DNA of 64,000 nt from Lama glama (lineage: Eukaryota). Below, piece after piece: positions 1-64,000 of this stretch. Location of the stretch: NCBI GenBank assembly GCA_028534125.1, contig CM052825.1, positions 25,916,001 through 25,980,000 on the forward strand. Reading direction: 5' to 3'. Positions within the stretch are counted from its first letter, which is position 1. The number at the start of each line of letters is the position of its first letter. The notes beneath the pieces were generated by a model that saw nothing but the letters and a program-made list of their open reading frames with translations, had not been told where the DNA came from and searched no databases. The position numbers and the translations under genes are program-made.

Positions 1-2815
1 ATCCAGTCCTGCACAAGGCTGTTCCCCTTCTCAGCCTTCAGGCCCACCAGGTTTGGGCCCAGAAGTTTCTGCACCTCAGCAATGGTCAGCGGCTGCCAGG
101 GCCCCCAGACGGCAGTCAGGGTCCACTTGCCTTTCCCAGAAGGTTGCTTTCCTCTACTGTGTCCAAACCACCCACCCCATGCCTCCCCATCCAGACCCTG
201 CCTTGGCCCCTCCAGACTTTGGAGAGGGCCTTGGCTACCCCTCAAAGGCCCCACCCCTGGATGCCCCCCTTCTCTGTGGTTGTACCAGCACAGCCTCTGT
301 CTGCAGCTTCTTGAACGTGGCCAGGTCCATGTTTATGTTCTGCTGACTGAGAGCCCGCAGGTCCTCCATGGGGGCCCCACCTGCCCATGGGAGAAGGCCC
401 TCTAAGTGTGAGAGCTTGCAACAGCCCCTAGTCTCACCCTCTGACCACAGGCTACCAGAAGCCACTTCCTTTCCTGAGAGTTTTCCCAAAAATTCCTTTG
501 CCTGGTGACCACCTGACCCTCTGGGTTGGAAGAAAGGCTGGAGGTGCCCAAAACTCACAGGATCTCAGCCTATACACACTTGGAGGGACACAGGGTACAC
601 TTTGGTCACACGGCCAACAGGCTGCCCAGTGAGGGGGGAACCTGGCAGCATGGATGCGGGAGCTTCAGGCATCACCCTCCCCTCCCCAGCCATGTCCTCC
701 CTGGCTCACCCAGGTAGGGCTTGATATTCTCAAAGTATTCAGACCCTGTCATGTTCTTGAAGACAATGCGGGCCTTGGGATAGAGGACGGCTATCTGCTG
801 TGGGCTGCATGCATCCAGGTCCTGCGGCCTGGTCACCCTGGGGAGGTAGCACAGGGCCAGGCAGTGAGCTGGGAGCATGGCACGCCCACCACACCTGAAA
901 GAGCCCTGGACTCACCAGACAACATTGAGGCTCATGGAGCCCAGCTGCTCAGGGCTGAGAAGGCACAGGTAGGTAGGGTGGAGAGTGGCCAGGGTCTCCA
1001 GGGTGGCCTTGTCCAGCTGGCCCCCTCTCACTACATAGCGGGCAATCAGGGCAGCCACCTGTGGGAAGAGGCCACTAGGTGGCTTGGGGCAGCGAGAGAT
1101 GTATCCCCTTGGACCTGCACAACCTCACATGCTGTGTCTGCCCCTCCCCACCCTGGTAGATGGTCACCTGAGCATCCATCTTGTGTCCTTTGCTGACTTC
1201 GAGCAGAGATTTCACAGTCTCCAGGGATGTCACATTCCACTTGTAGATGTCCTCAGGGGTGACCGAAAGGAAGAAGTACCTCAGGTGCTGGATCAGGGAC
1301 TCTGGGTATCCCTGTGGGTAGAACTTCCCCAGAAAGTGACCATGAGGGCCACAGCCACTCCCCGGGCAGCTGGGAAAGCCGAGCTATGGCAGGCAGGTGG
1401 GAGCCCGAGTCCTGAACTACCTTGTCCAATTTGCGCTTAAAAATGTGGAGATGCTGGTAGGTGAAAGGTATCAAGTTCACCCGGTCCATCTGAGCAGCCA
1501 GCAGGGCCCCGTCCACACAGGCCTCCAGCTCCCACTCCTCGTAGAAGACGAGTTTTTCATCCACCACTTGGGCTTTCCGCCCCGGGGGGCAGGCCTTCTC
1601 TGCAGGGGTAGGCAGGGGGTTGGGGACTGGGCTTCTCCCATCAACCTCTTCCTCCCACACCCACACTGAGACCCTGGGCAACACATGACCTCTCCGGGTC
1701 TCAGTTTATGCATCAGCAAAATGGGGTGTTTCTGTTCACTCTCTTGGGTCATCATGATTGACAAGAAGGGCCACAGGCGCAGGCAGGTGAGACATCACAT
1801 GCCAGCCCCCACCCTACATCTTCTGACGCCCAATGGGGCTGGGCACTGTGCTCACTCTCTGTGCCCCGCCAGGCCCTTGGGATGATGACAGTCAGCTCAG
1901 GCTGTGGCCAGGACTGGTCCCGGGAGGTGTGCTGCAGCCATGGGGTCGTGAGGCCCTGAGAACAAAGCAGCGCTGGGACTGAGCAGAGAAGCCTGGCGCT
2001 CAAGGACCCCCACCCAGGGCCAGAAAACCCTCTTTGATTCCCCAGAGGGGCCTTACCAATCCCGTGTCTGCAGCCTGGGCCCTGGAAGGTAACATCCACC
2101 CTGCAGGGGACGGCACACCAGGCTCAAGGGGATGGCCAGGGACTTCTAGCAATGCCTGCTGCAGTCCCCCACCCTGGCGAGGAAGGAGACAAAGCTGGCC
2201 CCTCCCAGCCCCGTGCACACCCCATGGGTGTAGAAGCAGAGGGTTAGGCCCCTGCACCCCACGATATCACGTCCTGCAACACCACACCAGGGAGCACAGG
2301 CCTCCTCCTGGGGCCTCGCTGCTCAGGGCAGTCAGACACCTGTCTCATGGGCACCTTCAGTTTGGCCTGTGCCCCCATCACCACCCTGCCTCAACCTCCA
2401 ACCCCGTAGGTCACCGCAGTCCAGCATGGGTGCCGGACATAGTCACCTCTCAGGGCAGAGATATGGCTGACAGCCTACCTGGGACTTGAGGCACCTGATG
2501 AGATTCAGGACACTTGTCTGGGCTCAGGGCACCTAATTAGATTCAGAGCATCTGCCCAGGATTCGAGGCACCTGCCTAGGGCAGGGTTGGGGGGCACTGT
2601 CCACAGCCAGGGAAGGAGGCATAGAGCAGGTAGCGCCTTTCCTAAGGCCCCGAGCCCTAGGGACCCACAGCTACCCTTGGACGCTCTCTGGCACTCCAGT
2701 ATTTTGCCACAGCTCATCATCATTACTCACCGAGGCCTAGAAGCAGGAGCAGGAGGCTGCCATGAGTTGAGGTCCCATAGGACTCCAGTGGGGTTCGAGC
2801 AGTCTGCAAGGCCAT
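1..2815 (-). CDS. MSLN: Mesothelin precursor (partial, 3' end off-window; MPF-coding exons absent)
   Basis: Coding exons in transcript order: 2815-2731 (MALQTARTPLESYGTSTHGSLLLLLLGLG), 2100-2057 (WMLPSRAQAADTGL), 1955-1856 (GLTTPW...PRAWRGTE), 1599-1421 (KACPPG...FYEEWELEACVDGALL...), 1323-1168 (FYPQGYPESLIQHL...WNVTSLET), 1058-916, 837-710, 380-286, 92-1 (PLTIAEVQKLLGP). All GT-AG and phase-consistent; peptides match mesothelin; syntenic with CIAO3. Confidence 0.95.
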
Positions 2816-5232
2816 GGTCTGTGAAGGACAGCCACTCTGATGTCCCCACTACTTCCCATCCCCACCGCTTCCCTGCACCCACGATACTGCCCCAGGCCAG
2901 TGTGGGGCCTTGTGGGGCTGCAGGGGTCTCAGGGCCCTGGAGGGCTACCAGCTCAAACCTTCACAGGCCTCCCCAGCAGTGGCAGTGTCTGTGTGTGTGG
3001 CCTCTGGCCCTCCTCTCAGGACCAATCAGCCTGCCTGGCCCGCCTCCTCCGGGAAACCTGCCCTTCTGCCAGGGGGGTCAGGTCTGAGTCAGCCTGGCCC
3101 TCAGCTGTGGGAGCCCAGGCGGGCGCCCATCCTCTCTCCCCATGGGGCAGGGCGGGAGAGTTTCGTGTGCAAGGAAGCAAGGCCTGGCTGGCCTTGGTGT
3201 CCCCACCCCAAGCAGAGGGACAGAGCAGTTTGGGGGCTGGGGGTCACGCTGACCCCTCAACCTGCAGCATGGCTGTCCTCCCCACCCACCCACAGCCACA
3301 GGTGCCTGGCTTTGTGTAATCCCAGGGCCCTCCTAGGTAGACGAGGCTGCCACAGCCCACCTGCCATCCTGGTTTCCCTTCTGAGGTTCTTCCGGAAACA
3401 GAGGCCTGGACCAGTGTGAGTGGAAGGTGGCTGGGGTGCTGCTCCCTAAAGAGGGGGGCTTGCAGGAAACCAAACCACCTTCCACTCTTGCCCTCCCAGA
3501 GAGACCCAGAGAGGGAGGCCGCCTACAGCCAAGTGCAGTGGAGCCATACCCTCCCCCAAACCTTCACCAAGGCCTGTGTCGGGCCCCACCCCAGCTCAGA
3601 AATGGGGGAGGGGCATGTTTATGTCTCAGCAACCGCTTTCAGCCAGGCAAAGAGCCCAGCCTGGGGGAGTGCCCTGAAGAATGGGCCGCTGACTGGGGCC
3701 CCTACCTGTGGGGTGGGTGAGGCCAGGCAAAGGCTGTGCAGCCCCTGCTGTCTTCTCTCAGCCACTACCCCCATCCCATGTAACCAGGGACCCCCCTAGT
3801 GCCCTAGCTGGGGTCTCCCACTATAGGCCCTGGAATCTGCAACCTACCCCCAGGTAGGCCAGATTGGGCCACAGACACACCTCAGCTGTCTTGGAGCTGC
3901 AGCTTCCAGAGTAACCCAGGTGTGACCTGCAGAAGCCACATCTGTTTCGGCCAGTCTAGGGCAGGCATATTTGTGTGACAAGGGAACAGTCCCCTATGGC
4001 ACTCTGTCTCCTTATGCAAGTCTGCTCTGATGCTTCCCTTTCTGGGCCTGGGATGGTCCCATCTCCAACCCTGAGCCCTCCAAGACCAGTATTCCCCTGG
4101 CCCCCTGTCACTCATTAACCACCTCATACTCGCTGAGTGCCTATTGTGTGCTGGGCCCTACACGGATGCTGATACACACGGGGGTAGGTGATTCAAGCCC
4201 TATCCAGGACCTGGGGGTGGGGCCTGCCACAGAGAGGGCTGGCCCTGCTCCTGCCCTCCTATCCCTGCCCTGCTAGCCTGTGGGATCTGGCATCTGAGTG
4301 GACCACCAGCTCAACAGAGTGGTGTGAGATAGAGGTAGCTGTGACTGTGACAGAGGAATGGTCAGCTCCAACCCCCGAGCCCAGGGGTCATCAGCTCATA
4401 GCCTCCAGCAGGTGTGCAGCTGCAGGACACTGGCTGAAGCTCTCTCCCGCCCCACTTGTCCCACCCACCTCCAGAACCTCCCACCCCAGCTTAACCACAG
4501 TCCCCAAAGTCTGGCCTTCAAATGATGGAAAATGAATTCAGACCACATTCCCTGCCAGCTTCAGGTTCCTCTGGTGAGGGTGGGCAGGGGCATGGATCAC
4601 AGATTTAGGGTCTTGGACACAGGGTCATTTTATCTGCCTTAAGCACAGAGATGTTGTGTGGCCAGCCTGGGGTCACACAGCATGTCAGGAGTAGCTAGGG
4701 CTAGAGTAGAGTTGACCCTGAGGGCACTGCCCTCTGAGAACAGGGGAGGTGATCCTCACTGCTCCCCAAGTGCAGTGGGAACAAGGGAGGGGGCATACAG
4801 AGGGGGCAGGGGTGGGGTTTCCCCACCACCCCAGCCTGCTTGTGTGGGGCTGGACAGGGTCCCCTGCAGGGTGGGTCCCAGTACCAGCCTCCACTTAATC
4901 CCTGCTCCTACCCAGAGCTGCTTGACTAAAGGTGCTGACAGAGGTGTCCCCCACTCCCCTTCCCAAGCCTGCCCTCCCATGTGACCCCACTCCACACGGA
5001 TGAGGCCATGGTCATGAGCCTGGACCCTGGGCTAAGAGCTCCCAATCACCTCCACAGGATCTGGGGGACCCTGCTTGTGGGGACTCTGATGTTCCAGGGT
5101 GATCAGCCAACTCTGAGCCTCCTCTGATTCAGTTTCGTCAACTGGGAAGCAAGAGGCTGGCAGCCTCTGAGGTCTGTCAAGGCAAACAAATGAGGCACTG
5201 GCCGGCAGCTGGGAGTGCCAGTACTCAGGCCA

Positions 5233-5256
5233 CAGGAATGTGTGGGAGGATGGAGA
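5233..5256 (-). promoter_or_regulatory. Canscript-like MSLN enhancer (SP1-like element + MCAT/TEAD site)
   Basis: Minus strand reads TCTCCATCCTCCCACACATTCCTG, close to the human MSLN Canscript (TCTCCACCCACACATTCCTG as recalled), with an intact CATTCCT. It lies ~2.4 kb upstream of the ATG, next to a MIR-like putative non-coding first exon (~5110-5170). Confidence 0.7.
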
Positions 5257-8095
5257 CCTGGGGAGGGATGTGGGGTGGAGAGCTGCCTCTGCCTCTCCCA
5301 CTGTGGGCGGGTGTGGGAGCCCCGGGCAGATTGACCCACGTACCAGGTGTGTGTAGAGCCACGCCCTTGCCGCTTAGGGTCTTACTCTCCCATTTCTCAG
5401 GTGGGGAAACTGAGGCTCGGTGCTGCAGGGAGGTCACAATCACACAGCAAGGCAAGGTGTGTTCTCCCTGCTGGTGCCATGAGAGTCTCCGTCGGCCACC
5501 CCCCAAGCCCAAGGTCAGCAGGTTCGGGGTGGTGGCTACTCAGCCAGAATGTGACTCCCGGGAGCGAGTTCCAGGATCAGGGCTGTTTCGCCTGCACATC
5601 ACCATAGGGGTGGTCAGGTGTGGGGCTGAAGGAGCCCACCTACCGAGGTACCGGCTGTCTCCCAGGTGGGAGGTGGAAGCCACCTTCCTGCTGCTGTGGC
5701 TACAAGGTTAGACAATGTGTGTCTTTGTGCTAGCCGGATGCCAGCATCCGCATGCCGATCTGACTTTGCTCCATGGCTTTGGTGTGCACCCCGGCAGATG
5801 GAGTCGCTGTGACTCCCTCACTGCCCACCCCAACCCTGTGTGCTCCAATATTTTGGTGAACAGGAATCCCCTGTGTGAAGTCTGTCTCTGCATTTCACAT
5901 CTGCAAAGGCTTCTGTTGGCTGACCCAAGTATGTACAGCTGCCCCATCTCTGACCTTTTTCCATGAGCTGGGTTTTCTATTATGTGCAGTGGAGCCAAAT
6001 GCTAATTGATACAAAATTCAGGAAGGCTGCCAGGTATAAGAACCAACTTACACATAGAGTAAGTGCCCTGGAAGAAAAGTTCCGTTTGCAGAGAACAACT
6101 GAAAACTTCTGGACAAGATGTAAAAAACCAATTCCCTAAGGGCTCTGGGGTATGAAGGAAACAAGACAGATTTCAGGTGGGAATTGATACCAGCGTGGGG
6201 TGTGTCTCCCTTTGTGTGAGGGGCTTTATTGGGTGGAGCACTTAGACTCCAGCAGAAATCACACCACGTTTCTGGCTGAAGAGAGGAAGGAGCCCAGAAT
6301 CCCCAGACAGTAGAGAGTGAATGGAGAACTCTGAAAAAGAGAGAGCCAGAGGAGGGAACCCCAAATTCTGTGCATGGATGCCACCTAGACCTCCTGCTGA
6401 CCCCTGAGCCATGTGTGTGCAGGGCAGACGGGAAACAGCTCAGATTACAAACTGGCCAAGACTGACCTCTGCCCTCCTCGGGGTGGCAGAGGTTACAGCT
6501 CAAGTCTGACTGAGCTCACTGTCCACCAAAACAGAGGCATCAACAGTCTTTGTAGGAATATAACAGAATGCAGTGTCCACACAACAAAATAGTCACAACA
6601 TTTGTGACTTGGCATAGGGAGAGCTGGGAGATTGTGACCCATTCTCCAGGGAAGAGAATCCATGCCAAGTTAAGATAGTTATTAGCATTATTAGACAACG
6701 AGGGAATGGAAAATTAGCTCTTGTGAATGCCGAGGTAGGAAAAAATGACAGTATTTTCTAAAGAACCAAACAGGAAATATTAAAAATGAAAAATCTGAAA
6801 TTTAAAAATTCCCTGGATGGACTTAACCGGATCCATCACTTCCGATTGAGGGTTAGGTGGGAGCTACCCAATTGCACAGGTAAATGGATTGTGAGATGTG
6901 GCAGTTTCCTCTGTGTCTGCAAGGAGGAACTGCAGTCTGAGCTCAAAAGATACAGCGACTGTGGTGTGCCTGGGAAAGGAGAGGTCATGTCTGGTTTTAA
7001 CTCTGATGGCATAAGAAGTATATGAAACACATTATTTTTGTTGTTGTTAAGATGACGGTAAAGCATTATATGTTTTGCCAGTAAGTTCTGTTCTCCCTTG
7101 TAATGTTAGGTTGACTTTGTTAAGAGACATTATCAAGTTAGAAGCAAAAGGTGAATTCCAAAGGCATCTGGCGTTCAATGACTCAGATTAAAGGAAGCTC
7201 TTCTCTGTGTATATCCTAACATTGAATTCTACACTTCAAATGGGTAAGTTACATAGTGTGGAAATTCTATCTCAGGGAAGCTGTTTTTGAAAGACAAGCC
7301 AAAGACTTGAACAGACACTTTACAAAAGAAGTTAACGGTAAATGGTCAATCAGCTCATGAGAAGATGCCCAACTCCACCACTCCCTGGGGAGATGCAAAT
7401 CAAATCCACAAGGAGACACATACCCACCAGAATGACAACATTTAAAGGCACTGACAAGGCCAAGTGTGTCACGGATGTGGGACGGTTGGGAGTCTCAAAC
7501 CCTGCTGGCGGGAGCACAAGGTAATATGGGCACTTCTGTTTGGCATTTTCTTACGAAGCTAAACATACAATTAACCATACAACTTAGCCATTCTCCTCCT
7601 AAGTAACTGGTCCAGAGAAACAAATAAGTGCACAGAAAGACTTGTACATGAATATTCCTAGCAACTCTACTTACAATACCAAAATGGGGAAAAACAACTT
7701 CCCATCAATAGATAAATAAACAAAACATGGTATATTCACATGATGCCGTCCTAGTCAGCAGTAAGAAAGAACAAACTACTGATGTGAGGAGGATGAATTT
7801 CAAAATCATCATGCTGACTGAAAGAGGCTGACATCAAAGAGGACGTGATGTATGATTCTGTTTCTATAAAAATGTTAAACAGCAAACTAATCTATTATGA
7901 CAAAAAGCACATCAGTGGTGGCCAGGGGCCAGGCAGCTTCATCAAAATTAAGGATTCCTGTTCATAGGAGTAAGCAGGGAGGAAACTTTTGGGGGTGATG
8001 GAAATGTTCTGTGTCTTCACTGGGGGGAGATTTCATGGGGTGTGTAACCACCCAAGCTCTTTGGACTGTGCACTTTTTTAAAAATGTTATTTGTA

Positions 8096-8205
8096 GGGGG
8101 CAGTAACTAGGTTTATTTATTTATTTTAAATAGAGGCACTGGGGATTGAACCCAGGACCTTGAGCTTACTAAGCACATGCTCTACTGCTGAGCTATACCC
8201 TCCCC
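8096..8205 (-). mobile_element. tRNA-derived SINE (camelid vic-1-like)
   Basis: Reverse complement GGGGAGGGTATAGCTCAG...GGTTCAATCCCCAG with A and B boxes, followed by an (AAAT)n tail; inserted in L1. Confidence 0.8.
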
Positions 8206-8497
8206 CCTGGACTGTACACTTTAAATGGATGCCTTCATTGTGCATAAATTATACCAGAAAACATTGATTTGAAAATCAATAGCATAACAAGTGTTGGCAA
8301 GGATGTGGAGAAATTGTTACATTGTGCATTGCTTGTAGGAATGTAAAATGGTGCAGGGGCTGTAGAAAACAGTCTGGTAGTTCATCAAAAACTTAAGCAC
8401 AGAATAACCACATGACCCAGCAATTTAAGATACACCCCAAAGATTTGGAAACAGGGACTGAAACAGATAACCTGTGCACCCACGTTCATAGCAGTGT

Positions 8498-8630
8498 NNN
8501 NNNNNNNNNNNNNNNNNNNNNNNNNNNNNNNNNNNNNNNNNNNNNNNNNNNNNNNNNNNNNNNNNNNNNNNNNNNNNNNNNNNNNNNNNNNNNNNNNNNN
8601 NNNNNNNNNNNNNNNNNNNNNNNNNNNNNN
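8498..8630. other. Assembly gap (N run)
   Basis: 133 N. Confidence 1.
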
Positions 8631-8694
8631 CACCGTGGATGAACCTTGAAAACATCATGCTCAGTGGAAGAAATCAGATACACAAGAGTGGTCA

Positions 8695-8810
8695 GGGGAG
8701 GGTACAGTGCAGTGGTAGAGTGTGTGCTCAGCATGCACAAGGTCCTTGGTTCAATCCCCAGTACCTCATTAAATAAATAAATAAAACCTAATATCTGGCC
8801 CCCCCAAAAA
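8695..8810 (+). mobile_element. tRNA-derived SINE (camelid vic-1-like)
   Basis: GGGGAGGGTACAGTGCAGTGGTAGAG...GGTTCAATCCCCAGTACCTC followed by (AAAT)n. Confidence 0.8.
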
Positions 8811-10737
8811 ATTATGGTGTGATTCCATTTATATGAAATGTCCACATTAGGGAAACCCATAGAGACAGAAAGTATAACAGAGGTTACCAGGGAGGCAAGG
8901 GAAGTGGGAGTTATTGTTTATTGGGTGCAGTTTCTGTTTCAGAAGATGAAAAAAGTTCTGGAAATTGGTGGTGGTGATGGTTACATAACATTGCAAATGT
9001 ACTTAACCATCACTGAATTGTACACCTAAAAATTATTACAATGTAATTATTTATGTGTATTTTACCACAATAAAACATCAATAGCATTCCTGTCTGTCAG
9101 CAATCAGAACAAATTTAATAGGAAAATGTATAATTTCTAATAACAATGAAATCCACAAAGTAGATTCATAGAAATCAGCCTATCTGATAACAAAGAATTT
9201 TTTATGGAACAACCCAGCATGATAAAGTGTCAGTTCCCCTGACATTATCCTATAGTCAATTCAACCCTAACAGTCAATTCAACCCTAGGAGAATTGTTTT
9301 TCAAGAACTCAACAGATTCATTGAACATACAGGGAATAAATATCCATGAACTAAACAGAAGAGGCAAGCTGCCAGACATTAAGACACCGCCACAGTGATT
9401 AAGATAGAAACAAAGGCACAGTCTACAGATTTCAAGGAAAATACACCCTGCGCACATGGAGCTTCACTCATGGAAAAGGTGGCTCTGCAGAGCAGTGTCG
9501 GGGGAGGGACAGATCCACAGGACCGATGGTGTTGGAAAATGGGACGCCCTGAGTGAAGAAAAGTAAAGCAAGAGCCCTTGTTTACATCAGACAAGTTGGA
9601 TACCGGGTGCATTAAAGACCTGTATACCACCGAGGGGACTAGATGGACAGAGAAAGGAGGGCCTGAGGAACGCAGGGAGATGTGGAGACCTTCCACAACA
9701 GAACCTGCCCTGAACTGGTGGGTGAACGTGACGTCACTGGAGTTAAGGATTCCTATGCAATAAACAAATCGGCAGCTAACAGGCAGCTGTCAGAAGGAGA
9801 GAAGAGATGTCTAACAGCTGACAATGCCGTGTGTGGTTCAGAAACTGGGAGGACACGTGAAGAACCGCACATCAACAAGAAAAGCCAGAAACCGATAGGA
9901 AGGGGGCCCAGGAGGCAAGCAGGAATTCTCAGGAGATTGAGGAGCTAGAGGCTTGTGAAGCCAGCTTCAACTTTTGCAGGAACCCTAGAAATTCGAACTC
10001 AAAACAGGAGATTTACAAAATTCAAAAGGTGGATCACAGCAGGTGTTGGTGACCATATGCTGAGACAAACCCAGCAATAGATTTTTTTCCTAATATGCAA
10101 AAGTATGTGATGCTCTTTAAAGAAATGTAAGAAAATGTGGAAAGATGACAGTTGCCCTGGTTCCCACCTCCTGCCCAGTCCCTGCAGCCCACTGGGGGAG
10201 CCCCTCTAGACTTTCCTCATGGTGCAGTCCTGGTGCACAGCCCACCTCCTGCTCGCCTACCCATCACGCACTCCCCCTGCCTGTCCTGTCAGGAGTTGCC
10301 CTCCAGCTACCCTTGGCTTGTTCACCATTTTTGAGTGAACAAAACAATTTAGGGGCTGTTTATTCTGCAATTAAAAAAAAGAAAAGCTTTTTGCGTTTTT
10401 TTCCACCTGGCTGAGCCTGCTCCCATCAGGGCACCTCCAGCCACACCTAAGAAGTGGGATAAATAATCTCTTCTGGCTTGGCTGTTTCCATTGCCAGTGT
10501 AGACCCATGTAGCTCTGATCCAGTAATCCCCATGAAGCCAAGGGCAGCCAGCTAGGTCTCCTGGCAGGACCCACATTCCCAGGGGACAGGAGCCGTGCCC
10601 AAAGCTCAGTAGGTTGGCTCCTGCTCCGATTTCTCAAAATAAAAAAACCTGTCCCCCAGTCTGGGCAAAATAGAAAAGGGGACCAGAGTCCGCTGGCTTG
10701 GAGCCTGGGGCAGACATACAGTGGGCCTCTGCTCCAG

Positions 10738-12099
10738 GTCACCACTTCCTAACCCTAACTCAGCTGGTTCTGCTGGCTGTGTGCTTGAGTGTGCTGGCCG
10801 AGGATGGGGCTGGGGGTGCAGAAGGCCGTGGGGCTGCCATTTGCCCAACTGCCTCCTGTTCCTCATGCCTGGCTGCCCAGCACTGCCCAGTCACCCCCTG
10901 CTGGACCTCTCCTGCTGCCTGGGGCCCAGCATCCCAGAGCCGTGCAGCCAGGACGTGGCACTCTGTCACCAGGCTCCCCTGTGGCCTTTTGTGCTGGTAA
11001 TGGACAGCATTGTCCTGGCCCAGATCCTGGTGGACACCTCCCACAACATTTTCCAGCAGATGTAGGAGCAGGCAGGCATGGGCAGCCCTGACACTGGGTC
11101 TGAGGAGGCCTGGGTGGTGACCCCACCCACACGTGCCCTGACCCTAGAAGGAAGGGCTCCCTCACTGTCTTCCAGCTGCTCCCAGAACCAGCACCCACAA
11201 CATCTGCAGAAATGTCCTGACCTGCAGGTGTCTGGGGGTGAGGGTGGGTGGGCAGAGCCACCTTAATCCTCTGGCCCCCCACCCCACCACAGTCCCAGGC
11301 CCTGGGGCAGTCACTGGGGACAGCCCTGGCTAGAGTCAGAGGTCAGGCTTGGACCCTGAAGGCCCCATCCCAGGTCCTAGGCTTGAGGGCTGCCTCCTTT
11401 GCAGATATCTGAGCTCAGCATGGGCTGAGAAGGGGCCCCTGAGCACCCCTTCCCCTCGACACATCTGAGTGGCCCTAGGGTGCAAACTCCCAGCTGTGGC
11501 TAGATACGCACCTGGGAAACAGCATCGTGTCCAACTAAGCACCTGCTGGGCTCGAACCCAAGGCTCAGCGGTGGGGAGCACGGGAAGCGGGCGCACGAGG
11601 GTGGGGTGCCTCGGGCAGACAAGTGGGAGGACAGACACCAGGGACGGCCGGGCTGACAGGCAGTGCACACCCCAGGCCCAGGTCCTGGGTAGACTTGTGC
11701 TGGCGCAGCTGGCCACCTTCCCTATGACCTCAGGTGCCATCACCTGGAAGCTGGATGTGGACCAGGCCCTGGACCAGCTCTTCCTGGAGCTCACCAGGTG
11801 AGCCTCGAGGCATGGCAGGCATCCTGGGCAGCTGGGGTGGTGCTCTCAGCCCCTCCCATCCTGCCCTCGGGCTATTCCTGTGCCCTGCCTGGCATTGCCA
11901 ACCCCACATGGCAGGTCCTTCTTCAGCCCCTTGCCGACTGCAAGGCCCCCACCATGTTCCAGGACAGCTTCAGATGGTGAGTGGCCGGGCTGTGGCGGGG
12001 CCACCCCTCAAGACCATTGAGGTGACTTTGCTTCCCCACTGTCCTCAGGCTCCCGGAATGTCCCCAGTTCTGAGAGAATACAGGCTATACACACACACA

Positions 12100-12135
<36 letters not shown>

Positions 12136-14272
12136 ACTGCCCACTGCCTTGGCTGCCTGTGGGGAGGGTGACCTAATAGAGAAGGGCCCAGATTGGGGTG
12201 TGGAGGAGCCCGGGTGCTTCGGGAGGGCAGGGTTGGAGGGCAGGGCTGACCCTGGAGGGGTCCTAGGTCACCTCCTCCACACCCCCCACAGAAGGGAAAC
12301 CAAGGCAGATGTGGAGACATGGGACAGAACCTCAGATAATTCGGGGCTGCAGCTCTCCTGGGCCAGAACAGTGGGAGGACAGCACCCCGGGCACACGTGA
12401 GGGGGGCCCTGTCGGGGTCTGCTCTGCAGAGTGGCTCCCTGTCCCCCACATACCCCAAGGCCGCCTGCTCCCTCCTTGAGAGTGGAGGTGCCCCCAGCAC
12501 AAGAAAGACCTCCTCTTCCAGCAGGTACAGGGGACTCCCAGCTGTGGCGGCCCTGCTGGGTGAGCAGAGATTGTCAGGGGAGAAGGACAGGGAGCCTGGG
12601 GTGGGGTCTCCTGAGGGGAGCCCATGATCTCACAAGCTGGGTGCTCCCCAGGTTTGGCTGCTGGGTCCCAAAAGCACACTTTCCAGGGTGACTCTCCCAC
12701 AGTCAGTGGTCAGACCTGACCTTCACAAACCAGTAAAAACATCACAGAGAAAACTAGCTGAGCTTCCAATGGCCAAGTGGGCTCCAGTCACGGTGCAGGT
12801 CAGCCCCTGAGCTGTCCCCTGGGGTGGGGGCTGCCTGAGCTCCCCTCACTGGGGAGGTCCAAGGAGTGCTCCAGAAGGTGGCGGGGCCGAGGGCTGAGCA
12901 GGGAAGGGCCTGTCCCAAGCAGTAGGGGCTGGGTGACGGGTGACTGGAAGGACAGCGTCAGGGGTCACACACAGGGTTGGTGGGGGATCTACAGATGGGG
13001 GGAGTAACAAGGGGGTCAGACGTAGCAGCGGAGGAGTAGTGATGTTGCCTGTTCCCCCGTAGTGGGGGTGTTGGTCGCCAGCGTGCCAGAGATGGACATG
13101 TTTGTGAAAACTGACCCCAGGGAGGTCCGAGTGGGCAGTCAGGCATCTCTAGGTCTGTCATCTTCTCAGGCCAGGCTGGTGGAGAAGCTCTGGATGCCCC
13201 CCTCAACCCCTGCCTAGGGTACACCAGCCCCAGACCTGCTGTGAGTGCAGGGTTGGGGCCTGCGACTACTTAGGGGCCCACAGGTCCCACAACACGCAGA
13301 GGGGCTGCCTCTCCAGAAGCCAGGTTACCAAGACCTGCAGGGTGAGCCTGCAGATCTGAAGGGTGTGGAGCACCATAGGGCAGGCAGGCCTGGGGGAGGT
13401 CCTGGGACTGGGGGTCCTGCAGAGTTCCCCTACTCTACCTGGCAGCCCCACGCCCCTGCCACAGATACTCCAGATGGCTCCTTGATGACTTGGGAGCTGA
13501 GTACAAAGTTGGGGTGCAGAGGCAACTCGGGGCTGCCAGCAAGCCCGACCTTGATGTTCTAATGGGGCCATGGCTAACAACACCGTAAACCACTTGCAAA
13601 CCACTTGCAAACCTGCCATCAGGACAGGCCAGTGGTTTAACAAATGGCTTGGAGTTGCCCCATCCAAGCTAGTTTTGTGCCCGGTGCTTGCCCCCCGAGA
13701 GCACAGACCAGTGGCCTGGCCGTCCTCCCTGGGACCCGTGGCAGAGGATGGAGCTGCTGGGCCCAGAGCCTGGTCAGGCAATAGAGGGGCTTCTCCTCTC
13801 AGCTTGCCCGCTGGTGCTGCTTGGCCCACTGTCCCCACAGAGATGAAGCCTCTGGGTCACCTGCTTGGTCCTCTTGGGGCCAGGGTAGGGCCAACCTTCC
13901 ATGCCTGTGGACAGATGTGTGTGCACCTGTCCTCCCGAGGTCGGAGCGTCACCACTGCAGGGCCAGGGCCTCTCTGTGACCATCTCTTTCTGCTGCCTCT
14001 TGCAGCCCCACCAGGCAGGAGCAGAGGGGGGACACTGGAGGGCTGCCAGGCTCTCCCTGGGCCCTCTTCTCTCCCAGCCTGGCCCTGCCTGCCGAGCAGG
14101 TCAAGCAGGCCTCTCATTAGTGGCTAATTGCCATGTGCATCAGGCCTCCCAGGGCTGTTGCTGGGATCACACCTGTTGACAAGATGTGGCGGCCCCAGAG
14201 GGAAGGCACCGGTGTTGATTATGCTGCTAATGATGTGCTCATTGTCCACAGTAATTCCCTTCAACAAATAAA
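10738..14272 (+). pseudogene. Candidate unannotated multi-exon (unitary) pseudogene, possibly PH-domain containing
   Basis: Exon-like segments 10738-11071, 11682-11797, 11915-11976, 12481-12559, 12652-12687, 13284-13341, 13841-13884, 14006-14179, mostly with canonical AG/GT; AATAAA at 14267-14272. Lesions: TAG at 11063, frameshifts, one GC donor and one GAG acceptor. Family not identified. Confidence 0.35.
12089..12133. repeat. (CA)n microsatellite
   Basis: ~22 CA units with one interruption. Confidence 0.95.
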
Positions 14273-15397
14273 GCATGGCTCAACCCAGGGGTGCAATCTG
14301 GCTTCACAGAGAGCCTGAGGGGCTTGGTAGGGACCCCTCAGGCAGCCAGGGAACAGGCCCACATATTTGCCTACAGAAGGCTACTTTCTCTCTCAGATTC
14401 TAGAGTAAGAGGCACAGGGGCCCACTCTCACATCAGACCTGCCCTATTTGGGGTCCCCCCACCCCAGAGCTCAGAGTCTGGAGAAGACTTACAGGGCTGT
14501 GGAAGGGTCTGCAGGGACAAACCTGGAGGCTTTTTGTTTCCACATCCACTGAGATGGGGTGGGGGGAGCACGCAGGACCAGAAGAGATCTGGGGGATCTA
14601 CCCAGAACCCCTGAGTGTGAAGACCTTCACCTCAAAAGGAGAACCCTAGTTGACCATCCAAACTAACAAACAACATTTTCCCTAGCCTATAAAAGGTATG
14701 GAGGTGGCCTGAGAAGGTCTGGGTATGAGGCCAACCTAGTACTTGGACAGTTTTCTGAGGCAGGCCCCTGGGAAACGAGTCCCCTGTTCCACACAACCAC
14801 GGCCACGCAGGCAGGGGCTGGCCAACCCAGCAGTCTCCCCACTCCTCCAACCTGCCACTCCTGGGCCCCTAAACTCAATGCTAGGCACCTCTCAGCAGGT
14901 GACCCCACAGTGCTGGGGACAGCAGGACGTCCCTGATAGGGGGCGTCTTGGTGGGTCCTGTGGATCACGGGCACCTTGATTCCATGGGCTGCACATGCCT
15001 GCTCCTACATTCCAGCCACTTGGAGTCCCACTTCTTTATAATTTCTTGGGGGACCTTGACCCACAACACAGTAACATTGGAGGATGCACTAAGTGTTTTG
15101 AAGTTATATGTTTAGGAACATTTTTAATTTATTTTGGAAAAGACAAAATCCCTTCTAATTGTGCCCACCCTGGGTCATTTTATTCCCACCGCACACAGGC
15201 TGTCTGCCTTGAAAAGATGGCCACTGGCCCAGCCCCGGCTGTGTGGCAAAGTCCTCAAGGATGGTCCCTCCCTCCCACCTGTCCCCTGAGGGCCAACCTA
15301 GCCCATGTAGGAGGTGGTCTATGGCCAGGTGAGACAATTCTGTTAGGCAGCTGTCCTCTGACCCCTGGAAGTCCCACAAACACTTGGACCTGTGGCC

Positions 15398-15806
15398 TGT
15401 GGCAGGCTGAATGGTGAACCCCCAGATGTTTTTCCAGCAGAACCCATGAATCAGACCTTATTTGGAAAAAGATGCAATTAAGTCAAGGATCTCAAGAGGA
15501 GATCATCTTGGATTAGGGTGGCCCTAAATCCAATGACAAGTCCTTATAAGATAGGAGAGAAGACACACAGGTATCATGTGACAATGGAGGCAGACTAGAG
15601 GTATGCAGCCCAAACCTAGGAAGGCCTGGAGACCCCAGAAGCTGGATGAGGCAGGAAGCAGCCCCCTGAAGCCTTTGGAGCAGGCATGGGCCTGCCGACA
15701 CCTTCATTTCAGACTTCGTGCTTCCAGAACTGAGATAATACATTTCCGTTGTTTTAAGCCCCCCAGTTGTGGTCCTTCATTCCAGCAGCCGCAGGACACT
15801 AACACA
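15398..15806 (+). mobile_element. MaLR solo LTR (MLT1-type)
   Basis: TG...CA ends ('tgtggcaggctgaatgg'...'ggacactaacaca') with diagnostic 'ggtggccctaaatccaatgac', 'gccgacaccttcatttcagactt' and 'gttgttttaagcc'. Confidence 0.85.
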
Positions 15807-16342
15807 GGTCCAGTCCCTCGCAGGGTGAAATTCTGAGGCCAACTGGCAGGAGGGGTCAGCAGCTCCACATACCTTGGTGGAAACCCTGCTGCTCCCATCC
15901 AGCGATCAGATGGTCGTCTTTGGCCAGAGTGGATCTTGTGGGCATGTCCAGAGCAAGCAGAGGCCGAGCTCTGCACCTGCTCCAGTTCACGGAAAGGGAT
16001 GCCCACACACAGCCACAGCATCAGGACAGCTGTACAGGCCGACCTGCCTGGCCTTAGGAGCTCCGGCCCCTCCCTGTGTCCTCACCTGGCCCTTGCGTTC
16101 CCCCAAGTGTGTAAACTCTGGTATTGCACATGGGAAGTGCATGGTGAAAACTCGATAATGATGATGATGAAACAATTTGCAAACCATGAGAGCAGGCACA
16201 CCAGAGACAAGGTGCAATGCTGGCATAAGAGCTGAGGGTCTCTAGGGACAGACATGGCTGTGAGTTAATAAAAGACCCTCAAGGGGCTGAAAAGTCCCCA
16301 ATCCTGGCTCCACCCAGAGCAGGCAGGAGGAGGACCTGCCCT

Positions 16343-16344
<2 letters not shown>

Positions 16345-16386
<42 letters not shown>

Positions 16387-16403
16387 CAGAGAGAGAGAGA
16401 GAG
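16345..16403. repeat. Compound (GT)n(GA)n microsatellite
   Basis: Seen directly in the sequence. Confidence 0.95.
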
Positions 16404-16605
16404 CGCGCGAGTGAGCAAGTGAGCGAGCGAGTGAGAGCTCTGTTTTTTTTTAACGAGAAACTGACTCTGGTAGTCACCCAGGCACTCCTTCAGGGACAGT
16501 TCGGCCAATGGCATGAAACTGGACAGACCAGGGTGTACTTACTGCCTGGGCCTCTCAGGGACACCTTGAAGTGGCCAGCTTGAGTGGTAGCCTCTAGCCC
16601 TGTCG

Positions 16606-17175
16606 TTTTTAAATAGTTTCATTGAGATATAAATTCACATACCATTCAATTTGCCCACTTGAAGTGTGCAACTCAATGGTTTTTAATATATTACATTACT
16701 AATTTTCAAATTATGTAACAAGGTGAGGGAAAGTAATAGCTCAGTGGCAGATGCATTTTTAGCATGCAGGGGTCCTGGGCTCAATCCCCAGTACCTCCAT
16801 TAAAATTGAAATTTGCCACTGTAACCATTTCTAAGTGCACACTTTAGTGGCATTAGTTACATTCACAACGTTGTGCAAATATCACCACCAACATTTTTCA
16901 AAACTGAAACCCCCCTCCCAAGGCCCTGGTGGCCTCTAATCTACTTTCTGTCTCTATGGATTTGTCTGTTCTGCATGTTTCACAGGAGTGGAATCACATA
17001 CTAATGGTGTTTTGTGCCTGGCTTCTCTCGCTGAACATCGTGCCTTCAGGGTGCATCTACATTATAGCGTGTCCATTCTTCATCCTTCTATAGCTGAATG
17101 ATAGTCCATCATGTGTATAGACCACATTCCTTTATCCGCATCTACTGATGGACATGGGCTGTTTCCACCTTTTGT
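16606..17175 (-). mobile_element. LINE-1 3' end (L1MB-like), antisense, with an inserted SINE
   Basis: 'attgagatataaattcacatacc', 'ctactttctgtctctatggatttg', 'ctgatggacatgggctgtttccac' are typical antisense L1MB 3' strings. Confidence 0.8.
16725..16805 (+). mobile_element. Diverged tRNA-derived SINE (vic-1-like)
   Basis: 'tagctcagtggcag...ggtcctgggctcaatccccagtacctcca'. Confidence 0.7.
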
Positions 17176-18099
17176 CTAGCCCCTACCTTTGCTCCACTGG
17201 TTCTTGGGAAACGAAGACTGAAACCACTCTACATATCTACACATCAGGTTCTCCCCCTCCAGCATTAGAAGAACCTCCAACCTCAACCAGAGCCCCTTCT
17301 GCTGTAAACCCTCTCCACTACCCCAGCCTAACCAACCCTCATCCTGCCCCCAAATCCCAACAGCACTTGCTATTCTCACACGTATTTTGTAAACATCCCC
17401 CAGGGCATTTCAGTGAAACTAAGTTCTTTTTGTACTTGTCTGGTTCTAATAATGAGTGAGATCGTTGAGATTCCAGGCATTGTATCCCAGACCTTGGTCA
17501 GATATTGCCAGGATAGGGGGTGCTGGGCTTGGAAGCCCACCAGACACAGCCTCTGGGGAAAGCCCCTCTCGCTGCTGAGAAGGAAGTTTCTGTCCTGGAA
17601 GCCAGGAGGAACACCTGCAGGTGCCAGCTGGTGGGCCTCAGTTAACCCCACAGTTAACCCCTAAGCAGGTGGAGAGTTACCAGGTAGAGTCAAGGAGAGG
17701 ACAAGAACCACAAGAAGAGCATAGGCTGGGATGGGCCCCCTAGAATGTGAGATTGTGCCTAGCCAGTATTCTGGGGCTGAGCCTACCAGGGCACCTTCAG
17801 GGTTAGGCCGAAGTGGGGCCTGGAGATGTGCCAGACTCCACCACTGGAGTTTTCTGGAATGCCGCAATAAGAAGTGGTCATTAAATGTATATGATGACTC
17901 GAGAATTGAGTCCAGCAGGCAGCAGTCCTGTCTCAGGTTATGAAATCATACAGGAAATGAAGTTTTCTCAGGCTGGTCCCCGAAATAACCACAGACTCTC
18001 CCCACCTCCCCCAGAATTCTGGGCTCTGCACTAGGTTGCAGCCTTGGGAGGAACTTTTCCTCATCCCTGTCACTCTCATTTTCTTCCCTCTTCAACAGA

Positions 18100-18800
18100 A
18101 CTGGGCGCCCCTGTGTTCCTGGGGCCCTTCTGGGTTCTTGGGCTGCGCCCGGGACTACTTCTGCAAGCTCCCGAAGCGGAGATGCCGGAGCCGCACACCT
18201 GATCGTCAGGTGAGCCCGGGACCGCCCAGGAGGCGCCTCCCTTTCCCGCCGCCCTGCCGCCCCTCCGCCCTTACGGCGGGGAAAGTGAGAGGCTCCCGGG
18301 CCCGCCAGCAGGAGACGCGCGCCGCACCGGAACCCAGTCCCGGGGCCTGATGCGCATGCGCCGCACTGGCGCTTTCCGGCAGCGTGGCGGAACCACCTCA
18401 CCGTTTCGCGACGTTTGGCGACCCCTGTGTGCGGAAGTCGGCGGCAGTGTGGCGCCATGGCGTCGCCCTTCAGCGGGGCGCTGCAGCTGACGGACCTCGA
18501 CGACTTCATCGCGCCATCTCAGGTGGGCGGGCCGGGCGGCGGTCGTGCGCGGGGAGGTCCCCCACCGCAGTGTCTCCCCTGAGAGAGGGGCTCGGAAGCC
18601 GGGCTGTTGGGCCGCGCAGCCCCGGGGCGACCGCGTCCGCTTCCATGGCGGGCATGGCAACAGGAGTCACCTAGCTGGGGTGGCGAACTCAGGAGTGGGG
18701 CCGGGGAGACCCTACCAGGCTTCTCTGGCCGGCTTCTTGCGTGTGAGCAGGATGGGACGGCCCCACCCAGCTGCGAGGGCAAGGGAGGTGTCGTCGGTGT
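18100..18800 (+). promoter_or_regulatory. CIAO3 CpG-island promoter
   Basis: CpG-dense; NRF1 site TGCGCATGCGC at 18351-18361; ETS CGGAAGT at ~18432; GC boxes. Confidence 0.8.
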
Positions 18801-21800
18801 CGCCTTCGAGGAGTAAAGCAGAGCTTACTCTTAAAGGGAACGGGATAGCTGCACTTGAAAGGTGGCCGCCTTTATCTGGTGTACCTGCTTATCGATTGCT
18901 ACCAGCCATCCAGAACCAGGGCTCTGAGGGCCATAGTTAAGGAGTCCCAGAAAGAGGGGGCGGAGCTGGAGCACCGCACCAGAGCATCGCAGCAGGGAGA
19001 AGACAGGCCTCCCGCCAAGGCTTCCTGGGGCTGGTCGTCTTTGGGAATGCGATGGCCAGGGAGGTTTTCCAAGTGCTGAGAGAGACAGCGGGAACTTAAG
19101 GAGGTAGGGAGAGAAAGGAACTTTCTTCCAGGAACTGGGCTGGGAGGTGACCTCCAAGCAAAACTTTCCTTCTGACCCCTTGGCTTCCTCTCAGTAGCCA
19201 GTGAAACACTGGCCACTGGTCCTCTGTGCAGTGCCATGCCACCTGTTGACACTGAGGAAGGGTGAAGGGTCGGAGTTGGCTGTCTGCAGACAGGTTGGCG
19301 TGCAGACCCACTTAGCGCTGCCTCCATCTGACTGTGACCTGCAGAGTGACCCTTAGTGTAGGTGGGGTGTGAATGTAAGTAGAGTAAGTAGCCACACTGC
19401 CAAGACTGCTTCTGCTGCAGGAAGACAGGAATCGGGGCAGAGCCTTTGTCCCCCACAGCAGTGGTGTGGCCATCAGGCTGCCCCTCTTCCTCTGGAACCT
19501 TTGCACACTCAGGTCCCCGTTTGCGATCTCTTACTGGTGTAGGACTGCATCAAGCCCATGAAAGTGGATAAGAGGCCAGGAAGCGGCATGGCCAAGATCC
19601 ACATCGAGGATGATGGGAGTTACTTCCAAGTCAGTCAGGTGAGTTCCAGCTCAGGTGATTGAAACACATTTTGTTGCTCCATCTGATGACAAGTGCAGTG
19701 ACCATGGGACCCTCCACCTCTCACCAGTCTTTTCTCACTAGTCAAATTCATTGACTGCCAGGGAGGCTGGGAGAGATTGGAACCCTCAGGGATGGTGGGG
19801 AAGGAGAACAGAGGCTGAACATGGAGCAGAGATGGCAGTTCCCATGTTTCTCTCCCTCTCTCTCTGAATTCTAATTGTGTGAGATTTTCTAGTCCAGGTC
19901 ACTTGTTCTTAATGAATACCTACTTCCTGTGTGATTTAACAATGATAAGATCCTAATCTATCAGTGCTAAAATTTACCCCAACTCTTAGCCATCTGAATT
20001 CTCAAGAACATCCATTGCCATCACATGGACCACAGGCACCAGGCTCACCGGCCCAGGGACCCCTCCCAAGCAGGGAAGAGCCACAGGATGGCTCATGGTG
20101 GGGCCAGACAGTGGGATCCCAAGGTCATGGGGAAAGAGCCACTGTCTACTTAGTCCAGGAGGGTGACCCAGCAGCACACCATGGGTCCCACCCAATCCTG
20201 GCACAGCACGGAGACCCAGGGTAGGTGAGAGTGCCAGTGAGCCCTGCTTCAGGGCAGCAGTGGTTGATCTGGAGAGAAGTCAGAAGCACACCAGCCTCCT
20301 GCTCAGCACAGCGTCACAGTCTGGCCCTTCAGGCCCATCCAATTGGGAAAAGGCATTGAACTCAAGTTGTGGCTTAGGTGCATAGTGAGGCCTAGTGAGC
20401 TGGGCTGGAAGGGAGTTCTAGTCTCCTTCAGCCCTTAGGTCACATTCTGGGCCCCTGAAGCTCACCTGGCCCTGGCTCAGATCTTTCCTGCGTGTGAAGC
20501 GGGAGTAAAGGGGTTTTGCTGGGATCACTTGCATCTAAGAAGAGTTGCTGCATGTCAGCCTGGAGGCCTTGAACACCAAGTACTGGAACTGTCTGGCTGA
20601 GTCTGATGTGAGTGCCCCTCGTGTCCCTCTTGCACTCCACACTCCTCCAAGTGCCAACATTTGGCGGTCACAGCCCAGCAGGGCACAAGCTCCCACCATC
20701 TCCTGTCTTTGCCCCCTCCTCGTCATTGTGTCCTTTCTTCCTTCATCTCCACCCTGGCCTTTCTCCTCCTCCTCTTAGAGCCTGGCCTTTGGCATTTTCC
20801 TGTCTCCACAGCCCCATGAGTACAGCCTGGGGACCAACGACCCTCCAAGACCTCTGTGACCAGCCAGCTGCTTCTCTGTAGATTTAATGCTTGAGGCCTC
20901 CTTAGTGTGATTCTGACATGCCAGCCAAGTTTGTACCAAAGTTAGAATTTGGTGCTACTATGAAAATCTAGAATGTATATAAATATTTCTGTAATAAATA
21001 TTTAATTTCTAAAATTTTAGTGGGCACATAAAGCCATTCAGCTGCTGTGTTGTGAGCCAGAGAATGAAGGTTTCCTGTGGGTTCCGTTACCCTGAGCTCC
21101 ACCGCTTCATGTCTTCATGCAGCAGGGCCCTTGGTATACCGAGTTCTCTTGCTTCCAGGACGGAGGGACTAGGAGGCTGGAGAAGGCCAAGATCTCGTTG
21201 GATGACTGCCTGGCATGTAGTGGCTGTGTCACCTCGGCAGAGACCGTGCTCATCACTCAGCAGAGCCACGAGGAGCTGCGGAAGGTTCTAGGTGCTAATG
21301 AGGTAAGCGGTAGGTGGTCCTCAGGACTCTACTATAACCCGACATCAGCCCCAGCCTCGCTTGCTCGTGTTGTCTGAGCAGCTCATCTCCTGGTGACTCT
21401 TGGCATCTTTAAGTCTCATCAGTGGGATCTCAGTGAATTACTGGTCAGTATTCCATTGTTGAGGTGCTAGCCCTAAATGTTAGGTTCTCTGTGTACACAA
21501 AAATGACATGCCTTGATTGAGTTAGGGTCTGGTCTTGCTAGCCCTGGCCCACTGGGAGTCTGTAAAACACACAGAGTGAGTGGCATGTCCCTTGCTTTGC
21601 AGATAGCGGCACCTGGTCACCAGAGGCTGGTTGTCATCTCGGTCTCACCCCAGTCCAGAGCATCATTGGCTGCGAGATTCCAGCTAAATCCTACAGACAC
21701 TGCCAGGAAATTAACTGCATTCTTTAAAAAAATAGGTGGGTGCTGAACCTTGGGGAGCACTCCAGCTTGGACACAAGGCTCAGGGGGCGGTCTTCACACC

Positions 21801-24800
21801 TCTGGTCTTTGGACCTAAACGTATCAGAAACCCTATTTAAAGTTGACTTTAGCTTAAAGTTTTGATGATTGAGAGCAGTGCCTTTTAAGAGAAAACCGTC
21901 TGAATTCTGATGTTGCACTTTTGCGAGTCTGGAATTCACTCCCTCCTTGTGTTTTTTAAAAATTATCACCATCAAGGAGCATTTCCCAGGTCTGAGCTGG
22001 GTTCTGGCTCAGAAAAAAATAAAGGTTGGTTGACCTCTTTATGCCGGGAGCTGGCTGGGAGAGTGTGGGGAGGCTGTGGCATAGGCTGCTGTCCTGGACA
22101 CCGTGTAGGGTATGGCCTGGTCCTGGTGGCCACTGAGCTCAGAGGAGGTGAGCCCCAAGGAATCCAGGCTGGCCACAATGCCAGCGGGTCCTGTGACACT
22201 CCTGGGGGGCATGGTTGGCAGCACCTCACACTCCGGGTGTCCTTCTTAGAGGTGAAGTGGTGCTCTCCTTCCAGGGGCACACTACGTGTTTGATACCGCC
22301 TTCTCACGGAACTTCAGTCTCCTTGAGAGCCAGCGAGAGTTTGTGCAGCGATTCCGAGAACAGGCGGACTCCAAGCAGGCCTTGCCTGTGCTGACTTCCG
22401 CCTGCCCAGGTGTGTGCGCACTGGGGACAGGATGTTGACACCTGGATGTGGGCGACGGGAGTGCTGGGGGGGTGGGAGGAGCCCGAGAGTCACCTGTAGT
22501 CACTTCAGTTCCCTGAGGGGTGATTGCAGGGATGCTAGAGACGTGACAGGGACAGCAGAGTGGGGCCATTCCTCGGGGACCCTGACTCCTTGTGCAAGTG
22601 TGTCTACCCCCAGAACCTTCACGTCACAGCCCCATGTGCTCCCCATGTCGGCCTCAGGCTGGATCTGCTACGCCGAGAAGACCCATGGGAGCTTCCTCCT
22701 CCCTTACATTAGCACTGCCCGGTCCCCGCAGCAGGTCATGGGCTCCCTGGTCAAGGACTTCTTCGCCCAGCAACAGGTAACGGGAACCCTGCTGCTGTTG
22801 AGAGTCTGTGTTGTTTCCTTAAAAGTGAGTTCATGGACCCACACGCCAAACTGTGTTCCCTGCTGTGCCTGTGCCGTCACCCCTGCCTCAGCCTGGCCTC
22901 TTTGCTGCCTGGGTTGGGCAGCTGCTCCACAGTCAACGTTTCTCCATGCAGTGTTTGACCCCCGACAAGATCTACCACGTGACGGTGATGCCCTGCTACG
23001 ACAAAAAGCTGGAAGCTTCCAGACCCGACTTTTTCAGCCAGGAACACCAGTCGCGCGATGTGGATTGTGTCATCACAACAGGTGCAGATCCCTGAGCCCA
23101 GCTGGTGCTGTGTCCCCAGCGCAGGCCCTGGCACAGCTCCTCTGGCTCACGTCGGTCACCCCATCTCTGAGTTGAGCAGCCTCACAGGCTCTCAAGTGCT
23201 TAAAAGGCAGAGAAATGAACACCCTTCCGGCAGCCAGATAGCTTGAGGGATGGTTGCCCTCCAGGGACACAGTGCCCTGCCCACCTCCAGGTGCACTGTG
23301 AGGCGCCCTGGGGACGGTGCATCCACCTCTGTGGCTGAGTTCAGCCTCTACCCACGAGCCAGGGGTGGACACGTGGCCTCTGTGTCCAGGTCACAGATTG
23401 CTGTGGATGCAGGTGATGTGGGTGTTCTTGAACTGACTCTTGTTTTCCTTGACATTCAGCTGAAGAGCGTGTTCTGTGGTTTCATCACAGGAGAAGTTTT
23501 GAAGCTGCTGGAAGAGGAAGGAGTCTCACTGTCAGACCTGGAGCCAGCTCCCCTGGACAGTCTGTAAGTTACCACCTGTCACGGTGGAGGGGCAGGAAGT
23601 ATTTCCAGCATCAGGGTGCTCAAGATGTTAGGGTCATGGGTGTCCTGGTGGGCAGGAGATGTGACAATGTGGGGCTAGGCACTGTCCCTTCCTGCCTTCT
23701 CTGCCATGGCTCCTTTCTGATTGGTTTTGCTTCTGCCCCGTGGTATGTCTTGGTGTCCACAGAGACAGTTGAGTTCATGAGACAGGCCTGTGGACAATTG
23801 GCTGATAGTCATCAGAGCTGACCCCAACTTCATACAGGTCTCAGCTCCCCAGAACAGGTGACATGATGGAGGGGACAGGCCTTTCCCCATGAGCTGCCTC
23901 CTGACAGGGCCACAAAGCCCCTGTGGTCCATGACTCATTTTCCACTTAGCAGATGCTCTCAAACCTGAGAGACAGAGGTTACCCAGAAGCCTCAGCAGAC
24001 AGCAGCCCCAGTACCACCTGAGGCCATGCCCTCCTCCCCAGGTACAGCAGCGTGTCCCCCCAGGAGCCCACCAGCCATCGGGGTGGGGGCTCGGGGGGCT
24101 ACCTAGAGCACGTGTTCCGGCATGCAGCCCAGGAGCTCTTTGGAATCCACGTGACTGAGGTCACCTACAGACCCCTGAGGTCAGTGGCAAAAGCTGGAGC
24201 TTGGGGAACGGGGCAGCTGGAGCTCCAGGTCCCCTCACTGCAGTAGGCATGGAGGAGGATATCAGGGTGGGCTTGGCGTGGACCTTGGGGCACCAGGAAG
24301 CTCACATGAAAGGGCCAAAGTCTCTAGTCCTCAGTCTCCTCATCGTAGGAGTCGATGTCCTTACCCACAGCATGGTGGTCCAGGGCCCTGAGTAGCCCGT
24401 GGTGGCAGGACAGTGTTCCTGGCACAGGGTGTGTCCCCATGTCCTCGGTGGGAGGGCTGGGGCCTCCATGTCAGACCAGGAAACCAAGGCTGGGTGTAAG
24501 GTCACCTGCCCAGCTCGTGGAAGTGAGTTTTCTACCCTCCTCTGTCACTGTCCCCACCCAGGAGGGACTGGGCACACTGTGTGGACAACCGGGTCTGTGC
24601 TCCCCCAGGAACAAGGACCTGCAGGAAGTGACTCTGGAGAGGGAGGGTCAGGTCCTGCTGCACTTTGCTGTGGCCTATGGCTTCCGCAACATCCAGAACC
24701 TGGTGCAGAAACTCAAGAGGGGGCGCTGCCCATACCACTACGTGGAGGTCATGGCCTGCCCCGCAGGTGCGCAGACAGGGTGGGGCCCTCTGGGACCCCC

Positions 24801-25093
24801 AGGTGACGATGCCCTTCCCATGACCATACTCTTGCCTGTCCTTCCCTGCCACAGGCTGCTTGAATGGCGGAGGCCAGCTCAAGGCTCCCGACAGGCCTGG
24901 CAAGGAGCTTCTGCAGCAGGTTGAGAGGCTGTACAGCATGGTCAGGACAGAGGTGCCAGAGGAAGCGCCCGGGATCCAGGAGCTGTATGGGCACTGGCTG
25001 CAGGGTGAGGGCTCAGAGAGGGCCAGCCGCCTGCTGCACACAAGCTACCACGCAGTGGAGAAGGCTGGCTCTGGCCTTAGCATCAGGTGGTAG
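18457..25093 (+). CDS. CIAO3: Cytosolic iron-sulfur assembly component 3 (NARFL/IOP1), 476 aa
   Basis: 11 exons: 18457-18522, 19543-19638, 21159-21302, 21603-21735, 22275-22409, 22658-22776, 22952-23081, 23491-23563, 24042-24179, 24609-24766, 24855-25093 (1431 nt). Fe-S motifs [39 protein letters not shown] and the terminal Trp are present. Confidence 0.97.
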
Positions 25094-25933
25094 GAGGCCT
25101 CCAGTGTCTGCCGGGCCCACCGCAGCCAGTACCAGGATTCCCAGCAAGACATGTGGAGTCTCCAGCAGGGAAGTCACTCCAAGACCCCAGGGCTTGCCCT
25201 GAAAATGCTGGGTGAGCTACGGGGACATTGGAACCCACATAGAAATGGGATTCAGGACCCACAGTCAGTAAAGGTGACCTCCAGCCTGCACTCACCTGGA
25301 CTCTGCACTGCAGGGGCCTGGAGGTTTCACCAACTTCTGAACCTCTCTATGGGCCTGGAGCCCAGATCAGTGCTCTGGCTCCTGGCTGTGGTGGCCTGAG
25401 CTGTGAGGGTTTCAGCTAGTCCCATGGGGAGCTTAAGGCAGAGCAAGAGGGGGTTCCTCATCCCTCACTTCCAGAGTCAGTCCAAGTTGGGATATGGAGG
25501 GTGGTAACAAGCTGAACCTGCCCAGTTGGTTGAGCTCACAGCAGAGCGGGGGAACTCTGCCACACTGGGCAGCAGAGAACACTGGCTGGAGACAGGCACC
25601 TGGTCCATGACACCCTACCTGGGCGTGGGTCCCCCTGACCCCCATCTAGAACCAGGTGTTCTACAAAGCTGTGGCCTCTGGGGCCTGAGAACCTGCATTT
25701 TGGGGGCTGAGTCCTTGTGGGAGGCAGGCTCTGTTAGTGTCAGGCCTTAGTGGTCTTTCAGGCTGAGTCCTATGTCCACAGCTGGATCCCCACGTATAGG
25801 GCAGGGGGTGGGCCAATTGGGTTCAGCCAGCCAAGCTTGCCCCCAAGGAGCTCATCTCTAGTAAAGGGAACTCTATCTGAAAACTGCTTCTCTCCAAGAG
25901 TGTCTGCCACCATCAAGAAAGGCCTTTCACAGC

Positions 25934-25939
25934 TTTATT
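25934..25939 (-). terminator. HAGHL polyadenylation signal AATAAA
   Basis: TTTATT on the + strand, ~190 nt downstream of the HAGHL stop. Confidence 0.7.
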
Positions 25940-26128
25940 CATAAGTTCAGGAGCCCAGTGCACCCCAGTAGGCTGCCTCCCAAACATCCAGGTCTTGGAA
26001 CTCACTGTAGCCCAGAGAGGGGTCTGGGTGTCCACCGCCAGGAAGTGCCAGAATGCCCACCCTCTGAGGCTGGGCAGGGTTGAGACAGGTTGAGAGAGGA
26101 GGGACGTGTGGCCTGGCCCGTGCAGGGC

Positions 26129-28412
26129 TCACTTCTGTTGGGGCGTGCTCAGAAGCCCCCACTGCAGTGCGAGGAGTGCCCGGGCCTGTGGCTGCAGCGG
26201 CTCAGCTGCCCTCTCAAAGCTCGCGCGCTCCCTGCAGAGCACTTCCAGGACCTCGGCTGGGGCCACCTTCCCTGTGAACTTGCGCACAGGCTCCTCTCTG
26301 CAGGGAGAGGGGCACCATGGGGGCTTCCAGAGAACTGCTAGGCAGAGGGCACTTAAAGAGCAGCCTCTCCCTGGTGCCAGACAGCCAAATAACCGATCCC
26401 CCAGAACCTCCCTCAGTGTCCCAGACTGCCAGGGAGGCCCAGAGGATAACAGTCCGGCCCTGTGCCAGCCTGTCCTGCAGCACGGCCCCTGGAGAGGGCA
26501 GAGGTCCTCCCGAGACACACAGGCATAGGCCTTGCCACGTGCTCCCCAGCTTGCCCCACAGGAAGGCCCGGGATGCTGGCCAGTACTCACGCCACCCTCA
26601 GGAAGGGGTTATATAGAAGTTCCTCGCCCAGGGTCGACGGCACCGTGGGCACGTCATCCTCATCCCTCTTCTGGAATGACCACAGGCCCTTGTCACAGCC
26701 TTATCTGGCAGTTCCAGGCAGCTTGACCCAGCTCACCCCCAGCCTCGGGGCTGGAGGCTAGACCCTGAGGGCAGGCACTCGTGGGCCAATCCTAGAGGCT
26801 GCCCAGTTCCCTACCCAAGGCCACCAACCCCTCCCTTCACCAGTGGGAGCTTTGGCTGGCAGCATGCCCATGGCTGACTCCCCCAGCAATGCCCTTCCTG
26901 GACCCACTCCTGCCCCACCCTCCAGCCTTGCGATCAAGAGGGGAGGAGTCCCCACACCTTGGCCCAGGACAGCTTGGCCCTCACGTGATCGTTGCAGGGC
27001 TCCACTTTTTGTGCAAACTCGAGATTGCCCAGCGTGTGCTCATGACCACAGAACACCTTCTGGAGAAAGGAGGCACTTGAGGTGCACAGCACCACCGCAG
27101 GCAGAGGTGAGCAGAGGCACTCACCCCTCTGGCCCCTCCACACACCCCTGTACCCCTCCCCCCACACCTGGCCCGCCCACTCCTTCAACTGGCCAGCACT
27201 CATTCCGAACCCCAGCACAAGGCAGGTGCAGAGTACGCGGGTTATGTGAGAGGCTGGGCCCCGTGAGGGTAAGGGACAGGCTGCTCACTGTCTCAGGGGG
27301 CAGGGTGCCCAGGGTCTCCACCAAGCTCTGGTACATCTGCTGAGCTGTGCTTTCCAGGCGTGAGCCACAGCCGGCCACGGACAGTGCATCCCCTGGAGAG
27401 TTGGCCAGGTCAGAGAAGGTGGAAGGGGACAAGGTGGGGCAGGTGGGCGCAGGGCAGTGCGAACCTGAGAAAACAGCAGGTGGGTCCAGACACTCGTCTT
27501 CCCAAAGGAAGTAGCTCATGTGGCCGGAGGTGTGGCCTGGGGTTAGGAGGCAGCGCACATGGATGGCTCCAAACTACAGCAGAGAGGCAGGCAGGCCTGT
27601 GAGGCAGTTGAGCCCAGGGTGTTCTCCCCGCGCCTCCCAGGTGCCCACTTACCTGCAGCTCCTCGCCATGCACCAGCCTGCGGGTCAGTGCGCAGATGCG
27701 CTCGTCCGCGCCCAGCACCACCAGCCCAGGCTGCAGTCTCACCAGCTCCGCGTTGCCACGAGCGTGGTCCCTGCAGATGCGTAGAAGTATAATCACGTGT
27801 GGTTGGGGTAGGATTGGGGTGACACCCTCGTGCCTCAGCCCGCCCAGACGGTGCTCACCAGTGGTGGTGGGTGGTCAGCACGGTGGTCAGTGATACCCCC
27901 TCCCGGCCTACGATCTCCAGCAGCTGAAAGGGACAGGAGTTAAGGAGATACGGATGGTCCAGGTGGCTGCCTGTGTTTGGGAGCCAGGATTGGCTGCACA
28001 GTGCCCCAAGCAGGCCAGGATGGGGTTGTGGGTAGGGGCGATTCAGCAGTTAATTACTGAGCACCTGGTGTATATGGCACAGGCACCAAACGAAGGGAAA
28101 AGAGGAGGCCAGAGAAGGCTCTAACCTCATAGGAGACCCAGGATAATCAGAAAAGTCCTAAACACCAAATAACCTGAGATCAAAGAATAGGGGAAGAGTG
28201 CTCCCAGCAGTGTGGTCGGGGGAGCCTCTTCAAGCACAGACTGGCGGTTACGACCTACGATTCCTAGGCTCAGAGTGGTGCTACTGCCGCCCAAAGCCTG
28301 CCCTCACCCTTTTGGGCACGGACACGTCCACGGCCACAGCCTCCCGCGTGTGCTCCTCGATGACCAGATACATGTAGTTGTCCTCAAGCACAGGGATGAC
28401 TTTGACCTTCAT
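26129..28412 (-). CDS. HAGHL: Hydroxyacylglutathione hydrolase-like protein, 283 aa
   Basis: 8 coding exons: 28412-28308, 27923-27859, 27770-27653, 27573-27465, 27392-27289, 27059-26958, 26670-26591, 26297-26129 (852 nt). Starts [15 protein letters not shown]; metallo-beta-lactamase motifs THHHWDH, TPGHT, GD, GHE. Confidence 0.96.
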
Positions 28413-28599
28413 GGTCGCAGAGCTCAGCCACCTCGCGCCTCCTGAGCCTCTTCCTCAGAATGGGGCTACGCTCTCCAGACCCTAGGGAGGGCTGTGCCCG
28501 GGAAGAGTCAGCTCCACATACACGCTGGGGGCTAAAAAAAAAAATAGCCCTGTTCCCTACTCTCGGACTTCCGGGAGGAGTGGTGTGGAATTCCATGCT

Positions 28600-29720
28600 C
28601 CAGCCTTAAATTGACCTGCCGCTCCCAATCCCTCCTCAAAGTCCCGCCCACATCAGGGCCCGCCCCCCGCCGAGCCACGCCCTCTCCCCGCGCTTGTCCC
28701 CAGCCAGGCCGCTGCCCCAGTAGGACCCGCCTGCTTCCCAGGCCCCGCCCCCTCCCAAGGCGTCCTCCCGCCGCAGCGCGACCCTGGACCAGCTCCTCTC
28801 TCGCTCCGCCCCCAATACCCCGATCCCTTCAGGCCCCATCTCTCCCAGGGCCCCTCCCGAGGCAGTGCGACCCCGGTCCCTGCCCGCGTCCTTCCCTGGC
28901 CGCCCACTCACCCCCACCGGCTACGCCAGCCTGTCGCGCGGACTGTCTGAAGGACAGCCTGACATAGGCGGGCCTTGGACGCCGGTCACGGGACCTGGAC
29001 GGAGTGCGCCGCTCTGCGCGGCCGCCCCCAACGGCCTGCTCCCCCGAGGCGCCCTCCTGCGGGGCCGGCCTGGAGCCCGCGCGCGTCGGGACCCCGAGCG
29101 CGGTTCAGGGAATGCGCGTGCGCGAGAGGGAGTGCACGCGTGCTCAAAGGGACTGCGCGCACGTCCGGCGCTACGGCGCCTCCTCCGCGAAGCCCTTCTG
29201 GCAACCGACTGAACCCGTTCTATCGAATCACCGGGCCCCACGTTGGGACGTCTGCGCCTATTTCCGTCAGGCTAGGGGTGCAGGGATATGTCCACTTTGC
29301 TCGCCTGCCTGTCCCAGCGCTCAGCCAGCACCGGAAGGGGCCTAGTTAGTGTATGAACGTACATCGTAGGGCAAGGCGCCCTGCTTGAGAACATAAACAG
29401 CAGCGACAGCTCCATTCCAATGTGCGCTGTTCCACAACTCCCCATGCTGAGCGCTGCTATGCGCTCTGCGCTCTTGGCTCTGTGTGCTCCCCGGATGAAG
29501 ACGGGTGCTGGTCTGCGTTTCCTCGTTGAGGAAAAGGAAGCCAGAAAGAAAGGGTGGCCAAATATGGAAAAAGCTGACAGTTTGCACCCACCTCTTCAAC
29601 CACTGAATTGTCCTGCCTGCCCTGGCGGGCGGGGCCCCGGTAGTCTCCTGGGAACAACAAAAGCCTTGGCAACACAAGCCACCGTGTTGCAGCAACACAC
29701 CAGTAGGCGAAGTGGCAGTA
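28600..29720. promoter_or_regulatory. Bidirectional CpG-island promoter of HAGHL and CCDC78
   Basis: CpG-rich region between head-to-head start codons (28412 and 29752); GC boxes; RFX-like sites at 29643-29696. Confidence 0.75.
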
Positions 29721-29751
29721 GGCTTGGGGCTGGTGGTTGTCCCTTTTGCCT

Positions 29752-33468
<3,717 letters not shown>

Positions 33469-33579
33469 ACTGTTCATCAGATAAACTTCGAGAACTCTCC
33501 ATGGCCAGCATGAAGCCGTCCCCACGGCCCCGCCCTGGGAGATCACTCCACCCAAAAAGAATCAGAGTGGAACCAAATC

Positions 33580-33585
33580 TTTATT
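33580..33585 (-). terminator. ANTKMT polyadenylation signal AATAAA
   Basis: TTTATT on the + strand, 8 nt beyond the ANTKMT stop codon. Confidence 0.75.
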
Positions 33586-33593
33586 GTGTCCAG

Positions 33594-34912
33594 TCAGCCA
33601 GACTGAGAGTTGGGGGACCCAGGTACTGAAGCAGAAGTGGGTGCTGGTGCAACTTGCCCAGCTAGCCCACCCCTATGGACATCATAGGCCCAGACACGGT
33701 CCAGGCCTTCACCCACCACAGCCACCGGCTGCCAGGTGGGGAGGGGGAAGCGCCCTGACACCACACGGGCTCCTGCAGGCAGCTCCGCCTGCAGCTTGTC
33801 CTCCAGCAGTGGGAGCTGTGGGAGAGAGCAGGAGGGTGGGGTGGGCCAGGTGGAACACAGCTGCCCCTAGCCGGCACCTACACTGGGGATGGCCTAAGTC
33901 TCCATGGGGCTGGCACACCCCAGACCTACCACGCTAGGAGCCAGGAACACAGACACGTTGTGGCAGTCTCTCAGGCTCACCTGTAGGAAGAGGAGGTCAC
34001 CCCAGCAGAGAATAGGGCCCCACCAGAGGAAGAGAACTGGTGGGTATGGGGTCACTGCAACTTCCAAGTCCCAGCTCCAGCCTGCTCAGGCAGAAGCACC
34101 TGGGGCTGTCAGCAGGGCAGCCAAGCCAGAACTGAAAGAATGGAGATCAGGGCTGGGGTCTGAGGGGATCTAGGACTCCCCGGGTTACCTTCCAGAGATT
34201 TTCACGGCGGTAGCAGACACTGCCTGCACAGCCTGCCCTCCAGGCATGCAGCCATGCCAGCCCCACCAGCCACGGGTTCAGCTCGTAGCCCACAGCTGGG
34301 CGGAGACCACACTTGTGGGCAGCCAGCACCTGAGGGCACAGATAGCGTCAGGCCAAGAGATGGGGAGGTATACCCATGGGAGGGGGCAGCAAGGACCTCC
34401 CCCTAACACACAAAGTCCTTACAATTCTGCCATCACCAGAACCCAGGTCTACCATCTTTCCAGGACGGCCTCGCAGCAGCGACAACACGTGCTCCACCTG
34501 CCGGGCACTCGCACCGACATAGGGCACCTGGGCAAGGAGGCGAGCAAGACTGTGAGGGAGAAGTGAGGCGCCGCCTCCTAGGCTTCCTTTCTTAGAGCGC
34601 GCTGTCCGGCCCAACCCACAACCCGGCTGGCCCTTGGGCAGCAGCACCCTCCCCTCACACCCAGGCTCAGTATCTCAATCCAGACCACCCCCACCCCGGT
34701 CCGTCACGCCCCTATGTCCCCAACACACCGGCCCGAGCTCAGCACCACACCTGCAGCCGTAGCGGCACGCGGCGGAAGCCCGGCTGCAGCAGCAGCGCCC
34801 ACACGGCGTAGGCGGCCAGGCCTGAGCCCGCCGCCACCTGCAGCAGCGCCAACGCGCCCAGCGGCCGCTCGCGTAGCTCCGTCAGCTCTTCAGCCGGGTC
34901 ATCCTGCTCCAT
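33594..34912 (-). CDS. ANTKMT: Adenine nucleotide translocase lysine methyltransferase (FAM173A), 226 aa
   Basis: 5 exons: 34912-34751, 34527-34423, 34329-34189, 33980-33930, 33815-33594 (681 nt). Starts MEQDDPAE; TM segment; SAM motif [10 protein letters not shown]; GYELNPWL. Confidence 0.95.
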
Positions 34913-35004
34913 GCCTGCGGCAGCGGCTCGGGGTCGTCACGCCCCAAGGCCCCTCCCCACCTCAGGTCCGAGACCCTCACACCCCGGCCGGGAGCTGGAG
35001 GGGT

Positions 35005-35120
35005 AAGCCCTTTTTATAGCCGGAAGCCTTTCCTCTCCCGCCCTACGCCTACTGGGCCCCCGGCGCCGACGCCGGAAGAGGCGGGGCAGAGGCCGTGGCG
35101 AGACGCCGGAAGCGGCTGGT
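35005..35120 (-). promoter_or_regulatory. ANTKMT core promoter (TATA box + ETS sites) in a CpG island
   Basis: TATAAAAA on the minus strand at 35011-35018; three CCGGAAG sites at ~35020, ~35072 and ~35106. Confidence 0.6.
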
Positions 35121-38100
35121 AGAGGCTGCGCTGCCGGTCCGTTCACCTTACTCTCCGCGCGAGTCCAGGGACCCTCCAGCGGGTTCCCGGCCTTGGAGCC
35201 TTGGGGTCCAGGGCGACCCTTGCGGGTTCTGGCCGTACTGCTTCCTGGCCGAAGCCCTCGGCAGTCAGCCGCGTTGGCCCACTCCTCAGACGGCTGCTAT
35301 GGGCCTGTCCCGGGCGCTGCGGACCCCTGAGGCCGCACATCCCAGCGCGGGGATACGATCAAGAGAAGCGGTGCTGTGGCTCCTGCTGACTGGCCGTGAA
35401 GGGGCCAGTGCAGTGTGGCTGGAGCCCTGGGGCAGCGGTCAGCCAGTGGGGAACGGCTCACCGGCTTAGAGGGGCGTCTCCGCCGACCTGCACATCCAGA
35501 TAACCCGCCAAGCACAGGAGCAGTCGCGGGGAGGACATAGGGGCCCCTCCCACAGCTGAAGGCAACTAGCCCGAGTGCGCAGGAAACAGGATGCGCTGGG
35601 GTCCGCGGGGGCGGTGGAAGTTGGAGCTCGGCTGAGGGGCAGGGCCGAGGGGGCTTACAAGGAGAAATTTAGCACAACCGAACGGACAGATGTTGGCTCT
35701 CTCCGAGCATAGTGGGAGGGGAGCCGGATGTGAGGGGCGGGGCCCTCTGGTAGCTGACCCAGCCCGGCGGCTGGGAGGAAGAGACCACCTTCCTTCTCCA
35801 GAAAAGGTCACTCACAGAAAAGACTTGAGTTCCTGGAGGTGACCTGGCAGAGCCTGGGAAAGGGAGAGGCAAGTGCGGGGACAGAGCCAGGACCTCCTCC
35901 TCAGCAGACTCTGAAGACAAACATCCAAGAGTGACAGAGGCTTGTCTGCACACAGGCCCTGGCCGGACTTCTCCGCCATTCCCCACACTGGTCAGGAGCC
36001 CCAAGGTTGACAGAGGTGCTTCAGACAATGTGGGCACGCCAGAACCCACTGCCCCCACGCTTCAAGTACAGGCCGCCTCACTCGCCTACCTGCCCTTGGC
36101 CCCAGCTACCACCAGCCCTGAAGGACAGGTGCCCCTGTTGCAGGAAACCCAGGTGCCCTGCTCCCAAGATCCGAGCACTGGAGAGGAGGGCGGCTGACCC
36201 ACCGCACAGAGATCAGAACATCCTGTCTCCTTCCTGGCTATCACTGGGCCCTCCCTAGAAAGGAAGGACATGCACTGGGCTCTAGGCTGGTGGAGTGCTT
36301 ACACAGCCATCTCACCCTTGTCTCTTTTCTTCCTTGCATTATTCCTGGTGTCTATACAAACCCCTGGCATCTGGCAGACAGTCAATAAAGGCTGGTTGAC
36401 TAGATGAAGACACCTAGCCAGACTTCCCAGTGTGTATACCCACAAGTACCTCACCAGCATGTCTGCTCCTCGCCTTTGGACACTGGGCACTCGGGTGCAC
36501 CTGTGTGAGTGCACACACCAAGAGAAGCCATGCAGGTGCCCCACAGGCACCTGTTCCCATAGTCTCGGCCTGCATGCCCACGTTTTCACCTTGGCCACTC
36601 CCCAGCGCTGGCATGAAGCCCTCACCCAAGCCTTCCAGGTTCCTCCTAGGAACACCCTTGTGCTCCCTTGGCCTTGCTGGCAGCACCCACTTCGGCTTCC
36701 TGCTCCTTACGAGAAAAGCCAGTACTTTTCTCTGGAGGAAGGTGTGTGAGTAGGAGGCACTTCCTGGGGCAGGTGGGTAGAGGCCAGTGTCCAGCCTAGG
36801 GCCCACTCGAGAGCAGCTACTCCACGTTTTTGTGGACAGATGGTCCCACAGGCAAGCCACGGCGACCACCAAGTGTGGCCATAGGCCTCTGTCCAAACCA
36901 GAGGCTGTGGGAAGCTGGCCAGACAATCAGGGCAGGAGTCAAGGGTGAGGTGCAAAAGCCTCCTAAGACAGAGAGGAGGAGGGGGATGGGAGAGTACACC
37001 CACCTCCTCCCCCTCTGGCCTTTACTGAGATACTCCCTGGTGGGGGGAGAGGGAAGAACAGGGATACAAAGGTCTGCTGTCCAGGAGAGAGGTCCAGGCT
37101 GGAGATCCACATGTGGGGTCATCAGCATATTGATGGTATTTACAGCCAGGAGGCTGGTACAGCTCTCCAAGGAGGGAATGTAGGAATGTCAACAGAAAGG
37201 TCTAGTGCTTGAGCCCTGAGCAAGCCATGGATGGGAGTTTGGGGAGGTGAGAGGGCACAGCAAGAAGCCTCAGGAGTGGTGGGAGGTGGGAGGAAACCAG
37301 GGAAGCCTGCTGTCCAGTGTGACTATGCTCCCACCCACAATTCTCACCAGTCCTCACAGCAAGCAGCTAGTCCAAGTGAAAGGCCATGCCCCACGAATGC
37401 CGCTTCAGATAGCCAGCCCCACGGAAACTCCAGGCAGCCACTGGAGTAACACTGAGTGTCCTCACAGGGTGTGGCAACACGAAGTACCTACATCAGCCAA
37501 ATCTGGCAGAAGCAGCCCTGCCTGGGGGCTGTGCACAGCCATGTTCCTCTCCCACCCTCAGTTCCTGCCTGAAAGATGACAGACGCTTCCCCAGTGAAGG
37601 CCACCAGGTAGAGATGGAAAGTGGTTTCTGGGGCACTTCACAGGTGCCCCCCAAGACTTGAGCTGTGGCCCTCCTTCCCAGGAGCTGTGGGACTGGGACA
37701 GCAGAGTCCACTCATTTCGGGTTCAGTAGTCCCACATGCGCCCCCATCCTGGGGCCTTTCAGCCTTAGAGCTGTTGGCTTTGTCCAGAACAGGCTGGCCC
37801 TTTATGTGGCTGAGGCTGAGGAGAAAGGCAGAGGTAGCAACAATGGGACCAGTGGCGGGAAACGGTCCTTAGAGACCCCATTGTGGGCCCCGCCCGCCGG
37901 AAATGGGCAACAAACAGGACCCCGCAGGGGAGACCCTACCGCCGTTGGGATGCTCCGCACGTATCAAGGGCCTCAGGACAGAGGGGTCCATTCTTCCTGG
38001 AGGGCAGGATGGGGCCAGGATGACTGCCAGGCTTGCAGCGGACCATGCAGGGAAGTCGGCTGCCCGTCAGTTTGCAACCCCTTCCCTTGCAGGTTGAGAG

Positions 38101-38559
38101 TGGTGTCGCCTGCCTGCCCCTACAAGGGACCCCAGCCACCTCAGACCTGGGGAATTATGGCCACTTCTCCACTCCTGCTCTGAGCCGCGGAAGCACTGGC
38201 ACTGGGGGCAGGAGCAGCAGAGCCGAGGTTCACGTGAGTCACACCTCCCACCCAGCAGAAGCCCCTTGCCAGGTTGGGGAATAGGTGGCCTCAGACACAG
38301 CACCACTGCCCTCAAGCCTCAGTCTCTGGCTCTGTGGAGCAGGAATCGCGCAGTCCCCAGGGCTATGGGAGGATAAAATGCAGTGAGGCAGGCCCGGGGC
38401 TGGGCTCAGGCACCAGCACTCGATATCCATTGGTGAATGTAGTCAGTGTTCTTATTGGTTATTGCTGTTACAGCAGAAGCAGTGGGTACCGTGATGCCAT
38501 CTGGAGGCATCCCTCCACCCTCCTCCCAGCCCCTTCCCAGCGTCCTGCTCCCAGGCCCC

Positions 38560-40737
38560 TCAGTCCAGCACCACCTCACAGGGGTGGAGGTGGTTGGTGT
38601 GGGCAGCTGCATAGACACGGCTGAATTCCCGGAAGCGGGGGGCGCAGCCCAGCCAGGCCTCACCAAAGTGGCTCCAGCCCATGAAGAGGAAGGTGCCAGG
38701 GCCAGGGCGGACACCACAGCGCAGTGGGGTGCGAATGGAGGCCTGCACCTGGGCCCCAGGGCCCCCTACCCGGAATAGCGGCAGCGTCTGGCGGAGGACA
38801 CGGACAGCCACCACGGTGATAATGGACTCCCGCAGCTCTGTGTCGTGGGTGACCCCATGGATGGTTCCGAGGATCACTGTGGGGACACATGTTGGCCAGT
38901 GGCATGCAGGGGAAGGCAGGCCCCAGGCTCTCCCCACAGCAGGGGCACTCACCAAAGTCACTGGTGCATGCAGCCAGAAGGAACTCAGCATCACTGCAGG
39001 GTCTGCAGGCACCTGGCATGCAGGGGAGGTCTTGAGTGGAGGCCCTGCCTTCTCCTGGACCATCCAAGGCCTCCCCCAGCTGGACACAGGAGGGAGAGGG
39101 CAAGCTACCAGACCCCTGTCAGGGCCTGATGGCAACTGGAGATCCCAGAGAGCATGTGTGCACACCCTGAAGACACCTAGTACCCAAGGTGACACCACAG
39201 GCCTGTGCCTGCCTGAAACATGCACACACAGACATGGGCCTGGGTGCTGTGCCCAGCATGCCAGCACAAAGCCCCCTGACCTGGAGCTCAAGTGTCTGGG
39301 TGCAAGCATCTCACATGTAGGCACCAGCAGGCGATAACCCCTTAGTCTCCCAGGGCTGCCTCCTGGGGCCCAAGGACACCAGCCCAGCCCAGTGGCAGGA
39401 GATTATGGTGGGCTCTGAGGTCAGGGGGCAGAACAGAGAGACCCCCATCCCCTGTGAGGTCAGGCTCCAAGCTCCAGGAGAGCAAAGAGCTGGACCTGGT
39501 GCCCTGCCAGGAGGCGGGGCTTCATCTCCATGGTGACTGGGCTCACACTGGACTTCTGTTGTTTTGGGCTGGGGGAGGGGAGGGAGGTCACCGCTGGGCC
39601 AGGGAGCCCGGGACATCTTTGGCCGGAGGCTTTGATTCTGTCCCCCATCATCCCCTCCCCCGAACTCCTCAGGGACCAGTGGCCTGGGTAGCCCTGCCTG
39701 GCTTCCCCTTCCAGGATTCTGCCCCCTACCAGCTCTCTCCCTAAGCAGCAGGCTGAGGGATCACCCCTTCCTCATTTCCTCCCTCTCACCTGCCCTGGCA
39801 CTGCTTCTCACTAGCTGAGTGCCTTTGATAGGCTGCTTCACTCTGGGGTCTCAGTTTCTCCCTCTGTGCAATGGGGAAGAAGGACACGTTCTCACTCCAC
39901 CCGGCCATGGTGCGACTCCATGACTCCTACCGGTCTCCAACTCGGACTGGCACTCACCATCTGCACCAAGGCCCTGAGCCTGCGGAGGCAGTTCTGGACG
40001 CCCGTCCTCCCGCAGTTCGAAGCGGAAGGAAGCCACGCGGCGGCTGATATCGGGATGTGGAGTGGCCTGGAGGAAGAGGGCCCGGTGCTCGCGAGGACCC
40101 CAGCGCACGCATCGGCCCCTGGCAGGGCCTCGGCCCTCGGCCAGGAGCAGCTCCAGAGTGCCTCCCGCCCTCTCCGCGAAGACTTGGGCTCCTGCGAAGG
40201 GCCGCGCCGGCCGCAGACAGGCGATGCTCGGCCGCCCGCCGGGGTCGGAGCCGCCTAGGGTGAGGCGCAGCGCCCCGGCGGGGTACAGCCACTCGACCCC
40301 GCCCTCCGCACAGGCCAGGGCCAGCTGTCCCACGCTGCCGGGCTCCTGGGTCAGGCCGCTGCGGACAGGACGGGCGGTGATGAGGAGGGCGGTTGACGTC
40401 CCCACCCAGCCAGCCTGCTCCCCATGCACCCTCTCACTGCAGCTACCAACAGCTGCGTCCACTTTATGGAAGAAGAAACTGAGGCCCAGCGTTCCGGGAC
40501 TCAGAGGGAGAGAGCAAGGATTCGGTGCGGTGCCGGGTCGGAGTGTTCTATCCAAAACAGCGGATGACACGGCTCCTTCCTAATGGGTGCGCACCGCCCC
40601 AGAGGGTTAGTCCGCGAGGGCTTCCAGTGAGGCTCGTACCTGCCCCTCCAGCTGCAGCGGTCCTCCGAGTAGCCGGCGCGGGCGGCGACGGCCAAGAGGC
40701 CGCAGCAAAGCGCGTAGAGCAGCGCAGGGGGCGGCAT
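38560..40737 (-). CDS. METRN: Meteorin, glial cell differentiation regulator, 291 aa
   Basis: 4 exons: 40737-40640, 40358-39958, 39012-38953, 38876-38560 (876 nt). Signal peptide, GYSEDRCSWRGSGLT, CAEGGVEWLYPAGALR, CRPCSDAEFLLAACTSDFV, ends HPCEVVLD. Confidence 0.97.
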
Positions 40738-41000
40738 GGCGCGCGGGGACGCGCGGGGGCGCGGTGGGGAGCAGCTGGGGCGCGGGCCCCGGCCCCGCAC
40801 AGGCCCCACCGCCTGCGCCGGCCGGCCGCGCACCCCGCGAGGCGCCTGGGAGCTTCCAGGGAGCGGGGGGGCGGGCCAGGCGGCCAATCGCGCAGCGGCC
40901 CCCGAACTTTCCGCCAATCACAGCGGCGCTCTCAGGAGCGGGAGGACCAGCCTGCAGTCCAGGAAGCACCGGGGAGGGGGCTCCGCGGCTGGACACGCTC
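40738..41000 (-). promoter_or_regulatory. METRN CpG-island promoter with tandem CCAAT boxes
   Basis: CCAAT at 40884 and 40914 (30-bp spacing); GC boxes. Confidence 0.65.
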
Positions 41001-41914
41001 CGTGTCGCCTCCTCGAAGTCCCCTCACCTCCAGCCTCGCCTTGTATGCCATCTTGGGTCCTGGTTGGGCCACCGTCCTTCAAGCCCTTGGCCGGGGTGGG
41101 GGTGGTGCCCACGGAACCTCTAGAGGAGGGGGATTCATCTCCGGTGTCTTTTCCCAAGAGTAGGACATGGGCTTCCATCCCCCATCTGGCCCCAATCTAA
41201 TCCTGGTGACTCGCCACACGCGGCGGGCAGGGGGTGGGGGTGACTGAAACCAGGGATGAGGGGCCAGGGCGCTGGGGCTGCAGGCACTGTGGAAAAGCAG
41301 GAGCAAGGACAGCCCTGAGCCCCAGAATTAGGCCCCCAATAGATCGAGACAAGCTGAAATGGGGCCTACTCTCATAAAGGATTCCCCCTACACCTAGGGT
41401 CATTGTGGAGGCCAGGGAGGTGGGGAGTGGCTGGCCAGGTGGAGAGTGGAGGGAATTCCAGGCAGAGGGGAGGAGCAGATAGACAGCCTTGGCAAAGCTG
41501 TGAACCCAGTAGATGGGCTCCCAACAGCCTGTGACACCCTGGGGTCAGATTATAGAGGCCTTAGGCACAAACCCAAGACTCCAACCGGGCACTGGAACCC
41601 TTGGGAGTCAGTGAGAGCTTTGGCTGGCATCTGCGGGGACCAGCATAAGACTCTCTGCTGTCTGTGGGTGTGAAGTCTTTATCCCACTGTCTCCCCAACC
41701 CCAGCCTTCCTGCTACCAAGGACCAGAAATGCATACAGACAGATAAGGGCAAATGGCACTAAGGGTAAGTAAGGCATTGGAGGCACTGCCAAACTGAGTG
41801 TACCACATCCCCCTCCCCTGGCCCCAGGGCCCTTCCAGGTCAAAGAGGGGCAAGGTACCTGCAGGGCTCAGCTGGCTCCTGGCCCTGGGCAACATGGGGT
41901 GAGAACCCTCAAAG

Positions 41915-42215
41915 GAGGACACAACCCAAGTGTCCATTGATGGATGATGCTAAACAAAATGGGGTCCATCCACACAGTGGAATATAATTCAGCCTTAAAA
42001 GGGAAATTCTGACACATTACCATATGGAAGAACCTAGAAGACATTGGTTTCAGTGAAATAAGCCAGTCACAAAAGGACCTAAAATAGCCAAATTCATAGG
42101 GAAAAAGTAGAATGGAGGGTGCCAGGGGCAGGGGAATGTGAATGGAGTCAACGCTCCTGTGTACTTAAAAATGGTTAAGATAAGTCTTATGTATATATTC
42201 CCCAATTAAAAATAA
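41915..42215 (+). mobile_element. LINE-1 3' fragment (L1MB-like)
   Basis: 'caacccaagtgtccattgatggatga', 'gtgaaataagccagtcacaaaagga', 'cttaaaaatggttaa' and an A-rich tail. Confidence 0.8.
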
Positions 42216-43932
42216 AAAGGGGTACACAGGCCCTGGCGCTGGGCACAGAGAAGGCAGAAGAGGCTCAGTAGAAGGAAGGGAGGGGGGAACCCCAGTCAGC
42301 TGTCCCAGCAGAGACTAGGGGCGGGGGTTCCACTTCTGGAGTCACTAGGATGTTACTGCCCATGCCCCAGTCTCTGAGGCTGACAGTGGGCTCCTGGCGC
42401 CCTCTTGTGGCAGTATGAGGAGTCAGCCCTGGGCCCCTGGCTCACCCACCCTCACCCTCCACCTCCCAACTCTGGGCAGAGAATGGGCCTGTGTAGGTTG
42501 GTGCCAGGGAGCGGCTCCTTGAGGGTAACCTGGTCCAGAATGGGCACATGCCTGGCCCTGAGCTGGCCCTTTGACACCAGGTTTCCCCTGCCTCCTGCCC
42601 CAGATGCTTCTTCAAGGGGACTGGTGAGGCTATCACTCACAGACAAGGGCTGTCTCTCACAGCTCCTGGCCCCACCAGGGAAGCACCAAGTGTTGTTGGC
42701 CATCAGAGGTCTGTTGCCCAAAGGACAGGGAGCCTAGAAGACCATACCTGGCTTCAATTGCTGTGGGTGCAAGAGCAGACATACAGCAGGTGCTCAGTAA
42801 ACACCTGGAGAGTGAGTGCTTGGATAGACAACTGACATCCAAAACCTCAGGTAACCCCTCCTGATGTCTGTGCTCAGTTTAGAGGCTCCTTCAAAGTCCC
42901 CCACCTCCAGATCCTTCAGTGCCCTGACCCTCCAAATGGGCCTCACTCAAAATCTAGGTCCTGGCCTGGCAGGGGGCTGGAGGAGATGCTGGGACAAGGA
43001 GCTGTCCAAGGTGAGCCCTTCCCTGAACAGTGCCTGGGATAGGGGAGGCAACCCCACAGGGTGAAGGGCACAGGCAGGAGCACTCGTGACCAAGATAGGG
43101 GCTGGGCTGGTCCAGGGCCTGTGGGAATAACACAAAAGCCAAGCAGAGTCAATGGCGGGCAGGTTGGGAGGAAGAGTGCCCAAGGCCTGGATGGAGCTTA
43201 GGGCAAAACAGGGACTGGAAAGGTGGCCAGTGGGAGGTGGGCAGGGACAGCCCCAGGCCCAGCAGCCACCAAGGAGTTTGAACTTGGCTTCAAAGGGACA
43301 GCAAACAGAGCCCTTAAGGAAATGGTGAGAAAGCCCAGAGAGAGGTCACGTTCTCTTAATTGCCCAAGACTGCCCACTTGGGCTCCCATTTCAGGAAAAG
43401 CAGGGTAGAAGGAGAGATGTGTCCCCAGCAGAGCCTGTGGCCACTGAGACCCCTGCAGCTAGGATCTCCTGAATATGCTGCTTCAGCTGCCCAGGGCAGG
43501 GTGCTGCACCCCTGGGAGAAGCTGGGGGCAGGAGACAATGAGGACATTTCCCGTAACTGAGAGCCAAGGGGTGCCAGAAAGCAGCTAGAACCTGGACCAC
43601 CCAGTGACACAATCCAATGGTGTCAACCATGAATACTGGCCTGGATTGCTCCTGACCAGCCTGACCTAGGGAACTCCAGGGTGCTGGAGAGACCAGTCCT
43701 CCTAGAGACCCCATCAGGGAGTCATATCTGCCAACTCTGCAACCTTTGGTTCCCTTTCACCTGCACAACCCCCACCCTCCACCCCCAAGTGGAATCACCT
43801 CGCCTACCCATGAGCCTGTACCTTGGGACACGTGGCAAATTTCCTCCCTTTGAGGAGAAATCCACCCACTACATACACCTTGCATCTTCTCCAGGATCCA
43901 AAAATGCAGCTGCAGATTGATTTGCAGCCGAA

Positions 43933-44059
43933 CTAAAAATAACTGCCAGGCTCCAGCCAGGGCCCGGGAAAATATCCCATTGCTAGGAGACAGCCGTTAC
44001 TGGGAGACCGCCATTGCTAGGCAACAGGGTTGCCATGGTGACAGCTGGGCCCTGAGTCA
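43933..44059. promoter_or_regulatory. Candidate enhancer: MEF2 site + four RFX X-boxes + AP-1 site
   Basis: CTAAAAATAA 43933-43942; X-box-like sites 43979-43991, 43996-44008, 44013-44025, 44029-44042; TGAGTCA 44053-44059. Confidence 0.6.
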
Positions 44060-44848
44060 TCCTCAGCTCTGGCCGCTCCGCCCCCCTGCCCCTGGTGAGC
44101 CAGGCCTGGGTCCTAGGAGGAGGGAAGGCAGGGAAACAGAAGCTGGAAAGAGCAGAGAGGCCGGCTGCCTGCTGCCCGCCACCCATTGCTGCCACAGCCG
44201 CCCCAGGCTGTGAGGTTCTCACTGTCGTAGGTGCCCATTCTGGCTGCAGAGTGGCCAGGACAGACAAACACACCTGCCCACCCTATATGTTTCCCTCCCC
44301 AGGCACTCTTGGCACCCCTGTCTCTGTGTGGGGAGCAGAGGCAGTGAGGAGCAGTGTCCATCCGGCCCATGGCTCTAGAGCAGGAAGCTTCAGAGCCAGC
44401 CTGATCACTCTGGAGCATGGGGTTCTCACCACCTGTGCTGCACTAGGATCTTCAGGGCATCCTCTTGGACCCCCAACTCATTTTCCAGGAGGAGAACTAC
44501 CTGTCTGAGGCCTCATCCAGGGAGGGAGGATTTGGGACCCATGCCTGTGGTTCCAGGGCACACGTTCCACTCCAGAGCCCCCCAAGGAAAGGCCTGAGGA
44601 CCTCCTGCAAGGAGCCTCAAGGAGTTTCAGAACCACTGCCCCAGACCTCAAGAGCCACCAGTGGGGAACTCTGTGGTAAGTAGCCAATTCCCTGATGTGA
44701 CAGTGGCTCCCTCTCTCAGAGCCCTCCAAGGTCTCAGGATGGGACATGCCAACAGCCTTTGGTCCTCACCCCTTCATGACTCCAGAGCTGGAAACCCCCA
44801 GCCACCTGGACTGAAGAGACTCTTCGGTGTCTAGGCATCAAGATAAGG

Positions 44849-45027
44849 GGTGCTCCATGTGAGAGATGCTCCAGGTGAGGGGTTCTCCAGATGAGGTGAT
44901 GCTCCAGGTGAGAGATTCTTCAGGTGAGAGGTGTTCCAGGTGAGGAGTGCTTCAGGTGAGGGGTGCTCTAGGTGAAGGGTGCTCCAGGTGAAGTGTGCTC
45001 CAGGTGAGAGATGCTCCAAGTGAGGAA
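44849..45027. repeat. Minisatellite, ~11 copies of a ~16-bp unit (TGCTCCAGGTGAGAGR-like)
   Basis: Degenerate direct tandem units without spacers. Confidence 0.9.
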
Positions 45028-46449
45028 CATGGTGCCTCCTTGGAAAGCCAGTGTAGCTGAAGCTCTAAGAGCAAGGGGCCAAGTACAGGGCAAGGCTTCA
45101 GGCCAACAGTGACAGAGACTCAGGGCTTTGCAGGCTGCAGCAAAGAGCAGAGGGAGCCCTGGGAGCATGGGGACCAAACATGCCTGTAAAGTGACCCCTC
45201 TACAACTAGAACAGGTGGGGCAGGGGGAAGAGGAGCCCCACAGTAGTGTTTCATGTCCCTCTAAGCAAGTGCTCAGATTCTCCCAAGGCAAGTGACCTCT
45301 CGACCCCCTCAAATCACCAAGTGAAACCCTGCCCACCAGTCAGGACACCATCTACACCAGGGTCCATGCTGACCCACGCCTGCACACATTGGGTGGAGGC
45401 TGAGCTGGAAGGCCAAACTTCCAGACCCACACACTGGAGGGAATGGGACAACAAACACTCTCCCAGTCACCTCAAAGTCTTCAGGCAACCCACCCTGCCT
45501 GCCCAGGCCAAGCCTCCTCCTTTGGTCAGCGTCAGTGAGACTGACTCTGCAGTCAGCCACATGGGAGAACTGCCTTCACCCCATCCAGTGTGCCACACAC
45601 AGCAAGAGTGGCACAATGCCCCTCAAACCAGCCAGGGTCAGACCAGCCTGGTTCCCCCTCCCGCTGCCCTCCCCTTACACCAGCCTCACTGGGCCCCACT
45701 TCCTGTCAAAATGTTGCAGACACCAGCTGGTTTCATTTCTATTAAGGCTGTCTCAAGGGGGCTGTCTCTCAGCTCTGAGGCCCTTCTCTGATGCAAAGAA
45801 CCCACTTTGCTCTCCTCACACCTGTTCCCTCTGCCATCTCTGCTCCCAGGAGACCCCAGAATGGACAGCGTTAGCTTCTGTCCTCTGTCCTGGGCCGGCT
45901 TGGAGGCCTGGTGTCCCCAGTGGCCCAGACAGAGCCCTCCACACCCTCCCACCACACCCCACCCCACCCTCTTTCCCAGTCTGTCCAGACTAAGCTGCCA
46001 CCACTGAGACCTCCAGTCCCTTCCAGAGGGTACTCGCCAGGCTCCTTAAGGCCTCGGGACCTTTGCACACCCCTCCCTGGACAACTTTCTCTGCCCTCCC
46101 ACCCTTGGGGGTCTCAGCTCTGGTGTCATGTCCTCAGGAACTCCACTACCACCATCACTCTCCTGGGGTCACCATTCCGTGGCTCTCTTACTTTCATCGT
46201 ACTCATCACTTTCTGAAATGATCTCCTGGTCACTTGTTTCTGGCTTTGCAGGTGTGCAACTGTGTTCCCCACTGAGGGAGGTTCCTGCGCCTGGCACCCA
46301 GCAGGTGCGCAGATGAGGGCCCTGAAGGGAGCCTCACCTTCTGCTCCGCAGGAGGAGCCAGGAGGAAGAGGGTCGGACCGTTCGCTCACCCCTGGGCCAA
46401 CCGCTGGCGCCCAAGGGCTCGAGTCCTTTTCGCCCCTCAGGATTTGGGG

Positions 46450-47142
46450 TTCCCCACCGCTTCACACAGGCAGAGCTTGCTCCGGGCCCGCTCTCCGGCC
46501 GCGCGCCCTGACTTACTCGGCCCTCCCCTCCCGGCCATGCGCCCGGGTTTGTTATTGTGCGAGCGCCCGTGGCGAGGGAGGGCAGGGGTGCAAGCCGCGC
46601 TGGCGCGTGCCCGTGGGCACCGCGGCGGGAGCGCGCTGTGCGCGCGGCAGGGCGGGGCGGGGCGGGGCTGGCGAGGCCGGGCTTAGCATCCTCGGCGCCC
46701 CCGCCCGGGCTCGCCAAACCGGATTGGCTCCTGGCGCCGGGAGCGCGCAAAGGCGCGGCGCGTAAGGCTGGGTGTGGGGCGCGCGCGGCGCCTCCGGCGG
46801 CCGCGGAGGAGCGCTGGGAGGAGGGCGGAGGAGGAGCGCGGGGAGGACGAGGGGAGGGAGGAGGTGCTCTCCTGGCTCCCTGCAAAGCGGCCTTATTTAT
46901 CTGGGCACAGCCTCAGCCTCCCCGGTGGGAGGCTCGGGGCGGCCGATCCTCTCCCACTGGGGAGTTCCTCTCGGAGCGCGGCCGAGGGGGCCGGCCAGGC
47001 CGGGGCGCGGGGCGCGGCCGGGCCCTGCCGGCCAGGCCAGCACCTCGGCCGCCTCCCCGCTTCGCCGGTGCGCATGCCGGGCTCCCCATGACGGGAGGAC
47101 GCCCGGTGGACAGCGTGGCATGAGCCAGGAGCCCGGGCCGAG
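46450..47142 (+). promoter_or_regulatory. FBXL16 CpG-island promoter and non-coding exon 1
   Basis: Dense CpG island ending in a strong donor GAG|GTAAGG after 47142; the coding exon acceptor is at 53357. Confidence 0.75.
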
Positions 47143-50100
47143 GTAAGGTGTGTGTGCCGGGCCAGGCTACAGGGCAGGGAGGAGGCCAGGCCACAACACC
47201 GTGGATACTACAATGAGGAGGGGGTGGGGAGGGGGCTTGGGACAGCGCCGCCGCTGCCACCCCCAGAGGGCTTACGTAACCGCAGCCCCTTCCCTGGCTG
47301 CTGCAGCTGGGCCTCTGGCCCTGCCAGACCTTCCCACAGCCCTTCACCCCAGTGGCCCGCCTGGTCGAGACTCGATCCCCATGGCAACTGGACCTGGGCT
47401 GTAGGTTGGTGCCACCTGACTGTGGCCCTGTGGAAGCTGAATTGCAGACCCCCAGCTGGGCTGCTTGGGTGAGGTCCTGGACCCGACTGCACTCTGGGTT
47501 CCCCACCCCAGCACCATGAGCCCTGGGCCTGTGAGACAGGTGTTAGGTACAATTACACTACCGGAGGAGCTTGTGGACGCTTGGCCTGGAGCTGATCTGC
47601 CCCTGGACACCTCCTGGACCCAACCCTGTGTGGAGCTGCCACAGTGGGAGAACAAGGGGAAGGGAGGGAGCTGGCCATGTGCCTGGTTCTGGAGGAGGGC
47701 TGGGAGCTGACCAAGGCTGGAGGGCCCCAGAAGGAGGACTGGGCACTCTGAGACTTGCTGGGGGGAGTCCTGTCTTTCTGGAAGTTTGAGTGGATGGGGA
47801 AAGTCCCCCACTTATGACCCCAGAAGGAGAGGAGGCCTGGCTGCTGGAGCCTCAGGGAAGCCATGGGCCAGTGGCCACTCCTCCAGCCCCTCCCAGCATC
47901 TGCACAGGAAGCTTTCCCTCCATGGAAGGAGCAGATGGCGGATGCTGCTTCACCTGCCACTTCCCAGGACCCACTGACCAGGCTCAGCTCAGGCCTCCCT
48001 GTGCCAACCGGGGCATAGGGCCTCTTCTCCCAGCAGACGCCTTTGAGGACTACTAGAGAGCATCCTTGGAGAAGGCCTGGGTTGGGTTGGGACCCTGAGA
48101 GTTTTGGGGTCCCACAGACCAGGGAGGAGGACTGTTGGAGACCTACTGGCCCAGCAGGAGGTGGCCACAGGGCTGGACCAAGAGCTGTCTGGGGAGGAGG
48201 GAAATTCAAGCCCCAGTCATAAACATGGTTAGTGCAAAGAGGGCTGTTTGGGCCCCAGGGGATCCCAACACTCATCTGGCCCAGTGCCTGCCACCTGCAC
48301 TGCCTAGTGCCCCCACCTCTACTACCCCTTGGGCCAGGCCTACAAGCACCTTTAATGCTATGGAGGTTCACTGGACAGATCCCATCCTCCAGCTTACATC
48401 CACTTCCAGGCTACTTGGGCGAGTCCTATCTCCCACTGGTCAGAAGGAAACAAGTGGCCTTTGAGGTCAGGGGACCTAGGACACTCAGGACAGCTGGGTC
48501 TGGCCTCAGGAAGGACTGCATGGCTGAGAGCCAGGGAGACATCTCACCCAGAGGTCGGGGAAGGAGTTCCTTGGCTAGCACAGCTTAGCTGTTGGCCGCC
48601 CCTGTCTTGTCACACGTAGGAGCTTGCTGCTGTGTCTCAGAGGTCTGACGTAGGGGGAAAGTGGAGGTGGTGCCAAAGGAAACTGTGGGGTAAGTGGGTG
48701 ACCCAGAACTTTCCCTACCAGTGGCCCAGAATGAGCCCTAGGCAGACCAGCTGCAGAGAGTGGGCTCAGGCCACATTCCTTCGTCTGGGAGGGTTTGGGG
48801 CAGCCACCCAAAGCAGCAGGGACTGGAAGGGGGCTCATTTCCTTCAGAGCAGAGGGGCCAAGATGAGGTCTGGAGCCCAGGGTCCACTCCCCAAGGTGCC
48901 CACAGTCCCATACGGCTGAGCTGCCATGACTTTGGCCACAGGACTCAGTCTGCTGGAGCACCAGCTCAGGTCTCCCTCAAGGCCCACATGCTCCATTCCC
49001 AGAGCCCCTGGTGCATGGGTGGGGAAGCCTGCACCTCAGAAGCATCTCCAAGCTGGGGGCGGGAGGGTTGCGCTGCTGCAAGGACATGTGCAAAGTGGCA
49101 GGGATGTGAATGTGCCTGAGTCACGGGGCTTGTCATGGAATGTGTCAGCCTGCAGTGTGTCCCCAATCCCAAGATACCTCAGGTGTCACCCCAGACCCTG
49201 GGGCTGCCACTGCAGATGGACCTGATGTAAGTTTTTCTGGCTCCCCACTTGTGGTCTGGAGGCATACGAAGGGCTCAGACAGCAATGGGGAGGTGGACTT
49301 GGTGCTGGGAGAGCAGGACAGGACCAGGCTTCCCTCCTTTCTGGTGCTTCCTGTCCCCTTCCCCTTAGGTCTGGCCAGATTATGTGGGACAGGCAGCCAG
49401 CTTCCTAACCCTGCAGCACTCAGTGGGGTACTCAGCCAAAAAGGAGACCTGAGCCATCCTCTTCCCAAGGGTCTGAATAATGGCAAGGCCCACCTCAAGC
49501 CCCAGGGTCTTGTGAGACTTCCCAGAGACTCTGACACCAGCCCAGCCCCAACCCCAGTGGCCCCCCTCCCATGTGGACACTGGCCTCTGTCACAACCAAG
49601 ATTGACAAGTTGAACTACAGCTCTTGCATTGACTGCCCTCCATCCTGCTTCCTGGGCCTCTGGCAGCTGCACCCCTTTCTGCATGACCCTGATAAATGAA
49701 CTGCCATTCTTCATTCATTCAGCAAACTGCCAGAGGCCACTCAGCCATTGTGCTGTCTGTCCTCAAGGAGTCGCCAGCCAAGGGGAGAAGTAGGCAGGTA
49801 GATAGTGATGACAGAGACTCTGGAGATGTGGGGGTCCCACAGGGAGAGGCAGGGGCAGTACTCACACTGAAGATGCAAGAGAACGAGCTTGCAGGGTTAA
49901 GGAGTAGGGAGGTCTACTGAACAAGCAGGGGAACCAGCTTGTGCCCAGGCAGAGAGGGGGAGGGAAGGAGGAATGCAGTACCGGGGTCTGGCTGGACTTT
50001 AGGGTCAGGGATGGAAAGGAACTGGAAGTGAGGCTGTAAGGTGGACTTGCTGGGTCTCAGGGCCCAGTGACTTGACCTGCAAAAGAGGCAGCTCCTTAGG

Positions 50101-51059
50101 AAGTCCCACATGGTGATCTGCAGACTGTCAGCCAGGAAGCCACCAAGTTCTGAAGTCCTCCCAGGAGTCCCCAGGACCCCATCATGCTCCCTAGGTCCAC
50201 TCTGGCCCCCATGCTTGACATGAGTCAGCTGGGGAAACTCAGAGACCATGGTCAGCTCTCCCAAGTGGTACCCTGATCCAGCTCTGGCTCAGGCTGGTGG
50301 GGACAAAACAACTAAAGTAGTGACCAGCATCTCCTGTCTTCCCCTGGAATGAACCCAGGAATCTCTAATCCCCGCAGCCCATCCCAGGAGGGGACCTCCC
50401 TCAGAATTCCACCCTGCACAGACACAACACACCAGGGGCTGATGGCCAAGTGCAAACTTGGCCATCTTTGTTTTTAAAGCCCCTTTTCCTGGTTTTAGCT
50501 CCTGGTGCTTGTCCCAAAGTGGGGAGATAGTCCCCAGTGGACTGACAGCTGCCCCTGCCCCATCCTGGCAAGAAAATCCAAGCAGGTCTTCCTAACCCCA
50601 CAGGGTACAGTGGGGTCAGTCACAGGTACCAAGAAGATAGGGGGCTCTGCAACCTGTCTGGCTGGGTGGGTGGGGCCAGGCCAGGAGAGGAGCCCTCATC
50701 TCAGCCTCCCAGGGACCTCTTGCCTAACTGGCAGGAAGAGCCATCTGTGACATGAGCTCAGGACTGAGGCTAGGTCAATGAGCCTGGAGTATAGGGAGCA
50801 TCTGGAGCACAGCAAGACTATGGACAAGATTGTAGAGCAGCAAGGCTGCCTCCAGGGAGGCAGCTCCAATCTAGGGTGGGGGGGAAGGGTTGAGGAAGGA
50901 GAATTTACCTACAGGCAGGCCAGTGCCTACTGGCCTGGGATGGGGGTGTGGGACAAGCGGCCTCAGACACTCCCCACAGGCTGCTGAGGGCCATGTTTGG
51001 CTTGGCCCTTCCCTCCCTTGAGCTCTCTTCCATGGGCCACCTCGACCCAGAGGCCTGGA

Positions 51060-51520
51060 GGGTGGGATGAGACTGTGGGTGTATGCAAATGTGAGTTCCC
51101 GCGGGGGATGCGGAGGGAGCCCCGCAGATGCCCGGGGCATACACGTGATCCCGTCAACTCAGGCACTCCACGTGCACACCCATGGCTCAGAGCATTTTCA
51201 ACCTAAATCGGTACTGCTCTTGAGTTATTTCTCCCCTGGTGCCGCCTCCGCCGCCTCCTCGGAATGTTAGCCGAGCGGGCGTCCCCTCCCCGCTCCCTCC
51301 AGCCTCCAGGGCCCCTCCCTGCTGAGCTGGGTTTGCCAGGCCATCCCGAGGTCCTGCCGCTGTCCGTGGTGGAGCGGGCGGGCCGGGCCGGGCCTGGCCT
51401 CCGAGCCCCCGGAAGGCGGCTGGAGGGGTGCTGTCCATGGTGCTGCCGGCAGGCGTCAGGCCGGCCGCGCCCGGTCTGTGGCAAGCCGGCGTGCCCTGCT
51501 TCGGGGACACAGAAGGTATT
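51060..51520 (+). promoter_or_regulatory. Intronic CpG island in FBXL16 intron 1 (possible alternative promoter/first exon)
   Basis: CpG-rich; octamer ATGCAAAT at 51083; CACGTG at 51142 and 51169; candidate donor AAG|GTATTC after 51515. Confidence 0.5.
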
Positions 51521-52609
51521 CAAACTGGGGCTGCCTCTCTGTACCCAGCATAGTTCACAGGAGGGAGTTGCCAGGACAGCCTCACCCCTGGCCCCAGGAG
51601 TGGAGGGGGACAGTCGTAGGCTTCATCCTGTCCCAACATGAGGCACTGCTGTCCCATCATGGTCCCCTCCTATGTACTGGCATTAAGGGATCTGGAGCAG
51701 CCCTCATGTCAGGCTGTCCCTGCCACTGTGGGCAAACTGTAACTCTTGGGAGCCTCAGGCTCCTAATCTGAAAACGGTGGTAACAGTAGTGCCCCCGCCA
51801 GGGCTGCTGTGAGATTGAAATATACAATTATCCCAGTGGGCATTCAGCAAACGTTGTTATGGATGTCCCGTATCGGCCAGTGTGAACAAGAGTGGTCATG
51901 AGCTGCAGTAGGGGCATCCAGGGTGTGGGAGCCTCCTCTGGGGAAGGAGGACCCAGGGTGTACTGCAGGCCGGGAGGTTCATGGCTACCAGGGCAGGAAG
52001 ACCTTTGGACCCAAAGGTTGTGGTTTGGCAGCCACAAGGGCCACGTATTTCAGGAAGACCCTTGGTCCCAGGCCAGGATGCACCCCCTCCCCAGACATGG
52101 AATGCTGGCAAGTATTGTCCTGTCCAGGGCTTGGAAGCCAGTGGAGGGCATGGCGCTGGGAAGAGCCAGGCGGGACCACGGGCTTCCCCCATTCCTGGTG
52201 ACTCCCGTCCTCTTCCCCTCTCGCCAGCAGGCTCACTACAAGCCATGCACTACACTTTGTCCTTTTCCCACACTGTCTCATGAGGCGATATCATCACCTC
52301 CTAGGCTTTGAAGTGAGGAAAGTGAGGCATGGAGAAGGGAAGTGGCTCACCGAGGCTATACGGCCAGGGTGGGGTGAGCCACGGGGTACATTACTTTCTT
52401 GCTGAATGTCTGAGGTAGGGACAGGCAGGAGATCTAGAATGAAGAATAGATGATGGCATTGTGAGGGTCCCACTGCCCCTTGTCTCCAGGGTCATCTGTG
52501 CCTAGTGAACTCTGCCAACCATTCACAGCCTCAGAGGCCTGAGGAAGGGAGCTGGGTGGTGGTCTCAGCCCCACCCTGTGGGAAGCTCCCTACACATAGC
52601 CTTCCACAG

Positions 52610-52790
52610 CCAGCTCTGTGTCTGAGTCTTGGCTCCACCACTTACTATGACCTCAGACAAGCAGTTCAGCTGCCTCAGCTGTGATTTCCTCACCTATACA
52701 ATGGGTACAGTCATCATAGCATCATCCTCAATGGTCTGAGTGAAGGACTGAAGAAATAATATTTCCAGGGCTAACTGTGCTGGATCATGG
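52610..52790 (-). mobile_element. MIR SINE relic
   Basis: 'cttggctccaccacttactatgacctcagacaag...tttcctcacctatacaatggg' is a MIR core; similar relics near 5395, 40460, 51730, 53070 and 58495. Confidence 0.65.
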
Positions 52791-53370
52791 TAAACACCCC
52801 GGGAAGACACTTGCCCTTTCTTTGGGTAGATTCTGAACCACAGAACTTCCTGTAGCCACTGAGATTCTCCGAGGTTGGTGTGTGAGTTTCAGAGGGGGTA
52901 CTGGAACCACTCCAGAGAGTACCCTGGCACCCCATAGAGGAGGGACCAGAGAATGTCCCAAACCCTCAGTTCTTCAGCCCCTGCCCAGTAGAGGCAGGCC
53001 TCGCAGGCACTGACAGTAGGCATCAGGGTAGCAAAGGCAAAGGGAGCAGTCACAGGTGAGTGTCTGTCTCCCTCAGCCTCTGTTCTCTTATCTGTAAAAT
53101 GGGAGCTGTATTACCTACATGGCAAAATGTTCTGTGAGTGGGTGGAAGTTGAGCTAAGAGCATATAGAAGGTGCTCAGGGAGCGTCGTGGTCATGACCAG
53201 CCCTGCCCTCCTGTAGCTGGGGGGTGGGACTTGCACTCAGACCCCTTCTTTTGGGTGGTTCTGGGAATGATGTGGGAAGGGTTGCCCAGGGATGGAAAGG
53301 AGCCCAGCTCTACCCCGGCAGCAAACTCACTCCCCCTTCCTGGATCCTGTCTGCAGACCGAGTGAGGAAG

Positions 53371-56300
53371 ATGTCGAGCCCGGGCATCAACGGCGATCCC
53401 AAGCCTCCATGCTTGCCTCGCAATGGTTTGGTGAAGCTGCCAGGCCAGCCCAACGGCCTGGGCACAGCCAGCATCACCAAGGGCACACCGGCTGCCAAGA
53501 ACCGACCCTGTCACCCACCCCCACTCTCCCTCCCACCACCCAGCCTGGCTGCCCCGCCGCCCCGGGCTGCCCTGGCCGGGGGCCTATGCCCCCCGGCGGG
53601 GCTCCCCCTTGGTGGACCAGCCTCAGCTCCGGTGCCTGGGCCCCCAGCAGAACGGCCACCACTGGCCACCGACGAGAAAATCCTCAATGGCCTCTTCTGG
53701 TACTTCTCTGCCTGCGAGAAGTGCGTGCTGGCTCAGGTGTGCAAGGCCTGGAGGCGTGTGCTCTATCAGCCCAAGTTCTGGGCGGGCCTCACACCTGTGC
53801 TGCACGCCAAGGAGCTCTACACAGTGCTGCCTGGAGGTGAGAAGGAATTTGTGAGCCTGCAGGGCTTTGCAGCACGCGGCTTTGAGGGTTTCTGCCTGGT
53901 TGGAGTCTCCGACCTGGACATCTGTGAGTTCATCGACAACTATGCCCTCTCCAAGAAGGGTGTCAAGGCCATGAGCCTCAAGCGTTCCACCATCACTGAC
54001 GCTGGCCTGGAGGTGCGCCCTGACACTGGCCTGGAAGGGGCAGGGATCAGGGGCAGGGGCAGGCAGCAACCACTAAGCATGTGTTGGGGGGAAGTGGGAG
54101 GCAGCACCGAGAGGAAGCTTGGGCACCAAGCAGCAAAGCAGCCAAGGGCGGGGCTGGTGCCCTGAGGAGGAGCATGGCTCTGGGGTGAGGAACTGTCTAC
54201 ATAATTTGGGGGGATCCAGTCCAAACTGAAAAGTCAGGTCCCATGTTCCAAGATGACTAAGAATTTCAAGCCAGTGACAGCAAAGTAGCCAATTAAATGT
54301 GAGGCCCTTCTGAGCTCAGGGCCCTGCATGCCTCTGAAGCCCACTGTGGGTTGGGAGGATGCTGGAGGAGGTAGGAGGAGTAGGGGCAGAGGTTGGAGGA
54401 GCAGCTGTGCAGGACCTAGACTCTAAAAATCAAATCATTAACACCAACGGCTCTGAGCACCTACTCCAGCCAGGCCCTGGGCTCCCAGATCTCCTGTGGC
54501 CTGCCTCCTTTTTTGAATGTTGTTCAGGTGTAATGAACACACTGTAAGTGCACTAGTCAGCATACAGCTTGATGCATGTTTACACCATCTACGTGCTCAA
54601 GAACACAGCTTCCTGCCCCTCAGTGGGCTCCTTCTGCCCTGACTCCTACCATCCTCACCACGCCTTGCAGGGAGGGGCTCACCTGGGGAAACGGTGGTAG
54701 GCTTCTACCAAGGCGAGGGCGAGGTTGAGGCCTCCTGACCCCATGCCTGCCCGCCTGCAGGTGATGCTGGAGCAGATGCAAGGTGTGGTGCGCCTTGAGC
54801 TGTCGGGCTGCAACGACTTCACCGAGGCTGGGCTGTGGTCCAGCCTGAGTGCTCGCATCACCTCGCTGAGCGTGAGCGACTGCATCAATGTGGCCGACGA
54901 CGCTATTGCAGCCATCTCACAGCTGCTGCCCAACCTGGCCGAGCTGAGCTTGCAGGCCTACCACGTGACGGACACAGCGCTGGCCTACTTCACGGCGCGC
55001 CAAGGCCACAGCACACACACGCTGCGCCTCCTCTCCTGCTGGGAGATCACCAACCACGGTGTGGTCAATGTGGTGCACAGCCTGCCCAATCTCACTGCTC
55101 TCAGCCTCTCTGGCTGCTCCAAGGTCACCGATGATGGCGTGGAGCTTGTAGCCGAGAACCTGCGCAAGCTACGCAGCCTCGACCTCTCGTGGTGCCCACG
55201 CATCACCGACATGGCTCTCGAGTACGTGGCCTGCGATCTGCACCGCCTGGAGGAGCTTGTGCTGGACAGGTATGCATATCCCCCATCCTGGGGCTGTGGA
55301 GGGCAGGGCTGGGTGAGGGTTACTGGACCTTCTAACTAGGGAGCCTCGAGTAGTGGACAGGCCTGTAGCTAGAGTAGGGCTGTGGCTAGGGAGGCGGGGC
55401 CCTGATAAGACGCCAGCCAAGTGAGGGCAGGGCTGAGCTGTGTCCTCTGGAGTAGAGAATAGCACTCAGTGACCAGGTAGGGGTGAAGCCTGGCTGGGAT
55501 GGGGCTATGGAAAGGGCGGGGCCATGGTGGGGAGGTGGGGAGTTCACGCCAGGGGCACTCCAGAAAAAGAAGGAAGGGGTCGAAACTGAGGGGCTGGGCG
55601 AGGTGATTTGAAGGTGGGCAGCCCCCCTCTGTTGCGACCACAGGTGTGTACGCATCACGGACACTGGCCTCAGCTATTTGTCCACAATGTCCTCCCTCCG
55701 CAGTCTCTACCTGCGATGGTGCTGCCAGGTACCAGCCCTCCACGCCTCTGGAGATTGGGGAGTAGACAGGGGAGGTGGGGGGGCACGGGGAAATCCCCCA
55801 CCCAGACAAGCAGCTGACCTGCACCCGGCCCACTCAGATCTTGTAGGGAAGTCTGGGATCCCCCACACCCATCGGCCGACATAAGCGGAGAGAAAGGAGT
55901 CCCCCGGGCCCTCACCGACTCTGTGGGGAGCTGAGAAACCCCCGTTTTGAACCCATACCCCGCCCCCTATGGCCTGACCCCAGGAATGAGGCTCCCTCAG
56001 GGAGCCAACGTAAACAAACTCGCCTCGCCCTCCCGCGCAGGTGCAGGACTTTGGGCTGAAGCACCTCCTGGCCATGAGGAGTTTGCGTCTCTTGTCTCTG
56101 GCAGGTGAGACCCCCTGGTTCCCTCCTGGACGGTGACCACCTACCCACACCTAGTCCGACTCAGCCAGCCCTGCCGGGTCCCCTGTGCAGATCCATACCT
56201 GGGGTTGACTCGCTGTGGCCCAGGTCTCAGTCCGAGGACCCCCGCCCCCGCGCCTCTCGGAGCCCCGGGCCCCGCCCACTCAGCCGCCGACCCGCCTCCC

Positions 56301-56460
56301 GCCCGCCGCAGGCTGCCCGCTGCTGACCACCACAGGGCTGTCGGGCCTGGTGCAGCTGCAGGAGCTGGAGGAGCTGGAGCTGACCAACTGCCCTGGGGCC
56401 ACCCCTGAGCTCTTCAAGTACTTCTCGCAGCACCTGCCCCGCTGCCTCGTCATCGAGTAG
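53371..56460 (+). CDS. FBXL16: F-box and leucine-rich repeat protein 16, 482 aa
   Basis: 5 coding exons: 53371-54012, 54761-55269, 55644-55728, 56041-56104, 56312-56460 (1449 nt). Pro-rich N-terminus, F-box ([12 protein letters not shown]...VCKAWRRV), LRRs, ends HLPRCLVIE. Confidence 0.97.
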
Positions 56461-57701
56461 CGCCGGGCCTCCCCGCCCCCGTCGCAGGAGCCCGCCGCGC
56501 TCTGGGCGGGGACGCCGGGGCGCCGCTGAGCCGCGGCTCCTCGGCCCCTCGTTCTCCTCCCGGCCCCGCCCCGGGCAGGGAGGGCGGCGGACTGACCAGC
56601 CCCGCGCACGCACGCACATTCGGGGACTTTGTGCATGCCCCTCGTGCCCGCACTGCACGCCCGCCCTCCACCACGCCACAGCCACCTCCATCCTTCGCCA
56701 GCCTGCCCGCCCGCCGGCGGTGGGGGGCTGGGGCTTGGTCCTGGGAGCGCTTTGAGCTCGCCAGGCGGCCACCCTTACCGCCTTCCTCGCCACACCCTGC
56801 TCTGTCTCCCCGCCGTCCCCCCACCCCGGGCAGGGCCCAGGGGGATTGAGGGGAACTGTGTCTCCTAGGACTTAGGGGCCCGGAAGAGCCCCAGGGCTTC
56901 CCGCATCTTCCACTGCACCGCGCCTGGAGCCCTCCGAGGGTTGCGAGGGGAAACAGGCCGCCGCCAAAGCCATGGCCCACCCAGGAGCCCAAGTCCCACC
57001 CGCCCTCCCCCCTCCTCATGCCAGCCTGACCCCAACGACCTCCCCTCTTCCTTGCCGCCGTGTGAAACAGTCTCTACTCGCCCCACCCCGACTCCAAGGC
57101 CTAAGGTCCTTGGGCCCTCGCCAGGCTAGGGCAGAATTGGATTAGGAGAGTGGCCGCTAGGCTGACAATGACCTTGGCATAATCAACATTAGCCCAGTTG
57201 GCTCCAGTCCGCCTCAACCCAGCGGTGGTGGTACAGCTGCCTTGTGAGACCTTAAGCTGGAGTGAACCTCAGGGCCTGCAGGCCTTGGGGCCTTGGGAGC
57301 AGTCCTGGGTGGACCCCACCCCACAGCCCCTGTAGCCAGCTGGGTTCAGGACCCTCAGCGCCACACTTCACCCTGGGTAGGTCTCCATTAGGTGGAAGCT
57401 GAAAAGGGGGGCCCCAGCTGAGGCTTACGGCCAGCGCCAGCCAGCAACTCTGATCTTCCAGTGGCCAGCACACCCTTAACACCCAGAGAAGGGAGGGCTC
57501 CTTTCTAGCTGCACCCCTCAAACCATCTTCCCAAATCTCTGTCTGCCCACATGGGCTCACCATGTTCTGTCCAATCCCAAGACGCTGGGATGTCCTGGGG
57601 GTGCTGGCACATCTTGGCAATTGCTGAGGAGGGGGCTGGGACCCCTTTCCATCCCAACCTTGAGCCCCAGGATGTACAGCACCCACATCCAATTTTGGGA
57701 C

Positions 57702-57834
57702 NNNNNNNNNNNNNNNNNNNNNNNNNNNNNNNNNNNNNNNNNNNNNNNNNNNNNNNNNNNNNNNNNNNNNNNNNNNNNNNNNNNNNNNNNNNNNNNNNNN
57801 NNNNNNNNNNNNNNNNNNNNNNNNNNNNNNNNNN
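57702..57834. other. Assembly gap (N run)
   Basis: 133 N, within the probable FBXL16 3'UTR. Confidence 1.
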
Positions 57835-58012
57835 CAACAGCCCAAAGATTTCCCTGCCCCTGGAGCACTGGCCAGAGGCTCCAGGGTTGAGGTGGTCAGG
57901 AGCCAGTTTCTTCAGCTTCTTCTCCCCACAGCTCCCTAGTGGGGAGGGGCAGCTGTCCATTTGTCCAAAGTATTAATGCAACTGAAGCTGTGATATTTCC
58001 AATGACTGTAGG

Positions 58013-58192
58013 NNNNNNNNNNNNNNNNNNNNNNNNNNNNNNNNNNNNNNNNNNNNNNNNNNNNNNNNNNNNNNNNNNNNNNNNNNNNNNNNNNNNNNNN
58101 NNNNNNNNNNNNNNNNNNNNNNNNNNNNNNNNNNNNNNNNNNNNNNNNNNNNNNNNNNNNNNNNNNNNNNNNNNNNNNNNNNNNNNNNNNNN
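58013..58192. other. Assembly gap (N run)
   Basis: 180 N; may hide the FBXL16 polyA signal. Confidence 1.
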
Positions 58193-58599
58193 AAACACAG
58201 GTCTGAATTGTTTTTAGGTCATCAGACCATGGTGGGGGAGGGTGTATCTGTCTTGAGTGGCATACATCTGAATTTTTGTGCACCTCTCATCAGACTTATT
58301 GGTTCTTTCAACAAACATGTAGAGGCTGGTAACACTGTGCCAGACTGGAAACCCAGCAGCGACCAACACAGAAGGTCCCTAACCGCTCACTGCTTAAGTA
58401 GGGAGAAACACTAAAATCATTACACATAAGATTCCGTCCAAAATATCTAGGATCTAACCTATCCTTTCAGAAGGGCAAAAATGAGCCCTGTTTCCTGCAC
58501 AGGGTAACTGAGGTTAAGAGAGGGTCAAGGGTGTCCTTAAAGATCACATGGCAAGGACAGACCAGGGATCATACCCAAGAGAGAAAGGGAGGCTCAGAG

Positions 58600-58920
58600 A
58601 CGGTCACTGAGCGGGTTGTGAACAGGTCATGTCAGACGTTGGAGCTCTTGGAGACAAGATGTGATCCTTGCCTGGTGGAGTTCACACACATATGTGATAG
58701 ACGATAATCAGTATACAAAGGAAAAGGTTGTGACAAGTGCGGTGGAGGTGGAAGTGACAGTGACCGGAGAGGCAGTGTTAGATGCAGTGGTCCGGGAATG
58801 CCTCTGAGAATGTGACACTTAAGCTGAACCCTGAAGGATAAGAAGACGCGTTCTGGAGAGAGAGCGACAACGTGTGATGGCGGTGAGGCAGGAAAGAACT
58901 CGGCGGGCTGGAAGCTGCGG
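58600..58920. mobile_element. L2-like LINE relic
   Basis: 'ccttgcctggtggagttcaca', 'gcctctgagaatgtgacacttaagctgaaccctgaagga' resemble L2 3' sequence. Confidence 0.5.
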
Positions 58921-59279
58921 GGGCTAGAGGTGCGCGGGGAGAGGAAGACGCCGGGAGTTTGCGATTTATTCACAGTCCGGTGGAAACTTAAGAGGGACGT
59001 TAGGCCAAAGAGTGGTATCTGGCTGCTGTGCGGGGTTCAGATCAGGGGGAACGAGGGACCCAGGGAAAGCTGTCAGGAAGCTGCTCACGGGGCCTGGCGG
59101 AGAATGAGGACGGAGGCAGAGACGACGGAAGGATTCGGGACTCGTTTAAGGAAGCCTAGACTTGCCGACGGACCTTGGGGGAGAGATGAACACTGGTATT
59201 AATATACTGCGACAAAGAGAACAACCCCCGATACGTAACCGGGGAGCCTCTGTACCCAAGTCCTGAACCACACACCTCA

Positions 59280-59440
59280 GCCTCTACCAGCGCAGCTCCC
59301 TATCCGGAACTTTGGTGTTGTGGGCGTCCGCTTCCAGCCAGGGGCTGGCAAGTAAAGGACCACGTCCGGCGGGGGGGGGGGGGGCGGGAAAGCGACGGGC
59401 TGCTTCCGGCGCGGCGGTTCCGGCTCGGCTGGGTAATTTT
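59280..59440 (+). promoter_or_regulatory. WDR24 CpG promoter
   Basis: ETS-type CCGGAA/TTCCGG sites (~59304, ~59403, ~59418); G-run and GC box. Confidence 0.65.
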
Positions 59441-60043
59441 AGGAAATGGTTTTGGTGTTCTCGGAAGGAGCGATTTATACGGTTCTTCTGGCTCTGTTCC
59501 CGCAGCCTCCGCGCCGCCAGCCTCTTCTGCCTCCGGTCCCGCCAGACACCCCGAGGCTCCTTAAACAGCTTGATCCTTGAGGTCCCTGTGTCCCCCGCCC
59601 CTCTACAGCCTGTGTCTTCTGGGCCCCGTTAGCCCTTCTACCCCCTCTCCAGAGGCCAATTGTGCGGACGGTGGAACAACCTGACTTAACTGACTGACTG
59701 AAGGTCCAGTGACCGTTCTGATCTGGCTGTTTTGGGAGAGGAGTGCGGTTGGAGAGGTGGCCTGGCCTGGGACTGACCAGGTAGGGTCTTCCCCAGAAGT
59801 CAGACATGGCACTGACTAGCCTCAGGGCAGTACCTTCTGACTGCCTGGCTAGAGTGGTGGAACTTGCCTATCAGACTGACTAACGGTGGACTGCCTTGGA
59901 ATGGCTCACCAAGGCTGACCAGTCCAGGCCTAAGCAGTTTTGGAGGAACCACCAAGGGTGAAGGGTCTGAATTGACAGGCCCCTGCCTCCAGCCTGACCA
60001 GGCCTGCCCACTTCACTGACCTGTCCCCACCACCTGTGCAGCC

Positions 60044-63000
60044 ATGGAGAAGATGTCTCGCGTGACTACAGCCCTGGGTGGCAGCGTGCTGACGGGCCGC
60101 ACCATGCACTGCCACCTGGATGCACCAGCCAATGCCATCAGTGTGTGCCGTGATGCAGCCCAGGTAGTGGTGGCCGGTCGCAGCATCTTCAAGATCTATG
60201 CCATCGAGGAGGAGCAGTTTGTGGAGAAGCTGAACCTGCGTGTGGGCCGCAAGCCCTCACTCAACCTGAGCTGTGCAGATGTTGTCTGGCACCAGATGGA
60301 TGAGAACCTGCTGGCCACAGCTGCCACCAATGGCGTGGTGGTCACCTGGAACTTGGGCCGGCCGTCCCGCAACAAGCAGGACCAGCTGTTTACTGAGCAC
60401 AAGCGCACAGTGAACAAAGTCTGCTTCCATCCCACTGAGGCTCATGTGCTTCTCAGTGGCTCCCAGGATGGCTTCATGAAGTGCTTTGATCTTCGCAGGA
60501 AGGACTCTGTCAGCACTTTCTCGGGTGAGGCCCTTGGAGGTGGGTTGGGCAGGTGTGCATCTCTGCAGGCAGCTAGCCTGTCTAGGCATGTTGAGAAGTG
60601 CTCTGTGCATTAAAGGCCCTCAGATGTGCTCCCAGACGGCCTCCTGGAGGAGGGGGTCACCCTAGCTGCAAGAGTGGATGGAGGTCAGCAGGGGAGGGGT
60701 AGGCCTGATGGAAGTGTGAGGGGTACCTGGAGTGTGGTCACAGCTCTGATGCACTTGTGGGGTCAGCAGGAGTTGAGGCTGGGTGTAGGATCAGGGAGAG
60801 GGTAGAGCCTGAGCAGATCCACAACTAACCTGGGCAGCTGAGCAAAGGGTTTGTTTAACTGCCTCTTCCCTTGTCTCAGAGCTCCAGGCCACCTTATTGC
60901 ATGATGTCTTCTACCTCCAGGGTCCTCAGCCCAGGAAAGCAGTAGCGGTGTGGCACACAGCCTGGTGCTGCTCCTACAGTTCTTTTCTCAGGAGGCCCAG
61001 CTCCCTGACAGCCCAACTTGAGCCAGCTTTCCCTCTTCCACCTTGCTGAGATCAAGTGAAGCATAGGGCAGAGCCCTCAGAGAACTAGGGGCCCTCTTAA
61101 GACAGACCTTGAGCTACCTGTGCTGGGACAAAGCTGGAGTGGTCCACAAGGGTGGACATGACCCTCAAGGCCTCCAGTCCTCTGGCAGCTCCAGCTAAAG
61201 GTGAAGGGACTGGGCAGAGGTGGGGGCAGCCCATTCATGCCTCCTTGGGCCTGAGGCCTGTGACGTATTGTGGACAGATGGCCCAGTGAGGCTCCTGTTC
61301 ACTCAATGCTCTGATACCCAGTCCTGAAGCTGGCCACAGCTTTGCACAAGGACTGATGTCAAGACACAGAATCCAGGAAAAATCAAGGTCCAGGAGTTTG
61401 TGTCAAAAAAACACTCAATGCCTGGTGTCCTGCTTGCCAGCCCAGGCTATTCTTGTCTGCTCTGTGAGCCCTCTCTGTACCCCTGTCTGCCCTGGGCAGG
61501 CCTCCTGACCTGGGTCACAGGCAGACGTGACATCAGTCCACATCCATTCTGAGGGCTCCGCTCTTGATTGCTGTCCCTCCTGGAGCTCCCTGGAGGCTGG
61601 CCCCCTGACTTTCTCGCTCCACTGATGTCCTGCCCACAGGCCAGTCTGAGAGTGTGCGTGACGTCCAGTTCAGCATCCGGGACTACTTCACCTTCGCCTC
61701 CACCTTTGAGAATGGCAACGTGCAGCTCTGGGACATTCGGCGGCCGGACCGCTGTGAGAGAATGTTCACAGCCCACAATGGGCCTGTCTTCTGCTGCGAC
61801 TGGCACCCAGAGGACAGGTGTGGGGTGGGGTGGGGGCTGGGGCGACGGGGCAAGGCAGGTGGGGCTTATGGAAGGGCTATCTCACTGCCTCAAGGCATGT
61901 GAGACAGAGAGTGGGGAGCCCTCCCATCCAAAAAAGAGGACACTGAGAGCTTCCTGGGCTTTCTGCAGGGGCTGGCTGGCCACAGGTGGGCGTGACAAGA
62001 TGGTCAAGGTCTGGGACATGACTACACACCGAGCTAAGGAGGTGCATTGTGTGCAAACCATTGCATCGGTGGCCAGAGTCAAGTGGCGACCTGAGTGCCG
62101 CCACCACCTAGCCACATGCTCCATGATGGTGGACCACAACATCTACGTGTGGGATGTGCGCCGACCCTTTGTGCCAGCCGCCATGTTTGAGGAACACCGC
62201 GACGTCACAACAGGCATCGCCTGGCGCCACCCACATGACCCCTCCTTCCTGCTCTCCGGCTCTAAGGACAGTACCCTGTGCCAGCACCTGTTCCGTGATG
62301 CCAGTCAGCCCGTTGAGCGTGCCAACCCTGAGGGTCTCTGCTACGGTCTCTTTGGGGATCTGGCCTTTGCAGCCAAGGAGAGCCTAGTGGCCACTGAATC
62401 GGGGCGCAAACCCTACACCGGGGATCGGCGCCACCCAATCTTTTTCAAGCGCAAGCTGGATCCCGCTGAGCCCTTTGCAGGCCTTGCCTCCAGTGCCCTC
62501 AGTGTCTTTGAAATGGAGCCTGGCAGTGGTAGCATGAGCTGGTTTGTGGACACGGCTGAACGTTATGCCCTGGCTGGCCGGCCACTGGCTGAACTCTGCG
62601 ACCACAATGCAAAAGTGGCTCGAGAGCTTGGCCGCAACCAGGTAGGTGAGGCTGGGCTGAGGGGGCCATGACCCTGGGACAGCATCAGGGGGCTTCTCTG
62701 ACTTTGCTAAGCCCAGACCCTGTCTTGAGTTTGGTGCTTGGCTCTGGTCAAGGCTACCACTGGCTTTTGCCCCCGTAACTGAGGGTGTCCAGAACCCCAA
62801 GAGTGGGCCAGACACCAGTGCCATTCTTGGGGTGCCAGTCTGGGGTATTGTGGGGCTGGAGCCCCCTTTTCTGGCTTTTCTTGCTTTTGGATTTCCCAAG
62901 GTGTCTGGCCCTGCAGAAGTCCACAGTGCTTCTCTCATCACCTCCGTGGGATCCCAGGCTCGTTTCCACATTTCCTTCTGTGCCTCTGCTGGATGGAGGC

Positions 63001-64000
63001 TAGGATTTTTGTCTTTCCCAAGAGAGCCTCAGCTCCCCTGTCTGGGGTGGGCCAGGACATTGGGTCCCTGGGGCAGCTGAAAGCTGAGGGTTTGTGGTTC
63101 CATTGGGGGGGGTACCTGCAGAGGCTGCCAGGGACCTAGGACCCTGTGAGTGACCAGTGCCCACCTCTAGGTGGCGCAGACGTGGACCATGCTACGAATC
63201 ATCTACTGTAGCCCTGGCCTAGTGCCTGCCACCAACCTCAACCACAGTGTGGGCAAGGGCAGCTCCTGCGGCCTGCCACTCATGAACAGGTAGACACCTG
63301 GGGGTGGCACTCCCTAGGGGGTAGGATTGCTGGAGTCCACCCACCTATTGACCCTCCCTCCCCCCAGTTTCAACTTGAAGGATATGGCCCCAGGGCTGGG
63401 CAGTGAGACGCGGCTGGACCGCAGCAAGGGTGACACACGGAGTGACACAGTGCTGCTGGACTCCTCAGCCACGCTCATCACCAATGAAGGTAGGCTAGAG
63501 GGCAGGCACAGAGCGTTCATGGGAGTGGGACTGGGGCGTGCCAGAGCAAGCCGGCCCTGGAATGCCCTCTCTCCCTCGGGCAGATAACGAGGAGACCGAG
63601 GGCAGCGATGTGCCTGCGGATTATCTGCTGGGCGATGTGGAGGGTGAGGAGGATGAGCTGTACCTCCTGGACCCAGAGCACGCACACTGTAAGTGAGGCT
63701 TGGGGAGGGGGAGGGGATGGGAGGCGGGGCCAGATACTCAGACCCTGTCTACCCCGCCCTGCACCACAGCCGAGGAGCCAGAGTACGTGCTGCCCCAGGA
63801 AGCCTTCCCGCTGCGCCACGAGATTGTGGACACCCCGCCCGGGCCTGAGCACCTGCAGGACAAGGCTGACTCGCCCCACGTGAGCGGCAGTGAGGCAGAC
63901 GCAGCCTCCCTGGTGCCTATGGACTCCTCCTTTTCACTCATCTCTGTCTCGCACGCACTGTACGACAGCCGCCTACCGCCTGACTTCTTCAGCGCCCTGG
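60044..64000 (+). CDS. WDR24: GATOR2 complex protein WDR24 (partial, 3' end off-window)
   Basis: Exons 60044-60524, 61640-61817, 61969-62641, 63171-63289, 63368-63489, 63584-63688, 63770->64000. Starts [14 protein letters not shown]; WD40 repeats; phase-consistent GT-AG junctions. Confidence 0.97.

Follow-up and report, generated by a model that had tools for sequence, protein, structure and literature searches.

In human and mouse, mesothelin (MSLN) is made as a precursor of ~622 to 626 residues that contains the megakaryocyte potentiating factor (MPF) in addition to mesothelin. A region of ~222 residues is released from such long forms as the 31-kDa MPF, and in human MSLN six coding exons are found between exon 2 and the last exon of the pro-region. 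A shorter form of the gene has also been known for some time. As summarized in PMC11417096, Kim DS and Hahn Y (Int J Mol Med 2011;27:289-93; PMID 21132261) reported an MSLN exon deletion in cow, pig, horse, panda, hedgehog, and dog, and the same summary has them put the exon loss down to nonhomologous end joining of introns. The subject of PMC11417096 itself (Front Vet Sci 2024) is canine mesothelin without MPF, which is expressed in mesothelium and lung and keeps a signal peptide, a predicted furin site, the cysteine pair, equivalents of Y318, W321, and E324, and a GPI signal. Our literature search on the Laurasiatherian MSLN exon deletion returned only this dog paper, and for mesothelin or MPF in camels it returned nanobody and immunotoxin papers only.

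The locus described here lies at one end of a 64,000-nucleotide stretch of Lama glama DNA, referred to as the window. The minus strand of positions 1 to 2973 holds the 5' two-thirds of an MSLN gene, and the C-terminal exons and the GPI signal lie beyond the window, past exon 9 (Table 1). Exons were compared singly, and the RefSeq proteins P0039, P0040, and P0002 were used for full-length comparisons. Queried alone, exon 4 retrieved P0002, a 405-residue protein with the same exon junction, whose cluster comprises RefSeq "mesothelin" models of 401 to 409 residues from Camelus bactrianus, C. ferus, C. dromedarius, and Vicugna pacos. Window exons e1 to e8 are found unchanged in P0039 and P0041, both of them alpaca models. 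P0039 and a further alpaca model, P0040, belong to the Mesothelin family (Pfam PF06060), scoring 624.8 and 605.6 bits, respectively, against a cut-off of 25.8, and a hydrophobic tail (..LLLAFILS) forms the C terminus of the alpaca models in RefSeq.

Table 1. Features of the MSLN gene in the window, listed in the direction of transcription
Feature	Positions	Strand	Content and evidence
Exon 1	2731..2973	-	5'UTR to at least 2973; translation, RNA contig 14 of X16 over 2730-2973, GT donor
Intron 1, 630 nt	2101..2730	-	Joint 2099 to 2730 ("skips 630") in X16, X17, and X15; GT..AG
Exon 2, 44 nt	2057..2100	-	(G)WMLPSRAQAADTGL; phase 0 end; signal-peptide end and first pro-region residues
Fused intron, 101 nt	1956..2056	-	GTAAGG...polypyrimidine...TTCTCAG; joint 1954 to 2056 ("skips 101") in X16; without MPF-like coding sequence
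Exon 3', 100 nt	1856..1955	-	GLTTPWLQHTSRDQSWPQPELTVIIPRAWRGTE; phase 0 start; furin-type site position RAWR
Exon 4, start of mature mesothelin (Region I)	1421..1599	-	KKACPPGRKAQVVDEKLVFYEEWELEAC...; Y318, W321, and E324 equivalents; PDB match
Exon 5	1168..1323	-	FYPQGYPESL...MDAQ
Exon 6	916..1058	-	VAALIARYVV...; RNA and splice signals
Exon 7	710..837	-	VTRPQDLDAC...; RNA and splice signals
Exon 8	286..380	-	GAPMEDLRAL...; RNA and splice signals
Exon 9	1..92	-	PLTIAEVQKLLGPN...; runs past window start

All nine MSLN exons in the window have an open frame and AG/GT splice signals. The ATG of exon 1 (2815-2813) opens a coding part of 28 codons plus 1 nt (2815-2731), the translation of which (MALQTARTPLESYGTSTHGSLLLLLLGL) supplies most of the signal peptide. 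By tblastn and alignments, exon 3' corresponds to the exon that closes the pro-region in long-form MSLN, and the fused intron sits where long-form species have their MPF-coding exons and introns; if retained, it would introduce a stop after 18 codons. Exon 4 encodes Region I (KACPPGRKAQVVDEKLVFYEEWELEAC), the N terminus of the mature protein, which is 70 to 75% identical to that of human and mouse MSLN. Region I matches mesothelin in PDB entry 4f3f_C at an E value of 1.4e-23 (other human mesothelin structures, ~1e-23), with the Y, W, and E residues and both cysteines aligned. The FYEEWELE motif, which holds the equivalents of the MUC16-binding Y, W, and E residues, is kept in the window gene, and MUC16 binding is predicted.

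Much of this layout had been proposed in the first-pass annotation of the window. Re-translation confirmed its exon coordinates and translations (2100-2057 and 1955-1856, 101 bp apart and meeting in phase 0), and its statement that the downstream exons are open and keep FYEEWELE agrees with our splice and frame check and with the 4f3f_C alignment.

Some variation is seen at the acceptors of two exons. Exon 5 has tandem alternative 3' splice sites, starting either at 1323, which adds FYPQ, or 12 nt downstream at 1311, which drops it, and exon 6 has an upstream acceptor (~1058-1085, minus strand) that adds PPSGLLPQ. Together, these alternatives account for the three isoform lengths in RefSeq (401, 405, and 409 residues); the Camelus RNA contig described below uses acceptors 1323 and 1058, the 401-residue form. 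Upstream of the gene, positions 6001-10000 have a GC fraction of 0.40 to 0.43 versus ~0.6 elsewhere. The AT skew of this stretch is positive, one of the N runs lies within it (8498-8630), and it is probably an interspersed repeat insertion.

Direct splicing of exon 2 to the exon at 1955-1856 is observed, in Camelus RNA only. Contig 14 of RNA run X16 (915 nt) joins 2973-2730, exon 2, 1954-1856, 1599-1424, 1325-1165, and 1055-915. Its joints include 2730 to 2099, 2056 to 1954, and 1856 to 1599, and all of the joints have GT..AG borders when read on the minus strand. In X17, an RNA run from the same study, a 17-nt loose end at 2056 corresponds, with two mismatches, to the start of the exon at 1955; it reads GLTTSW and has no match to the adjoining intron. 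The 2057-to-1955 splice junction anticipated in the first-pass annotation is therefore present in both runs. All six of the listed nonsynonymous differences between the X16 contig and the window are Camelus mesothelin residues, which indicates that the RNA comes from camel and not from alpaca. Another run, X15, which was guessed to be RNA, gave a 211-nt contig over 1923-2101 that is unspliced at the 101-nt intron and has an adaptor-like end; this contig may stem from genomic DNA or from a transcript that retains the intron.

The window gene is orthologous to the human and mouse gene and shares with it the first two coding exons and everything from the last pro-region exon onward, but it does not have the ~222 extra residues of the long form (PF06060 profile ~44-267), as only 101 nt separate the flanking exons. 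When three long-form MSLN proteins (Microcebus, 642 residues; Castor, 622 residues; Galeopterus, 753 residues) were searched by tblastn against the whole 64-kb window, no match to MPF residues ~44-265 was found at E<0.5, and the matches to the long form start at residue ~265 (window 1958-1854). The Pfam comparison gives the same picture: the best stretch of the alpaca models covers PF06060 profile positions 268 to 622 from protein residue 44, next to a second short stretch, and the Microcebus protein covers positions 5 to 622. The empty tblastn search, the PF06060 start at 268, and the phase 0/0 boundaries thus bear out the proposal that exons equivalent to human residues ~44-265 were lost in frame. 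The accompanying description of the product stands as to a signal peptide, a stub of ~40 residues, and intact mesothelin; the length of ~400 residues given there to the mature part does not, since 401 to 409 residues is the size of the whole protein.

Relocated MPF exons, or a remnant of the long N-terminal half that opossum and bird mesothelins have, were also considered upstream of the gene and rejected, as long-form, opossum, and bird mesothelins gave no tblastn match at E<0.05 above position 2815. The same proteins had no significant tblastn match in 10738-14272, and this stretch is therefore not a detectable MSLN-family remnant.

The short form is widespread. A full-length search with P0002 retrieved mesothelin models of ~400 residues at 97 to 100% coverage from many species, including Artiodactyla and Cetacea (hippo, blue whale, dolphin, narwhal, yak, goat, musk deer, pig, and peccary), Carnivora (seals, dogs, cats, panda, mustelids, hyena, and meerkat), donkey and rhino, more than 15 bats, and pangolin; models of 618 to 654 residues came from primates, rodents, and their allies only. 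In the alignments, all short forms, those of camels, cattle, and horses among them, share a junction of the type ..GW(V/M)LPSRAQAADTGL followed directly by G(V/L)(M/T)TPWLQ.., as in AQAADTGL joined to GVMTPWLQ. This junction between exon 2 and an exon 9-type exon is found in protein models from six orders, namely, Artiodactyla, Cetacea, Carnivora, Perissodactyla, Chiroptera, and Pholidota, in a set that does not include Eulipotyphla. Conversely, when the query was cut down to the MPF part of the Microcebus protein, 85 matches were obtained, from Euarchontoglires, opossum, and birds (the bird and opossum "mesothelin" being ~1,100 residues long), and 0 of the 85 were Laurasiatherian.

Long forms also vary among themselves. 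The "mesothelin" models of opossum, Tasmanian devil, and birds (P0199, P0209, P0210, and P0216) are 808 to 1,116 residues long and have PF21058 as an additional domain at the N terminus; the eutherian gene thus seems to have undergone one shortening before the Laurasiatherian deletion. Among squirrels, the Sciurus carolinensis models P0155 and P0014 have a nonhomologous Pro/Gly/Ser-rich stretch in the place of MPF, and Marmota and Ictidomys keep most of it.

The window gene thus shows no substantive difference from the described Laurasiatherian form (PMID 21132261, as far as its account in PMC11417096 goes), in which the MPF exons are likewise gone in frame and mature mesothelin is kept. Its exon 2 is joined in phase 0/0 to the last pro-region exon, as the RNA joint also indicates, and its junction is that of the cow, pig, horse, and panda protein models. 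The dog models have additional N-terminal residues ahead of the signal peptide (438 residues in total), unlike those of alpaca. The deletion itself is already known, from the 2011 publication, from the 2024 work on dog, and from the RefSeq alpaca and camel models, so that the novelty implied by the first-pass annotation falls away; camelids are not among the species named in the available text of PMC11417096, and the window gene adds one lineage to these.

With strong confidence, we interpret the locus as an MSLN gene with an ancient in-frame multi-exon deletion that is typical of Laurasiatherian mammals and yields a precursor of ~401 to 409 residues. An ancestral deletion would have fused the two introns that follow exon 2 and precede the last pro-region exon, respectively, removing the exons for ~222 MPF residues; as both flanking boundaries are in phase 0, the reading frame was kept. 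The gene encodes a pre-pro-mesothelin of ~401 to 409 residues, consisting of a signal peptide, a stub of ~35 to 40 residues, a putative furin-type site, and intact mature mesothelin. Signal-peptide cleavage probably occurs near SRAQA/AD, leaving a pro-peptide of ~35 residues, and furin may then cut at RAWR in alpaca or RARR in Camelus. Mature mesothelin would be GPI-anchored through a signal outside the window and would bind MUC16 via Region I.

The putative furin-type site (R-X-K/R-R) differs between species. The PRAWRGTE sequence of the window contains RAWR, a minimal R-X-X-R motif, whereas Camelus has RARR and the seal and panda models have RDRR at this position. The weakening of the motif to its minimal form in the window is due to a TGG codon (1866-1868, minus strand). 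In the pig, Rousettus, and pangolin models the basic motif is gone altogether, as might be expected if selection to maintain cleavage was relaxed after the loss of an MPF to release.

From the identical protein junction, together with the cited paper, we infer a single origin of the Laurasiatherian deletion. Short models with a like junction are, however, also found in Afrotheria and Tupaia, and the shared junction alone is thus no proof of a single event. All six Afrotherian MSLN models retrieved are short (elephant, 402 residues; tenrec, 371; elephant shrew, 384; aardvark, 439; golden mole, 349; manatee, 512), as is the Tupaia model (392 residues; models P0212, P0214, P0024, P0211, P0213, P0021, and P0125), and none of the six Afrotherian models is among the MPF-region matches. 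In elephant, tenrec, elephant shrew, and Tupaia, exon 2 is joined to the last pro-region exon as in Laurasiatherians, and in aardvark the alignment with the long form already begins at residue 240, indicating that this model keeps residues like those of the preceding exon. These models may reflect independent MPF losses, or else gaps and model artefacts. It is conceivable, although we hold it to be rather unlikely, that MPF loss extends beyond Laurasiatheria; if these models are real, placental mammals have lost MPF more than once, or incomplete sorting took place, with the same frame-neutral exon block affected each time.

The truncated gene might instead be a decaying pseudogene, and several observations could be read in that way: MSLN knockout mice are reported as normal (PMC11417096), the stub diverges faster than the mature part (mean pairwise identity of 62 to 67% versus 75 to 78% among 15 Laurasiatherians), the furin motif is gone in the three models named above, and the killer-whale models seem truncated. 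Yet the open exons and canonical splice sites of the window, the identity retained by the mature part, the spliced mRNA in Camelus tissue, and the Y, W, E, and cysteine residues of Region I all speak for a working gene. In addition, among 15 listed differences between the window and Camelus, nine are synonymous and six nonsynonymous, a rough sign of purifying selection from an incomplete list, as 15 further differences (four runs, 5-kb stretch) fall outside it. We therefore give a decaying pseudogene very little credence; judged by its sequence features and by its expression in Camelus, the window MSLN looks functional, with the Y/W/E residues and a minimal furin motif kept, in line with the view taken in the first-pass annotation. 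As for the killer whale, the Orcinus orca models P0003 and P0043 (290 and 360 residues) have an unrelated, frameshift-like C terminus after exon 5, and those of other cetaceans are 403 to 486 residues long; orca MSLN may be decaying, or the models may be poor.

That the loss is specific to camelids, or an independent event in artiodactyls, had been suggested when it was first seen in camelid DNA. We consider this highly improbable: hippo, whales, cattle, goat, pig, carnivores, equids, rhino, bats, and pangolin all have the junction together with a homologous stub, the 85-match search contains no Laurasiatherian protein with the MPF region, and a Laurasiatherian deletion has been published (PMC11417096). 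The comparison across mammals, proposed as a means of dating the loss, accordingly places it in the Laurasiatherian orders at large and not in camelids alone.

The short layout is also seen at the DNA level. By script, the N runs of the window are 8498-8630, 57702-57834, and 58013-58192 only; the first of these is the nearest to the gene, in agreement with the first-pass annotation, which had seen no N gap between the exons. Sampled words of 1400-3000 are present at a fraction of at least 0.97 in 14 DNA runs (five coded organisms, seven studies), and a 9,543-nt de novo contig of run X11 spans 1-5000 gap-free with four differences, although X11 is near-identical to the window and may be the source of its DNA. 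GC-rich regions are often missing from assemblies, and the window here is 59 to 62% GC. Even so, an assembly collapse, with MPF exons present in the genome and missing from the assembly, is excluded by the distance of all N runs from the site, the 14 DNA runs, the X11 contig, the splicing of the 101-nt intron in Camelus RNA, and a junction common to the annotations of four camelids and to dozens of other Laurasiatherian genomes.

Camelids are the source of anti-mesothelin nanobodies; they have no MPF of their own, but they do have a mesothelin whose Region I is ~70% identical to the human one. Serum assays based on MPF are not transferable to these species. If MPF was indeed lost repeatedly in placental mammals, this would argue that it is dispensable, and a whole superorder without MPF already argues against an essential role of this factor in megakaryocyte formation.
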